64,000 nt of DNA, taken from positions 352,001-416,000 of the forward strand of contig CAWBNQ010000001.1 of NCBI GenBank assembly GCA_963790205.1, given 5' to 3'. The position numbers and the translations under genes are program-made. The notes under the pieces are model-generated. The model was not told the origin of the DNA. It saw only the letters and a program-made list of their open reading frames with translations, and did not search any database. Of this stretch, positions 1 through 64,000 are shown piece by piece (within the stretch, counting starts at the first letter, position 1; each line of letters opens with the position of its first letter). The stretch is from Nitrospirota bacterium. GTDB lineage: Bacteria; Nitrospirota; UBA9217.

Positions 1-100
1 AACTACCTCCCCCAGAGTTGACGATTTTCCGGAAAAAGACTATAGTAACCTCTTGAGAAGCGGTTTTCCCCGAGTATTGCCCCACAAGGAGACGCGATCC

Positions 101-1810
101 GTGAACGATATTCTCCCCTCATCGCCGGAGGACTCAAAAGGCCCCACCCTGTCAATCATCCCCCTCGGCGGCATCGGCGAGATCGGCATGAACATGACCG
201 TGTTCGAATACGGCGACGACATGCTGGTTGTCGACGCGGGCCTCATGTTTCCCGATGCCGAGATGCTCGGCGTGGACATCGTGATCCCCGACTTTTCCTA
301 TCTTCTCGAGAATAAGGACCGCGTACGCGGAATCGTGCTCACTCACGGCCATGAAGACCACATCGGCGCGCTCCCCTTTCTCCTCAAGGAGCTCAACGTC
401 CCGATCTACGGCACCCGGCTTACGCTGGGATTCGTGAAAGAAAAGCTCCGGGAGCATGAACTCGACACCGTTGCGCAGCTCACCGTTGTCAAACCCCGGG
501 ATGTGGTGGAACTCGGGAGCTTTCGCGTGGAATTCATCCGCGTGACCCACAGCATCGTCGACGGCGTGGGCCTCGGCATCACGACGCCGGCGGGCCGCGT
601 GGTGCACACCGGGGACTTCAAGATCGACCCCACGCCGGTCGACGGGCAGGTCATGGACCTCCGCACGTTCGCGGAATACGGCGATAAAGGCACGCTCGTA
701 CTCCTGTCGGACAGCACGAATGCGGGCCAGGGCGGATACACCTTTTCAGAGAAGGAGGTCAGGCGCGGGCTCGAGGACATCTTCAGCCGCGCAAAGGGCA
801 GGATCGTGGTCGCGACCTTCGCCTCGAACATCCACCGCGTGCAGCAGATCATCGACGTGTCCGTTATGTACAACCGGAAGGTGATCCTGAACGGGAAGAG
901 CATGATCGCGAACGCCCAGATCGCGCTCGATCTCGGCTATCTCAGGATCCCGCCCGACACCTGGCACAAGATAGAGGCGCTCAAGACCCTGCCGGACGAG
1001 CAGGTCGTGATGATCACCACGGGCAGCCAGGGCGAGCCCATGAGCGCGCTTTCGCGCATGGCCGCGAACGAGCATAAACACTTCCAGATCAGGAAAGGCG
1101 ACACCATCATTCTTTCGTCCAAGATGATCCCCGGCAACGAACGCGGCATTACGCGGATCATCAACCACCTCTTCAAGCACGGGGCCGAGGTGTTCTACGA
1201 GAAGGTGTCCGAGATCCACGTCTCGGGCCATGCGTCCAAGGAAGAGCTGAAGCTCATGCTTTCCCTCATCAAGCCGAAATATTTCATCCCCGTGCACGGA
1301 GAGTACCGGCACCTCGTGTACCACTCCCAGCTTGCGAGGAAGGTGAACATCCCCGAGGAGAACATCTTCATCCTCGAAAACGGAGAGGTGATGGAATTCA
1401 CGGAGAACAGCGCCCGGCGCGCGGGGCGAGTGAACGTCGGCCGGGTGTACATCGACGGCAAGACCGCCGGCTCCACCGCGGACGCGGGCGTGGACACGGT
1501 CGTTCTCAGGGACCGGATGAAGCTGGCCCACGACGGCGTGGTGATCGTGATCCTCGGCATCGAGAAGACTTCGGGCAAGGTGGTCTCGGGACCGGACATC
1601 GTGTCGCGGGGCTTCGTGTTCGAGGACGCGTCGCAGGAGCTTTTGGCCGAGGTGAAGGACGTGGTCATGGACACGCTTACGCTCATGATCCCCGAGGCAA
1701 AGGGCGACTGGTCCCTCGTCTCCGCCCGCGTCAGGAGCGCGCTCAAGAAGTTCATCAACAAGCGCATGGAGCGGCGGCCCATGATCCTGCCGATCATCAT
1801 GGAGATCTAG
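101..1810 (+). CDS. rnj: Ribonuclease J (metallo-beta-lactamase/beta-CASP)
   Basis: Motifs LGGIGEIGMN, THGHEDHIG, TGSQGEP, HVSGHA, PVHGE and C-terminal RRPMILP. Likely GTG start at 101 after AAGGAG; the ORF track starts at 53. Confidence 0.96.
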   Translation: MNDILPSSPEDSKGPTLSIIPLGGIGEIGMNMTVFEYGDDMLVVDAGLMFPDAEMLGVDIVIPDFSYLLENKDRVRGIVLTHGHEDHIGALPFLLKELNVPIYGTRLTLGFVKEKLREHELDTVAQLTVVKPRDVVELGSFRVEFIRVTHSIVDGVGLGITTPAGRVVHTGDFKIDPTPVDGQVMDLRTFAEYGDKGTLVLLSDSTNAGQGGYTFSEKEVRRGLEDIFSRAKGRIVVATFASNIHRVQQIIDVSVMYNRKVILNGKSMIANAQIALDLGYLRIPPDTWHKIEALKTLPDEQVVMITTGSQGEPMSALSRMAANEHKHFQIRKGDTIILSSKMIPGNERGITRIINHLFKHGAEVFYEKVSEIHVSGHASKEELKLMLSLIKPKYFIPVHGEYRHLVYHSQLARKVNIPEENIFILENGEVMEFTENSARRAGRVNVGRVYIDGKTAGSTADAGVDTVVLRDRMKLAHDGVVIVILGIEKTSGKVVSGPDIVSRGFVFEDASQELLAEVKDVVMDTLTLMIPEAKGDWSLVSARVRSALKKFINKRMERRPMILPIIMEI

Positions 1811-1846
1811 TGAATATATCCTTGACGCTACCCGCCTGATGCGAGA

Positions 1847-1875
1847 TTGCCAAATTCCGCTTAACGTGGTATCTT
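1847..1875 (+). promoter_or_regulatory. Putative sigma70 promoter of the toxin-antitoxin islet
   Basis: TTGCCA-17 nt-TATCTT with extended -10 TG, ~25 nt upstream of the DUF2281 gene. Confidence 0.5.
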
Positions 1876-1899
1876 AATATCATCAAGAGAGCGAGGTGT

Positions 1900-2097
1900 G
1901 TGATGGGTAAGAAAGACGTATTGATGGACGAAATCGGGCAGGTTCCCGAACCATTTCTCGACGAGGTGCTTGATTTTGTCCGTTTCATTAAAGCGAAAAC
2001 AGCAAAGGAAAAAACCGACATTACCATCGCAAGCGAGTCATCCTTAAAAAAAGACTGGCTGAGGCCGGAGGAGGATGAGGCTTGGCAAAATTTGTAA
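1900..2097 (+). CDS. DUF2281-like antitoxin
   Basis: 65 aa with EVLDFVRFIK and C-terminal SESSLKKDWLRPEEDEAWQNL, typical of this family. Confidence 0.8.
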   Translation: MMGKKDVLMDEIGQVPEPFLDEVLDFVRFIKAKTAKEKTDITIASESSLKKDWLRPEEDEAWQNL

Positions 2098-2125
2098 AAT
2101 GCGAACTCCCGCATGAGGTGAGCAC

Positions 2126-2467
2126 ATGAGCATCGTCAAGGAAGCAAATCCCGTCGCGGTCAAGATAGCGAAACAATTCGCGGACGCGGTGCATGACCTT
2201 GTTCCCAGGGCGATTGTAAAGCTATTCGGCTCGGCGGCCCGCGGCGAAATGGAGGAGCTGAGCGACATTGACATCTATGTGGAACTGCCCGATGCCGCGG
2301 CAACCGACGCCGTCAGGGAAAAGATCAACGACCTTGCCTGGGAAGTAGGTTTTGCTCACGACAGAGTGATACAGTCGGTGGTTTATCAGAAAAGCGAGAT
2401 TTGGGAAAGCCCCCTCCGGTCATCGCCCTTTATCAAGGCCGTGACGCAAGAGGGCATCCTCTTATGA
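2126..2467 (+). CDS. Minimal nucleotidyltransferase (MNT) antitoxin
   Basis: LFGSAARG...SDIDI motif, 113 aa, ATGA overlap with the downstream HEPN gene. Confidence 0.9.
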   Translation: MSIVKEANPVAVKIAKQFADAVHDLVPRAIVKLFGSAARGEMEELSDIDIYVELPDAAATDAVREKINDLAWEVGFAHDRVIQSVVYQKSEIWESPLRSSPFIKAVTQEGILL

Positions 2468-2892
2468 GAAATGCCGACACCGTAGCGCTCATAAAACACA
2501 ACCTCCAAAAGGCGGATGATTCAATAATACAGGCGAACGCCCTTCTCAATATTCAGCAACACTTCGGCGCGGTTAATCGCGCCTACTACGCCATTTTCTA
2601 CGCCGTACTCGCTATTCTGCTCGCCAAAGATCTCGGCAGTTCGAAACACTCCGGGGTCCTTTCCCTCTTCGATCGTGAGTTTGTCAAAACAAATGAAGTA
2701 GACAGAAAGTGGTCCAAAATTTTTCACGACGCGTCCGGACTGAGGGCGACGGGAGATTACGCAAGGCTTGCCGATGTAACCGCTCAGCAGGCAGCTAAGA
2801 CGATTCAAAATGCCGAGGAGTCGTCTTCTGGGCAAGGGAATGGCTTGCGGAGCGAAAGTGGCTCTAGCGGTCGCACAAACTACCTGCCTTAA
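2464..2892 (+). CDS. HEPN domain protein, probably frameshifted near the C-terminus
   Basis: NRAYYAIFYA, SKHSGV, FDREFVK and R..GDY motifs; start at ATG 2464. The natural-looking tail (F)VFWAREWLAERKWL* lies in another frame ending at 2867, implying a 1-nt deletion at ~2821. Confidence 0.85.
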   Translation: MRNADTVALIKHNLQKADDSIIQANALLNIQQHFGAVNRAYYAIFYAVLAILLAKDLGSSKHSGVLSLFDREFVKTNEVDRKWSKIFHDASGLRATGDYARLADVTAQQAAKTIQNAEESSSGQGNGLRSESGSSGRTNYLP

Positions 2893-2937
2893 ACCCATTT
2901 CGGAAAGAGACGAGGGTGAACCACCAACAGGTGCCGA

Positions 2938-5900
2938 ATGCATGAGAACTTGATCGAACGATATCTGACTGACCTGCTGGAGGTGCGCGGCACGCGTTCC
3001 AATGCGCCGGAGACGTCATTCTATCCGGCTTTGGAGCACCTGCTTACTTCCCTGGGGAAAAGCCTCAATCCCAAGGTCCGGTGCGTTATCAATCTGGCGA
3101 ATCGAGGCGCAGGCCTGCCGGATGGTGGGTTATTCACTGCCGATCAGTTCAGCCGCAAAGCACGCGATGCAGAGGACAAAGACAATCCCTTTCTTGCGCA
3201 AAACCCCTCTCGCGGAGTGATCGAGGCAAAGGCCCCTTCCGCTGATATCAACGAGCTTGCTGGTTCCGAGCAGGTCGAGCGTTACTGGAAAAAGTACGGG
3301 ATGGTACTCATCACGAACTTCCGGTCTTTCGCTCTCATCGGAAAGAATCCGGCGGGACAACCGTCGGTTCTCGAATCCTTTTCCTTGGCGGAATCAGAAA
3401 AAGAGTTTTGGCAGCTTGCGGCCCATCCGCGTAAGACCGCTGATGAGCAAGGAGAGCGGATGCTGGAATATCTCCGCCGTGTCCTTCTGCACAACGCGCC
3501 GCTTGCCGAGCCCAAAGATGTCGCGACTATCCTTGCCTCGTACGCTCACGATGCCCGGCTGAGGATAGAGCAGGCGGACCTCCCCGCCCTGCAGAACCTG
3601 CGCAAGGCGCTCGAAGACTCGCTCGGTCTGCATTTCGAGGGCGAGAAGGGCGAACACTTCTTCCGGTCGACTCTGGTGCAAACGCTCTTCTACGGTGTTT
3701 TTTCCGCATGGGTCCTCTGGGCGCGCAGAAAAGATACCGGGCAACCGAAAAAATCCTTTGCCGATAAGATCCACGAATCGCAGGCGCCCTACACGGTTTC
3801 GGGTCCCTTTGACTGGAAAGCCGCCCACTGGCTGCTCCGCGTTCCGATGCTCCGCGCGCTGTTCGTGCAGGTGGCTGATCCTGCCCGGCTCGGTGCGCTC
3901 GGCCTCATCGAGGCTCTCGACTGGACCGCCGCGGCACTGAACCGCGTGGATCGCGCGGCGTTCTTTCATTCCTTCGACGAAGGCCATGCCGTGCAGTATT
4001 TCTACGAGCCCTTCCTGCACGCCTTTGATCCCGAGCTGCGCAAGGAACTTGGTGTCTGGTACACGCCCGAGGAGATCGTTAATTATCAGGTCGAGCGCGT
4101 TGATGCCGTTCTCCGGTCGGAACTGAATCTGCCCGACGGCCTCGCCGATCCGAAGGTTGTCGTTCTCGATCCCTGCTGCGGGACCGGCGCATATCTTCGC
4201 GCGGTACTTCGCCGCATCGCGGTGACGCTCCGCGATAAAGGGGGCGATGCCCTCGTTGCGAATGACCTCAAGAAGGCGGCAATGGAGCGCGTCTTCGGCT
4301 TCGAGATTCTTCCCGCGCCTTTCGTTATCGCGCATCTCCAACTTGGTTTGGAACTCGAAACCCTCGGCGCGCCGCTAAGCGACGTGGGCGATCCTCCGGA
4401 GCGTGCGGGTGTTTATCTTACGAACGCGCTCACTGGCTGGGAGCCGCCGAAGGAAAAGCCGAAGCAGATCGCGTTCCCGGGATTCGCAGAGGAACGCGAT
4501 GCAGCGGGAAAGGTGAAGCAGGAAAAAACCATCCTCGTTATAATCGGCAATCCGCCGTATAATGCGTTCTCCGGCGTCAGTCCTGAGGAAGAGAACGGCC
4601 TAGTCGAACCCTACAAAAAAGGCCTGATCTCCGATTGGGGAATAAAGAAGTTCAACCTCGACGACCTCTACATTCGTTTCTTCCGTCTGGCCGAAAAGCG
4701 CATAGCTGAGCACAGCGGGCGTGGTGTTGTGTCGTTCATCTCGAATTTCTCTTACCTGGGCGACCCTTCGTTCGTCGTGGCGCGCCGCAGGTTCCTCGAC
4801 GAATTCGATGCGATCTGGCTGGACTGCATGAACGGCGACAGCCGCGAAACCGGCAAGCTAACGCCGGAGGGCAAACCCGATCCATCGGTATTCTCAACAG
4901 AGTGGAACCGCGAAGGCATTCGCGTCGGCACTGCCATTGGCTTGTTCGTAAAACGTGGCCGCACTCATGAAGCCGACGCAGCGGTTCGTTTTCATCATTT
5001 TTGGGGTACGGCGAAACGAAACGATCTTCTCACCAGCCTCAAAGCAAAAAACTTTAACGCGCAATACGAGACAGCCAATCCGCAGAAGGATAACCGTTGG
5101 ACGTTCCGACCGTCAGACGTCACAACGGCGTATCTTGGATGGCCTAAGCTGACCGATCTTTGCGCTGAAGCTCCGAGCAATGGATTAATGGAAAAGCGTG
5201 GCGGCGCGCTGATGGCAGATGACCGCAAGGCTCTCGAAGCGCGAATGAAGCGCTTTTTTGATAAGAATGTGTCTTTCGAGGAATTGAAGGATGAATTGCA
5301 TCCTCTAACATTCGATGCAGCGGCACACGATGCGCGTAAGGCGCGCGAGAAAGTTCTTAAGGCAGAAGGATTCCTTGAAAGCCGTCTAATCAGATACGCT
5401 TTACGCCCGCTCGATCATTGTTGGTGTTACTACACTGGAATCAGTTCAATCTGGAACCGACCTCGACCCACGCTCTGGCCGCAGTGCTGGGAAGGTAACA
5501 GTTTTCTCATGACACGACCATCCGGAGTCGCGCATCCGGAGGGGTTGCCATTATTCTTGACGAGCACGTTAGGCGACAACGACTTTCTGAGAGGTCATGC
5601 ATACTACTTCGCTTTACGGCTTAAGGTTGGGCTTGGCCAGAAAGCTTCTCGGAGAGCGAACGATAAGCTTGCCCTTCCCGGAATGGAACACGACGCCGAG
5701 AAGATTACCGCCAACCTCTCACCCTCAACGCGCTCCTATCTAACATCGCTTGGCTTGCCTGAACCGGACACAGATCAGAAGACTGCTGAATTGATCTGGT
5801 ATCACGCTTTGACAATCGGTTATTCACCGGCATATCTTTCCGAGAATGCTGACGGCATTCGGCAGGACTGGCCGCGAATTCCGCTGCCGATGAAGAAAGA

Positions 5901-6411
5901 TGCGTTGCTTTCTTCCGCAGGCCTCGGGCGACAGGTCGCGGCATTGCTGGATACTGAATCGCCGGTGCCCACAGTAACAACGGGCAAGATACGTGACGAT
6001 CTCAAGAGCATTGCTGTGTTCGAGCGCACGGATGGCAAACAGGCTAATCCAACTTCCGGTGATCTTGATCTCACCGCTGGCTGGGGTCATGCGGGTAAGG
6101 GCGGTATCACCATGCCCGGCAAAGGATTGATTCGGGAGAATGGCGACGCGCTCGACATCTATCTGAATGAAAACACCCGCTGGCGGAATGTGCCGAAAGC
6201 TGTGTGGGATTACACCATCGGCGGATACCAGGTCATCAAGAAGTGGCTTTCATACCGCGAAAAGGATTTGCTCGGCAGGGGTTTGACGCCGGAGGAAGTG
6301 CGCTACGTGACTGAGATGGCACGCCGCCTTGCTGCGCTGATCGCATTGCAACCTGCGCTGGACGACAACTATCGGAGCGTGATCAAAACGACATATCATT
6401 GGACAAAATGA
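2938..6411 (+). CDS. Single-chain restriction-modification enzyme: PD-(D/E)xK nuclease + N6-adenine MTase + Type ISP/LlaBIII-like C-terminal specificity region, no helicase
   Basis: N-terminal PDG...IEAK; GVWYTP; LDPCCGTG (SAM-binding motif I); GNPPY (motif IV); C-terminal WDYTIGGYQVIKKWLSYR. Confidence 0.85.
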   Translation: MHENLIERYLTDLLEVRGTRSNAPETSFYPALEHLLTSLGKSLNPKVRCVINLANRGAGLPDGGLFTADQFSRKARDAEDKDNPFLAQNPSRGVIEAKAPSADINELAGSEQVERYWKKYGMVLITNFRSFALIGKNPAGQPSVLESFSLAESEKEFWQLAAHPRKTADEQGERMLEYLRRVLLHNAPLAEPKDVATILASYAHDARLRIEQADLPALQNLRKALEDSLGLHFEGEKGEHFFRSTLVQTLFYGVFSAWVLWARRKDTGQPKKSFADKIHESQAPYTVSGPFDWKAAHWLLRVPMLRALFVQVADPARLGALGLIEALDWTAAALNRVDRAAFFHSFDEGHAVQYFYEPFLHAFDPELRKELGVWYTPEEIVNYQVERVDAVLRSELNLPDGLADPKVVVLDPCCGTGAYLRAVLRRIAVTLRDKGGDALVANDLKKAAMERVFGFEILPAPFVIAHLQLGLELETLGAPLSDVGDPPERAGVYLTNALTGWEPPKEKPKQIAFPGFAEERDAAGKVKQEKTILVIIGNPPYNAFSGVSPEEENGLVEPYKKGLISDWGIKKFNLDDLYIRFFRLAEKRIAEHSGRGVVSFISNFSYLGDPSFVVARRRFLDEFDAIWLDCMNGDSRETGKLTPEGKPDPSVFSTEWNREGIRVGTAIGLFVKRGRTHEADAAVRFHHFWGTAKRNDLLTSLKAKNFNAQYETANPQKDNRWTFRPSDVTTAYLGWPKLTDLCAEAPSNGLMEKRGGALMADDRKALEARMKRFFDKNVSFEELKDELHPLTFDAAAHDARKAREKVLKAEGFLESRLIRYALRPLDHCWCYYTGISSIWNRPRPTLWPQCWEGNSFLMTRPSGVAHPEGLPLFLTSTLGDNDFLRGHAYYFALRLKVGLGQKASRRANDKLALPGMEHDAEKITANLSPSTRSYLTSLGLPEPDTDQKTAELIWYHALTIGYSPAYLSENADGIRQDWPRIPLPMKKDALLSSAGLGRQVAALLDTESPVPTVTTGKIRDDLKSIAVFERTDGKQANPTSGDLDLTAGWGHAGKGGITMPGKGLIRENGDALDIYLNENTRWRNVPKAVWDYTIGGYQVIKKWLSYREKDLLGRGLTPEEVRYVTEMARRLAALIALQPALDDNYRSVIKTTYHWTK

Positions 6412-6479
6412 CCGGGGAGTACGAACCGATGGAGTCTTAAAGCTTTCACACGCTACCGGCTGCACAGCATGGAGGCTCA

Positions 6480-8963
6480 ATGGTCAACAACAACCACAAG
6501 ACGTTAGACAACTTCAAATACGACAAGCTCGCTGAGGACCGGGAGTCCCTCAGGCATTCGCTCTCCAACCGTCTCATCTACTCCATGGGCAAGGACCCGA
6601 TCACCGCGACCCACCGCGACTGGCTTCACACCACGGCCTACTCCGTGCGGGAGCGGCTGATCGAACGCTGGATGGAGACCATGCGCAGCTACTACCATTC
6701 GGACGCGAAACGCGTCTACTACCTCTCCATGGAGTTTCTGACCGGTCGGCTTCTTGCAAACAGCCTTTTCAATATGGGTTTCTACGACGAGTGCCGCCAG
6801 GCGCTCGCGGACCTGGACCTGGACCTCGACCGTATTCGCGAGCTTGAATCCGACGCGGCCCTGGGAAACGGCGGGCTCGGCAGGCTCGCCGCCTGCTTTC
6901 TTGACTCCATGGCAACGCTGGGTCTGCCGGGATACGGCTACGGCATCCGCTACGAATACGGCATGTTCAACCAGCGCATCGAGAACGGCCAGCAGATAGA
7001 GCACCCGGACAACTGGCTGCGTTACGGGAACCCCTGGGAGTTCCCGCGCCCCGAAGTGCTCTTCGCGGTCAAATTCGGCGGCAAGGTCGTGCAGTTCAGG
7101 GACGAACAGGGCCAGGTCCGCTTCCATTGGGTCGATACCGAGGACGTCATGGCCATGGCCTACGACACGCCCGTGCCCGGCTACGACACGAGCACGGTGA
7201 ACAACATGCGCCTCTGGACCGCGAAAGCGACGCGCGATTTCAACCTCAAGTACTTTAACGAGGGGAACTACATCAAGGCCGTCGAGGAAAAGAACGAATC
7301 GGAGAACCTCTCGAAGGTGCTCTACCCCGACGACACCACGCAGATGGGCCGTGAGCTGCGGCTCAAGCAGCAGTATTTCTTCGTCTGCGCCTCGATCCAG
7401 GACATCATGAGGCGTTTCACCAAGTATCACCCGCACCTGGATGAACTGCCGGACAAGGTAGCGATCCAGCTGAACGATACCCATCCCTCGATCGGCATCC
7501 CGGAGCTCATGCGCGTCCTGATAGACATTCATCACCTCGAATGGGACCGCGCCTGGGACATCACGCAGCGCACCTTTTCCTATACGAACCACACGCTCAT
7601 GCCCGAGGCGCTCGAGACCTGGCCCGTGAAACTCTTCGAGGAAATCCTGCCTCGTCACCTGCAGATCATCTATGAGATCAATTACCGCTTTCTTGAAAAC
7701 GTGCGGCACCATAGCCCCGGGGATACGGACCTGCTCCGGCGCCTGTCGATCGTGGACGAGGGAGGCGGGAGACGGCTCCGCATGGCGCACCTGGCCATTG
7801 TCGGGAGCCACCGGGTGAACGGCGTCTCGCAGATCCACACGGACCTCATGAAGAAGACGATCTTCGCGGACTTCGAGCGCTTTTTCCCCGGCAAGATCAT
7901 CAACATCACGAACGGCGTCACGCCGCGGCGCTGGCTGCAAGAGGCGAACCCCGCCCTGTCCTCTCTCATCACGTCCCGCCTCGGCAAAGGATGGCTGTGC
8001 GAGCTCTCGGAACTGAAGAACCTCGCGCCGCTCGCCGAAGACGCGGAGTTCCGGCAGCGGTTCCGCGACGTGAAGCGGGAGAACAAAGAGCGGCTGGCCA
8101 AGATCATCAAGATGCGCCTCAAACTGATCGTAAACCCGGCATCGCTCTTCGACGTGCAGATCAAGCGCATCCACGAATACAAGCGGCAGCTCCTGAACGT
8201 GCTCCACATCGTGACCCGCTACAACCGCATCAAGGAAGGCCGCGCGGAGAATCCCGTCCCGCGCACGGCGATCTTCAGCGGCAAGGCCGCGCCGGGCTAC
8301 ACCATGGCCAAGCTCATCATCAAGCTGATTCACAGCGTGGGAGATGTCGTGAACAACGATCCCGCGGTCGGCGATCTGCTCAAAGTCGTGTTCATACCCG
8401 ACTACAACGTCTCGAACGCCGAAAAGATCATCCCTGCCTGCGACCTTTCGGAGCAGATCTCGACGGCCGGCACCGAGGCCTCGGGCACGGGCAACATGAA
8501 GCTTGCATTGAACGGCGCGCTCACGATCGGCACCCTCGACGGCGCAAACATCGAGATGAGGGACGAGGTAGGCAGCGACAACTTTTTTATCTTCGGGCTC
8601 AGCGCGGAAGAGGTTGCGGCGCAGCGGGCACAAGGCTACAATCCCTGGGACCTCTATAACACCAATGCCGAGCTCAGGAAGGCCCTCAACGTGATCGCCG
8701 GCGGCTACTTCTCGCCCGGCGCGCCTGACCTTTTCCGGCCGGTAACCGACGCCCTCACGCACGGCGGCGACCATTTTCTCCTGCTCGCGGATTACGCTTC
8801 GTACATGTCCTGCCAGGAGCGCGTGGATGAGCTTTACCGCAATAACGATGAGTGGAGCAAACGCGCCATCCTGAACGTCGCCAATATGGGCAGGTTTTCG
8901 AGCGATCGTTCGGTCAAGGAATACGCCGAGGGCGTGTGGAAGGTGAGAGCCGTGAAGCACTGA
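6480..8963 (+). CDS. glgP: Glycogen/alpha-glucan phosphorylase
   Basis: GNGGLGRLAACF, QLNDTHP, KRIHEYKRQ and the PLP-lysine motif EASGTGNMK. Confidence 0.97.
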   Translation: MVNNNHKTLDNFKYDKLAEDRESLRHSLSNRLIYSMGKDPITATHRDWLHTTAYSVRERLIERWMETMRSYYHSDAKRVYYLSMEFLTGRLLANSLFNMGFYDECRQALADLDLDLDRIRELESDAALGNGGLGRLAACFLDSMATLGLPGYGYGIRYEYGMFNQRIENGQQIEHPDNWLRYGNPWEFPRPEVLFAVKFGGKVVQFRDEQGQVRFHWVDTEDVMAMAYDTPVPGYDTSTVNNMRLWTAKATRDFNLKYFNEGNYIKAVEEKNESENLSKVLYPDDTTQMGRELRLKQQYFFVCASIQDIMRRFTKYHPHLDELPDKVAIQLNDTHPSIGIPELMRVLIDIHHLEWDRAWDITQRTFSYTNHTLMPEALETWPVKLFEEILPRHLQIIYEINYRFLENVRHHSPGDTDLLRRLSIVDEGGGRRLRMAHLAIVGSHRVNGVSQIHTDLMKKTIFADFERFFPGKIINITNGVTPRRWLQEANPALSSLITSRLGKGWLCELSELKNLAPLAEDAEFRQRFRDVKRENKERLAKIIKMRLKLIVNPASLFDVQIKRIHEYKRQLLNVLHIVTRYNRIKEGRAENPVPRTAIFSGKAAPGYTMAKLIIKLIHSVGDVVNNDPAVGDLLKVVFIPDYNVSNAEKIIPACDLSEQISTAGTEASGTGNMKLALNGALTIGTLDGANIEMRDEVGSDNFFIFGLSAEEVAAQRAQGYNPWDLYNTNAELRKALNVIAGGYFSPGAPDLFRPVTDALTHGGDHFLLLADYASYMSCQERVDELYRNNDEWSKRAILNVANMGRFSSDRSVKEYAEGVWKVRAVKH

Positions 8964-9042
8964 CGCGCGGCCCCGGCCTTCTGCGAAGACGCGTGCCGTC
9001 CGGGCTTGCCGAACCCGCGAATACCCGTATTGTCTCAGCGCA

Positions 9043-11979
9043 TCATTGCCGCAACGCATCCTGCCGGGGCGCAACGCGCTCCAGGCCGGGCGCGTTGCTT
9101 GCCGCGAGGAGGTCGACGAACACGTTCACGATTGACGGATCAAACTGTGAGAGTGAACACCGTTTAAGCTCATTAATCGCTTCGTCTATGCTGAATGCAG
9201 TTCGATAGGGCCGTTCACCCGTCATGGATTCAAAAGCGTCCGCAACGGCGAGGATCCTCGCCCAGAGCGGTATGCGTTCCCCCTTCAGGCCGTCCGGATA
9301 ACCCGTCCCGTCAAACCGTTCGTGGTGGTGTTTGATGCAGGGGATTACGCGGTTCAACTGCTTGATCGGCTCCAGGAGCACCACGCCCCGGAGCGGGTGG
9401 TTTTTTACGGCCTCATACTCCTCTTTCGTAAGTGCGCCGGGCTTGTTCAGAATGACATCGTAAATCCCAATCTTCCCTACGTCATGGAGCAGACCGCCCA
9501 GCTCCAGGTCCTTGAGGTCGCCTTCCTGAAAGCCCATTTTCCCCCCGATCTGGAGCGCGTAGCGCGTGACCCGCTCGGAGTGGCCCGCGGTCCAGGGAGA
9601 TTTGGCGTCGATGGCGTTGGACAGCGACTTTACCGTTCCAATGAGAAGTTCCTGCAGATCGGTCACCAGACGCGTATTTTCCAGGGCAACGCCGATCAAG
9701 GCAGCGAGTTTTTCGAGCGTCGAAAGGTTCTCCGGCGTGAACGCAGCCTTCCGTTTACTGTCCACCCCAAGGACGCCGACCGGAGCTCCCTTTACGATAA
9801 GCGGCACCCTGATATGAGAAACGAACCCCTCCTGAAGCAGGTTCTGCTCTTTCGGCAACAAAAGGTCGAGCTCCTCCTTATTCCCCACACACTGGGGCCG
9901 GGCCGTCTTGACGACCTCCGTTGCCGAGGTGTCGCAGAAGGGCACAAAGGGCTTGTGCGATGAGCCGGATATTCCATTGCCCGTTGCCTGGATGAACCCC
10001 TGCCGATCGCGGTCCACGAGCAGGATGCCCGCCCTGTCGCAGGGAACGATCCGGGAAATGTTCCTCGTGGTCGTCTCGAGAATTTCGTGGGGTTCCAGGC
10101 TCGAAAGAATGCTCCTGTCGATCTCGTGAATGACCTGGAGCGTTTCGATCTTGTGGTTCAGCTCCAGGGACTGCTCCATCGTGGTCCTATACAGCTGCGC
10201 CTCGTCGAGGGCGAGTGAAATCTGGCGGGAAAGCCCCTCCACGATTTTGTGATCTCGCTCCGCGAATTTCTTGTCGGTCCGGTAGCAGGCAATGATGAGG
10301 CCGAGCTGGTCCGTTTTGCCGATCAGAGGAATGACGACGAGCGTCTTCAGGCCGCTGTGCATCCAGACGGCCGTTTTGGCCGGCAGCGGCGTATCACCCG
10401 CCCCCTCGGCGTTCGTCAAGGACGTTACGGTCGCGGATACGTCTTTGTCCGAACTTGAGAACCGCACCAGGAGCGGACCCTTCAGCTCCAGAACACGTTT
10501 TATGAAATCTACGCTTCCGTCAAGCGGTTCGGTCCTGAACAGCGGGACCAGATCATGATCAAGACCGTGCTGCTGGCACGGTTGAAAGACCTTTCGGTCC
10601 CCCGTCCAGAGATAGGAGACACAGGCATCGCACGCCAGCACTCTGCTGCCGCAGCGGGTGGTATGCTCCAAGAGCTTGTCGACGTCCATGGTATAGGCGG
10701 TGGTTTCGGCGATCATGAGAAGGTTTGCCGTGATTTCCATCTCCTGTTTGATGTTCTCCTCGACAAGCTTCATCTCCGTGATGTCTTCAAGGATGTGAAC
10801 GGAATAAAGATAATTGCCGCGGTCATCATGGACCGGATAGTATCGTGCGCGGAAGATTTTGCGCAGCGCGGGCACGGGAATTTCTTCGTCGGGCGCCTGC
10901 TTCCTTCCGCCGCAAAAGGCCGGTGTCGGTTCGCAGCTCCTGAACGGCGCGTCCATTTTGGGGAACACGGCATGGTAAGGCTTGCCGATGAATTCCTTGT
11001 ATGTCATGCCCGCAGCCTCGCAATACGCGCGGTTCGCCCTCATAATCCGGAATTCCCGGTCATGGATGAAAACAGGGCTCGAGATGGCGTCGAAGGTGAC
11101 CTCCCACTCCCTTTTTGCACGGGTGCTGTTGTCCAGTTCCCGCTTCAGCTTTTCCTCGCTCTCGCGCAGCGCCTTGTTGACACGCAGCAGCTCCTGCTCC
11201 GCCTGCTTGCGCGCGGTGATATCGGAAGCCAGTCCGTCGTAGGCGATCAGACGCCGCTGCGGATCACGACGGGGCACCGGCGTGTTTTTGATCCAACGGA
11301 TGCTGCCATCCTTGTGGATTATGCGATGCTCGAGGGGGAGAGGGGTTTTGCCTGAAAACACCTTGCTGGTCATCTCCAGGACGGCCTGCCGGTCGTCCTC
11401 GTGGACCATCCGGTACCACAGGAAAGGATCCCGCGCGTATTCCTCCGAGGTATATCCGGTCACCGCAACGCAACTGGGGCTGTGCCGCGAAGCGGCGGGC
11501 CTTCCATTCTCAACCTGCACGGTATACACGTAATCCGTGACAGACTCGAGGAGATGCCGATAACGCGCGTCGCTCTCCGTGAGGGCGCGCTCGGCAACCC
11601 GACGATCGGCGCTGGCGGCGATGATGCTCAGCAGCTTGTCGCAACCGACCGGGTCTTTTTTCACGCAGTCGCAGGCGCCCAACTGGAGCGCCCGCCTTGT
11701 CCATGCTTCGCCCAGCCCATCGGTCAGGACGACCGTAGGGACCGGTCCAGCGTGCTTCAGGCTCGCCGCAAGGATTTCTTCGCGATGATCGGAATCGTCG
11801 TCGAGGTCGAGGAGAACCACATCAAAATCCTCGCTGCCCAGCCGCGCGACGGCGGCATCGACGCCATGGACCGGTACGAACTCAAAGGTCCTCGAATCCC
11901 GGTCAAGCACCTCGCCTGTCAGACCCGCGCCATCGATTCGGTTGTTGACCAGTAAAACGGTGTACGTTTTCTCATGCAT
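9043..11979 (-). CDS. REC-PAS-PAS-GAF-GAF-HD-GYP cyclic dinucleotide phosphodiesterase
   Basis: HDVGKIG, HHERFDGTGYP, RPYR. The N-terminal receiver has NN in place of the usual acidic pair. Confidence 0.92.
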   Translation of the reverse strand: MHEKTYTVLLVNNRIDGAGLTGEVLDRDSRTFEFVPVHGVDAAVARLGSEDFDVVLLDLDDDSDHREEILAASLKHAGPVPTVVLTDGLGEAWTRRALQLGACDCVKKDPVGCDKLLSIIAASADRRVAERALTESDARYRHLLESVTDYVYTVQVENGRPAASRHSPSCVAVTGYTSEEYARDPFLWYRMVHEDDRQAVLEMTSKVFSGKTPLPLEHRIIHKDGSIRWIKNTPVPRRDPQRRLIAYDGLASDITARKQAEQELLRVNKALRESEEKLKRELDNSTRAKREWEVTFDAISSPVFIHDREFRIMRANRAYCEAAGMTYKEFIGKPYHAVFPKMDAPFRSCEPTPAFCGGRKQAPDEEIPVPALRKIFRARYYPVHDDRGNYLYSVHILEDITEMKLVEENIKQEMEITANLLMIAETTAYTMDVDKLLEHTTRCGSRVLACDACVSYLWTGDRKVFQPCQQHGLDHDLVPLFRTEPLDGSVDFIKRVLELKGPLLVRFSSSDKDVSATVTSLTNAEGAGDTPLPAKTAVWMHSGLKTLVVIPLIGKTDQLGLIIACYRTDKKFAERDHKIVEGLSRQISLALDEAQLYRTTMEQSLELNHKIETLQVIHEIDRSILSSLEPHEILETTTRNISRIVPCDRAGILLVDRDRQGFIQATGNGISGSSHKPFVPFCDTSATEVVKTARPQCVGNKEELDLLLPKEQNLLQEGFVSHIRVPLIVKGAPVGVLGVDSKRKAAFTPENLSTLEKLAALIGVALENTRLVTDLQELLIGTVKSLSNAIDAKSPWTAGHSERVTRYALQIGGKMGFQEGDLKDLELGGLLHDVGKIGIYDVILNKPGALTKEEYEAVKNHPLRGVVLLEPIKQLNRVIPCIKHHHERFDGTGYPDGLKGERIPLWARILAVADAFESMTGERPYRTAFSIDEAINELKRCSLSQFDPSIVNVFVDLLAASNAPGLERVAPRQDALRQ

Positions 11980-12028
11980 AGGTCCTTGCTCAAATCACGG
12001 ACATGACGCACCGGTCGCGCGGGCTCAC

Positions 12029-12418
12029 CTAAAAGTTGACGGCTCTGTCCGAAAGCGGGCTTTCCATGGCAGCCTCTATGACCTTCCTGAGTTCATGGGC
12101 AACAACCGGCTTGTTCATATATTCAAATACGCCGAGACTCAGGGTCTTGATATACGTTTCTATGCTGCCGCACGCGGTGACCATGATTACCGGGAGGTTG
12201 GGGAAAAACATCTTGACGTTGGCGACAAAAACGATGCCATCCATATCGGGCATTTGATACTCGGAAATGATGAGATCGATCTGGAAGTCATCGCGCAGGG
12301 CTGACAACGCTTCCGCGCCCGTCTGCGCCACGATGACCTGGTACCCGCATTTGTTCAGGATGTCGACAACGCAGTCCCGAGCAACAGGAGTATTATCCAC
12401 CACAAGAACGGTTTTCAC
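12029..12418 (-). CDS. Single-domain response regulator (atypical, Asp->Glu)
   Basis: Receiver fold VLVVDN...LIISEYQMPDMDG...MVTA...NKP. Confidence 0.88.
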   Translation of the reverse strand: MKTVLVVDNTPVARDCVVDILNKCGYQVIVAQTGAEALSALRDDFQIDLIISEYQMPDMDGIVFVANVKMFFPNLPVIMVTACGSIETYIKTLSLGVFEYMNKPVVAHELRKVIEAAMESPLSDRAVNF

Positions 12419-12491
12419 AGTATTTCCTCTTCTACGGTTTCCGGGCCGAGCGAATGTGCGACATTCTGCGTCGAATTGCCGAGTGTCGACA

Positions 12492-12692
12492 TCAGGAAAA
12501 GTTTGCTATAATGCCGTCGGACTCAACGGCATCCGTGAACCCGCCCTTTTTTGACGACGGGGAGAAAAAAGGGCATTTTTTATGTTTGTCCTGCGTGCAG
12601 TATTCGTTGAGCTCGAACATACTGGGGATATAGACCGCTCCCAGGCTTCTGCACGACAGGATGCGTTTTCCTTCCAGGAAAGAGCACTGCAT
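12492..12692 (-). CDS. Small Cys-rich hypothetical protein
   Basis: GGAGG RBS before the ATG; four Cys (QC, SC, EYC, KCPFF); co-oriented within the operon. Confidence 0.65.
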   Translation of the reverse strand: MQCSFLEGKRILSCRSLGAVYIPSMFELNEYCTQDKHKKCPFFSPSSKKGGFTDAVESDGIIANFS

Positions 12693-12721
12693 GCGTTCCT
12701 CCAGGCCGCCACCGCGGGCTG

Positions 12722-13231
12722 CTATGCCGCCTCCGTCAGCGCCGGCTCCGAACGGCCCGCTTGCACCGCGGCAAGTTCTTCGGCGGAAAAAACCTTGTCG
12801 ATGTCGAGGATGATGATGAACCGTTCGTTGTGCTTTCCCATGCCCTTGATGAACTCCGTGTTCAATCCCGTTCCGATCTTCGGCGCCGGTTCGATACTAT
12901 CGGGACCGAGGTCCATCACCTCCTGCACCGAATCCGCAAGAGCTCCCAGGGTCGTTCGTTCTCCGTCCACGTTCACCTCCGTGATGATGACGCAGGTGTC
13001 CACCGTCCTGTCCGTTTTCGGCATGCCGAACTTGAGCCGCAGGTCCACCACCGGCACCACGGCGCCGCGAAGGTTAATGACCCCGCGCAGGAAGTCCGGC
13101 ATCTTCGGCACTTTCGTAATCGTCGAAAAGTCCAGTACCTCGCGGACCCTGGAAATGTCGAAGGCAAAAATCTCATCAGCGAGCTTGTACGTCAAATACT
13201 GGGTCGTGACCGCACGTTCCGCTGTATTCAT
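12722..13231 (-). CDS. cheW: Chemotaxis coupling protein CheW
   Basis: QYLTYKL, GVINLRGAVVPVVDLR, FIIILDIDKVFS. Confidence 0.95.
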   Translation of the reverse strand: MNTAERAVTTQYLTYKLADEIFAFDISRVREVLDFSTITKVPKMPDFLRGVINLRGAVVPVVDLRLKFGMPKTDRTVDTCVIITEVNVDGERTTLGALADSVQEVMDLGPDSIEPAPKIGTGLNTEFIKGMGKHNERFIIILDIDKVFSAEELAAVQAGRSEPALTEAA

Positions 13232-13306
13232 GGCAGTCTCCTGGATAAAAGGTTGAGGTTGAGGTCCAGGCTGGGAAAAAGAATCTCCTGACCTCAGCCT
13301 CCGTTT

Positions 13307-15383
13307 TTAGAATTTTTCAAACTCGGAGTCTTTGCCGTCACCATCATCTCCGCGCCCTTGTTTCAGGTTCAGCGCCACGCCGGAAGGCTTGACCACAGCA
13401 CGCGGAGAAACCAGCGGCTGCGACTGGCCCACGGCATGGGGCAGATGGGCGACGTGTATCCCGCCCCTTGTCTTCTGGATGTGCCCGATCTTTTCGTACT
13501 TCTTAATATCCGCAAGTTTAAGTTTTCTCGTCTCCTTCCGCTCCTGTCCGTCCACCTTGAAGAACGATATCGTGTCCTGGAGCTGTTCGGCCTGGGAGGA
13601 AAGCTCCTCCGACGTGGAGGACATTTCTTCCGCGGCCCCCGCGTTCTGCTGGATCACCTGGTTCAGCTGCTGGATCGCGCTGTTGATCTGGTCCGCGCCG
13701 CCGGACTGTTCCTTCGAGGCCGCGCTGATCTCCTGCACCAGCTCCGCGGTCTTCTGGATATCGGGCACGAGCTTGGTGAGCATGGCCCCGGCCCGCTCCG
13801 CAACATTCACGCTCGACGCGGACAGCTTGCTGATCTCTCCCGCGGCGGTCTGGCTCCGCTCGGCGAGCTTCCGCACCTCGGCCGCCACCACGGCAAAGCC
13901 CTTGCCGTGTTCGCCGGCCCGGGCCGCCTCGATGGCCGCGTTCAGGGCGAGCAGGTTCGTCTGGCGCGCGATCTCCTCGATGATCGAGATCCGGGAGGCG
14001 ATGTCCTTCATGGCGGCCATGGCCTCGGTCACCGCCTTGCCGCTCTCGATCGCGTCTGCCGAGGACTTGAGGGCGATCTTCTCGGTCTGCTGGGCATTGT
14101 CCGCGTTCTGCTTGATCGTGGCGTTCATCTCCTCCACGGCGGAGGACGCTTCTTCGGCGGACGCCGCCTGCTCGGTGGCGCCCTGCGACATCTGCTCCGA
14201 CGCCGGCGGAGAGCTGCTGGCTCCCGGCCGCCACGTTGTCCGCCGCGGTCTTGACATCGGTCACCACGGTGCGGAGCTGTTCGAGCATCGCGGCAAGGGA
14301 TTTCCCGAGCGTGTCTTTTTCCGAAAGGACCTTTACGTTCCCGTTCAGGTCTCCCGCTGCTATCGCTTCCGCGGCCCGGGCAAGCGCCCTGAGGCTCTGG
14401 ATGACCTTGTTCAGGCTCGCGACGATCTTGGCAATCTCGTCCTGACGCTCGGCCACCACCTCGATCGAAAGGTCGCCCTCGCTGAAGGCATCAAGTTGCT
14501 TGACCAGCATGTCCACCTGTCTCTGCAGATAGTCGCGCTGTTCATCCGCTTCCCGTTGAAGGCGCTTGACCTCGGAAATGTCGATGATCACCTCCATGCC
14601 GCCGTACGGCTTGCCCTGCTCATCGAGGAGCGGCGAACACGCCGCCTGCACGGGCACCTTCTTGCCGCTTCTGGTCTCCGCCACGGTCTCGCCGATGATC
14701 GCCTGGCCCGTGCGGAAACAGTTCTTGAGGGTGCAGTTGTCCGTGCCGCAAAGGGGCGTCCTGCACAACTGGGCGCAGGTCATCTTGCCGACCACCTCGT
14801 CCCTCCGGTAGCCCATGGCTTTCAAGGCAGCGTCATTGACCGACGTGATCACGAGGTCCCGGTCCGCGACGAACATGGGGGCGGCGATGGATTTGAGGAT
14901 GTTGTCGATCTCCCACTTGGCGCGCGCGACATCGGTCTGGTCGATGATCACCTCCATGCCGCCGTAGACGTTCCCGCGTTCGTCGAGCAGCGCTGAGCAG
15001 GCCGCCTTGATGGGGAACTTCTTTCCCCCCCTTGTCTCCGCAACGGTCTCGCCGATGATGGTGCCGCCGGTGCGCATGCAGTTTTTGAGCGTGCAGCTTT
15101 CCGTGCCGCAGAGCGGCGTTTTCGCCAGTTGGGCGCAGGTCATCTTCCCGACAACCTCGTCCCGCTGATAGCCCATCGCCCTGAGCGCGGCGTCATTGAT
15201 GGCCGTGATCATCAGGTCCCGATCAACGATATAGATCGGAGCCGCGCTGAAGGTTAAAACCGCGTCGGACCGCATGACTTTCTCCGGCCGTCCGGCGCGG
15301 CTGATTACCGGTGTCCGTGAACGCCCACGCTGCTTCCCATTGCCATTGCCAGGTTTTCTTGCCGTCTTCAACAGTGCTTTCAT
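13307..15383 (-). pseudogene. Soluble PAS-PAS-HAMP methyl-accepting chemotaxis protein split by a +1 frameshift
   Basis: The N-terminal part (ORF 13518..15383) and the signalling domain (ORF 13307..14257) join as [14 protein letters not shown] if one extra base at ~14201 is removed. Hairpin tip [28 protein letters not shown]-terminal pentapeptide EFEKF. Could be a sequencing error. Confidence 0.88.
14575..15250 (-). repeat. Tandem ~360-bp PAS-domain duplication within the MCP
   Basis: tcgatgatcacctccatgccgccgta occurs at 14581 and 14941, 360 bp apart; the two protein repeats are highly similar. Confidence 0.9.
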
Positions 15384-15490
15384 GGCGGTTCCTCCCTATG
15401 ATGATGCTGTTATGAAGAGCGTCGCGTCAAAAGTGCACATGCCGCAGCGATATTCTGCACAGCCGAGGACTTTGACGCATCGTTTGCGCA

Positions 15491-15886
15491 CTATCGTTCC
15501 GGGTCGCAGTCAGTCCACAGGCACCCTGTTTTACATTCCTGCCCGGCCCCGGAGCAATGAACATATTCGGCCGCTTCCGCGGCCCGGTGGAACAAAGCCG
15601 TACGGTCGCCGGCAAGCGCGAAGTCCTTTCTCAGCTCATGCGACACCCGAAAGGCCGTGCACAGCAGCTTGAGGCAGCTCATGTCGATGGACGTGACCTG
15701 TTCGCAGTTCACGATCAGGCGGTCTACGCGGTCGAGGACGCGGGCCAGATGCGTCCGCAATTCCCCTGCCTGGAATTCGGAAAGGCTTCCCTGGAGCGTC
15801 AAGATGCCGAGGGTCCCTGAATTCCGTACAGCAAGATGTATCATGTTCATCGAATCAGGTTGAGCCACTGTACGCATTCGCAACAC
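15491..15886 (-). CDS. STAS domain protein (anti-anti-sigma-like)
   Basis: LTLQGSL...LIVNCEQVTSIDMSCLKLL STAS signature with a Cys-rich tail; exact start uncertain. Confidence 0.85.
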   Translation of the reverse strand: MLRMRTVAQPDSMNMIHLAVRNSGTLGILTLQGSLSEFQAGELRTHLARVLDRVDRLIVNCEQVTSIDMSCLKLLCTAFRVSHELRKDFALAGDRTALFHRAAEAAEYVHCSGAGQECKTGCLWTDCDPER

Positions 15887-15964
15887 ATTTGAAAAGGCTT
15901 TTTCAGTAAACTGCTGCTGCTTGTGGAAGATTGTGGAACGCGGCCGAACGTTACCTGATCATTG

Positions 15965-15980
15965 AGCAAGAGCTGTGCCG
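15965..15980 (-). promoter_or_regulatory. Sigma54 (-24/-12) promoter for the STAS-MCP-CheW operon
   Basis: Minus strand reads CGGCACAGCTCTTGCT (GG-N10-GC, GGCAC-N5-TTGC); the adjacent gene is a GAFTGA activator; TGCA-rich putative enhancer sites at ~16033-16090. Confidence 0.8.
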
Positions 15981-16400
15981 ATTCTGATTAAGTTGTTTTT
16001 ACTGGAGAATGTTCTTGAGTAGCGAGAAAAGCGCATTGCAATTATCCATAGTATTGCAGAATGCACGTGCGTATTGTTATACTGCAGAAATCGGGTGATA
16101 ATGCGGAGGGTTGTCAGATTGCGGGAAAGGTAACTACTCAGGTCAGCCATTTTGCTTCAGCACAAGGCGTGTCGGCGTGCTTTGTACTGCAACGCTGCTG
16201 ATATCCGTACCCATAGAGGGGCAGCGCTTTCGCGACGCACACGCTGCCTGACTGAAGCGGCGTTCCAACGACTATTGCGACGTGCTTTTTTGCGCCGGTG
16301 CTCAGCGGCGGACCTGAGTAATTATCGGAAAAGAATATCACGATGAAAATGAAGGCTTTGGTCGTCTCCGGTTTGTCCCGACCGTGGGGGCTTGTGCGGA

Positions 16401-17750
16401 TTAGGACGTAATGCCATTCTGCTTTATCTTCCGCATGAGCGTTGAATAGTCTATCTTGAGTATTGCCGCGGCCTTCTTCTTGTTTCCCTTTGTGGATCTG
16501 AGGGTCTGATGGATGGCCTGCTTTTCAATTTCCGAGAGGCTCAGGCTGGAGAGTCCGCCGGCCAGTGGTTGTTCGGGACCCGCGTGTTCCGGAGTAATGA
16601 GAAACTCAATTCGTTCGGGCATAATGATGTCGCTCTCGGAAAGGAGCACCGCCCGCCTCATTACATTTTTCAGTTCCCTGACGTTGCCCGGCCAGGGATA
16701 CCGTCTGAGCAGCGTTTCAGCATCCGGGGAGATCCCCCGAACCTGTTTTTTCAGCTCTGTTGCCGCTTCATGGCAAAACCGCTGCGCCAGAAAGGGAATA
16801 TCTTCGGTCCGCTCCCTGAGCGGGGGGATAATGATCATGAACTCGCCGAGCCGGAAAAACAGATCTTCACGGAATTTTTTTATCGCCACAGCCTGATTGA
16901 GGTTCGTATTGGTCGCGGCAATGATCCGTGCGTTTATGTTCACCGGTTGTGTGCTCCCGAGCGGAGTGGCTTTTCTCCCCTCCACCACTCGGAGAAGCTT
17001 GCTTTGCACAAAAGGGGACATGTTCTGCACTTCATCGATGAGCAGGGTGCCGCCGCCGGCAATTTCGAACAGGCCCTGTTTTTTCTTTTCAGCGCCGGTG
17101 AACGCGCCCTTCTCAAAGCCGAACAGTTCGCTCTCCACCAGGGTCTCCGGTATCGCCCCCATATCAACCGCAATGAATGGGCCTTTTTTCCGCGCGCTCA
17201 GGTTGTGGATCAGGTTTGCTATATAGGACTTGCCCGTTCCGGTCTCTCCCTGGATGATAATCGAGAATTCGCTCCAGGCAACCTGGCGTATCTGCTCAAT
17301 GACTTTTTTGATGAGCGGACTCTTCCCCAGCAACCATTCCAGGGATTCCTCCATCTCGATATTCAGCTGCTGGACCTTCTTTTCCAGTTCCCGTTTCTCA
17401 AGCGCCTTGTTCAGTGTTATGATGAGATGGTCGAAATCAGGCGGCTTGAGCATGAAATCAGTTGCCCCGAGCTTGATGGCCGCAACCGCGGTCGACACAT
17501 CGCCGTGCGCCGTAATAACGATAATCGGCATGGCAGGGTCGATCTTTCTTATTTCACGCAGGGTCTCATTCCCGTCCATGTCGGGCATTTTCAGGTCGAG
17601 GAGCGCAAGGTCTGTCTTCATTGTTCGGACAAGATTCAAGGCCTCATGGCCTCGGGAGGCCTCGATCGGGAAGAACCCCTCTGCCTTCAGGATATCAGAG
17701 AGGACCTCCCGTATTTCAGGGTCGTCATCTATAATAAGTATTCTATACAT
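16401..17750 (-). CDS. NtrC-family sigma54-dependent response regulator (REC-AAA+-HTH)
   Basis: LLDLKMP, GETGTGKS, ESELFG, GAFTGA, WPGNVREL and a C-terminal Fis-type HTH. Confidence 0.95.
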   Translation of the reverse strand: MYRILIIDDDPEIREVLSDILKAEGFFPIEASRGHEALNLVRTMKTDLALLDLKMPDMDGNETLREIRKIDPAMPIIVITAHGDVSTAVAAIKLGATDFMLKPPDFDHLIITLNKALEKRELEKKVQQLNIEMEESLEWLLGKSPLIKKVIEQIRQVAWSEFSIIIQGETGTGKSYIANLIHNLSARKKGPFIAVDMGAIPETLVESELFGFEKGAFTGAEKKKQGLFEIAGGGTLLIDEVQNMSPFVQSKLLRVVEGRKATPLGSTQPVNINARIIAATNTNLNQAVAIKKFREDLFFRLGEFMIIIPPLRERTEDIPFLAQRFCHEAATELKKQVRGISPDAETLLRRYPWPGNVRELKNVMRRAVLLSESDIIMPERIEFLITPEHAGPEQPLAGGLSSLSLSEIEKQAIHQTLRSTKGNKKKAAAILKIDYSTLMRKIKQNGITS

Positions 17751-18094
17751 GAGTTATGGACCATTGCGAGCGTCGATAGGCGGTGCTGTAAGATCCTTCC
17801 GCGAGGTGTACGGAGGACATATGTGAACTCTTTCAGTGCCATTGTGGCGATTATAACAAACACCTATTCCAAATACAATATGGAATTTAGGAACGAAAGA
17901 AGAAAGACGCACCAGCAATCTAGGCTACTCCCATTCCCCTCTGCAGAACCTGATCCGAAGCTCTCAGGAACTATGTAAAAAACTGACAGAGATGCGGACG
18001 TCCAAATGCCTTTGTTTATGAGTGATCTCATGGCGGGTTATTACAGCTTCCGCCCCCAACGCTGCGCCATCCACGTTATAATGTAAGGAAGAGA

Positions 18095-19695
18095 CGGGCT
18101 GTTGCCCAAAGGACTTCCCGCGAACGATCAAGCGCCTTGATGCGTAAAGAGGTCTAAGCTAATGACGGGCAATATCGGTTCTGTCTCAAGGGAACATGCA
18201 AAATGAGCGATCCGAAAGCCTTTGCCACTGTTCTTTGAACAACGAGCAGCCGTACCGCAGCTGCTTTCTTCGGCTTGGAAGCATGCGCTATTAGCACTTG
18301 CATGTTCTGGATGGCACAGGTCATATATTCCTGGACCCGCATTCGCCAAAGGCCTCGCCAGCGTGCTTGATCGAAGCCGTATCGGGTGCCCCTGGCAAAG
18401 GATCGCTCCATCAGGTGTTGTCTGGTTTTGATGTCGTACCGTGCATTGGCTGATCGACTGATTGCACGCATGCGCTCCAGAACATTCTGCCGGAGATGAC
18501 GCTTGATCGTTCGGCCGGACTTGTTTTTCGTGCATTGCTCTCTAAGCTGGCACGCTGCGCAGACTTTCCTGGGCGCTGCGTAATCCCGGCTTTGTCTGGC
18601 TATATGCAGCGACTTCGGCTTGAGCTGAGTTCCTGCCGGGCACATATAGGAGTCGGTGGCAGGATCATAGGAAAATCTATCTTCCATAAAGATGTCGGTT
18701 TTCGCTATGCGATTGATCGCCACGTCTCGTAAATCCGGGATATGCGCCTTTATGCCCTTGTCATGGCAGGCAAGGAAGTTGTCGATCGTTCCGTACTTAC
18801 TGTCCGCAACAACCGTTTCGGCCTCGACTTCCGTTGTTGCGTGGTGTTGCTCAAGCAGCGAAAGCATCAGATGGGCTTCGTTCACATCGCCGGGCGCTAC
18901 GTCGGTTGCAGTGATGATTTCTTTTTTACCGTCAACGGCCCGATGCACTTGGTAGGAAAGTTTGGATTTCCCCCGGTTCACCAGGGCCGCGTCCGGGTCG
19001 GTGGTGGAGATATAGCGGTTGTTCTTTTTTTCGTAGGTCCTGGAAGGATCAGTGCTTTCGGTGCGTTCTTCCAAGCGGGCTTCCAGCTTTTTATAATTTT
19101 TGTGCAACTGATGTTTCAGGTTCCGGGTATCGAGAACCGAACTGTTGGAGGCATTTGCATCCACCAGACTGGAGTCGACGAAGATCTTGCGGCCGTCAAT
19201 AAGACCGGCTTCCGCGCACTGCAGAACAATACGTTCGAAGAACCTTTGAAAAACATCGAGGCCCCATTTTTTGCGGGCCTTGGATAGCACGCTATGGTTG
19301 GGAATTTCAGAATCAAGGTCATACCCGAGAAACCAGAGCCAATCCATACGCTCTGGCAGGGTGTCCATCAGCTCCCGCTCCGAGCGGACATTATAAAAGA
19401 TCAGGAGTAGCATCAGTTTCAGGATAATTGGTGGTGGCACTGAAACGTTGCCGTTGTTGCCGTACAAGTCCTTGACTTCGTCATAGGCGAAGTTGAAATC
19501 GATCAGCGTATTGACTTTTCTCAAAGGATGGTTCTCACGAACCCGTTTTTCTATATTGATGCCGATATAGAACAAGCTGCTTTGAGGCGGTTGCTGCAAT
19601 CCCATCATGGCTATTGGCTCCTGATGTCGTGATTGACGTCGCAGCAATATAGCATTACTGAGTGGCTTTCTCAATATCATTTGGGCAACAGCCCG
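18095..19695 (-). mobile_element. IS1182-family insertion sequence (1601 bp)
   Basis: Perfect 16-bp terminal inverted repeats cgggctgttgcccaaa / tttgggcaacagcccg; 4-bp GAGA target duplication (18091-18094, 19696-19699). Confidence 0.9.
18154..19608 (-). CDS. IS1182-family DDE transposase
   Basis: ENHPLRK, SERELM, PNHSVLS, VDSS, TTDPDA, ADSKYG, YMCPAG..CAAC..C, R..MERSFA. True start MMGLQQ at 19608; the longer ORF runs outside the IS. Confidence 0.88.
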   Translation of the reverse strand: MMGLQQPPQSSLFYIGINIEKRVRENHPLRKVNTLIDFNFAYDEVKDLYGNNGNVSVPPPIILKLMLLLIFYNVRSERELMDTLPERMDWLWFLGYDLDSEIPNHSVLSKARKKWGLDVFQRFFERIVLQCAEAGLIDGRKIFVDSSLVDANASNSSVLDTRNLKHQLHKNYKKLEARLEERTESTDPSRTYEKKNNRYISTTDPDAALVNRGKSKLSYQVHRAVDGKKEIITATDVAPGDVNEAHLMLSLLEQHHATTEVEAETVVADSKYGTIDNFLACHDKGIKAHIPDLRDVAINRIAKTDIFMEDRFSYDPATDSYMCPAGTQLKPKSLHIARQSRDYAAPRKVCAACQLREQCTKNKSGRTIKRHLRQNVLERMRAISRSANARYDIKTRQHLMERSFARGTRYGFDQARWRGLWRMRVQEYMTCAIQNMQVLIAHASKPKKAAAVRLLVVQRTVAKAFGSLILHVPLRQNRYCPSLA

Positions 19696-19737
19696 GAGAC
19701 AGGTGACTCTGATACCGATATCCGGGAAGGTGCAGCC

Positions 19738-20769
19738 ATGAAAGCGCTCTACTACGATGAACAAAAAGGGTACAAGGCGATCAAGATCGGGGATTTTCCA
19801 ATCCCGGAGATGAGCGAGGACGAGGTCTTGGTCAGGGTAAAAGCCTTCTCGCTCAACCACCTCGATGCCTGGGTCATGGGCGGGAACTACCCGGTCAAGG
19901 TCCTTCTGCCCCACATCTTCGGCTCCGATGCATCCGGCATTGTCGAAAAGGCCGGCAAGGCCGTTCACCATATCAAAGCGGGAGATGAGGTGATCGTCTT
20001 TCCCGGGCTTTCCTGCGGGCATTGCGAGAAATGTCTCAGCGGACTCGATAACGAGTGCAACAGCTTCTCGATCTTAGGCGTGCTGACGAACGGCGCGTCG
20101 GCGGAATACGTGAAAGCTCCCGCTGAGAATATCTTCAAGAAGCCCGACGGCCTCTCCTTCGAGGAGGCGGCGGGCATCGGCATTACCTATGCCACGTCAT
20201 GGAATTCGCTCGTTCTACGTGCCGGCATCAGGCAGGGCGATACGGTATTGATACACGCGGCAGGAAGCGGCGCGGGAACAGCGCTTATCCAAGTGGCGAA
20301 ACTGTACAATGCCACGGTCATCACCACCGTGGGCGACGACTGGAAGATCGGGAAGGCGAAGGAGCTGGGCGCGGACCATGTCGTCAACCACCGCAACGAG
20401 GATTTCGTTGAGGCGGTAAAGCGGATAACCGGGGGCGGGCTCGCGGACATCGTCGTGGACCACGTGGGGGCTGCTACCTTCAACAAGTCCCTCTCGTGCC
20501 TCACGCGCGGCGGCAAGCTCGTGACGTTCGGCAATACGAGCGGCGACGAAGTGCCGATCAGCCTTCGTTACATCTTTGGGAAGAACATTACGGTTCACGG
20601 CGTCTACGTGGGCCCGAAGGCGGCGATGGTCCGGCTTCTGAAGCTCTTTCCGCATAAGCTCAGGACCGTCGTCGATTCGGTGTTCGAGTTTGCCGACGCA
20701 AAGGAGGCCTACGAGAAACTCCTCTCCCGGCAGTTCTTCGGAAAGATCGTGGTAAAGGTTTTATCCTGA
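19738..20769 (+). CDS. Zinc-binding alcohol dehydrogenase / quinone oxidoreductase (MDR family)
   Basis: NHLD, GSDASG, CGHCEKC..ECN structural Zn site, AAGSGAG nucleotide-binding motif, FGKIVV. Confidence 0.92.
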   Translation: MKALYYDEQKGYKAIKIGDFPIPEMSEDEVLVRVKAFSLNHLDAWVMGGNYPVKVLLPHIFGSDASGIVEKAGKAVHHIKAGDEVIVFPGLSCGHCEKCLSGLDNECNSFSILGVLTNGASAEYVKAPAENIFKKPDGLSFEEAAGIGITYATSWNSLVLRAGIRQGDTVLIHAAGSGAGTALIQVAKLYNATVITTVGDDWKIGKAKELGADHVVNHRNEDFVEAVKRITGGGLADIVVDHVGAATFNKSLSCLTRGGKLVTFGNTSGDEVPISLRYIFGKNITVHGVYVGPKAAMVRLLKLFPHKLRTVVDSVFEFADAKEAYEKLLSRQFFGKIVVKVLS

Positions 20770-20782
20770 AAAGGGCATTTAG

Positions 20783-20922
20783 ACACGGAAGAATCGGATT
20801 TAATATTATGGTAAAAGCGGATGAAAAGAGGGTCGATATTCGTTATAGCCCTCACCCCATGGATGAACTGCTTTTCCGGAAAAATCCGATTTGATCCGAC
20901 CCTTATCCGCATTCATCCGTGG
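20783..20922. repeat. Intergenic short-period (CGGAT / ATCCG) inverted repeat tract
   Basis: cacggaagaatcggattt...gcggatg arm faces aatccgatttgatccgacccttatccgcattcatccgtggc. Confidence 0.6.
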
Positions 20923-20952
20923 CAAATGCCGCTTCCAGGTTATCCTGTTCGT

Positions 20953-21852
20953 TCAAGACCCGGGAAAATTCCCGATCACCGTAAGCGCCTTCGGCACGAC
21001 CTCGATCTCGAAACGAGTTTCACCATTGCCATAGATCTCGCCGTCGACATGGACCGGCACCGGGCCGGTGGCTTCTACCTTCAACGTTGTTGTTCTTAAA
21101 AGGGCCGCGTAATTTTTTGCCCGCTCGATCGTTCCCCGGAAGACCTTGGGCAGGTGCCAGAGCAGGACGGGAATGCGCAGGGGCTTTACGATCGTGACAT
21201 CCAGAAGCGCATCATTGATCTTCGCATGCGGCGTCAGCTTGAATCCCCCGCCCACGGTCGTGCCGTTCCCCACGGTGAGAAGAAAAATGTCCTGGTTGAA
21301 CACCGTGTTGTTTATCGTTATTTTCAGCGGTACCGCATCATATTTCCCCAGGGTTTTGAGCAAAGCGCACAGGTATAGAAAGAGCCCCCGTTTGGAATGG
21401 TTGATCGTATAGCTCGCACGGTTCACGGCCGCATCGAAGCCGATCCCCACGCCGTTCGCAAAATACGTCCCGTTGACTTTTCCCACATCGATCAATCCGG
21501 CATCACCCTTGAGCAGTATGTCGACGGCCTTGCTGACATTGGTGGGGATGCCAACGGATTTGATAAAATCATTACCCGAGCCTGCCGGGATGATGCCGAG
21601 GGGCCTGTTCGAGAATATCATGCCCGGTATGATCTCATTGATGGTGCCGTCGCCTCCGATGGCCACGATGACGTCGAACTCTTCGAGCGCCTTTCGTGCG
21701 ATGTTCGCCGCGTCCCGCGGACCTTTCGTAAGTTCAAGGTCGAAGGTCGCGCCCCGGCCCTTGAGCAGTTCCAGTACCCGCACGATCATTTCTTTTGATC
21801 TTCCCCGTCCGGCAGCAGGGTTGGCGATCAATTTGTATTTTTTTGTCATCAT
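20953..21852 (-). CDS. Diacylglycerol kinase family (YegS/DagK-like) lipid kinase
   Basis: NPAAG, GGDGT, PAGSGNDF, GIGFDA, HVDGE; start at MMTKK (21852). Confidence 0.93.
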   Translation of the reverse strand: MMTKKYKLIANPAAGRGRSKEMIVRVLELLKGRGATFDLELTKGPRDAANIARKALEEFDVIVAIGGDGTINEIIPGMIFSNRPLGIIPAGSGNDFIKSVGIPTNVSKAVDILLKGDAGLIDVGKVNGTYFANGVGIGFDAAVNRASYTINHSKRGLFLYLCALLKTLGKYDAVPLKITINNTVFNQDIFLLTVGNGTTVGGGFKLTPHAKINDALLDVTIVKPLRIPVLLWHLPKVFRGTIERAKNYAALLRTTTLKVEATGPVPVHVDGEIYGNGETRFEIEVVPKALTVIGNFPGS

Positions 21853-22007
21853 AAAAGGAAAGAATGCACGTTCATTATAGATAAGGAGACGTCCATTAGT
21901 CAATCGATACCGCGCGAAAGCATTAAAATCTTGAAATCCTCCAGGCTTTGTGAAATAATGCAACCAGGCGGCGAGATGCGGTTTTCGACGCGGCGCAGGG
22001 AGGACGC

Positions 22008-22466
22008 ATGTTCCTGACCATCCTTCTCATCATCCACGTCATTTGCGTCATCATCTGGATCGGCGGGGTCGCTTTTGTGACCATGGTGATCTTCCCGATG
22101 ATGTATCGCACCGGGGGCTCGCTCGAAAAGGCGCTCCTGTTCCAGGGCGTCGAGCACCGGTTCGGGGGCATGGTAAAGTGGCTTATCGCGGTCGTCGGCG
22201 TGACGGGTTTCTGGATGCTCTCCGCGAAATACGGGTTCAACATCCTGCTTGAGCCCCATGGCTTCGGCATCATCCTCATGCTGTTCGCCTGGACCCTCTA
22301 CACAACAGTCCTCCTTTTTGAGCGGAAAATATTCGGCAGGCTCTTCGCCGACCCGGAAAAGATCGACATGAACAAGGCGCTCAGGATGATCAACGCGATG
22401 CACTGGTTCCTTCTGATTATAAGCTTTTCCGCCGTTGCGGGAGGCGTGTGGTTCGGGCACAATTGA
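22008..22466 (+). CDS. Four-helix integral membrane protein (CopD/DUF2269-like N-terminus)
   Basis: IHVICVIIWIGG motif, four hydrophobic segments, GGAGG RBS. Confidence 0.75.
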   Translation: MFLTILLIIHVICVIIWIGGVAFVTMVIFPMMYRTGGSLEKALLFQGVEHRFGGMVKWLIAVVGVTGFWMLSAKYGFNILLEPHGFGIILMLFAWTLYTTVLLFERKIFGRLFADPEKIDMNKALRMINAMHWFLLIISFSAVAGGVWFGHN

Positions 22467-22549
22467 TTGCGGATTGCGGAATGCGGAATGAAAATGACTT
22501 CCCCTCACCTTAATCCTCTCCCTGCCGGGGAGAGGGCAGGGGTGAGAGG
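22467..22549. repeat. Heptamer tract plus REP-like palindrome
   Basis: ttgcgga ttgcgga atgcgga, then cccctcaccttaatcctctccc-tgccg-gggagagggcaggggtgagagg. Confidence 0.75.
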
Positions 22550-22589
22550 CCTGTTCTGATGAAAATTTAAAGCACCGAGATGGTTATAA

Positions 22590-23399
22590 ATGATTTTATT
22601 TGAAGCAATTATCCTGGGCATTGTCCAGGGTATCACGGAGTTCCTGCCGATCAGCTCCTCGGCCCACTTGATCCTGATACCCTGGATGTTCGGGTGGCGG
22701 GGAACGCTGATCGACAGCCTGAACTTCGATGTGGCGCTTCATGCAGGGACCCTTGTGGCAATCCTGGCGTTCTTCTGGCGCGACTGGCTTGACCTGCTCA
22801 GAAAATTCTTTGCAGGAATGAATGACGGGACCTGGAAAACGGGGGAGGGAAGGCTGGTATGGTTCATTGTCCTGTCCACGATCCCCGCCGGCGTTCTCGG
22901 CGTGAAATACGAGCACGTGGTCGAGGAGAGCTTCCGGAACCCGCTTTTGATCGCTGCGTCGCTTATCGTTATCAGCATCGTGATGTGGGCCGCGGACCGG
23001 TTCAGTGCAAAGACCGCAGGCATGGACCGTATGACGCTCGGCAATGCGGTGTTCATCGGCTGCGCCCAGGCCACGGCCCTTGTCCCGGGGGTCTCCCGCT
23101 CGGGAAGCACCATCATTGCCGGGCTTTTTGCCGGATACACGCGTGAGAGCGCTGCCCGGTTTTCCTTTCTGCTTTCCACGCCGGTCCTTGCCGGGGCCGC
23201 AGTGCTGAAGCTGCATAAGCTCCATCTCGCGCCGGGAGAGGCGCTCCCCTTCGCAGTGGGGACGGTCTGTTCCGCAGTGGTTGGATATTTGAGCATAAAA
23301 TTTTTTCTTCAATATCTGAACCGGCATTCGCTGAACCTCTTTGTGTGGTACCGGCTTGCGCTGGCCGCGGCGGTTTTGGTGCTGTGGGCGGTGAGGTGA
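22590..23399 (+). CDS. uppP: Undecaprenyl-diphosphatase
   Basis: QGITEFLPISSSAHL, PGVSRSGST, ARFSFLLS. Confidence 0.96.
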   Translation: MILFEAIILGIVQGITEFLPISSSAHLILIPWMFGWRGTLIDSLNFDVALHAGTLVAILAFFWRDWLDLLRKFFAGMNDGTWKTGEGRLVWFIVLSTIPAGVLGVKYEHVVEESFRNPLLIAASLIVISIVMWAADRFSAKTAGMDRMTLGNAVFIGCAQATALVPGVSRSGSTIIAGLFAGYTRESAARFSFLLSTPVLAGAAVLKLHKLHLAPGEALPFAVGTVCSAVVGYLSIKFFLQYLNRHSLNLFVWYRLALAAAVLVLWAVR

Positions 23400-23411
23400 T
23401 GGGGACTTGCG

Positions 23412-23592
23412 TTCAAACAGTTTAAACCGTTCAACCGGTTCAAACAGATAACAAAGAGAACACCTTATAGATAACATCTCTTGCCACAGAGACTCAGAGA
23501 GCGCGAAGCAATGCCAGCAATTCAGCTATTTGCTCTTGTGAGTAAGTTCCGCTTAAACAGCTTAAACCGCTTGAGCAGTTTGAACGGTTAAC
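23412..23592. repeat. 9-mer tandem repeat tracts (ttcaaacag-like)
   Basis: ttcaaacag tttaaaccg ttcaaccgg ttcaaacag ... cttaaacag cttaaaccg cttgagcag tttgaacgg. Confidence 0.75.
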
Positions 23593-23606
23593 TAAAAAAG
23601 GAGTCT

Positions 23607-25799
23607 ATGGCGGTTTCCGCGGAAAAACATAAGCAGTGGAACGAGGTGGTCGGGCTGCTCCTCTTTGCAGTGGGGCTCCTGATCATGCTCAGCCTAATCT
23701 CGTACAGCGCGTCCGACCCCTGCTTCAGCGTTTCCAGCGCGGGCGCTGAAACGCACAATTACATCGGGCTCATCGGCGCTTATCTTTCCGACGTGCTCCT
23801 GTATCTCTTCGGCCTGTCCTCCTACTTCATTCCGCTCTTTCTCTTCGGCTATGCCGTGTTCCTCGCGATAGGGGGCAAAGCCGTGCACCCGCGCCTCAAA
23901 AAGATCGGCGGCCTCGTTCTCTTTTTTTCCGCAGCGGCCTTCTTCGGGTTTCAGGGAAAAACCGTCCGTCTTTTCGAGGAAGAGGTCCCTTCCGGAGGCC
24001 TGCTCGGCAGCTTTCTTGCCTCTCTCCTCTCAACAGGATTTTCCGCCGCCGGCGCGTACATCATCACGATCACTGCCATCGTTATTGCTCTCATGCTGCT
24101 CACGCCGTTCTCGCCGCTCAAGGCCCTGGCCTGGCTCCGCAAGCTCACCGGCCGCGCGCTGGAACAACTGGACCTCATCATCACGCTCTACCGGGCCCGC
24201 AGGGAAAAAGCGCGCGAGGCCAGGCAGCGGCCGGTGCTTCCGAAGGAGCCGCCGAAGATCGTCGAGACGCAGAAGCAGCCGACGGCGCGGGAACCCCGGC
24301 CGGAAAGACCGCCCAAGCCGGTCCAGGCGACCTTCGAGTTCATGGCAGGCGCGGACGGCAAGGGGGCATATCAGCTCCCGTCACCGGACCTGCTCGATCC
24401 GCTGCCGCCGGTCACGAAGAAGGCCTCGAAAGAAGACATGCTCGCCCAGTCCGAACTTCTGGCCAGAAAGCTCATGGACTTCGACATCCAGGGCCGCGTG
24501 ACGCAGGTCTATCCCGGCCCCGTGGTCACCATGTTCGAGTTCGAGCCCGCCCCGGGCGTCAAGGTGAGCAGGATCGTGAACCTCAGCGACGACCTGGCGC
24601 TTTCCATGAAGGCCGCGTCCGTGCGCATCGTGGCGCCGCTTCCGGGCAAGGCCGCGGTAGGCATCGAGGTCCCGAACAACACGAGAGAGACGGTCTATTT
24701 CCGCCAGATCCTCGAGTCCCCGGAGTATTTGTCCCACAAGTCCAAACTGAAGGTCCCGCTCGGCAAGGACATCTTCGGCGTGTCGGTGGTATCCAGCCTC
24801 GACAAAATGCCGCACCTGCTCGTGGCGGGCGCCACGGGGTCGGGCAAGAGCGTGGCCATCAACTCCATCATCCTGGCGCTCCTGTATAACGCGCGTCCGA
24901 ACGAGGTGAAGCTCGTGATGGTGGACCCCAAGATGCTCGAGCTTTCCCTGTATAACGACATCCCGCACCTCCTGACGCCGGTGGTGACCCAGCCGAAGAA
25001 GGCGGCGGAAACGCTCCGGGCGCTGGTCGCCGAGATGGAGCGCCGCTACCGCCAGCTTGCGGCCAAGGGCTCGAAGAACATCGAATCCTACAACAAGGCC
25101 GTGTCCGAGGAGGAACGCCTTCCTTTCATCGTGGTCATCATCGACGAGCTCGCGGACCTCATGATGACCGTGCAGCGCGAGGTCGAGGACTCGATCATGC
25201 GCCTGGCGCAGATGGCGCGCGCCGCGGGCATCCACCTGATCGTCGCCACCCAGCGGCCGAGCGTGGACGTGATCACCGGCCTCATCAAGGCCAACCTCCC
25301 GGCCCGCATCTCCTTCCAGGTCTCGTCCAAGACCGACTCCCGCACGATCCTCGACGCGAACGGCGCAGAGAACCTCCTGGGCATGGGCGACATGCTCTTT
25401 CTTCCTCCCGCTTCCGCGCACCTGGTCCGGGTCCACGGCTGCTTCGTGTCCGAGGCCGAGATCAAGCGCGTGGTCGAATTCGTCAAGAAGCAGGCCAGGC
25501 CGAACTACGAGCTCCTCCAGCAGCGCGTGAAGGAAGTTGCCGAGGCCGAAGTCGCGGAAGTCGAAGAGGGCGAACGGGACGAGTTCTACGATCGCGCTGT
25601 CGAGCTGGTGCAGCTGAACGGCCAGGCCTCGACCTCGTTCCTCCAGCGGCGCTTGCGCGTGGGCTACAACCGCGCGGCCCGCATGATCGAGATGATGGCC
25701 GAAGACGGCATCGTCGGCCCCGCCGACGGCGCCAAGCCCCGCGAGGTCCTGGTCCGGAAGAACATGGACGGGACCGAAAGAAACCTCGACGATATCTGA
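23607..25799 (+). CDS. ftsK: DNA translocase FtsK
   Basis: N-terminal 4TM domain, GATGSGKS, IIDELADLMM, ATQRPSVDVITG, gamma domain LQRRLRVGYNRAAR. Confidence 0.97.
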   Translation: MAVSAEKHKQWNEVVGLLLFAVGLLIMLSLISYSASDPCFSVSSAGAETHNYIGLIGAYLSDVLLYLFGLSSYFIPLFLFGYAVFLAIGGKAVHPRLKKIGGLVLFFSAAAFFGFQGKTVRLFEEEVPSGGLLGSFLASLLSTGFSAAGAYIITITAIVIALMLLTPFSPLKALAWLRKLTGRALEQLDLIITLYRARREKAREARQRPVLPKEPPKIVETQKQPTAREPRPERPPKPVQATFEFMAGADGKGAYQLPSPDLLDPLPPVTKKASKEDMLAQSELLARKLMDFDIQGRVTQVYPGPVVTMFEFEPAPGVKVSRIVNLSDDLALSMKAASVRIVAPLPGKAAVGIEVPNNTRETVYFRQILESPEYLSHKSKLKVPLGKDIFGVSVVSSLDKMPHLLVAGATGSGKSVAINSIILALLYNARPNEVKLVMVDPKMLELSLYNDIPHLLTPVVTQPKKAAETLRALVAEMERRYRQLAAKGSKNIESYNKAVSEEERLPFIVVIIDELADLMMTVQREVEDSIMRLAQMARAAGIHLIVATQRPSVDVITGLIKANLPARISFQVSSKTDSRTILDANGAENLLGMGDMLFLPPASAHLVRVHGCFVSEAEIKRVVEFVKKQARPNYELLQQRVKEVAEAEVAEVEEGERDEFYDRAVELVQLNGQASTSFLQRRLRVGYNRAARMIEMMAEDGIVGPADGAKPREVLVRKNMDGTERNLDDI

Positions 25800-25835
25800 G
25801 GCTGTTTCGTTAATCTGCCCGCTTTTTCTTAATAG

Positions 25836-26015
25836 CGCTTTATTACTGACAACGATCTTGTGCCCGTACGCCTCTGGTTCACGGACAACGCGTCGCGGGA
25901 AAAGACCAAAGCTGCCAGCGGAAGGTGGAGCCCTGAGAAGCGCCGCTGGTTTGTAAAATTCGGTAAAATCGCGGGCACGCCGCTGGAAAAGCATATGCAT
26001 ATAGATGGTTCATAG
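25836..26015 (+). pseudogene. 3' remnant of a small hypothetical gene with a GRWxPEKxxW motif (DUF5710-like)
   Basis: Frame reads ...DNDLVPVRLWFTDNASREKTKAASGRWSPEKRRWFVKFGKIAGTPLEKHMHIDGS* with no proper 5' part; family recognised from memory only. Confidence 0.5.
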
Positions 26016-26084
26016 AAGTTTGTTAAACATCAATCTGAAAGCCCTTGAAAAGGGTACGCCTGAAAAAAAAGCATAGCAGAATCG

Positions 26085-26142
26085 AAATAACGAGCGCGTC
26101 GAGTGAGTCGCAAAAAGCACGCTCCTCACGCGCGCGTTAGGC
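26085..26142 (+). other. Integron attC site 1
   Basis: aaaTAAC ... gcgcgt(c)gag / ctcacgcgc stem with the extra L'' base ... GTTAGGC; 58 bp. Confidence 0.8.
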
Positions 26143-26425
26143 AGTTTGAAGCTTGAGCATAGCGTAGGGGCTTCCCTTCAGTTTCGCCTTAAGCAGGACG
26201 GCGAGATCCTAGAGTCTCGGCGGCGCGTTGATTTGAATTACAAACTAAACCATGAATCTTATGCTCGAAGGAAACAATAAATGACCGATTGGAGCACAGC
26301 AATCTGCGAAACAAACGAAATTAAAATGCACTACACGAGAACTGGAGGAAGCAAGCCCCCTTTAATTTTGCTACACGGATTAACTGCTAATGGAGTCTGC
26401 TGGACTGCTTTGGCACATGCTCTAG

Positions 26426-27758
26426 CAGGCCGCTGAAAAAGTGGCCTTCAGTTTAAAAAATTCTATTCGGAGCTTGATTTTTATCCTACTGCAAAGCCTA
26501 TGACACACTTTGTAGCTCATTCAAGATCGCCTTTCGGCACCCATTATCGGGATTCTACTGCGCTTTTGCTATGTAGCAGCCGCAGTTCGCCGTTGGATAT
26601 TTACTATTCGCAGCAGGTTGTATGCAGCTCCGACGAACAAGGCTTGAAGGTGGGTTCGATCTCTTCCCTTGTACCGTGTCCGCCTGAAACCGCCGATGCT
26701 CTTGAGCCATCCGAAGATCTCTTCCACCCGTTTTCGGATTCGCTGGCTGATGTTGTATCCTTCGTGCCGCGTGGTGCGTCCATCTATGGCAGAGCCGCCT
26801 CTTCTTTCGGTGTTGGCCGCAACATGCGGCGTGATCTCTCTGCCCCGCATGGCCTCAACAAAGCCCTGGGTATCGTAGCCCTTATCGGCACCGATGGTCT
26901 TGGGTTTAACGCGTTTCCGCGCCTGACGGGTAAGCATATCCTTGGCCGCCTCCCGTTCCGCATCACCCGTTGCCGGGGTAACGGTGATGTCGACCAGCAG
27001 GCCGTTTCGGTTCTCCATCAAGGCATGGGCGCCGAAAGAAAGCTTAGCCTCCTTGCCCGCGCTCTTCTTCATCAAACGAGACTCGGGATCAGTGGTAGAA
27101 GCATGAGTCTTGTTCGACCGTTTCTCACCCCGAAAGTTCACCGTGGGATTTCCCGGATCATCGTCCGTCGTCGGGCGGTCCGAAGGGTCCTCGTCCTTGG
27201 GACGGAAGCTCTTCAGACTGGCGCAGGCCTCAATAAGGCTGCCGTCCACCGTAAAATGATCATCCGAGAGCAGCCCGCCTTTCCGGGCGATGTTAACCAC
27301 ACGATCAAAAAACTTCACGGCCACCCGATGTTCCAGAAGCCGATCCCGGTTCTTCGTGAACGTCGTGGGATCGAAGGACGACTCTTCCAGGTCCATATCC
27401 AAAAACCAGCGGAAGAGAATGTTATAATCCACCATTTCGCAGAACTGGGTTTCGGAACGCACCGAGTACAGGGCGATCAAGAGCTGGGATTTCAGCAGCC
27501 TCTCCGGCGGGATCGACGGCCGCCCCATGTTGCTGTACATGGAGTCGAAGACCGGCGAAAGCTCTGCAAGAACCGTATCCGCATGGGCTTTGATCGCCCG
27601 CAGAGGATGCTGGGCCGGGACACGCTGTTCAGGAGAAAAGTAACTGAACATCCCGCTCTGAATCTCGTTTTCACCGCGCATGTGGCCTCCTTGTCAACTG
27701 CCGTTGCGCCACTATACGCATTTACATCACGTTTGAAAAGGACTTTTTCAGCAAACTG
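26426..27758 (-). mobile_element. IS5-family insertion sequence (1333 bp)
   Basis: Inverted repeats caggccgctgaaaaagt / actttttcagcaaactg; CTAG target duplication at 26422-26425 and 27759-27762. Confidence 0.93.
26569..27681 (-). CDS. IS5-family DDE transposase
   Basis: GRPSIPPERLL, FRWFL, VDGSLI, STTDPE, GADKGYD, RKRVEEIFGW. Confidence 0.95.
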   Translation of the reverse strand: MRGENEIQSGMFSYFSPEQRVPAQHPLRAIKAHADTVLAELSPVFDSMYSNMGRPSIPPERLLKSQLLIALYSVRSETQFCEMVDYNILFRWFLDMDLEESSFDPTTFTKNRDRLLEHRVAVKFFDRVVNIARKGGLLSDDHFTVDGSLIEACASLKSFRPKDEDPSDRPTTDDDPGNPTVNFRGEKRSNKTHASTTDPESRLMKKSAGKEAKLSFGAHALMENRNGLLVDITVTPATGDAEREAAKDMLTRQARKRVKPKTIGADKGYDTQGFVEAMRGREITPHVAANTERRGGSAIDGRTTRHEGYNISQRIRKRVEEIFGWLKSIGGFRRTRYKGRDRTHLQALFVGAAYNLLRIVNIQRRTAAAT

Positions 27759-28462
27759 CTAGAGGGAGAATATGACGTAATCATGCCCGATGCTAGGGGT
27801 CATGGAAAGTCGAGCGTGCCTGACTATGGATACCGATACGAAGACCATGCAAACGATGTCGTCGGTCTTATTAAGGCTCTCGGATTTCTTCCTCCGATTC
27901 TGATCGGACACTCCATGGGAGGTATGACTGCAGCCGTGGTGGCAAGTCGTAACCCAAAGCTACTCCGTGGCCTAATCTTGGCTGATCCAACGTTCTTGAG
28001 TCCAAAAGTTCAGCGCGAAGTTTGCGATAGCGATGTGCCCGATCAGCATCGGCGAATTCTCAATACATCATTGGATGAAGTGGTGGCAGAAGCCCGAATT
28101 AGACACCCTGATCGGTCATCGGATACCATCGAGCTAATCGCCCGGGCACGACTTCAAACTAGTATGGCGGCTTTCGACGTTCTCAGGCTACCAAACCCTG
28201 ATTATAAGCAATTGGTGAGTGCGGTTGATGTTCCAAGCCTGCTCGTATTTGGTGATAAAGGTGTGGTTTCGTCTGTTGTTGCCGAAGAGCTGCAACGTCT
28301 TAATCCGAGATTTCAGGTTGACCAGATCCCGGAAGTTGGCCACGGACTCCACTATGACCGGCCCGAGCACTTTGCGGCTGTCGTCAAATCCTTCTTATGT
28401 TCAATTGGTACAGTAACTGAGCCACGCGGAACTTTGTAACCTATAGGGTCACGTCTTGTAAC

Positions 28463-28491
28463 TTGACAATTGCGTTGTGCTGTGATATCGT
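28463..28491 (+). promoter_or_regulatory. Sigma70 promoter of the RAYT gene (near-leaderless)
   Basis: TTGACA-17 nt-TATCGT with extended TG, 9 nt before the ATG at 28501. Confidence 0.65.
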
Positions 28492-28500
28492 CGCGACATT

Positions 28501-29372
28501 ATGGCCCGTCCCCTTCGCATAGAGTATCCCGGTGCTGTTTACCACGTCACCTCCCGCGGGAACGAAAAGAAGCCTGTCTTCAAGGACGAGCAGGACCGTC
28601 TGAACTTCCTCAATACTCTCCAGCATGCCGGCAAACGCTACAACTGGATCTGCCACGCTTATTGTCTCATGACCAACCATTACCACCTTCTCATCGAGAC
28701 CCCGGACGGCAATCTATCCATCGGCATGAGACAACTGAACGGCGTCTACACGCAGCTCTTTAACAATTGGCATGGCAGGACCGGTCACCTGTTCCAGGGA
28801 CGATACAAAGCCATTCTCATCCAGAAGGACAGCCATCTCCTTGAGGTTTGCCGGTATGTGGTCCTGAATCCTGTGCGGGCCAAGATGGCTGAGACGCCGG
28901 AGGAGTATCGCTGGTCCAGCTACCCGGCTACGGCGGGCAGAGCAAAGCCCCATCCGTGCCTCACCACAGACTGGGTATTGGGCCAATTCAGCGGGAAGCG
29001 GGGCAAGGCGGAGCAAGATACCGGCAGTTCGTCAAATGGGGGATCGGCAAACAATCCGTCTGGACCGACGTGCGGGGCCAGACGCTACTCGGTGAAGAAG
29101 ATTTTGCAGACCGCTTTATAGATCATCTCAGGAAGCATAAAGAGGTGCCCGAGATCACCCGGAGTCAAAAATACCTGAAGAGGCCGGCCCTGGAAAAGCT
29201 GTTTTCGGAAGACATTTTACGGAATAAGCGCAAGCGGAACCGGCGCATAGCCGATGCGGTAGAACGCCATGGGTATCTTCAGAGAGAGCTCGCGGATCAT
29301 CTGAGATTGAACTATGCAACCGTCAGCAGGTTGGTGAGCGCTCAAGAGCAAATATCAAATAACAAGACGTGA
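28501..29372 (+). pseudogene. REP-associated tyrosine transposase (Y1_Tnp + C-terminal HTH), frameshifted
   Basis: MARPLRIEYPGAVYHVTSRGN, HUH motif NHYHLL, GHLFQGRY, RYVVLNPVRA, YRWSSY. A 1-nt loss at ~29019 (EQ[E]YRQFVKWG) separates the HTH tail (QRELADHLRLNYATVSR); the stop codon lies inside the right inverted repeat. Confidence 0.88.
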
Positions 29373-29374
29373 CC

Positions 29375-29843
29375 CTATAGATTTGCTATAGATTTGCTAT
29401 AGATTCTATAGATTCCTATAGATTCTTTACCGCCATGACACACCGACGGATGACGCCGAAACCGCTCAGCGGGATAATAGAAGAAGTCAACACCGCCCTC
29501 CGCGGCTGGGTTGGCTATTTTCATTACCGCAACAGCAGCAAGGCACTTCAGCACCTCAAGTTCCATGTTGAAGCGCGAGTGCGCACGCATCTGCGGAAGC
29601 GGCATAAGATCAAAAGTAGGGCCACGGGGTTTACCAGGTTCACGAACAGGTCTTTGTACGAGAAGTATGGGCTCTATAAAGTGCCGACAACAGCGGGCTG
29701 GACGAAAGCGCATGCCTTGCGATGAAGAACATCGGAAAGCCGTGTGCGGGAAAACCGCATGCACGGTTTGATGAGGGAGGGCTGGTCAATATGACCGTTC
29801 TCTACTCTACCTATAGATTCTCCTGACCCTATAGATTCTCCCC
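29375..29843 (+). repeat. Seven CTATAGATT units stacked at the right RAYT end
   Basis: Units start at 29375, 29386, 29397, 29406, 29416, 29811 and 29829. Confidence 0.92.
29427..29810 (+). mobile_element. 5'-truncated group II intron (maturase X-domain tail + domains V and VI)
   Basis: ORF 29435..29725 has EVNTALRGWVGYFHYRNS and LYEKYGLYKVP. It is followed by domain V aagccgtgtgcgggaaaaccgcatgcacggttt (AGC triad) and domain VI ending ctactctAC with a bulged A. Confidence 0.92.
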
Positions 29844-29853
29844 AGAATATTCA

Positions 29854-29890
29854 TTGACTGCAGGTATATTTAAGGTATAATTTCTATACC
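29854..29890 (+). promoter_or_regulatory. brnTA promoter with overlapping palindromic operator
   Basis: TTGACT-16 nt-TATAAT; GGTATA-atttc-TATACC palindrome covering the -10 box up to the ATG. Confidence 0.7.
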
Positions 29891-30160
29891 ATGGAATTTG
29901 AGTTCGACCCCAAGAAAAGCGACAGCAACAAACAAAAGCATGGGCTTGATTTCTATGAAGCCCAAGCCTTATGGGACGATCCTGATTTTATTGAGATCCC
30001 CGTTCAGACCATTGATGAACCACGCTGTCTGGTGATCGGAATGATAGAGGGGAAACACTGGTCGGGAGTCATCATCTATCGAGGTGATAAAGTAAGAATT
30101 ATATCGGTACGCCGATCAAGGAAAGAGGAGGTGGAGATATATGAAAGTGAAAGCGCGTGA
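29891..30160 (+). CDS. brnT: BrnT-family toxin
   Basis: FEFDPKKSDSNKQKHGLDF ... RIISVRRSRKEE. Confidence 0.92.
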   Translation: MEFEFDPKKSDSNKQKHGLDFYEAQALWDDPDFIEIPVQTIDEPRCLVIGMIEGKHWSGVIIYRGDKVRIISVRRSRKEEVEIYESESA

Positions 30161-30371
30161 TTTCGACAAGAAATTCGATGAAGGTGCAAATATTACAAAG
30201 CATCTTGATCTGAAGAAGGCAAAAAGACCCGAGCAGGAACAGAAAAGAGTGAACGTCGATTTCCCTGTGTGGATGATTCAATTATTGGACAAAGAGGCAA
30301 AACGCCTGGGAGTCCCCCGCCAGTCGATTATCAAAGTCTGGGTAGCGGAGCGACTTGAAAAAGCTTCGTGA
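30141..30371 (+). CDS. brnA: BrnA/CopG-family antitoxin
   Basis: FDKKFDEG ... KRVNVDFPVWMI..LDKEA..LGVPRQSIIK ribbon-helix-helix; overlaps the toxin gene. Confidence 0.88.
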   Translation: MKVKARDFDKKFDEGANITKHLDLKKAKRPEQEQKRVNVDFPVWMIQLLDKEAKRLGVPRQSIIKVWVAERLEKAS

Positions 30372-30374
30372 ACG

Positions 30375-30430
30375 TTTTAACCACGCCGTCGAGAGGGTCA
30401 TTGAGGGGGCCCCTCACGGCGGCGTTGGGG
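30375..30430 (+). other. Integron attC site 2
   Basis: tttTAAC cacgc cgtcgag ... ctcacg gcggc GTTGGGG, 56 bp, immediately after the antitoxin stop. Confidence 0.85.
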
Positions 30431-30493
30431 TTTTTCATTTTTGCATTGTTTCGCGGCAATTAAAAAATATTTATCGTTTTTTAAGAGGTGAGC

Positions 30494-30964
30494 ATGGTAA
30501 TAGATTACATCCCGTACCTAATCCCGCTGTGGATTACTGCCCTCTTTTTAATCAATGATCAAATTCGAAAAGGATCACTTAAAAAAACACAAGCACATTA
30601 TAGCGAGAAATTTTTCACGAATCGTCCGCCCATCGAAACTTTTAAAGCAATAATGGCATTCGCGACGCAAAACCGATATCGCATTGATGACTTCGACGAA
30701 AAGCATCTTGCAGTAATATTAAACGAAAGAATGTCATGGAATAGCTATGGCTCCCTCTATCCGATTTATGTTCATGAGAAGGCAAGCCGAACCGAGGTGA
30801 AAGTTGGTATAACAAGCAAGGCCGGAAAATTTTTTCTAATTAGTCCGTTCACTCAAAGAGTCCTGACCCTACGTCTAGAGCGGATGCTCAATGCTGTTAA
30901 AGGTGCGGTGTTCGCATATGGAATAGAAAAAGAAAGCGAAAATGCCGAAGGCCAAGGACATTAG
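30494..30964 (+). CDS. Hypothetical membrane-anchored cassette protein
   Basis: Low-GC ORF between attC sites with an N-terminal hydrophobic segment and GAGG RBS. Confidence 0.7.
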   Translation: MVIDYIPYLIPLWITALFLINDQIRKGSLKKTQAHYSEKFFTNRPPIETFKAIMAFATQNRYRIDDFDEKHLAVILNERMSWNSYGSLYPIYVHEKASRTEVKVGITSKAGKFFLISPFTQRVLTLRLERMLNAVKGAVFAYGIEKESENAEGQGH

Positions 30965-30984
30965 ACCGCAACTCGACACAATGA

Positions 30985-31043
30985 TCCCAACCACGCCGTC
31001 GAGAGGGTCGCTGAATGATGCGCCCCTCAGGGCGGCGTTCCTG
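30985..31043 (+). other. Integron attC site 3
   Basis: tccCAAC cacgc cgtcgag aggg ... cccctc agg gcggc GTTCCTG; its R'' (tcccaac) is complementary to the cassette's leading GTTGGG. Confidence 0.85.
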
Positions 31044-31235
31044 TGCTGATTACAACCAGTATCTCACGCATTTTCTAAGCGCTCGGCTCTGCAAGATTGT
31101 GGGTGTGGCCAGCGTCTGTCTAATTCAGAATGAAGTGATTGATTCAGATCGAAAAATATAGAGTGGATTTCATCCTGAAACAGTTGTGGTTGCGCCGCCT
31201 GTGCATTAGGGTACGCTTAATGGCGAAAGGTGGAA

Positions 31236-31853
31236 ATGAAAAAAGGAATATTTGTAATAGTGCTTAGTGCGCTTTGGCTCACGACGGTGCATGCAGAAAC
31301 ATATGAAAGCCAATTTGGATTCAGTGTCGATCTCCCTTCTCACTGGAATGTTGTCAATATGAAGAACCTGAAAAATAATCCAGAGAAATACTACAGCGCG
31401 CACAATGACAAATCAAAGAATATTGACGATAGCCTCTCGGAAAAATATAAAAAAGAAATACTGAAGGGGAAGGTCGAAATTTATGAGAATTTATCGACCA
31501 ATTACGACAATTTTACCGATAACATTTACGTTCAAATGGATCATGGTGAAATGAAGCCACTAAAAGCAATGGAGCCGGCAATTTGTAATGTGAGTATGTT
31601 AAAAGCTGCTTTTTCACGGTCGTTTGGCAGGGACGTTACCATATACGCCTGTAGAGTCGTTAAGGTGTCGAGCTATGATGCCATTTACATGGACTTTGAT
31701 GGTGCGTATCGGGGAACTCGATCCATTCAATATCAAATATGGAAGCCCTCAAACGATATTATTATAATGACCTTAACAACCAAGAATAAAACTCTAAATA
31801 AACTCAGAGACGATTTTACCGCTATTATTTATTCCCTTAGCGTAACTAAGTAG
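31236..31853 (+). CDS. Hypothetical exported cassette protein
   Basis: Signal peptide MKKGIFVIVLSALWLTTVHA; FGFSVDLPSHW motif; low GC. Confidence 0.75.
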   Translation: MKKGIFVIVLSALWLTTVHAETYESQFGFSVDLPSHWNVVNMKNLKNNPEKYYSAHNDKSKNIDDSLSEKYKKEILKGKVEIYENLSTNYDNFTDNIYVQMDHGEMKPLKAMEPAICNVSMLKAAFSRSFGRDVTIYACRVVKVSSYDAIYMDFDGAYRGTRSIQYQIWKPSNDIIIMTLTTKNKTLNKLRDDFTAIIYSLSVTK

Positions 31854-31861
31854 TCATCGTG

Positions 31862-31913
31862 AGCTAACCAGCGGGAGAGAGGGCGTTTCGTGCCTCTCAC
31901 TCGCATATTCTCC
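31862..31913 (+). other. Degenerate attC site 4
   Basis: agcTAAC cagcg ggagagagg ... cctctcactcgc, with R' decayed (ATT instead of GTT). Confidence 0.55.
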
Positions 31914-31948
31914 ATCGCCGTCTTTTGGCCGCTCTTTAAAAGGATGCT

Positions 31949-32722
31949 ATGTTTTGCCGTAAATGCGGAACCGAGCATAGAAAAGGATTTACCAGGTGTG
32001 CGGACTGTGACGTTCCCCTGGTAAAGGAACGGCCGCCGGAATTGCCGATACTGAATACTCCAACAAATATTTTTCGGCAACTAGATGACAAGATTGTGAC
32101 ATTTGTGCGAAGCCACTATCTTGAGCTGAAAGAAAAAAAGGATGTCAAGTTTCACTCTATCATTACGGTCCTCGCCACATTCATTTCCACCAGTTATCTC
32201 TCGCCTTTTTTCTGGAGCGATGACGTTCAAGGTTTAAAAAACTTTTTTGCTGTTTATCGAATCGCGTTCGCGCTGTTTTGCTTTGCACTATATGCCCTCG
32301 TTTTTTATTTCTGGCGTGTTTATTTCACGTTGAGAAAGGAAGGCGTAATTTCCGACAAGAACATCTTTTCTGCTGAATCAGCCGGTGTATACAGAAAAAT
32401 AATTTTTTATATTGCTCTTATACCTTATTTTATACATATAATACATTCTCGTTTTGCGCCAGCCGCCGAGTATCATGAAACAATAAATATCTGGAGGTAT
32501 GCCTCGCTTTCCGACGTTTATCGTGAGGCAGGGCTCACCGTTTTTTATAATATGATCGATTTCATTATTTTTGCGGAGTGCCTCAGGTTCTTTTATGCGT
32601 GGAGCAATAAGAAGCACATTGCTGTTGTGCTGCTTGCTACAGTACTTCTCTCGGCTTTTCAGTTACTCGTTCGATATGCCATTAGCGGGCATGGAATGTT
32701 TTGGCAATCTGCTAGAATGTAA
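31949..32722 (+). CDS. Zinc-ribbon-containing membrane protein (cassette)
   Basis: MFCRKCG...CADCDVPLV N-terminus and several TM segments; low GC. Confidence 0.75.
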   Translation: MFCRKCGTEHRKGFTRCADCDVPLVKERPPELPILNTPTNIFRQLDDKIVTFVRSHYLELKEKKDVKFHSIITVLATFISTSYLSPFFWSDDVQGLKNFFAVYRIAFALFCFALYALVFYFWRVYFTLRKEGVISDKNIFSAESAGVYRKIIFYIALIPYFIHIIHSRFAPAAEYHETINIWRYASLSDVYREAGLTVFYNMIDFIIFAECLRFFYAWSNKKHIAVVLLATVLLSAFQLLVRYAISGHGMFWQSARM

Positions 32723-32768
32723 CAAGCCAGGTCGAGGCGGCATAAGGCACGCCTCACCCGCGATGAAC
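32717..32768 (+). other. Degenerate attC site 5
   Basis: atgTAAC (overlapping the stop codon) ... ggt(c)gaggcg / cgcctcacc stem ... GATGAAC, one mismatch to GTTRRRY. Confidence 0.6.
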
Positions 32769-32809
32769 AGAGCTTCGCGCGCCCACTAGCCAGCACAGGA
32801 GACCCCGAG

Positions 32810-33292
32810 ATGTCGACCGTCAATGCTGCCATCCGCACCGCCACAGTCGCCGATGCCGACGCGATCGGAGTACTGGTGAGGGAGTTCCAGGCGTACCTCC
32901 GTGCGCTGGGCGACCGCACACAGTTTGAGTTTACCGCCGAGACCTACCGGCGGGACGGCTTTGGCCCAGACCCTGCTTTTTCCGGTCTTGTCGCCGAGCT
33001 TGACGGCGAGGTGGTCGGTTATCTCCTGTACCACTTCGGCTACGATACGGACCGGGCGATGCGGGTGATGTTCGTGATCGACCTCTATGTGCAGGAAGCG
33101 AAGCGCAGGCGCGGGACAGGTGGGGCGCTCATGAGAAGGGCGGCCCGGATCTGCCGGGAGGCCGGCGGACGCGAGCTCATGTGGTCGGTTTTCATTGCGA
33201 ACAAGCCGGCGTTCCAGTTCTATGAGCGCCTCGGGGCCAAGTACCTTCAGGAGCTGAAGTACATGTACTGGCCGGTCCCCTCCTTGCCGTGA
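32810..33292 (+). CDS. GNAT-family N-acetyltransferase
   Basis: DLYVQEAKRRRGTGGALM, N..AFQFYERLG. Confidence 0.9.
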   Translation: MSTVNAAIRTATVADADAIGVLVREFQAYLRALGDRTQFEFTAETYRRDGFGPDPAFSGLVAELDGEVVGYLLYHFGYDTDRAMRVMFVIDLYVQEAKRRRGTGGALMRRAARICREAGGRELMWSVFIANKPAFQFYERLGAKYLQELKYMYWPVPSLP

Positions 33293-33390
33293 AAGGACAT
33301 CAAGAAAAGCCGGCATAGCTTCGTGCATAGGGGGCGAGGAGATGCTGATATTATTGTAATGAGAACGCCATAACGAGCAGGGAGAAAACC

Positions 33391-33924
33391 ATGATAAAGG
33401 AATACCAGATGTCGATGCTGTCGCTTTTCATTGAGCTGGAGCTTAAGCTCGCTGAAATGTACAGCCTTCTCGCAGAAATATTTTCTGAAGAGAGCTTTTT
33501 TTTCAAGGCTCACAATGGCGAGGAGCTGCAGCACGCGCAGTGGCTGGAATACTTCAAGGCTAAAGTCGAAAAGGGAGAAGTCCTGTTCAAAGAGGACAAG
33601 ACGCGTACAGACACGCTCAAATCTTTCATTGCCAATATACAGACCATACTGTCCGATGCAAAAGCCGGCAAACTGACGATCATATCCGCGCTTTCGTTGT
33701 CTGCGGGCATCGAGGAATCGCTCATCGAGCGGAAAGCCTTTGATCACTTCATAGCAAGCTCTCCGGAACTTCAATATACGCTGAAACGCCTTCTGACCGA
33801 GACTGCGGAGCACGCGGGGGGAAAAAAAACTCAAGAGCAAGTATTTGAAATCTGCCGCCCCGTGACGCGCGCGAACCGGTGGGGCGATCGCTCACTCGCC
33901 CCGGTATGCGAGGACAGGACATGA
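33391..33924 (+). CDS. Ferritin-like/rubrerythrin-like protein; C-terminus uncertain
   Basis: ELKLAEMY, EELQH, IEESLIE, ETAEH diiron-type ExxH motifs; a G/A homopolymer run at ~33815-33829 may shift the tail. Confidence 0.7.
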   Translation: MIKEYQMSMLSLFIELELKLAEMYSLLAEIFSEESFFFKAHNGEELQHAQWLEYFKAKVEKGEVLFKEDKTRTDTLKSFIANIQTILSDAKAGKLTIISALSLSAGIEESLIERKAFDHFIASSPELQYTLKRLLTETAEHAGGKKTQEQVFEICRPVTRANRWGDRSLAPVCEDRT

Positions 33925-34432
33925 TCGTCCGACAGGAAGCAAGAGAAGATAGTAAAGGCATTCATGCTTTAAACGAACTGGCATTCGGTCAGCCGCGTGA
34001 GGCGGACATTGTGGATACCTTGAGAAACAACTGTAATGGCGTGCTGTCCTTTGTTGCAACGGAGAATAAAAAAATAGTGGGGCATATTCTCTTCAGCCCT
34101 GCGGAAATTGAAGGACCGCACGGCGTAATCAAAGGCATGGGGCTTGCCCCCCTGGCCGTGTTGCCGGACAAGCAGCGGCAGGGCATAGGAACGCAATTGA
34201 TCAGAAGGGCATGGAAGAACTAAAAAAACTTCGATGCCCGTTCATTATTGTCCTCGGTCACCATGAATATTACCTGCGTTTTGGTTTTGAAAGGGCCTCG
34301 CTCTACGGAATAAAATGCCAATGGGACGGCGTACCGGATGAAGCATTCATGGTCCTGTGGCTTGATAAGTCAAAGGCGGGGCACGTTTCAGGACTTGCAC
34401 GATACCGAGAAGAATTTAACGAGGCGGTTTAA
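33921..34432 (+). pseudogene. YhbS-like GNAT acetyltransferase, frameshifted at ~34205
   Basis: MIVRQE...GLAPLAVLPDKQRQGIGTQLI continues in another frame as MEELKK...VLGHHEYYLRFGF. Confidence 0.85.
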
Positions 34433-34470
34433 GGTAACGTCCGCATATAACTATGAATCGCCACAATTGC

Positions 34471-34630
34471 TTTCCCCATGGGCCTGATCGCCTCCAGAAA
34501 CTCTTCGCCGTACCGCTCAAGCTTCACGTCTCCCACGCCCGGGATCCGTCTCATCTCGGAGGCGGTCTTCGGGAAATGCCTGCACATCTCATGGAGGTTT
34601 TTGTCAGAAAAAATAACATAGGGCGGCACG
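34471..34630 (-). repeat. Diverged duplicate of the recQ 3' end (HRDC-coding)
   Basis: Direct repeat of 36852..37012 with 11 substitutions and one 1-nt indel by manual alignment. Confidence 0.93.
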
Positions 34631-34703
34631 TGGTTCGCCCCGGTAATCTTTCAGAGCGACGCCTTGTTGGCAGGATTGCGTTGTCCGACCTGTAAACGCG
34701 CCG

Positions 34704-35261
34704 TTATTCGGGCTTTTGCTGAAGGTTCTTCAACTGGGTCGATGCCGTATCGATCGCTTTCTTGACGCCGGCATTCTCCGGTTCGAATTCGAGGACGTTC
34801 TTCCAGAGGGAGATCGCGGCGGTCAGGTTGCCCTGCCGGTACTGCACCAGGGCGCGCTCGGAGAGGCGGTCCGAGCACTCCTTCAACCTGGCTTGAAGGT
34901 ATTTCCTGTCGAAGGACAGGTCGCCGTCGATTTTCTGAAAACGCGGGTAGTTTCTGAGCAGGACGGCGTAGGTCCGCCCCGATGCGGCGAACTCCTCCCT
35001 GTCGAAGTCGCCGTCGGCCGCATCCCGGATATCTTCAGCGGCCTTGAGATAGTGCTTGAGCAACCCGCGGTCGCCGGGGTATTTTTGAAGCGCGGCGCTG
35101 TAGACCCCCAGGGCGCCGTCGAAATCGCGCTTCCTGATATCCTGCTCCGATTCCCTGAGCGCGAGATCGGCCTCCGCTCTTTTCTGGGGAATGCAGGCCG
35201 GCAGGAGCAGAAGCATGGCAACAAAAAGCGCTGTACTGTTTTTGGAAAGAAGCCTCATCAT
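34704..35261 (-). CDS. TPR-containing lipoprotein
   Basis: Lipobox LPAC; TPR-like GNLTAAISLWKNVLEFEPEN. Confidence 0.8.
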   Translation of the reverse strand: MMRLLSKNSTALFVAMLLLLPACIPQKRAEADLALRESEQDIRKRDFDGALGVYSAALQKYPGDRGLLKHYLKAAEDIRDAADGDFDREEFAASGRTYAVLLRNYPRFQKIDGDLSFDRKYLQARLKECSDRLSERALVQYRQGNLTAAISLWKNVLEFEPENAGVKKAIDTASTQLKNLQQKPE

Positions 35262-35265
35262 TCCT

Positions 35266-36633
35266 CTACGCGCTCACGTTCAGCGGTCTTCTCACAACAC
35301 GCCTCTCCATGATCCTGATGAAGACCTTGATAAGTTCGGGGTTGAACTGACTGCCGGAGAAGCTCTCGAGCTCGCCAAAGGTCTTTGTTTCCGAAAAGGC
35401 GTTCCGGTACGGCCTGTTGGACATCATGGCATCATAGGTGTCGGCTACGGAGATGATGGCGGCAGGCAGCGGAATGACCTCGCCTTGCAGCCCGTCGGGG
35501 TAGCCGCTCCCGTTGAACCACTCATGGTGGTGCCTGACCGGGAGAATATACTTGTGGAGCGACGGCGCTTTGCTCAGAAGTTCGGCGCCGTATTCGGTAT
35601 GACGCATCATTTCCTGGTGTTCGTCGGGGTCCAGTTTGCCGCGTTTGCGGAGGATCACGTCCGGAATTTTGATCTTCCCGATATCGTGAAAAAGGCAGGC
35701 GACCTCGAGCTCTTCCAGAGCCTTCTTGTCGAGGCCGAGCTCCCTGCCGAGAAGCACGGACAGCACGGAAACCCTGAGCGAGTGGCCATGGGTATAGGGG
35801 TCCCTCGCGTCGATGGCCGCGGCAAGGACCCGGGTCGTGGACAGGTAGGAGTCTTCCAGGTCCTTGGCGGACCTGCTGAGCCGGCCGCGCTGGTCGCTGA
35901 TGAGCGCGGTCATCTCGTTGAAGCTTTCCGTCAATTTCCCGAGCTCGTCGTACGAATAGACCTTGAGCCGGCGGCTTCCCTCTCCCGCCTTGAGATCGTC
36001 GACCCCTGCGGAAAGCTCCCGAATGGGTCTTGTCAGGAACGACGAGAGGGTGACGCTGCCTGCTATTCCCAGGAGAAGCACAACGGCAAACGCCGCCAGG
36101 AGCCTTGCCCGGACCAGACGCTGGGCGTCCTGCAGGACCGAGCTGTTCACGCTGAGGACGACCGTACCGAGCCGCTTGTTCATCAGGACGATGGGACTGG
36201 CTATTTCGAGAAGTCCGGCAGGCGGGTCCGATAACTCCGTGATCATGGTCCCGTCGGGACGCTGGAGCAGGACGCTGCCCTGGGCAAGGCGCAGCTGTTT
36301 CCCGGTCCCGGATATATCGCTGTTGGCGATGACCTTCATGCGCGTGTCGGCGACGGCGATGAACTCCACGTCCCGGTTCGACTCGCGCATTTTGAAGACC
36401 ATGTTGTCGAGGGCGAGGAAATCCTTCGCAAGCAGGCTGTAACCCGCCGATGCCGCGACGCTCCTCGCCAGGGCTTCCGAACGTTTGAGGACCTCGTTCA
36501 GGATGTGGCGGTTCATGATCGCGACGGTGATGAGATAGAAGGCGACGGTGACGGCGATGAGCAGGACGAGCACAAGGCCGGAAATCTTGAATTTTATCCT
36601 GTTCAATATCATGAGCATGACGACACTGAACAA
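35266..36633 (-). CDS. Membrane-bound HAMP + HD-GYP phosphodiesterase
   Basis: Two TM segments, periplasmic sensor, HAMP, ARDPYTHGHS, HDIGKI, HHEWFNGSGYP, RPYR. Confidence 0.92.
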   Translation of the reverse strand: MFSVVMLMILNRIKFKISGLVLVLLIAVTVAFYLITVAIMNRHILNEVLKRSEALARSVAASAGYSLLAKDFLALDNMVFKMRESNRDVEFIAVADTRMKVIANSDISGTGKQLRLAQGSVLLQRPDGTMITELSDPPAGLLEIASPIVLMNKRLGTVVLSVNSSVLQDAQRLVRARLLAAFAVVLLLGIAGSVTLSSFLTRPIRELSAGVDDLKAGEGSRRLKVYSYDELGKLTESFNEMTALISDQRGRLSRSAKDLEDSYLSTTRVLAAAIDARDPYTHGHSLRVSVLSVLLGRELGLDKKALEELEVACLFHDIGKIKIPDVILRKRGKLDPDEHQEMMRHTEYGAELLSKAPSLHKYILPVRHHHEWFNGSGYPDGLQGEVIPLPAAIISVADTYDAMMSNRPYRNAFSETKTFGELESFSGSQFNPELIKVFIRIMERRVVRRPLNVSA

Positions 36634-36831
36634 TCTCCCTTCCGGCCCCCTGTGCTGCCGGGGTTCCTAACCCCATAATTATAGCGTAAACCGGGGAGGG
36701 AAACAAGCGGCGCGTGTGATCCTGGCGGCCATGCTGTTATGGTCACAAAGAATATCGCCTTGAACCGCCTCTGATCCCGAATGTTCATACCAGAAGGCGT
36801 TCCGCACTCCTTCCCTCCTGGCCGCCTTTTA

Positions 36832-38664
36832 TTATGCGCCGCCAGGGTTGTTTTCCCCATAGGTCCTGATCTCCTCCAGAAACTCTTCGCCGTACCGCTC
36901 AAGCTTCACGTCTCCCACGCCTGAGATCCGCCTCATCTCGGAGGCGGTCTTCGGGAAATGCCTGCACATCTCGTGGAGGGTCTTGTCCGAAAAAATCACG
37001 TAGGGCGGCACGCGGCTCTTCCCGGCGATCCTTTTTCGGATAGAGCGGAGCCGCTCAAAGAGGACCTCGTCGAACAGGCCCTCGTCCGCGGTCTTCCTTC
37101 GCCGCGCTTTTACCTTCACGTCTTCGCGCTTGAGCCCGAAGACTTCTCCTTTTCCCGTGAGCACGGCCGCGCCTTTGGGCGTGAGCCTTAGGACCGGGTA
37201 GCGGTCCCCGTCCTGCCTGATGAGCTCCTGGGCAAGGAGCTCGTTCACGATGAAGCGCCAGTGGTTTTTGTCCTTGTCTCTTCCCGTGCCAAAGGTCTTT
37301 AGCCCGTGGTGTCCGAGTTCCCTCATGCGACTCGTGTCTGCGCCGATCACGATGTCGACGATGTGGACGATGCCGAAGCGCTCGTTGGTCCTGGCCATGG
37401 CGGACATGAGGATCCGGGCATCAAGCGAGATGTCGACTTGTTTTGCAGAGCCGGTGCAGATATCGCACGCCCCGCAATTCTCTTCGGGATAGGCTTCGCC
37501 GAAAAAGGAGAGGAGCTGCTTTCTCCTGCATACGTTGTGGGAAGCGAAGCGAACGGTCTGGTTCAGCTTCTCCATGGCGATCGCGCGTTCCGCTTCGTCC
37601 TCCATCCTGTCGATGAAATATCGGATCTTGGGGATGTCCCCCCTGCTGAAATAGAGCAGGCAATGGGCCGGTTCTCCGTCGCGCCCCGCGCGGCCCGTTT
37701 CCTGGTAATAGGCCTCGATGTGCCTGGGAAGATCGGCATGGACCACGAACCGCACGTTCGACTTGTCGATGCCCATGCCGAAGGCGATGGTCGCAACGAT
37801 CACGGAGATTTCGTCTTTGTTAAAGGCCTCCTGGTTCTTCTCCCGCTGTTCCGCTGAAAGGCCCGCATGGTAAGGGAGCGCCTTGATGCCGCAAGACGCA
37901 AGAGACGCTGCCGTTGTTGTGACCGCATCGCGGGTCGTCCTGTAGATGATCCCCGATTCGCCTTCATGGTCTTTCAGAAAGTCCCGAAGCTGCGCGTCGA
38001 GCTCCGTTTTCGGCAATACTTGGTAGAAAAGGTTAGGCCGGTTGAACGAGGCGCGCACAATATGGGGCGTCCTGAGCCCGAGCTTTTTGATGATGTCCTG
38101 CTGGACCTTCTCCGTGGCCGTTGCCGTGAAGGCGGCAATGGGGACCGTGGGAAACAAGGATGGAATAGCGGAAAGGCCGAGGTAATCGGGCCGGAAATCG
38201 TGGCCCCACTCCGAGATGCAGTGCGCCTCGTCGATGGCGAAGAGCGAGAGGGGGATGCTTTTCAGTGTCTCGATGAACTGCGGCATGGCAAAGCGTTCCG
38301 GCGCGATATAGAGGAGCTTGACCTGGGCGGCCTTGAGCCTTCGGTAGATCCCGGCTATCTCCTGCTGATCGAGGGAGCTGTTCATGAACACGGCGGCGAT
38401 GCCGTTTTCCCTTGCCGCGTCCACCTGATCCTTCATGAGCGAGATGAGGGGGCTGATGACGACTGCCGTGCCCTCCATCAAAAGCGCGGGCAACTGGTAG
38501 CACAGGGACTTTCCCCCGCCCGTGGGCATGACCGCGAACACGTCTTTTTTGCCTAGAATATTCCTGACAATGATCTCCTGGTTCGGCCTGAAGGTCTCAA
38601 AACCGAAGACCGCGCGGAGTGTTTTGTGAGCTGCGGAATGATCGGAGGAAGGGTGAGGGTCCAT
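36832..38664 (-). CDS. recQ: ATP-dependent DNA helicase RecQ
   Basis: MPTGGGKSLCYQLP, DEAHCISEWGHDFRP, QETGRAGRDG, Zn-binding RQC domain, HRDC. Confidence 0.97.
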   Translation of the reverse strand: MDPHPSSDHSAAHKTLRAVFGFETFRPNQEIIVRNILGKKDVFAVMPTGGGKSLCYQLPALLMEGTAVVISPLISLMKDQVDAARENGIAAVFMNSSLDQQEIAGIYRRLKAAQVKLLYIAPERFAMPQFIETLKSIPLSLFAIDEAHCISEWGHDFRPDYLGLSAIPSLFPTVPIAAFTATATEKVQQDIIKKLGLRTPHIVRASFNRPNLFYQVLPKTELDAQLRDFLKDHEGESGIIYRTTRDAVTTTAASLASCGIKALPYHAGLSAEQREKNQEAFNKDEISVIVATIAFGMGIDKSNVRFVVHADLPRHIEAYYQETGRAGRDGEPAHCLLYFSRGDIPKIRYFIDRMEDEAERAIAMEKLNQTVRFASHNVCRRKQLLSFFGEAYPEENCGACDICTGSAKQVDISLDARILMSAMARTNERFGIVHIVDIVIGADTSRMRELGHHGLKTFGTGRDKDKNHWRFIVNELLAQELIRQDGDRYPVLRLTPKGAAVLTGKGEVFGLKREDVKVKARRRKTADEGLFDEVLFERLRSIRKRIAGKSRVPPYVIFSDKTLHEMCRHFPKTASEMRRISGVGDVKLERYGEEFLEEIRTYGENNPGGA

Positions 38665-38857
38665 GAGGCTTCATGATAATCGTGAAAGACGATAATGTCA
38701 AGATGGGTTCTGTCACGGGTGACCGGTGAACTCCATTTTCCGTCTTCTCAGACCGGGTCATTTATGGTATGATAAGACGCTTTTGGAGCTCCATGCCGGG
38801 TCGCTTCGCGGCGCGCAAGCTCTTTGTTGCTGAAAATAATCACAGAAGGAGATAGTC

Positions 38858-39628
38858 ATGAAACTGAAGCATATGATTTTCGGATTGTTCATTGTTGTTC
38901 TGGCGGCAACGTCTGCGCAGGCTATCCCGACGCAGATCACCGTGCACGTGAAGGCCAAGGACGCCAAGTTTGTGGGGACCAGCATGGGAGGCGTCCTGAT
39001 CACCGTAAAGGACGCACAGACCGGGGAACTCCTGGCCAAGGGCTATACCGCCGGCGGTACGGGCAACACCGTCAGGATCATGGAGACACCTGCATCCCGG
39101 GGCGCCTCCATTGCCGACGAGAGCGCCGCCAAATTTACGGCCACCATCGATATCGCCGAGCCGACGCAGGTCGAGGTGACAGCCTACGGTCCTGCGGCGG
39201 CCCTGCAGTCCGCAAGCAGGGTGTCCGCAACCCAGTGGGTGGTCCCGGGCAAGAATATTACGGAGGGTGACGCCTGGTTGATGGAGATGCCGGGGTTTAT
39301 CGTGGACGTCCTGGCCCCTCCCACGCACTCGGTGCTCAAAGGCGGGCCGCAGACCGTCACCATTAAGGCCAATATCATGATGATGTGCGGTTGCCCGATC
39401 ACGCCGGGCGGCCTTTGGGACGCGAACAAGATGGAAGTAAAGGCCCTCTTGAAGAAGAACGGACAAGAGGCCGGCGTCCTGCCCATGCACTATGCCGGCA
39501 GTCTCAGCCAGTTTTCGGGCGCGTGGAGTATAGCGGATGCAGGGACTTATGAAGCAACCGTGTACGCCTACGACGCCGCCACCGGCAATACCGGTATCAA
39601 CAGCGTGACATTCATGGTCGGGCACTAA
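38858..39628 (+). CDS. Conserved exported hypothetical protein
   Basis: Signal peptide ending AQA; AKDAKFVG and MMCGCP motifs; AGGAG RBS. Confidence 0.8.
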   Translation: MKLKHMIFGLFIVVLAATSAQAIPTQITVHVKAKDAKFVGTSMGGVLITVKDAQTGELLAKGYTAGGTGNTVRIMETPASRGASIADESAAKFTATIDIAEPTQVEVTAYGPAAALQSASRVSATQWVVPGKNITEGDAWLMEMPGFIVDVLAPPTHSVLKGGPQTVTIKANIMMMCGCPITPGGLWDANKMEVKALLKKNGQEAGVLPMHYAGSLSQFSGAWSIADAGTYEATVYAYDAATGNTGINSVTFMVGH

Positions 39629-39775
39629 AGCATACAGTGCCCCGGAAGACTTTTGCTTGCCGCATAATGACCGGGAGGGGCCGCCGTTCATCCGCTCGAA
39701 AGAAGCTGTGGAACAAATCCGTTTGTGCGCTTCTGTCCCGCACGACATAAAATTTGAACGAAGAGGATAAAGATC

Positions 39776-40438
39776 ATGACAAGGAACAAGGGCATCACTG
39801 ACTTCCTGAAAATCATTGTGGTGACTTTTTCTCTATTATCCCCCGCGTCCCCGTGGGTCCCGTCCGCATGCGCCCAGACCGTTGACGAGGCGGTCGCTGC
39901 CGTGGAAAAGCACTATCAGGGGCTGAGCGACCTCACGGCAAAGGTGACCCAGAAAAACCATCTCAAGGCCATCGGCAAGACGCAGACCTTCCAAGGCGCG
40001 CTCCTGATCAAGAAACCGGGCAGGCTCCGTCTCGAATACACGAACGGCCAGCTCATTCTCATCGACGGCAAGGAGGCCCTGTTCTATTCGAAAAAAAGCA
40101 GCGAGGAGATCAAGAAAACCTTTGCGAATTTCGAACACATGAACATTCCCGTCGCGTTCCTTTTGGGCGCGGCGCACATCCGGGACGATTTCGAGGTGCT
40201 CCAGCCGGACCCGAAAACCCCGCGCTCGCTTGAGCTGGTCCCGAAAAAAAGCGACGCAGCCATGAAGAAGCTGTATCTCGTATCCGACGGATCGGGCCGC
40301 ATTACCGCGATGACGATCCACGACCGGTCGGGCAATGTGACGGAGATCGCTTTTGCCGATGTGCGCGAAGACGTGGGCCTTGACGACAAGCTTTTTTCCT
40401 TCAAGCCGCCGAAGGGGACGGAGATCATAGAGCAGTAG
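39776..40438 (+). CDS. lolA: Outer-membrane lipoprotein carrier LolA family
   Basis: KKPGRLRLEY, IDGK, LFSFKPPKGTEII. Confidence 0.85.
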   Translation: MTRNKGITDFLKIIVVTFSLLSPASPWVPSACAQTVDEAVAAVEKHYQGLSDLTAKVTQKNHLKAIGKTQTFQGALLIKKPGRLRLEYTNGQLILIDGKEALFYSKKSSEEIKKTFANFEHMNIPVAFLLGAAHIRDDFEVLQPDPKTPRSLELVPKKSDAAMKKLYLVSDGSGRITAMTIHDRSGNVTEIAFADVREDVGLDDKLFSFKPPKGTEIIEQ

Positions 40439-40530
40439 GCGGTAAGCAGCAGGCAGTAGACAGGTGGCGACAAACAGAACCTTATTGGCTTTTCCCAGTA
40501 TGCTGTATGCTATCTACTGTCTACTGTATT
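40432..40530. repeat. Heptamer inverted tract (gcagtag / ctactgt)
   Basis: gcagtag gcggtaa gcagcag gcagtag acagg facing tgctgtatgctatctactgtctactgt. Confidence 0.7.
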
Positions 40531-40550
40531 CATCACGCTAGGAGGTTATC

Positions 40551-41048
40551 ATGGCAGCGGAAAATTCATTCGACGTGGTTTCAAAGATCGACATGGCCGA
40601 GGTGACGAACGCGGTGACGCAGGCCCTGAAGGAGATCGGTCAGCGGTTCGACTTCAAGGGGAGCAAGTCGAACATCACCCAGGAGAAGGACGCGCTCGTG
40701 ATCGTGTCCGACGACGAGTACAAGCTCAAGAGCGTGATCGACATCCTGCAGGGCAAGCTCGTGAAGCGCGGGGTCCCGGTCAAGAACCTGTCCTACGGCA
40801 AAGTGGAGGCCGCCCTCGCCGGGACCGTGAGGCAGAAGATCACCCTGCAGCAGGGCATCCCCACGGACAAGGCCAAGGAGATCGTGAAGGCGATCAAAGA
40901 TTCGAAGATCAAGGTGCAGGCCTCGATCCAGGCGGACCAGGTGCGCGTTTCGGGCAAGGACAGGGACAATCTCCAAACAGTAATCCAACTGCTGAAAGGC
41001 AAGGACTTCGGCATCGAGCTCCAGTTCGACAACTACCGGAGCGCGTAG
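40551..41048 (+). CDS. yajQ: YajQ-family nucleotide (c-di-GMP) binding protein
   Basis: [36 protein letters not shown]. Confidence 0.95.
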
Positions 41049-41363
41049 CGGGACCAGCCGGCGCCGCGAGGCTTTCAGCCGCCTCTAACGAACGGCGACC
41101 AGAGACTGCCTCCACAAACACATAATGCACAAGAGCATCTAAACATGTTGGATGTAAATAACCTAACGCTACGCTTTTAAAACTGGTGGTTTCAAGAACA
41201 TCCAGTTGAACGTGCTCCGGTTTTTTTTACGCCGGACGCCCTTTTCTACCGCTCAATCTTCCACTCCCTTTTGTAAAAATTAGAATTCTAAAGTACCATT
41301 CCGCAGTACCATTTCGCACGATTCTCTAAGAGGGCCCCGATCTCTCTAACCAATTATTAAAAC

Positions 41364-41391
41364 TTGCATTTTTTTCGCAAGTTGCTATAAT
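41364..41391 (+). promoter_or_regulatory. Sigma70 promoter of the chemosensory operon
   Basis: TTGCAT-16 nt-TATAAT with extended TG, 30 nt upstream of the ATG at 41421. Confidence 0.65.
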
Positions 41392-41420
41392 TCGGCGATA
41401 ATGCTAAAGAGGGAGAATGC

Positions 41421-42563
41421 ATGAGCCTTGTCGGCAGGCTGGAAGACCTCGCGTTACCCGACATCTTCCAGATCATCAGTCTGAGCAAAAAAACCGGTAC
41501 CCTGATCGTGCGCAGCCGCAAGGGCACGGGGATGGTCGTCTTTAAAGACGGCCAGGTGATCCAGGCGGCGAGCGACAGCATCCGGGACTCCCTCGGCAAT
41601 ATCCTTGTTTCCCAGGGCATGCTGACCGAAGCCGTGTTGTCGCAGGCACTGGCGGCCCAGCGCAAGGACGTCGATAAGCCCCTCGGCATGATACTCGTTG
41701 AGATGGGCGCCGTGCCTGCCCAGACGCTTGAAAGCGTCGTCCGGAAGCAGATCGAAGAGATCATCTACGATCTGCTTGCCTGGGAAGAAGGCTTCTTCAA
41801 TTTCGAGCTCGGCGAGATCGCGCCCAAAGACAAGATCGAGATCGACACCCAGGAGTTCCTCCTCAAGCACGGCATCAGCGCAGAGTACCTCCTGATGGAG
41901 GGCACGAGGATCCTCGACGAAAAACGGAAGGGGATGCCCAGGCCCGCTCCCGCGCCCAAGGCGCCGGGCGCTCACCACGCGAGCTACGAACCGGCCAAGG
42001 AAGAGTTCCGCACGCGCATCGAGACGGAAGCGCCGTCAAAAGCGATCAGCACGCTCAGGTCGATGTTCGACGAACTGCGCTTCCCCACGGCGACCGCCGA
42101 GGTGACGCTCCTCATTCTCCGGTATGCGAGCGAGGTGGTAAACCGCGCCGTCCTGTTCATGGTCAAGAAGGACGAAGTGCGCGGTCTCGGCCAGTTCGGC
42201 ATCGAGCTGAAGGGACATTCCGCGGACCAGGTCGTGCGCAATATCAGGATCCCGCTGAACCAGCCGTCCCTCTTTCTCCCTGTGATAGAAAACCGCCGCA
42301 GCTTTGTCGGCCCGCTCGACCAGAACGAGAGCAACAAGTACCTCATGAACGAACTCGGCGGCATGCTGCCCGATGCCGTGATGGCCATTCCGCTCATTGT
42401 TGACGGCAAGATAGCGCTGGTGGTGTACGGCGACAATCTGCCCGACCGGAAGCCCATCAGGGGGATGGATACGCTCGAGATCTTCATGAGTCAGGCGGGG
42501 ATGGCGCTCGAAAAGGCCCTTCTCGAAAAGAGGCTGGCAGAACTTCAGAAGGAGAAAAAATGA
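41421..42563 (+). CDS. DUF4388 + GAF-like domain protein
   Basis: MSLVGRLEDLALPDIFQIISLSKKTG...F..G, WEEGFFNF, LLMEG.R..DE; C-terminal GAF-like region. Confidence 0.88.
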   Translation: MSLVGRLEDLALPDIFQIISLSKKTGTLIVRSRKGTGMVVFKDGQVIQAASDSIRDSLGNILVSQGMLTEAVLSQALAAQRKDVDKPLGMILVEMGAVPAQTLESVVRKQIEEIIYDLLAWEEGFFNFELGEIAPKDKIEIDTQEFLLKHGISAEYLLMEGTRILDEKRKGMPRPAPAPKAPGAHHASYEPAKEEFRTRIETEAPSKAISTLRSMFDELRFPTATAEVTLLILRYASEVVNRAVLFMVKKDEVRGLGQFGIELKGHSADQVVRNIRIPLNQPSLFLPVIENRRSFVGPLDQNESNKYLMNELGGMLPDAVMAIPLIVDGKIALVVYGDNLPDRKPIRGMDTLEIFMSQAGMALEKALLEKRLAELQKEKK

Positions 42564-42931
42564 AGAACGTTCTGATCGTCGAGGACTCCAAGGCCATTCG
42601 CTCGATGATACGGGTCTCGCTCGAAGAGGACGGGGGGTTTTTTGCGGTCGAGGCGGGCAACGGCTTCGAGGCGCTCAAGACCCTGCCCACCCGCCGCTTC
42701 GACCTTATTATCACCGATATCAATATGCCGGACATCAACGGACTGGAGCTGATCGGCTTCGTGAAGTCCAACCCGGAGTACAAGGACATCCCCCTCGTTA
42801 TCGTCAGCACGGAAAAGAGCGATGAAGACAAGAAACGCGGCCTGGCCCTCGGCGCGTCGGGCTATGTCGTAAAGCCGTTCACGAAGAAAGACCTCATGTC
42901 GATGGTAAAGAGCGTGTTGGAGGGGAAGTAG
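42560..42931 (+). CDS. cheY: CheY-like response regulator
   Basis: VLIVEDS, ITDINMP, VST, VKPF; ATGA overlap; directly upstream of cheA. Confidence 0.9.
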   Translation: MKNVLIVEDSKAIRSMIRVSLEEDGGFFAVEAGNGFEALKTLPTRRFDLIITDINMPDINGLELIGFVKSNPEYKDIPLVIVSTEKSDEDKKRGLALGASGYVVKPFTKKDLMSMVKSVLEGK

Positions 42932-43037
42932 AAATGCGGAATGCAGGAAGCACCCTGCATTCGCGCAGGCGAATACTTAGACTCATTGTCGTCGTACCAT
43001 CCCGCTGGGAATCGCGAGACGGGAATCAAGGGTTGCC

Positions 43038-45041
43038 ATGGCAAAACCAGACCGGTCCATAAAAGATTTTCTTGCTGAAGCGGAGGACATCCTCGAGACC
43101 GCCACCAAGACCATGCTCGCCCTCGAGACGGAGCAAAATGCGGGGCGCTCCGCGCCCGAGCAGGTGAACGCCCTGTTCCGCGCGGTCCATTCGTTCAAGG
43201 GCCTCGCGGGCATGTTCGGGCTGAAGGCCCCTTCCGATGTCTCGCACAAGCTTGAATTCCTCCTCGACGAGGTCCGGCTCGGCAAGGTCGCGCTCAGCCG
43301 GGAGGCCCTCGATGCGCTCTTCGACACGTTGTCCCTGCTCGGCAGGCTGGTCCAGCAGGTCGGCAAAAAGCAGGAGCCGGAGGACATCAGCCCGGCGCTC
43401 GAGCTCATTGACGGCATCCTCAAGGCAAAGCCGTCCGGCGCCGCCGACCGGTCGCTCCTCGACCACATCGACATCGACCGCGGGCTCCTCCAGGTACTGA
43501 CCGAGTACGAGGAATACCGGCTCACGGAAAACATCAGGGAGCAGAAGAACCTGTTCACCCTCAAGGCCTCGTTCGAGCTTGCCGATTTCGAAACGGGCAT
43601 CAAAACTCTGAACGAGGCGCTCAAGAAAAACGCGGAGATCATCTGCACCCTGCCTACGGCCGGCGCCGCGGGGGGCGGGATCGGTTTTACGATCGTTGCC
43701 GGCGCCGAGAAAACGCTGAAAGAACTTTCCACCGCGCTCAATATGCGGAACGTATCGATCGTCCCGGTGCCCTACGTGGAAAGGCGGCGGGCCGAAGAGC
43801 CGCGTCCCGTGGATGCCGGCGCGCTCCGGTCCGTGAGCAACACCGTGCGCGTGGATATTTACCGGCTCGACAGCCTCATGAGCACCGTGGGAGACATGCA
43901 CCTGACGAAAAACATCATCGGCCGCATCGTCAAGGACCTCCGGGCCGCGCAGGGGTTTGCCCACCTTTCCATGGATCTGCACAAGGCGCAGCGGAACCTC
44001 GAGCGCAAGCTGAACGAGCTGCAGGAAGGCATACTCGAGGTCAGGATGGTGCCGATCGGCCAGATCTTCACGCGCCTCGCGCAAGTGGTCAGGAAGTATG
44101 CAAAAGAGGCCGGGAAGGAGATCGACCTCCAACTCTCGGGCGAGGACACCGAGCTCGACAAGCTCATGATCGAGGACCTGGCCGATCCCATCATGCATCT
44201 TATCCGGAACGCCATCGACCACGGCATCGAGCCCCCGGAGGCGCGCCGGCAGGGAGGGAAGCCGGAGCAGGGCAGCGTGAAGCTTTCGGCGTATCCCAAA
44301 GGCAACCACGTGGTGATCACCGTCGAAGACGACGGGGCGGGGATGGACCCGTCGAAGATACTCGCGAAGGCCGTGGAAAAAGGAGTGCTTTTGCCGGACC
44401 ACGGGCTCGACCCGGAGGCCGATCGCAAGGAAATTCTGGACCTCATTTTTCTTCCCGGGTTCACCACCCGTGAAACAGTGACGGAAATCTCGGGCCGAGG
44501 CGTCGGCATGGACGTGGTAAGGAAAAACGTGTCGAAGCTCTCCGGGATGATCGATATAGAAACAGAGCTCGGCGCGGGCAGCAAATTCATGCTCACGCTT
44601 CCGATCACGCTTGCAATCATTAAAGCGCTCATCGTTGAAGCGGGCGGCCAGGTTTTCGCGGTGCCGCTCAGCTCCGTGCTCGAGATCATCCAGACGACGG
44701 AAAAGCAGGTGGAGACCGTCGAGACGCGTGAAGTGATGGCCATTCGTGATGAAACCGTTCCGCTCCTCAGGCTCACGCAGGTGTTCAAGCTGCCGCCGAA
44801 GACGGAGGGGGGGTCGTTATATCTGATCCTCGTGGGGCTGGCCGAGCGCCGGCTGGGGATCGTCGTTGACAGCCTCCGCGACCAGCAGGAGATCGTGATC
44901 AAGCCCCTGGGGAAGCGGCTGACTGACCTGCCGGGCATCGCCGGCGCCACGGAGCTGGGAGACCAGCGCGGCGTCGTGCTCGTTCTCGACGTCGAGTCGC
45001 TGATCGAAGGGGCGATGAAGAAGCTGGTGGCGCGGGCTTAG
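43038..45041 (+). CDS. cheA: Chemotaxis histidine kinase CheA
   Basis: Hpt FRAVHSFKG, HLIRNAIDHGIE, DDGAG, SGRGVGMDVV and a C-terminal CheW-like domain. Confidence 0.97.
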   Translation: MAKPDRSIKDFLAEAEDILETATKTMLALETEQNAGRSAPEQVNALFRAVHSFKGLAGMFGLKAPSDVSHKLEFLLDEVRLGKVALSREALDALFDTLSLLGRLVQQVGKKQEPEDISPALELIDGILKAKPSGAADRSLLDHIDIDRGLLQVLTEYEEYRLTENIREQKNLFTLKASFELADFETGIKTLNEALKKNAEIICTLPTAGAAGGGIGFTIVAGAEKTLKELSTALNMRNVSIVPVPYVERRRAEEPRPVDAGALRSVSNTVRVDIYRLDSLMSTVGDMHLTKNIIGRIVKDLRAAQGFAHLSMDLHKAQRNLERKLNELQEGILEVRMVPIGQIFTRLAQVVRKYAKEAGKEIDLQLSGEDTELDKLMIEDLADPIMHLIRNAIDHGIEPPEARRQGGKPEQGSVKLSAYPKGNHVVITVEDDGAGMDPSKILAKAVEKGVLLPDHGLDPEADRKEILDLIFLPGFTTRETVTEISGRGVGMDVVRKNVSKLSGMIDIETELGAGSKFMLTLPITLAIIKALIVEAGGQVFAVPLSSVLEIIQTTEKQVETVETREVMAIRDETVPLLRLTQVFKLPPKTEGGSLYLILVGLAERRLGIVVDSLRDQQEIVIKPLGKRLTDLPGIAGATELGDQRGVVLVLDVESLIEGAMKKLVARA

Positions 45042-45044
45042 GAG

Positions 45045-45174
45045 AAAAAATCCAAATAATAAATGCCAAATCCCAAATAATGCTCAAATTCGAGATTCGA
45101 GTGACCGGGTTTTGGATTTTGGTCGCTGATTATTGAAGTTTATTCGCGATTTGGTGCTTGGTATTTTGGAGTTC
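45045..45174. repeat. Heptamer-based inverted intergenic element (aaatcc... / ...ttggatt)
   Basis: aaaatccaaataataaatgccaaatcccaaat facing gatttggtgcttggtattttggagtt. Confidence 0.75.
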
Positions 45175-45184
45175 GGTATAAAAG

Positions 45185-45979
45185 ATGTACAAAGAATTTT
45201 ACGGACTGACGGAAAAACCGTTTAACAAAACGCCGGACCCGCGGTTTCTCTACCAGAGCGCCAAGCACGCCGAGGCGCTCGCGAGACTCCAGCATGCGGT
45301 GGACGAGCAGGACATCGTTCTTTTGACCGGTGAGATCGGTTCAGGCAAGACGACGCTGTCGCGGGTGCTGATCGATTCTCTGGATGAGAGCTATCGCCCG
45401 CTGCTCATCATTAATCCCCGGCTCTCGCCGGCACAGCTGCTGCGCACCGTGGCCCTGCGTCTCGGCATGGACGATTCCGGCCGGCACCGGCACGGTCTCC
45501 TGGAGGGGATCAACGCCAAGCTGTACGAGTTCTTCGAGGCGGGCAAGCAGCCGGTGCTCATCATCGACGAAGCGCAGCTGATCCCGGGAAAGGCGACCTT
45601 CGAGGAACTGCGGCTTTTGACGAACTTTCAGCTCGATGACCGCAACCTTCTGGCGCTCGTGCTCATCGGCCAGACCGAGCTCAGAGAGCGGCTGGACCGG
45701 CGGCAATATCGGGCGCTCCGGCAGCGCATCGGGATGCAGTACCATTTGGGGCCGCTCGACGGGGAAGAAACGCGGGAGTACGTGAAGCACCGGTTAAGCG
45801 TCGCGGGCAGGGAAGCGCCGCTCTTCGAAGAGCAGGCGCTTGCTCTCCTGTTCGAGCACTCGGGCGGCGTGCCGCGCCGCATCAATACCATTGCCGGCAA
45901 TGCGCTCATCGAGGGATTCGGACAGAACGCGGAGGTCATCGGTCCGGAGATCATCGAGAGCGTGGTGAAGGACGGGTAA
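45185..45979 (+). CDS. ExeA/GspA-family AAA ATPase (no peptidoglycan-binding domain)
   Basis: MYKEFYGLTEKPF..TPDPRF, GEIGSGKT, IIDEAQ, LIGQ.EL, SGGVPRRIN. Confidence 0.92.
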   Translation: MYKEFYGLTEKPFNKTPDPRFLYQSAKHAEALARLQHAVDEQDIVLLTGEIGSGKTTLSRVLIDSLDESYRPLLIINPRLSPAQLLRTVALRLGMDDSGRHRHGLLEGINAKLYEFFEAGKQPVLIIDEAQLIPGKATFEELRLLTNFQLDDRNLLALVLIGQTELRERLDRRQYRALRQRIGMQYHLGPLDGEETREYVKHRLSVAGREAPLFEEQALALLFEHSGGVPRRINTIAGNALIEGFGQNAEVIGPEIIESVVKDG

Positions 45980-45986
45980 TGAGGAT

Positions 45987-46093
45987 AAATCCGAAATTCG
46001 AAGCACGAAATCCTGAATAATGTTAAAACGGCAAATATTGAGAACCGTGTTCGCTTCGAAGGTAAAAATTAGAGTTTAGAGTTTGTATTTGGA
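45987..46093. repeat. Heptamer intergenic element
   Basis: aaatccg aaattcg aagcacg aaatcct ... ttagagt ttagagt ttgtatttgg. Confidence 0.75.
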
Positions 46094-46098
46094 GAACC

Positions 46099-46767
46099 AT
46101 GGATATTCTCTCAGCGCGAAAAAAGGCGGCGGAGCGGGCAAAGGCCTTGAAAAAGGCGGAGGAGGAGACACCTGCGGCGGTCCCTCCTCCGACGGAGCAG
46201 CAGCCGTCTCCGGCAGAGACGCCGCCCGTACCGCCTGCAGCGGGCGTTGCGGCCGGTCCCGCGGGCAGCGCCGCACCCGCCGCTCCGGAAGCCGCGGCCG
46301 TTCAGGCGTTACCGCCGGACAGGGAGCCGGCAGAGGCCCTTGCTTCGACGCAAGAGATCGAGATGCTCTCGTTCCGGCTCGGCGACGAGGAGTACGCCGT
46401 GATGGTTGATTCGGTGAAGGAGGTCCTCAAGACCCGCGATCTTACCCCCGTGCCGAACTCGCCGGACTATGTGCTCGGCGTCATGGCGCTCCGCGGGCCC
46501 GTATTGCCGGTCATAGACCTCTGCAAGCGGCTCGGCCTGCCCCCCGGGAAGAAGGATGATAAATCGCGGATCATCGTCGTCAGCGTTAACGAAGAGGACG
46601 CGGGTCTCCAGGTGGACCGGGTGACGGGCGTGATACGGATTTTGCCCGAGGCAATGCGGCCGACGCCGGAGACCATCGAGCACGGCGCGGAATTTCTCCG
46701 GGGGATCGCGCGGAAGGACGACAAGCTGTACATCCTGCTCGACATAGAAAAGGCGGTCGGGAGCTGA
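46099..46767 (+). CDS. cheW: CheW with a Pro/Ala-rich N-terminal extension
   Basis: LSFRLGDEEYA, GVMALRG.VLPVIDL, LYILLDI. Confidence 0.92.
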   Translation: MDILSARKKAAERAKALKKAEEETPAAVPPPTEQQPSPAETPPVPPAAGVAAGPAGSAAPAAPEAAAVQALPPDREPAEALASTQEIEMLSFRLGDEEYAVMVDSVKEVLKTRDLTPVPNSPDYVLGVMALRGPVLPVIDLCKRLGLPPGKKDDKSRIIVVSVNEEDAGLQVDRVTGVIRILPEAMRPTPETIEHGAEFLRGIARKDDKLYILLDIEKAVGS

Positions 46768-46910
46768 TTGCCGGCAAGGCTATCCCTGCCATAAAGAACA
46801 ATCAGGCGTTGTTGAGCTTTCGTGACGGTTTTTGTTCGCCGCGATTGAAATTTTTTTGTTTGATCGGATTCCGAAATCAGACTCAAGCTTCAAGGGGGGA
46901 GGAATAAACT

Positions 46911-48923
46911 ATGGAGAGGAAGACAAACAGAACGGTATTCGCTTTACTTGCCGCGCTGTTATCCGCTGCCCTGCTCGGCGGATGCGGCAGCAGTACGAAT
47001 GAAGGGGTCTTGCCGGCAAGTGGGAACACAGGCGCAGCCACCACGGTGGGCATCAACAACTGCACCACCTGCCACACCGTGCAGACGGCCGACTGGCTCA
47101 CGACCAAGCACGCCAATGCCGTGAACGGCCCCTATAGCGCGGGCTCGCCGTCCTTGGGCGGCAATTATAATGTCAATGTCGCACTATGCGGGCAGTGCCA
47201 CGACCCGAACGGCGACAGCGCCAACATCATTGCCGCGGGCTATATCGGCAGCGTTCCCCGGCCTATCGTGGGGTGCGAAGCGTGTCACGGCGGGGGCAGC
47301 CTGCACAACGGCTCCGGGCCGATATCGCTCCTGTCGAATACGACGGGAACGGTCCTCGGTACGGTCGCGGTCTCGGGACAGTTCGTCATGTGCACGAATT
47401 GCCATGAGCTGCTCGATTCATCGGGAACGACAACGAATCCGAGTCCTGCGCATTTAAGTACGCCGCCTACAGGTTCGCAGTACTTCATCACGGACTCTCA
47501 TTTTGCCGTGGGCGCATTTGATGCGGCAGGCAATTTTACGGCAGGTACAGGCACCACTACCGGCGCCAACATCACCGGCTATGCCATGGATTACAATAGC
47601 CCCACAGTCTGTACGGACTGCCACAACCCTCATGGCACCGCTGATATCAACCGGGACTGGGCCGCATCAAAGCATGCCGACAAACAGGGAAGTGGCAACA
47701 ACGGCGGTCCGTGGGCCAGAGATAACTGGTCCTGTGACGGGACCAGTTCGCTGGCATGCGGGGTAACCACGACACTGATCAATGACCGGCGCTACTGTCA
47801 GCGCTGCCATACGAAGACCGGATTCGCCGCGTATGCCGATGCGATCAGATCCGGTAATACAGCGCTGTTCAAGGCGCTGGATACCGGGATCTACCCTCCA
47901 GGGTTGTCCTCCCCCGTGGCGTACTCACAGACCTGGAAGCCCGAGATGCTGGAGTGCCTGGGCTGCCATACGGATAACCTCGGAAATATGAGGGACCCCG
48001 GCGCTTTCACGGCGACCTATGACTACCGGACCACCGTGGCCGGTGCTCCCTCAGGCTCGCCCAATTTCGTGTACGCACATGCAACGTTCCGATATCCTGA
48101 TCTGGGCGGCGCGAACGTCTGCATCCTCTGCCACAGCGGCAGAACCAATGGCGCCACGATCAAGAACCTGAACACCGATCCGACCTTGTCTACGGCTGAT
48201 TTCAGCAGTTTGAAGGCCGCCGACAGCCACCATTTCCCGGTTGCGGCAATTATGTTCAAGGGGTTGGGATACGAATATGCCGGAAGGGACTATGACAATC
48301 CCTCGTCGTACAAGCATTTCAAGATCGGCACCCCGGCAGTGCCGAACACCGGCACGAACGGTCCCTGCGTGGGCTGCCACATGTTCCGGTCCAACGGACC
48401 CGCCAGCCATTTATTCGAAACCGTGAGTAAGACCGGCAGTACGATCACGGACGTGTCGAGCGAGGTCTGTGTTAATTGCCATGCAGGCTCCAGCACATCG
48501 CTTGCCGCCTTGGTGGATGCGGAGAGACTGGATTTCACCTATGCGCTCAGTATTTTCAGTGCCTTGACCAATTCCACCAATGCCGTGCACCCGCCTCTTA
48601 CGAGCAGCACCATCGACTGGCGTGCGCCAGGAGATACGGACCGAACCGGCAATACGACCGGCAAGAACAACCTCGGCGCTTATTTCAACTTCGCCTCTCT
48701 GAACGGCAACGAGATGGGGGCGTACGTCCATAACAGCAGGTACACGAAGCGATTGATCTATGACTCTCTCGACTGGCTTGACGACGGCGTGCTGAACAAT
48801 TCGGTGGGCACGACCCTATCGGCCTTCTGCAGCAGCGGCGCCGCAACAGCGAACTGTGCGGCGGGGATGACCTATCTTCTGCCGAACGGAGTCAGGCCGG
48901 GCGCGCCTTCGGAACGACCCTAA
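46911..48923 (+). CDS. Decaheme c-type cytochrome lipoprotein (MtrC/OmcA-like position)
   Basis: Lipobox LGGC; ten CxxCH motifs (CTTCH, CGQCH, CEACH, CTNCH, CTDCH, CQRCH, CLGCH, CILCH, CVGCH, CVNCH). Confidence 0.92.
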   Translation: MERKTNRTVFALLAALLSAALLGGCGSSTNEGVLPASGNTGAATTVGINNCTTCHTVQTADWLTTKHANAVNGPYSAGSPSLGGNYNVNVALCGQCHDPNGDSANIIAAGYIGSVPRPIVGCEACHGGGSLHNGSGPISLLSNTTGTVLGTVAVSGQFVMCTNCHELLDSSGTTTNPSPAHLSTPPTGSQYFITDSHFAVGAFDAAGNFTAGTGTTTGANITGYAMDYNSPTVCTDCHNPHGTADINRDWAASKHADKQGSGNNGGPWARDNWSCDGTSSLACGVTTTLINDRRYCQRCHTKTGFAAYADAIRSGNTALFKALDTGIYPPGLSSPVAYSQTWKPEMLECLGCHTDNLGNMRDPGAFTATYDYRTTVAGAPSGSPNFVYAHATFRYPDLGGANVCILCHSGRTNGATIKNLNTDPTLSTADFSSLKAADSHHFPVAAIMFKGLGYEYAGRDYDNPSSYKHFKIGTPAVPNTGTNGPCVGCHMFRSNGPASHLFETVSKTGSTITDVSSEVCVNCHAGSSTSLAALVDAERLDFTYALSIFSALTNSTNAVHPPLTSSTIDWRAPGDTDRTGNTTGKNNLGAYFNFASLNGNEMGAYVHNSRYTKRLIYDSLDWLDDGVLNNSVGTTLSAFCSSGAATANCAAGMTYLLPNGVRPGAPSERP

Positions 48924-48956
48924 CCCACACTTGAGCTAAAGGAGGTTTCATATATT

Positions 48957-49964
48957 ATGGAACGATTTCTGAAATGGAGAACATGGCTCGTGCTCGGCAC
49001 GCTGGGCGCCTTCTTTGCGGCCGGATGCGCGGCGCTCAAGGATTCGCGGCCGATCCTGCCGATCAAGGATTATGAAAAGATGATCGCCGGCCGCCTCGAC
49101 GCGGACTACATCGGCACCGACAACTGCCTCAAGGCATGCCATTTTCATGACAAGATCCGGCGCGATTTCGACCTCTCGACCATGGGCGCGCAGCTCTCGC
49201 GTGAATCGGGACTGCCGCTCGTCAATTGCGAGAGCTGCCACGGGCCGGGGAGCCTCGCTGTCGACCTGCTGACGCCGGAGCGGCTCGCCGCCGATGCGAA
49301 AGCCGGGAGACGGTCGGCGTGCGACTTCAAGACCTTCATCGACATCAAGAACCTTCCGGCGCAGGCGCGGTCGCTCATCTGCCTCAAGTGTCACTCGGCC
49401 AATGCCACGTTCAACCTGCACAACTGGAACGCGGGCACTCATAACCTTGCCGACGTGTCCTGCTCCGACTGCCACCGGATCCACGGGGGGCACAATCTGA
49501 AGGTCAAGCTCAGGGACACCGCGGAGATGTGCGAGCGCTGCCACCAGCAGGTGAAAGCGGCCTTCACCCTGCCGTACCACCACCCGGTGCCGGAGAAGAA
49601 GGTCTTCTGCACCGACTGCCACGATCCGCACGGCGGCCAGGAAAAATGCCTGAGGAGGGAGACGATAAAGGCGACCTGCACCCAGTGCCATGCGGAAAAA
49701 GAAGGCCCCTTTATCTACGAGCACGCGGACGTAACCGAGGACTGCAGCGCGTGCCACACGCCGCACGGGTCGGTGAACAACAACCTGCTCACCCTTCGCG
49801 AGCCGTTCCTCTGCCTGCAGTGTCACCCAACGCACTCGAGCAGTATCAGCATGACGACGGCGGACCAAAAGCGCGCTTTCTACACGCGGTGCACGGACTG
49901 CCATTCACAGATCCACGGTTCCGACCAGCCGTCAGCGAGCGGCAAAGGCAACTTCATACAATAG
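48957..49964 (+). CDS. DmsE/MtrA-family decaheme cytochrome c (lipoprotein-type signal)
   Basis: Nine CxxCH plus one CxxxCH (CLKACH); family motifs EKEGPFIYEH, CHTPHGS and CHSQIHGS. Confidence 0.92.
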   Translation: MERFLKWRTWLVLGTLGAFFAAGCAALKDSRPILPIKDYEKMIAGRLDADYIGTDNCLKACHFHDKIRRDFDLSTMGAQLSRESGLPLVNCESCHGPGSLAVDLLTPERLAADAKAGRRSACDFKTFIDIKNLPAQARSLICLKCHSANATFNLHNWNAGTHNLADVSCSDCHRIHGGHNLKVKLRDTAEMCERCHQQVKAAFTLPYHHPVPEKKVFCTDCHDPHGGQEKCLRRETIKATCTQCHAEKEGPFIYEHADVTEDCSACHTPHGSVNNNLLTLREPFLCLQCHPTHSSSISMTTADQKRAFYTRCTDCHSQIHGSDQPSASGKGNFIQ

Positions 49965-49977
49965 AGGAGGCTCGAAG

Positions 49978-51882
49978 ATGAAAAAGACCATTCTTACACT
50001 TATTGTATTCATGCTCTGGGCCTCCCTGGCGGCCGCGGAGCAGGCCGCGAGCGACAACACGGCGGAGGCCCAGTCAACGGAAGCTCTCGGCGCCGATTTC
50101 GAAGGCCGCGTGGGTGCGGGCTACCGCTGGATTACGCAGAGCGGCAATCCCATCGCCGGCGAGTATGACTTTATCAAGTCTTCCGCCACGGGCGCCCTGG
50201 ACCTCGAGTACGATCCGCTTCCGCACCGTTTTGTGCTCGAATCCTATTTTTTGAACAACAAAGATTATTTCGGGGAGATGGATTACGCATACCGGGACGT
50301 CGTACTCTTCGATATGTATACCCGCGGGCTGTTCCATAACCTGGGCCATTACAGCTTCGGTCCCCCTTCGACGACGCCCGGAGTGAGCTTTACCGACAAG
50401 GACCCGGGGGCCGAGTACGGCATCGAGAACCAGCTGCGCAGGGCGTTCATTCGCTTCAAGACCCCTGACTTTCCTTTCCATCTCTATGCAGAGGTCATAA
50501 CGGTCGACCGGGAAGGCGAGATCCAACAGCGCTTCCTGCGCGAATTTTCCTCGGGGATTGACATGGTGTCGCAGTCCCGGGACATCGACTGGAACACGCA
50601 GCAGGTCCGCGTGGGCGCGAACAGCCACCTGGGGCCGGTTGAAGTAGACTATAGCCACATGGAAAAGAAATTCGAACCGCTCACGAGCCAGGAGCTTTTC
50701 GACGTCTATCCTCCCTCCACCACGCCGATACCTCACAACCTCACTCCCGAGCTCAAATCCTCGTCGGACACGGTGAAGCTCCATACCTCCTATTCGGGCA
50801 GGCTGGTGCTGGCGGGCACGTATACGAACGGGGACAAAAAGAACGAGGACAGCGGGGCGAAAGTGAATTTTTGGAACTCGGCTGGAGATATCACTTTTAT
50901 GCCGGTGACCAGTGTGATCATGGCCGTCAAATACCGGCACTACAATACCGACGCAAGCAACCCGGGCGCGGTGAATAACGTGACCCCGTTCGGCACGACG
51001 GTTGTCACTGTCCGGGACTCAATCTCTTCGTCAAGGGACGTTGTAACCGGCACGCTCCGGTACCGGGCGACCGACCGGCTGACGCTCAACGGGGAGTATG
51101 TGGAGGATACTACCGATCGTGCAAACGCCGAGGTTTTTTGGGACGTGCCGGAGAAGACCACGAAGGGAACGGCAAAACTCGGGCTCACCTACCGCGTCAT
51201 GAACAAGGTCACCCTCCGGGCGGACTACAGCCGGACCACGGTGGACAACCCTGCCTATGACACGGACCCCGACAAGGCGCAATCCGCCCGCGCGTCCATA
51301 ACGTGGGTGCCGACGCCCCGGTTCAACACCCTGCTCAGCTACAGCGCGGTGCGTGAGTCGCGGGACCTCCTGGGCGCGCCGCTGGGCGGGGGCAGCAGAG
51401 AAGCGTCGCGCGATCAGGGGCTGGCCAGCTTTACCGTGCTGATGAGCAACCGGTCATCGATAACGATAAGCTATGCCTACTTTAAAAACAAGGTCGACCA
51501 GACGGTCTCCCTTGACAGCGGATCCGGGCCTTTCGCCCTCGACTCGGGCGTTCCTTACGACGATATCTCCCACGTGGGATCGATCGTTCTCGCCGTGGCG
51601 CCGGTTGACGGGGTCAATCTTACCGCATCGGGAAGCAGGAGCTATTCGCGCGGCAATTTCAACCTCGCGGGGGCCGGCCCGGTGACCAATGTGGCGGGTA
51701 TTGCGGAGTTGTCGGACATGAAGGTCATCGACAGCACCTATGCGGCAGGCATCGAGATGCAGCACAGCAGATACGTGGGCAGCGAACTGACGTACCAGTT
51801 CCGGCGGTATGAAGACCAATTGGACAATACTCTGGACGGCACGGTGAAGACGGTGCTGGCCACCCTGTCCATGAAGTGGTAG
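49978..51882 (+). CDS. MtrB/PioB-like outer-membrane beta-barrel
   Basis: Signal peptide, alternating amphipathic beta-strands, terminal aromatic residue (LSMKW), directly downstream of the MtrA-like gene. Confidence 0.85.
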   Translation: MKKTILTLIVFMLWASLAAAEQAASDNTAEAQSTEALGADFEGRVGAGYRWITQSGNPIAGEYDFIKSSATGALDLEYDPLPHRFVLESYFLNNKDYFGEMDYAYRDVVLFDMYTRGLFHNLGHYSFGPPSTTPGVSFTDKDPGAEYGIENQLRRAFIRFKTPDFPFHLYAEVITVDREGEIQQRFLREFSSGIDMVSQSRDIDWNTQQVRVGANSHLGPVEVDYSHMEKKFEPLTSQELFDVYPPSTTPIPHNLTPELKSSSDTVKLHTSYSGRLVLAGTYTNGDKKNEDSGAKVNFWNSAGDITFMPVTSVIMAVKYRHYNTDASNPGAVNNVTPFGTTVVTVRDSISSSRDVVTGTLRYRATDRLTLNGEYVEDTTDRANAEVFWDVPEKTTKGTAKLGLTYRVMNKVTLRADYSRTTVDNPAYDTDPDKAQSARASITWVPTPRFNTLLSYSAVRESRDLLGAPLGGGSREASRDQGLASFTVLMSNRSSITISYAYFKNKVDQTVSLDSGSGPFALDSGVPYDDISHVGSIVLAVAPVDGVNLTASGSRSYSRGNFNLAGAGPVTNVAGIAELSDMKVIDSTYAAGIEMQHSRYVGSELTYQFRRYEDQLDNTLDGTVKTVLATLSMKW

Positions 51883-51890
51883 CGGGAGGA

Positions 51891-52820
51891 ATGATGAGAC
51901 GATTAAGCTGGTTACTGTTTGCCGCACTGGCGCTCAGCGCCACGGCGGCGGCCGCCGCGGACAAGACCGTGGGCGTCATCCTGTCCGGGAACATCACATA
52001 CTACCAGGAGATCCAAAAGGCCTTTGCCGTCACGCTGGTCAAAGAGGGGTTCGACCATAGCAAGGTCGACACCCTGCTCCAGATGCCGTCGCCCGACCCC
52101 CTCTCCTGGACCAACGCCGCCCGTAAACTGGTGGTGGCCGATGTCAACGTGCTGGTGACCTACGGCGCGGCCTCCGCGCTGGCGGCCAGCAGGGAGACCA
52201 AGAGCATCCCGATCGTGTTCGCCGGCGTCTATGATCCCGCAGCCATCGGGGTGGCGGCCCGCAACATTGCCGGCATAAGCTCCAAGGTGCCGCTCACGAG
52301 CCTGCTCCGGTATTTGCGCAAGCTGATGCCGTTTACCCGGCTTGCCGTGGTCTACAACGAATCCGAAGCCGATTCGGTCCGCCAGGTGGAGGAACTGACC
52401 CAGCTTGAGAGCCAGTACGGCTTTCAGACCGTGCGGATGCCGATCAGGAAGGTCGATGACGCCCGCAGGCTTGTTTTTGCGGGAAAGGCGGACGCCGTAT
52501 TTATTACCGTGAGCGCCGCTGCGAACGAGGCCCTCGATACGATCATTAAAACCGCAAACGGGGCCAGGATCCCGGCCGTAAGCCAGACCGGCGGGACCGC
52601 CGAGAAGGGCGTCATCCTGAGCCTTGCACCAAGCCCGATCGAGCAGGGCGAAACGGCCGCGCGGATCGCTGCGAAGCTGCTCAGAGGCGCTAGTCCGTCC
52701 AGCATACCCTCCGAGGTCCCCAAGCTGGTCGAGCTGGTGCTGAACCTCAAAGAGGCGAACGCCCTGGGCCTGAAGGTGCCCATGGACCTGATCACGGACG
52801 CGACAAGGGTGATCAAATGA
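51891..52820 (+). CDS. Periplasmic substrate-binding protein (ABC_sub_bind/COG2984-like)
   Basis: Signal peptide; [12 protein letters not shown]...[24 protein letters not shown] overlap with the MCP gene. Confidence 0.88.
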
Positions 52821-54910
52821 GCATACTATCAAAAATGAGCTTAAAGACACAGGCGATGATCGCCACGGCCGGTATTCTTCTCCTGGTGCTCACGTTCAAT
52901 ACGCTTACCACGATCTATGTGACGACGGGCAAATACCGGGAAGCGCTCATCGCGAGAACGACCGTGCTTGCGGACGGGATCAAGAAGGACATCAACAAGG
53001 CGATCGGGTTTGGGCTCCCCCTGAACGCGCTCGAAGGCATGGGAGACAAGCTGCGCGCGTTGACCGAAGAAGACAAGGACATCTCGCGCGCCCTGGTCAT
53101 GGACACGGACGGCAAGGTGCTCTATACCAGCGACAAGGCGCTCGAGAACGCGGTCTTGAGCGATACGGCGAGCAAAGATGCGCTGGCGGCGACCAGCCCC
53201 ATGGTCCAAACCTATTCCGACGCGGCCGGGGGGCATATTGAAAAGGTCTTGCCGATTACGAGCCTCGACGGCAAAAAGCTTGGCGTGTTTCGCATCGCGC
53301 TGAACGAGAGCGCCGTCAACCGGCAGATCCGGAGCCTTCTTCTCTGGTCGCTCCTGGTCGCGCTGATAAGCTTTGTGGTCGCCACCGCCCTCGTCTATCT
53401 TTTCGTGCACAGCGAGATCACGAAGCCGCTCGCCCAGATGTCGACGACCGCTGCCGGCATGGCTGCCGGCGATCTCTCCCACGAGATCACCGTTACCGGC
53501 GAGACGGAGATCGCTATCCTGGGGGCCGCCATTAATACCATGTCGTCAAACCTGCGGGAGATGCTCGGCAAGATCAAACAGACCGGGGCGAGCCTCGGCG
53601 AGGCCATGACGCTGATGGGAAACGCCACGCTCAAGATGAGCCAGGGCGCCCGGGTCCAGCAGGAGGCAACGGAACAGACGGCGATGACCGTGAGCGAGAT
53701 GACCGCCTCCATCAAGGGCGTTGCCGAAAACGCCGAAGAGATGTCCCACGCCGCCACCGAAGCCTCGTCCTCGGCCTCGGAGATGGCGTCGTCGATCGAA
53801 GAGGTGGCCCGCAACGCCGGCGCGCTCTCGACGGCGGCCGAAGATACGGCGGCCTCCATCGAGCAGATGCTCGCGTCCATCAAGCAGGTGTCCGAAAACA
53901 CGGAGGCGCTCTCCGCGTCGGCGGAGCAGACCTCTTCGTCGATTACGGAGATGAGCGCCTCGGTGAAGGAAGTGGAGCAGCGGGCGCTCGATGCGGCGCG
54001 TTTGGCGGAAAAGGTTTCCGCCGATGCATCGGACCGGGGCATGGCCGCGTCACGCGAGGCGATCAAGGGCATGCAAAACATTAAGGAGGCCGTCGAGGCC
54101 ACGGCTGACGTCGTAAACCGGCTGGGGAAACGCTCCCAGGAGATCGGCCAGATCCTCAAGGTCATCGACGAGGTGACGGACCAGACGAGCCTGCTTGCGC
54201 TGAACGCGGCCATTCTCGCGGCCCAGGCCGGCGAACACGGCAAGGGCTTTGCGGTGGTCGCGGAGGAGATCAAGGAGCTGGCCGAGCGGACCGCGGCGTC
54301 CACGCAGGAGATCTCGGGCCTGATCGTTGCCGTGCGTGAAGAGACCGAACAGAGCGTGCAGGCCATGGCCCGGGGGCTCAAGGCCGTCGAGGCCGGCTCA
54401 TCCCTCGTGAATGTGACGAGCGAGGTGCTTGAACAGGTGGCGGACAGCTCCCGCCAGTCCGTGGACATGGCGCGCGCTATCGAGAAAACCACGGCGGAAC
54501 AGGCCAGGGGCGTGGCCCAGATCAAGGAGGCGTCAGTCAGCATTGCCAACCAGATCGAGCAGATCGCCCGGGCCATGCAGGAACAGCGCCGCGGCAGTGA
54601 ACGGATCGGGCAGGCCGCGGAGCGGATGCGCGATATCACCAGGCAGGTCAAGACGTCGACGCATGAGCAGACCTCGGGGGGAAGGCAGATTGCCAAGGCC
54701 GTTGAGTCCGTGAAGGTGCAGGCGGCCCAGATAGCCCGCTCCACGTCGGAGCAGAGTGTCGGCGCGCAGCATATCAGCGACGCAGTGAGCAAGATCCAGA
54801 AGATCACCCAGGAGGTCGTCGACGTGTCCGTCGAAATGGATATAACGGTCCAGACCCTCAAGACCCGCGCCGATGCGCTCCAGGCGGAACTTGAGGGCTT
54901 TAAGGTTTAA
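52817..54910 (+). CDS. Transmembrane methyl-accepting chemotaxis protein (long cytoplasmic domain)
   Basis: Two TM segments, [32 protein letters not shown]. Confidence 0.95.
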
Positions 54911-54932
54911 GGGAATTGTAAAGAGTCAAGAT

Positions 54933-55141
54933 CCACCACGGAGATTCACCCCGTTAGAGATGAAGAGTCCTGGCGGGGCAGGCGGAGAGACAGAGAAAAG
55001 AGGAAATCCTAAATCCGAAGCTCGAAATCCTAAACAGTATCAAATATCAAATTTGAACATTTGAGTTTCGCACTTGTTTCGGATTTAGCAATTCGTGCTT
55101 AGAATTTACCCCCTCCGCCGTGCTTTCCGTGATTCTGAGGT
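54933..55141. repeat. Nested intergenic repeats: heptamer element (55004-55107) inside 9-mer-type arms
   Basis: aaatcct aaatccg aagctcg aaatcct ... ttcggat ttagcaa ttcgtgc ttagaat tt, flanked by ccaccacggaga / ggagagacagaga and ctccgccgtgctttccgtgattctgagg. Confidence 0.75.
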
Positions 55142-55175
55142 TCAATCAGCTTTTTTGTTCGGGCTAGGAGGTCAC

Positions 55176-57200
55176 GTGCGAATCGGCATAAGACAGAGAC
55201 TCGTTTTCCTCATCTTCTTCGGACTCTTTGCCACCATGAGCCTTATCGGGACGTATCGATATTTCATGGAGAAGCGCGCCATCATGGCCGACACCGGCAA
55301 CCACGGCGAAGAGACCGGCAAGCTCATGGCCGAGCTCGCAGCACCGCTCTTGCAGACGTCGGATTTCGGCGGGCTTAACTACATGGCCCAGAATTTCATG
55401 CATACCCCCGATGCGCAGGAAGTGACGATCACCGACGCCGGGGGAAGGCAGCTCGTGCGGGCCGCCAAGCCCTCGCTCACGGAGAAGCGCATTTTCGCGG
55501 GGCCCTTTCCCGTCCTTTCCGACCAGACCAAGCTTGGCGAAATCAGGGTCGCGGTGTACCCGGCCGATCTTGACAAGAGGCTCAGGGCCTACGCAGTCAG
55601 CACCCTTCTGGAGCACCTCTTTATTTTTGTCATCCTTGCCGTTCTGCTCACCGTTTCGGTCTCCCGCACCATCACGCGACCGGTCCAGGAACTGGGAGCG
55701 GCGCTCAAGGACGTAATAGACCGCAAGGACTTTACCCGGCGCGTCGATGCCGGCCGAAATGACGAACTAGGCGCCCTTGCCGCCGGCGTGAACTACCTGC
55801 TGTCGCGTCTCGAACAGTTCGTCATCGATATGAGCGCCATCGCCGCGCGGATCAACGAGCTGAGCCCGCGGATCGCGGCCGGCACCCTCGAGGTGAAGCA
55901 GAACGCCGAAGTCGAGGCGACGGCCGTAGTGACCGTTACCGCGTCGGTCGAGAAGATATCCTCCTCCATCCAGTCCGTGGCCGAGAGCGCCGAGAGCCTG
56001 TCCACATCGGCGGAAGAGACGTCGTCCGCGATCCTCGAAATGAACGCCTCAAATACGGAAGTGGCGCGCCACACCGGGGAATTGACGGGCTCCGTCGAAG
56101 AGGTCACGACATCGGTCATGGAAATGATCGCCGCCATCCGCGAGGTGGCGGGCCACGTGGAGAGCCTGTCGTCCGCCGCCGAGGAGACCTCAGCCTCGGC
56201 GATCCAGATCGAAGCCACGGTCCGGGAGGTGGAACGCGCGGCACAGGAATCAGCGAAGCTTTCCCAGCAGGTTTCCCGCGAGGCCCGCGACATCGGTGTT
56301 ACGTCCATCCGGGAAACCACGAACGCGGTGGGAAGGATCAAGGAATCCGTCGAACGCTACTCCAGCCTCGTAACGCGGCTCGGCAAGCGCTCGGAGGAGA
56401 TCGGCAAAATCCTCGGCGTGATCGTTGAGGTGACGGAGCGTACGAACTTGCTGGCGCTGAACGCCTCCATCCTCGCGGCGCAGGCCGGCGAACATGGAAA
56501 AGGGTTTGCGGTCGTGGCCGAGGAGATCAAGGCCCTTGCCGACCGGACCGCCGGCTCGGCCCAGGACATCGCCAAACTTATTGCCGCGGTCCAGAAGGAG
56601 ACCAAAGAGGCAGTGGCGGCCATGACCGACAGCCTGACCGCCGTGGAAGAAGGCGTCAGCCGCTCCCAGGACGCCGGCGCGGCGCTTGATAAGATCCTGG
56701 CCAGCTCGGGACGCTCGGCCGAAACGGCAAACATGATCGAGCGGGCCATGGGGGAGCAGTCCCGCGGGATCAAACAGGTAAGCGAGGCCGTTGGAAACGT
56801 GAAGCAAATGATGAACCAGATCGCGACGGCCACGCAGGCCCAGAGCAAGGGCTCGGAGATGATCCTCACCGCCGCGGAGGGCATGCGCGACATCGCGCGA
56901 CAAGTGAAAAACGCAATGACGGAACAAGGGCGGGGGGGCAAGCAGATCGCCGAAGCGGCTGAGAACGTGACCGCGCGGGCCGGAACGATCGCTGCCGGCA
57001 CGAGGGAGCAGCGCCAGGTCAGCCGCCAGATCCTCGAGTCCATGGAGCGGATACAGGACATTCCCCGTCAGAACATGAAGCAGATGGAAGGTTTGGCAAC
57101 AGCGGTCGCAACGCTCGGCGAGCAGGTGCAGTTGCTGAACGAAGAGCTCGTGACCATGACGGTAAGAAAGACGTCGTCCGGCGGCGAGCAGGTGTCCTGA
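55176..57200 (+). CDS. Transmembrane methyl-accepting chemotaxis protein (long cytoplasmic domain)
   Basis: GTG start after GGAGG; two TM segments, [32 protein letters not shown]. Confidence 0.95.
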
Positions 57201-57378
57201 GAACAATCCTCCGGTGTCCGAACAGTCTCGCGAAGCAGGCGGGAAAAAGTGACGGCGGAAGGGGAACAAATTCGGCGGGCAGGGTGATCCCACGCGGAGC
57301 GCCTCTCGCGGCCATGAGGAGTCCAAGGGTGCCTTTCCAGACGGTTGACGGCAGTCGCAGGTTGTTGAGGAGATTTTC

Positions 57379-59526
57379 ATGAGGGCGCTTAAGGAAATAC
57401 TAGCAGGCCTGACGCTGAAAAAAAAGATTGAGTCCAGCATGGGCCTGAAGCTTGTGGTCGCGCTGGCCGCCGTGATTTCCGCGCTCATGGTCCTTGGTAC
57501 GATCTTTGTGGCCCGCATGCTGCAGGAGGACCAGTATCGCAGCATCGAAACGCGCGGAAGAGAACTGGGGGTGTTTCTCGGAAAAGCGGCCACGGACGCG
57601 CTTCTCCACAAGGACATCCCCGCGCTCGACGGTCTCGTCGCTGAGGCGGTAAATTCGCAGGATGTGTTCTATGCCTATATCGTGGACGACTCAAGCGCGG
57701 TATTGAATAACATCCAGGCCAGCTTCAACCGCACGAATCCCGCCATGCGGTCCTTTTTATCCGATAATCAATCCGGCGATGTGGCCGTGCTCGCCGCAAA
57801 GGCGAAGGAAACACTGGACGCCATCGAGACGCAGTCAGACATCATGCTCGGCGCCACCCGCCTCGGCAAAGTCAAGATGGGTTTTTCCCGGGAAAGGGCC
57901 AAGAAGGCCGCGCGCAACGTGGTCTGGCTGCTGCTCGGAACGAGCGCCGCGATCGTGCTCGTTCTGTCAACGCTGATCTTTGTCCTGACGCAGCGGATGA
58001 TCGTCCTTCCCACCCGTCAGGCGGTATCGGTGGCATTGGGTACCGCCGAAGGCGATCTTACCCGGAGCGTTCGCGTGCGGTCCGTCGACGAGCTCGGGAT
58101 GCTCGGGCGGGGCCTGAACCGGATGATCCTCGGGCTGAAGGACATGATCGGCAGCATCCGTGAAGCTGCCCGCCATATGGTGTCGGTCCAGGGCGAGGTC
58201 AGGGGAATATCCACGAAGTTGACCTCGGGGAGCCAGGTGCAGTCCGAATCAGTGGAAGAAGCGGCGTCATCGGTGAATGAGATGCACTTCTCCCTGAAGG
58301 AAATAGCGGCCAGCATGGATGATCTTCACGCGACATCGGAGCGGACCTCGTCATCGGTTATCGAGATGGCGGTCTCGGTGAACGAAGCGGCCAAGTCCGT
58401 GTCCGACCTGTCGGGGTTTATCGACGAAACGTCATCGGCCATTACCCAGATGTCGGCCGCAATGCGGCAGATAGCGGAGCATGTCGGGATGCTGTCTTCC
58501 ACGGCCGAAGAGACCTCGGCCTCCGCCCTCGAGATCAGCGCCTCGGTGAAAGAAGTGGAGGCAACGGCCCGGCAGTCGGCGTCTCTTGCCGAGACGCTTG
58601 CGGAGGATGCCCAGGGGCTGGGCGTACGCTCTATCGAAAAGACCATCGAAGGGATGGGCCGCATAGAATCCAATGCGCGACGGACCGCCGACGTCGTGAA
58701 CCGCCTCGGCGAGCGCGCCGAGAGCATCGGCGGCATCCTGACCGTGATCGAGGATATCACAGACCAGACCGGCCTCCTGGCCCTGAATGCCGCCATCCTT
58801 GCGGCCCAGGCCGGCGAACACGGCAAGGGCTTTGCCGTTGTTGCCGCCGAGATACGGGAACTGGCGAACCGCACGGCAGCGTCCACGCAGGAAATCGGGA
58901 AGCTCATCGCCGCGGTGCAGGCTGAGTCCCGCGAGGCCGTTGACGTCATGAAAGAAGGGGTCGCATTCGTGGAAGAGGGGGTCCACCTGGCCACCGGCGC
59001 CGGAGATGCCCTGAGAAAGATCCTCGAACAGGCTGGATCATCGCGGGACATGAGCCGGAGCATCAACACGGCGGCGACAGAGCAGGCGCGGGGGATCAAG
59101 CAGGTGAGCGAGGCGGTCGACCGGATCAACGAGATGACCCATCAGATCGCCAGGGCCACCAACGAGCAGAAGGCGGGCAGCGAGCAGATCATGCAGGCCG
59201 CCGAAAAGATGCGGGAGCTCACGCGATTTGTCAAAAACTCCAGTGAAGAGCAGGCAAAAGCCGGAAAGGACATCACTCAGGCGGTCGAGACCATAAGCAC
59301 GAAGATCGGCATGGTGAACCGGGCCACGGGAGAGGTCCAGCAGGGAAGCGACCTGATCGTCAAGGCAATTGAACGGATCAAGGAGATCGCCAGGGCCAAT
59401 GCGGACCTGGCTTCGGGACTGAACAAGGCCATGGAGGCCATGGCGGCACAATCGACCCAGCTCGGCAAGGAAATCGCAAAGTTCAAGATGGCCGACGCGG
59501 GCCGGAGCGGGGCACAGGGATCATAA
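57379..59526 (+). CDS. Transmembrane methyl-accepting chemotaxis protein (long cytoplasmic domain)
   Basis: Two TM segments, [32 protein letters not shown]. Confidence 0.95.
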
Positions 59527-59531
59527 GAGCT

Positions 59532-60053
59532 ATGGCGAAAGAAAAGAAGACTGCGGCAGCCGAAGACACCGTACAGCTCGTGACGTTTCAGGTCGGGACC
59601 GAGGAATACGGACTCGATATAAGCTTCATCACCGAAGTGGTCCGGCCGCTCAAGATCACGCCCCTTCCCAAAATGCCGGCGTTTGTCGAAGGCGTGATCA
59701 ATCTGCGCGGCGTCATCATTCCCGTCGTCGACCTGCGGAACCGCTTTGAGTTGAAGACGATCAAGAATGACCCGAGAAAAATGCGCATGATCATTGCGCG
59801 CGGCGCCGTTCACGGGAGCGCCGGAACGTCCGGCGACCTTCTCGGGCTCGTTGTCGACAACGTGGACGAAGTGATCCATGTTCCAAAAAAGGACATCGAT
59901 CCCGCGCCCGGGGCCGCCACGGGCAGGAATGCGGACTTCATCACCGGCATGGGCAAGGTAGGCGATCGGCTCATTATCCTCCTTGACATAACCAGGATTT
60001 TGAGCCAGCAGGAGCGCGTTGCGCTGGCGGAGGCGGGAAATGCCGAATCTTGA
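59532..60053 (+). CDS. cheW: CheW
   Basis: QLVTFQVG.EEYG, GVINLRG.IIPVVDLR, LIILLDI. Confidence 0.95.
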   Translation: MAKEKKTAAAEDTVQLVTFQVGTEEYGLDISFITEVVRPLKITPLPKMPAFVEGVINLRGVIIPVVDLRNRFELKTIKNDPRKMRMIIARGAVHGSAGTSGDLLGLVVDNVDEVIHVPKKDIDPAPGAATGRNADFITGMGKVGDRLIILLDITRILSQQERVALAEAGNAES

Positions 60054-62034
60054 TTTGCTGGGCAGGAAACTGCAGAGCCGCGACGCGGAGGAGCGGCGGG
60101 AGGCGGCTATTGACCTCGGCCGCGCCGGCCGCGCCGCCGTGCCTCTCCTGTTCCGCGCCATGAGCGATGCCGACTGGCGCGTCCGAAAGACGGCAGTCGA
60201 GGCGCTCGTCGCCGTCGGCGGCACCGAGGTTATTGAGGGCCTGGTCCGGCAGCTTTCGTCGCACGATAATGCCGGTGCGCGGAACTCGGCCATTGAAGCG
60301 CTCGTTCACATCGGCGCAGAGGCCGTGGACGGGCTGCTGGCATCGCTGGCTACGCCGGACCCGGACGTGCGGAAATTTATCGTCGACATCCTCGGCGATA
60401 TCAGGGACCCGCGCGCCGTGCCGCCCCTGATCAACAGGCTGGAAGACCCTGACGAGAACATCCGCGTGGCCTCGGCCGAGGCCCTCGGAAAGATCAAGGA
60501 CCGGCGCGCTGTGGACGCCCTGCTGGGCTGCCTCACGCGCAACGACCAGGGCTGGCTCGACTACGCCGCCGCCGAGGCCTTGGGCGAGCTCGGCGACGAA
60601 CGCGCCCTCGGTCCGCTTCTTGCGGCGCTCGGCAGGAGCAGTCTCCGGGAGCCGGTGCTCGACTCGCTCGGGAAGATCGGAAATGTCAATACTCTTGCGC
60701 CGCTCATCTCGGGGCTTGCCGATCCGCTCAGGATCGTGCGCGAAGTCTCGATGGTGGCGCTCACCGCGATCCATCGGAAGAGCACCCCGGCGGACCGGGG
60801 GAAAATGGTCCAGGCCGTGCGCGCGGGCATGAGCGAACGCGCCGTCGATTTTCTCGAAGAGATGCTGCAGGCGAGCGCAGGGGAACTTCAGAAGGCGGCC
60901 ATCGCAGGCCTCGGCTGGGCCGGCAGAGAGAGGTCCATTCAGAAGCTGCTTGCGCTTCTTCAGGAGGAAGATATGGAGGAGCCCATGGTCCAGGCGCTCG
61001 AAACCATCGACGGCAACCATGTGCCGGTCCTCTTCGGGTATCTATCGGACGAGAACGCACTTGTACGGCGCACCGTGGCCCGCGTGCTGGGCAATACCGG
61101 CCGGCGTGAAGCCGAGGACCCGCTGATTCGGCTGCTTTCCGATGAAAACGGGCACGTGCGGAGTACTGCGGTAGAGGCTCTTGGGCAGTTGCGAAGCAAA
61201 AAGGCGGTTGCCGTGCTTCTCAAACTACTCACCGATGAGTATGAAAGCGTGCAGGAGTCGGCAATCCGCGCGCTCGCTGAGATCGGCGACGAGTCCGTGC
61301 TCGACAGCCTGGTAAAGGATTTTACGTCCCGCGATGCGCATATGCGGAAGAATATCGCGCTCCTGCTCGGAAAGTTTTCGAGCGGCAAAGCGGCCGACGC
61401 GCTCGCCTTTGCGCTCAAAGACGAAGAGCCGGAAGTAAGAAAGGCCGCGGTGCAGGCGCTTGGTAATCTCCCGGGGGGAGACAGGACGAACCGATCGCTT
61501 ATGCTGGCCGTTGCAGACGACGATCCCGAAGTGCGCATGCTTGCCGCTGAAGCGTTCGGCAAGGCAAGAAGACCGGATGCAGTCGAAGCGCTCATATCCC
61601 TGCTCGAGGACCACGACCTCTGGGTCCGGGCCGCGGCGGCGCGGAGCCTGGGGAGGGCTGGCGGTGAGCGGGTGAGCGCGGCGCTTGCGGCACACCTCGA
61701 TGCGGCATCCGATATCTTTCTCCTTGCCCTTGTCGAGGTGCTGGGCAGGCTCAAGGCCGAAGAGGCCCTTGCGCCCCTCCTGAAACTCGCCGACCATGAC
61801 GATCCGGAGGTGCGGAAGACGGTGCTTGCGGCGCTTGCCGGGTTCCGCTGGGAGGCCGTGCAGCGGACGGTCATCGCGCGGCTCTCAGACCCGCACTGGA
61901 GCGTTAGGAAAGCGGCGATCGAGGTCCTGAAGCAAAAACAAGACGCGGCAGCGGGACCTCTCCTGGAGCGGATCGCCGAGAGTGACCCGGACGGAACCGT
62001 GCGCCATGCGGCGAAGGAAGCGCTGGGAAAATAA
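60040..62034 (+). CDS. HEAT/PBS-lyase repeat protein
   Basis: Many D.D..VR..A.EALG units along the whole length; ATG 60040 after GGAGG. Confidence 0.92.
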   Translation: MPNLDLLGRKLQSRDAEERREAAIDLGRAGRAAVPLLFRAMSDADWRVRKTAVEALVAVGGTEVIEGLVRQLSSHDNAGARNSAIEALVHIGAEAVDGLLASLATPDPDVRKFIVDILGDIRDPRAVPPLINRLEDPDENIRVASAEALGKIKDRRAVDALLGCLTRNDQGWLDYAAAEALGELGDERALGPLLAALGRSSLREPVLDSLGKIGNVNTLAPLISGLADPLRIVREVSMVALTAIHRKSTPADRGKMVQAVRAGMSERAVDFLEEMLQASAGELQKAAIAGLGWAGRERSIQKLLALLQEEDMEEPMVQALETIDGNHVPVLFGYLSDENALVRRTVARVLGNTGRREAEDPLIRLLSDENGHVRSTAVEALGQLRSKKAVAVLLKLLTDEYESVQESAIRALAEIGDESVLDSLVKDFTSRDAHMRKNIALLLGKFSSGKAADALAFALKDEEPEVRKAAVQALGNLPGGDRTNRSLMLAVADDDPEVRMLAAEAFGKARRPDAVEALISLLEDHDLWVRAAAARSLGRAGGERVSAALAAHLDAASDIFLLALVEVLGRLKAEEALAPLLKLADHDDPEVRKTVLAALAGFRWEAVQRTVIARLSDPHWSVRKAAIEVLKQKQDAAAGPLLERIAESDPDGTVRHAAKEALGK

Positions 62035-62913
62035 ATGTTTGAAGAACAGATCATTCCGCTGCCGGATGATGTTTTCAGGCTCCTCCGGGACTTCATCCAC
62101 GGCTATTGCGGCATCTTTTTTGACGACGGTTCCAAGTTCCTTCTGGAACGAAGGTTGTCGCGCCGGCTTGAGCAGCACCGCCTCAAGAGCTTCGAGGAGT
62201 ACTACCACTTTCTTCGCTACGACCGGAAGCGGGAAGAGGAACTCACCGTTCTCGTCGACAACCTGACTACGAACGAGACCTACTTTTTCCGGGAAAGCCC
62301 CCAGCTTCGCGCCTTTTCCGCGGAAATCCTCCCCGAGCTGCGCCAGACCCTTGCCGACCGGAAGACGCTCCGGATCTGGAGCGCCGGCTGCTCCACCGGA
62401 GAGGAACCCTATACCATCGCCATCCTGCTGCTCGAATCGGGCGAATGGTGGCGTGACTGGCAAGTGGAGATCCTCGGCAGCGACATCAACCAGCGGGTGC
62501 TGCACACGGCGCGCAAGGGAGTGTATAAAAAGAGCGCCCACCGCGCGACCAGCCCGGAGATGCTGTCGAAATATTTCATCGAAGAGGAAAAAGGAAATTA
62601 CCGGATCATCGATACGGTGCGCGAGCTGGTATCGTTCAGTTCCCTGAACCTCCTCGATCCTTATAAGACCAGCCTGATCAGCAACGTGGACGTTATCTTC
62701 TGCAGGAATGTCATCATTTATTTCGACAAAGAAGCAAAGAAAAAAGTGATCTCCAGTTTTCACGATAAGCTCCGCGAGGGCGGCTATCTGCTCCTCGGGC
62801 ATTCGGAATCATTGATCAATATCTCGAACGCCTTTCTGCTGCGCACACTCAAGAACGACATGGTGTACCAGAAGCCGCTCAGGGAGAAAATTGAAATTTC
62901 AAATTTCAAATAA
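62035..62913 (+). CDS. cheR: Chemotaxis methyltransferase CheR
   Basis: TTNETYFFRE, RIWSAGCSTGEEPY, IFCRNVIIYF, LGHSES. Confidence 0.97.
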   Translation: MFEEQIIPLPDDVFRLLRDFIHGYCGIFFDDGSKFLLERRLSRRLEQHRLKSFEEYYHFLRYDRKREEELTVLVDNLTTNETYFFRESPQLRAFSAEILPELRQTLADRKTLRIWSAGCSTGEEPYTIAILLLESGEWWRDWQVEILGSDINQRVLHTARKGVYKKSAHRATSPEMLSKYFIEEEKGNYRIIDTVRELVSFSSLNLLDPYKTSLISNVDVIFCRNVIIYFDKEAKKKVISSFHDKLREGGYLLLGHSESLINISNAFLLRTLKNDMVYQKPLREKIEISNFK

Positions 62914-63001
62914 CAAAGCCCGAATAAATTCTCAGTTCAAAGTACTAATGTCCGATCCGATCGAAATTCAGCGTTTAGGCTTTTATCCGGGAGCTTTCTA
63001 G

Positions 63002-64000
63002 GTGAAAAAGATCAAGGCATTGATTGTTGACGATTCCGCGTACAACCGCATGGCCATTGCGCAGATGCTTGCCAGCGACGCGGGGATCGAGGTCGTCGGG
63101 AGCGCCCACGACGGCGTCGATGCCATTGCGAAAACACTCCGCCTCGCTCCGGATGTGATCACGCTCGACCTCGAGATGCCGAATATGGACGGCTTCACCT
63201 TCCTGCGGTGGCTCATGAAGGAACGGCCGACCCCGGTGCTCGTACTTTCGTCGCGCTCCGACAGCCGCAGCGTCTTCCGCGCCCTGGAGCTTGGGGCCGT
63301 CGATTTCCTGGCCAAGCCCGAGGCCCGCATCTCCAAGAGCATCGAGAGCGTCCGGAGCGAGCTGGTGGCCAAGGTCCAGTCGATTTTGAACCTGGAGATG
63401 TCGAAGGTCAAGTCCGCCATCGCGCTTCTCACCGTTGAAAAAAAGGCGCCCTTGCCGCGCAAGGAGGACGATGCCCGGTTCGAGAAGAGCCCGATCGAGG
63501 TGGTGGCCATCGCCTCGTCTACCGGCGGGCCGCCCGCGATCCAGGCCATCCTCACCTCCCTTCCCGCGGATTTCGGCGCAGCCATCGTGATCTCACAGCA
63601 CATGCCCGCAGGGTTCACCCGGAGTTTTGCCGAGCGGCTGAACAAGCTTTCTCCTCTCGTGGTGAGTGAAGCCGCCGCCGGGGACCGGCTGGCCCCCGGC
63701 ACGGCGCTGATCGCACCGGGAGGATATCACCTGATCGTAAGGAGGGACCGCACGGGCCTGGTCGCCGAGCTTGCTCCGCGGAGCCCCTCTGACAAATATG
63801 TGCCGTCCGCCGACCGGATGATGATCTCCGTGGCCGAGGCCTGCGGGGCCGCAGCGCTGGGCGTCGTTCTCACGGGTATGGGCAGGGACGGCTCCGAAGG
63901 CGCGGATGCCATCAAGAAAAGAAAAGGACAGTGTCTGGCTGAGAGCGAGGAAAGCGCGGTCGTCTTCGGCATGCCGCAGGAAGCCATACGCACCGGAGCC
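63002..64000 (+). CDS. cheB: Chemotaxis methylesterase CheB (REC-CheB), cut by the window end
   Basis: Translated by eye: MKKIKALIVDDSA, TLDLEMP, ASSTGGP, QHMP, LTGMGRDG, VFGMP. Absent from the ORF track because there is no stop codon in the window. Confidence 0.95.
   Translation, partial: MKKIKALIVDDSAYNRMAIAQMLASDAGIEVVGSAHDGVDAIAKTLRLAPDVITLDLEMPNMDGFTFLRWLMKERPTPVLVLSSRSDSRSVFRALELGAVDFLAKPEARISKSIESVRSELVAKVQSILNLEMSKVKSAIALLTVEKKAPLPRKEDDARFEKSPIEVVAIASSTGGPPAIQAILTSLPADFGAAIVISQHMPAGFTRSFAERLNKLSPLVVSEAAAGDRLAPGTALIAPGGYHLIVRRDRTGLVAELAPRSPSDKYVPSADRMMISVAEACGAAALGVVLTGMGRDGSEGADAIKKRKGQCLAESEESAVVFGMPQEAIRTGA

Follow-up and report, generated by a model that had tools for sequence, protein, structure and literature searches.

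How did a truncated group II intron come to lie within a stack of short repeats at the end of a transposase-bearing element? The question is raised by positions 28436–29843 of the window, the whole stretch of 64,000 nucleotides analyzed here. The first-pass annotation described seven CTATAG units, a perfect 19-bp inverted repeat, a Y1 transposase gene, and a 5′-truncated group II intron ending at 29810, and the positions of all of these were confirmed. The sequence CTATAGATT had seven matches in the window (at 29375, 29386, 29397, 29406, 29416, 29811, and 29829), compared with a mean of 0.14 and a maximum of 2 in 100 shuffles. The perfect arms of the inverted repeat occupy 28441–28459 and 29362–29380, and the enclosing arms of 36 nt are 86% complementary. 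In a profile search, the ORF at 28501 matched Y1_Tnp (E = 2e-12) and the ORF at 29435 matched GIIM (E = 8e-13). The Rfam model Intron_gpII matched 29735–29810 over model positions 1–77 of 77; because this match spans the model to its end, the last base of the intron adjoins CTATAG at 29810/29811. The annotation had also read all units as beginning exactly at CTATAG. This is one reading, but TG precedes two of the units and TGACC precedes one, and in relatives the units start inside the element in 27 of 71 cases. The features of the locus are as follows.

28436..28446, minus strand: left tip, 10–11 nt outside TGACC; one copy in the window, two copies in sequencing runs X1/X2
28441..28473, plus strand: left terminal inverted repeat, with the perfect 19 bp at 28441–28459 and a conserved AGACnTGACC core on the minus strand
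28501..29372, plus strand: TIRYT gene (Y1/HUH), encoding 290 aa where intact, with the motifs NHYH and YVVLNP; the window lacks one base near 29017
29348..29374, plus strand: core of the right terminal inverted repeat, ending in TGACC (the IBS1 of the intron) and containing the stop codon
29375..29426, plus strand: inner stack of five tip units of 11, 11, 9, 10, and 11 nt; three units (−21 nt) in X1/X2
29427..29810, plus strand: 5′-truncated group II intron, the last 384 nt of an endonuclease-less element of ∼1913 nt; joined to the tip at +11 with ≤1 nt of microhomology
29435..29725, plus strand: maturase (domain X) remnant of the intron protein (GIIM match)
29735..29810, plus strand: intron domains V and VI (Intron_gpII match)
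29811..29843, plus strand: outer stack; a 13-nt tip unit that is the 3′ exon of the intron, its first C being IBS3, then TGACC and the final tip

The surroundings of the locus contain other mobile features. A DDE transposase gene (DUF772 and DDE_Tnp_1) at 26569–27681 lies just upstream of an alpha/beta hydrolase gene (27783–28439), whose stop codon overlaps the left tip and whose homologues end a few codons earlier. A BrnT toxin–antitoxin pair and several orphan genes are followed by attC-like hairpins at 30373–30430, 30983–31040, ∼31860, and ∼32715, which suggests an integron cassette array with no adjacent integrase. Three integron integrases are encoded elsewhere in the genome of the window (hereafter G000).

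Identity of the Element

Judged by its sequence, the element is a TIRtron of TnpA-Y1 subclass 2.1, because its motifs, length, and terminal repeats agree with those of both groups. The Y1 core matched PF01797, NF047646 scored above its cut-off, and NHYH and YVVLNP were read in the translation; an HTH_23 match at transposase residues 249–281 (E = 0.041) fell below the cut-off, and a PDB sequence search with the transposase gave no useful match. Terminal inverted repeats flank the gene, and the end motif was found at 120 ends in 78 related loci. In TIRtrons or TIRYTs as described (PMC3733652; equivalent to subclass 2.1, PMC6006769), as here, a RAYT-like Y1 gene lies between terminal inverted repeats, the 3′ repeat overlaps the gene, the protein has NH[YF]H and Y---NP motifs and a long C-terminal tail, and there are no REP hairpins. 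The repeats of TIRtrons have a GGGGWSAS motif, of which the window may carry a variant: it has GGGTCAC, with TA replacing the first G, and the fourth G is present in 56 of 115 related ends. The first-pass annotation knew of no named system with this layout, but the element itself falls in the named TIRtron/TIRYT family (PMC3733652); Y1 transposases of subclass 2.1 occur in ∼15% of the species sampled in one survey (PMC6006769). Two other assignments were rejected. A REPtron should have GTAG-tagged REP hairpins, whereas no short hairpin repeats were found beside the gene and the ends are terminal inverted repeats. A member of IS200/IS605 should have a short TnpA, a Y---Q motif, and asymmetric hairpin ends, whereas this element has 290 aa, Y---NP, and symmetric ends.

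G000 contains five copies of the element in differing surroundings, three of them with an unbroken 290-aa frame; their identity of 97–98% compares with a mean intragenomic identity of 49% for subclass 2.1 (PMC6006769). Tip copies occur at five further ends in this genome, one of which has nine units (C1:543220–543320). The outer edge of this nine-unit stack is adjoined by what we take, from its terminal sequence, to be an ISL3-like end (L196:1–519). An insertion sequence of ∼1.6 kb lies at the same TTGT step in the left repeat of two TIRtron copies in G000 (L196:631–2231 on C1 and L199:1209–2809 on C14), with a 4-bp duplication, and ends similar to those of this insertion sequence were found at C3:182151 and C1:218662. 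In another genome, a homologous toxin–antitoxin pair is preceded by the stacked end of a GGCACC-type repeat family (L182, upstream of position 670).

Independent Contigs and Strain Variation

We compared the locus with Logan contigs (short-read assemblies) of runs X1 and X2, both from one study. These contigs span the stack-to-intron joint and the intron-to-outer-stack joint and hold the same junctions as the window, so the stack and its intron junctions are not the assembly artefact for which the first-pass annotation had allowed. Two X1 flank pieces (∼0.7 and 1.3 kb) have 4–5 base differences each from the window. The X1/X2 allele has an inner stack that is 21 nt shorter, an extra 10-nt unit at the left end, and a 59-nt skip within the intron piece. 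When rebuilt, it contains three inner units, of which the two closest to the intron are shared with the window, as are the outer units. The number of units therefore varies between strains at both ends, in a comparison of two alleles only, in which loss and gain of units are indistinguishable. On the same alignments, the transposase ORF of the window is frameshifted or mis-called near 29017, where one base is absent relative to four genome copies and to runs X1, X2, X5, and X8.

The Group II Intron and Its Target Site

Relatives of the intron were collected from genomes of the phylum, with matches in 51 of the 401 searched, from 41 metagenome loci, and from pattern scans of 64 family genomes. 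The piece in the window shares 89% identity with the 3′-terminal 385 nt of a full intron of 1913 nt. Full copies are 1912–1972 nt long and encode an RT/maturase with no endonuclease domain: the full-length relative L110 scored above the cut-off of TIGR04416 and has the domains RVT_1 and GIIM only. The copy in the window retains domain X alone of this protein, together with RNA domains V/VI and the terminal AC, as in mobile En-minus group II introns. No full copy of this intron was found in G000: the other Rfam match there (C3:664578), next to an attC-like hairpin, represents a different intron, and the RT on contig C5 is a fragment. The best plasmid matches were at 65–68% over a third of the length or less. 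In a viral collection, 11 loci fit the 3′ pattern; none aligned to the intron and all were dropped. On contig C3 of G000, at L200:1200–3150, an attC-like hairpin is immediately followed by a second group II intron that is apparently complete and resembles group IIC-attC introns.

The 5′ pattern of the intron gave 35 matches, five of which were chance hits; among the 30 real junctions, 22 follow GACC, four follow GTCC, and four follow other sequences. The first base of the 3′ exon is C in 76 of 77 cases, as found with a pattern that admitted C or T and, for metagenomes, one that admitted C alone. The copy in the window has no domain I, and in relatives the EBS1 loop was read against the target as GGUCA/TGACC, as GGACGU/ACGTCC (L145 and L166), and as GGACA/TGTCC (L088), so that EBS1 changes with the target in all three GTCC copies that were readable. 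The pairing of EBS1 with the element end that had been suggested is thus seen in full-length relatives and co-varies with the target. Because intact relatives sit between GACC and C, and because EBS1 co-varies with the target, 29810/29811 is an ordinary retrohoming junction. The precision of this joint, which had been emphasized in the annotation, stands, but a role of the transposase is not needed to explain it, the joint being the normal site of the intron.

Position of the Element End and Structure of the Tip Stacks

The end census used the best 78 of 568 confirmed related loci, which gave 120 ends, 115 of them distinct and usable, the loci being mutually related. A tip copy was present within 100 nt at 34 of the 115 ends (anchor +1), compared with 0–4 of 111–113 at control anchors 50–300 nt further out and 0–1 of 115 at anchors 40–60 nt inside. 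Stacks are therefore enriched at homologous ends relative to outward controls at least 50 nt away. Together with the strain-variable number of units, this bears out the proposal that the end is a site joined again and again.

The flanks were compared for 177 motif-defined ends, of which 28 had an unoccupied flank homologue among the sequences gathered. In all eight ends whose unoccupied homologue was ≥97% identical, foreign DNA starts 10–14 nt beyond GACC; most of the lower-identity homologues agree with +10 to +14, and three put the joint at +2 to +4. Because flank homology begins only +10 to +14 beyond GACC, the repeated 9–13 nt is, on this comparison, the element's own semi-conserved tip and not flank. 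The earlier statement that the units copy the downstream flank finds no support, since the tip is absent from unoccupied homologues and is non-target sequence. Both flanks were recovered in one unoccupied target for one of 65 two-ended elements, with ∼110 nt lost and no duplication. The possibility that CTATAG is a target-site duplication was rejected, given that the C14 copy differs between its two ends and that unoccupied homologues have no tip. For the element in the window, homologues of the hydrolase gene on the left and of the toxin–antitoxin genes on the right diverge before the tips, and the joints could not be placed.

Unit parsing, with a search span of 55 nt, covered 71 junctions in 42 stacks among 197 motif hits, some of which are chance hits in G000. 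The outer edge of a unit lay at 7–13 in 67 of the 71 junctions, with a maximum of 17. The inner edge lay at 0 (+1 to −2) in 44, at −4 to −7 in 21, and deeper, to −33, in six. The joints had neither overlap nor gap in 35 cases and a gap >0 (untemplated bases) in 19. The base after position 0 was T in 57 and C in 56 of the 115 ends. From these distributions, the units are likely anchored at their outer edge, with a cut at about +11 and not at GACC^C; a fixed outer edge with a tail into the element is the pattern expected from a nick at the terminus with inward extension. A primase-made tip, considered on the basis of primase start triplets, was rejected, as such a primer would run into the element.

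Truncated Introns at Element Ends

Among 84 distinct intron 3′ ends, 16 belonged to 5′-intact copies, 16 were cut by contig ends, five were too short to align, and 47 were scored as truncated. Sixteen of these 47 were dropped (three of other lineages, five mis-scored long-domain-VI variants, five back-to-back, two internally deleted, and one duplicate). The remaining 31 pieces keep 20–831 nt, with a median of 127. In eleven of them, the 5′ joint is with an end motif and its tip, directly at 10–15 nt in eight and by way of a stack in three, so intron fragments do recur at homologous ends, as had been anticipated; at the other 5′ joints, there was no end motif in 16 and the result was ambiguous in four. 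An end motif lies 8–15 nt upstream of a random genome position 0.3% of the time, and since enrichment near the target is expected under any model, the spacing alone is informative. An AAGAC-type repeat is present in six of the 11 end-joined pieces, and an adjacent transposase gene was confirmed for the window and L008 only. The tips on the two sides are identical in four pieces (the window, L008, L115, and L147) and different in seven. On these alignments, related bacteria repeatedly show the end-tip-intron fragment-tip layout. Joining of the intron piece through microhomology was rejected, with 0–1 nt in the window and none evident in nine aligned joints.

Of the intron 5′ ends, three of 30 were 3′-truncated, whereas loss of the 3′ terminus is the usual form of group II intron decay (PMC4496777), opposite to the bias found here. 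In one 3′-truncated case (L319), a 5′ piece of the intron carries an element end joined into it in reverse orientation, which means that ends do join into introns already in place. Two other arrangements were observed. At L137, L143, and L267 (G239:C6 near 832170), two intron 3′ ends lie back to back with a perfect domain VI palindrome, each with its own tip, an arrangement possibly made when a short cDNA switched templates at the hairpin of domain VI. At L121:228–326, an internal 75-nt intron piece with neither intron end follows two tip units at a TIRtron right end.

Proposed Mechanism and Alternative Explanations

From the directly observed anatomy, non-target tip, boundary distributions, strain variation, intron target site, and recurring layout, we infer a series of nicking, extension, re-ligation, and capture. 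In this account, to which we give somewhat less than even chances, the true end of the TIRtron lies 10–13 bases outside TGACC and the stack consists of copies of this tip, which would arise through re-sealing, and the intron piece would be an unfinished cDNA sealed in the same way. The HUH enzyme would nick the strand that enters the element with its 5′ end, at about +11, and would remain on this element 5′ end as a phosphotyrosine. A polymerase would extend the flank-side 3′-OH inward and mostly halt at 0 or −5, the expected seat of the enzyme on the repeat, and re-ligation would add one unit beside the innermost tip. Intron RNA would be reverse-spliced between TGACC and C on the other strand; reverse transcription from the flank side, primed by the transposase nick or by a nascent replication strand, would proceed through the tip and 384 nt of intron and then stall. 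The stalled cDNA 3′-OH, joined to the held element end, would give the order end-tip-fragment-tip, and further units would be added after the capture of the intron.

The nick-extend-rejoin part of this account is supported because G000 has no full intron, yet the strains differ by two right inner units and one left unit. Capture of cDNA is supported because all 31 truncated pieces are ≤831 nt, with 16 5′-intact copies in the same set, and because 11 are joined to an end plus tip. However, seven of the 11 have a different 3′ tip, which would need another end or a later rearrangement and speaks against capture by the same end. Inner edges are most frequent at exactly 0, which is also the intron site, and a stall alone does not account for this; outer edges scatter over several bases, in contrast to the precise cuts of IS608-type elements. 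Further points against the account are L319, the 16 of 31 pieces with no end motif at the 5′ joint, and the lower-identity homologues with a joint at +2 to +4. As for what makes the stacks, the evidence points to the transposase, because stacks occur with no intron or Ku match and are rarer beyond intron 3′ ends. Among ten distant genomes with stacks (completeness not given), five had no intron match and nine had no Ku match. Large stacks are also present in G103, a genome that is 100% complete, in which Ku gave no match and the intron is represented by a 5′ remnant only. Tip copies were found beyond 11 of 77 intron 3′ ends and at 34 of 115 plain ends (p = 0.015, a value that overstates the significance since the loci are related; the two sets also differ in taxa).

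The strongest competitor, which we nevertheless regard as rather unlikely, dispenses with any coupling of nick and reverse transcription. A full intron would have homed into the TGACC of an outer unit, and the inner end would later have been joined inside the intron by an adjacent deletion, made by the transposase, with loss of the first ∼1530 nt. This explanation accounts for the window as simply as cDNA capture does. The 27 units that start at −4 or deeper rebuild a target, ends join nearby DNA at +10 to +14 (with the ∼110-nt loss and no duplication in the target of one element), and the seven different-tip cases and L319 fit. It does not sit well with the retention of ≤831 of ∼1913 nt in all 31 pieces, with the small number of 3′-truncated pieces (3/30 5′ ends, in searches that differ in scope), or with several breakpoints at domain V/VI edges (20, 35, 45, and 77 nt), where an RT could pause.

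We consider it considerably less probable that a staggered double-strand break, in which reverse splicing or the transposase cut one strand at 0 or −5 and the other was cut at +9 to +13, was filled in and then sealed by Ku/LigD, a course that would duplicate the tip and now and then trap a partial cDNA. The stacks with no Ku match in nine of the ten distant genomes and in G103 argue against it, as do the end-joined fragments in G135 and G257 (90% and 63% complete, with no Ku match) and the inner edges to −33, which would need many cut sites. In its favor, both the maximum at exactly 0 and the untemplated bases found in 19 of 71 junctions would follow from it, and Ku genes are present in G000. 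The three genomes with same-tip cases (G000, G099, and G248) all encode Ku, for which the base rate is 37/64, and end-joining thus remains a rival for the capture step.

The first-pass annotation had taken GACC^CTATAG as a repeatedly used cut-and-join site; in this version, the HUH enzyme would cut there, the element-side 3′-OH would copy the flank outward to variable lengths, and the enzyme would re-ligate it. Although 44 of 71 units begin at or beside position 0, and those of the window mostly read so, this is now a very unlikely course of events: 27 of 71 units begin inside the element, none has an outward tail past +17, the tip is non-target sequence, and the nearly equal counts of T and C after position 0 leave no conserved C^T step. 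Simple slippage during replication, or an error of assembly, suggested by the short tandem form of the units and by possible single-base errors in the assembly (29017), is the least credible explanation and largely refuted already, as independent contigs hold the junctions, the duplications are confined to the tip (34/115 vs. 0–4 at ≥50 nt outward), and overlap and gap are both absent from 35 of the 71 joints.

Comparison with Known Systems

A search by title and abstract of the openly available literature on introns with RAYTs or terminal repeats, truncated introns, and tandem duplication at such ends did not find this layout. The accessible descriptions of TIRtrons and subclass 2.1 (PMC3733652, PMC6006769) mention no 10–13 nt non-target tip, tip stacks, or end introns, and give no cut site or mechanism; their supplements or Figure 9 may show flanks. 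For these transposases, the scars described here predict that the entering strand is nicked 9–13 nt beyond the repeat and then rejoined to 3′ ends that have been extended.

The nick-extend-rejoin account resembles the amplification of BIMEs by TnpA(REP) (PMC3333891, PMC8266576) in its HUH cleavage, 5′-phosphotyrosine, and strand transfer to a free 3′-OH, and model 7B for TnpA(REP) likewise has a unit added when a nicked strand is extended and joined again (Ton-Hoang et al., 2012, PMC3333891). TnpA(REP) cuts single-stranded REP hairpins at C^T by means of a GTAG guide, and its units are whole BIMEs (PMC3333891, PMC8266576), whereas the units here are TIR tips of 9–13 nt, and no hairpin or guide was found at these ends. 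With regard to the intron, RmInt2 of Sinorhizobium meliloti (PMC4615759) is also an endonuclease-less group II intron that homes into the inverted repeats of a mobile element, with two targets per element. Its host is the insertion sequence ISRm17, and the accessible account of it (PMC4615759) describes no stacks or tip-flanked truncated copies.

An extension of our account is that an En-less intron lineage has specialized on TIRtron ends and borrows the HUH nick, ∼11 nt outside TGACC on the opposite strand, as its nuclease and primer source, the transposase ligating stalled cDNAs into a polarized record of attempts. The cooperation suggested in the first-pass annotation, with the RAYT nick serving the intron RT, would thus involve a nick ∼11 nt farther out than GACC^CTATAG and on the other strand. 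We regard this as unlikely, though conceivable, and nascent-strand priming, the known route for endonuclease-less introns, argues against it. If the intron does use the HUH nick, this would be a new primer source for endonuclease-less introns and a case of a retroelement exploiting DNA transposase chemistry; if not, the locus would be an ordinary instance of one mobile element decaying within another. The relevant comparison is with Ll.LtrB, an En+ intron primed from a cut in the bottom strand that usually lies 9 nt downstream of where the intron inserts (PMC5010178). The protein of the present intron differs in having RVT_1 and GIIM only, and introns of this endonuclease-less kind are thought to use nascent lagging strands. 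Nevertheless, the element end lies at +9 to +14 on the same strand as the bottom-strand cut of Ll.LtrB (PMC5010178), and this match between the element terminus and the +9 cut of endonuclease-bearing introns keeps the idea of a borrowed nick alive.
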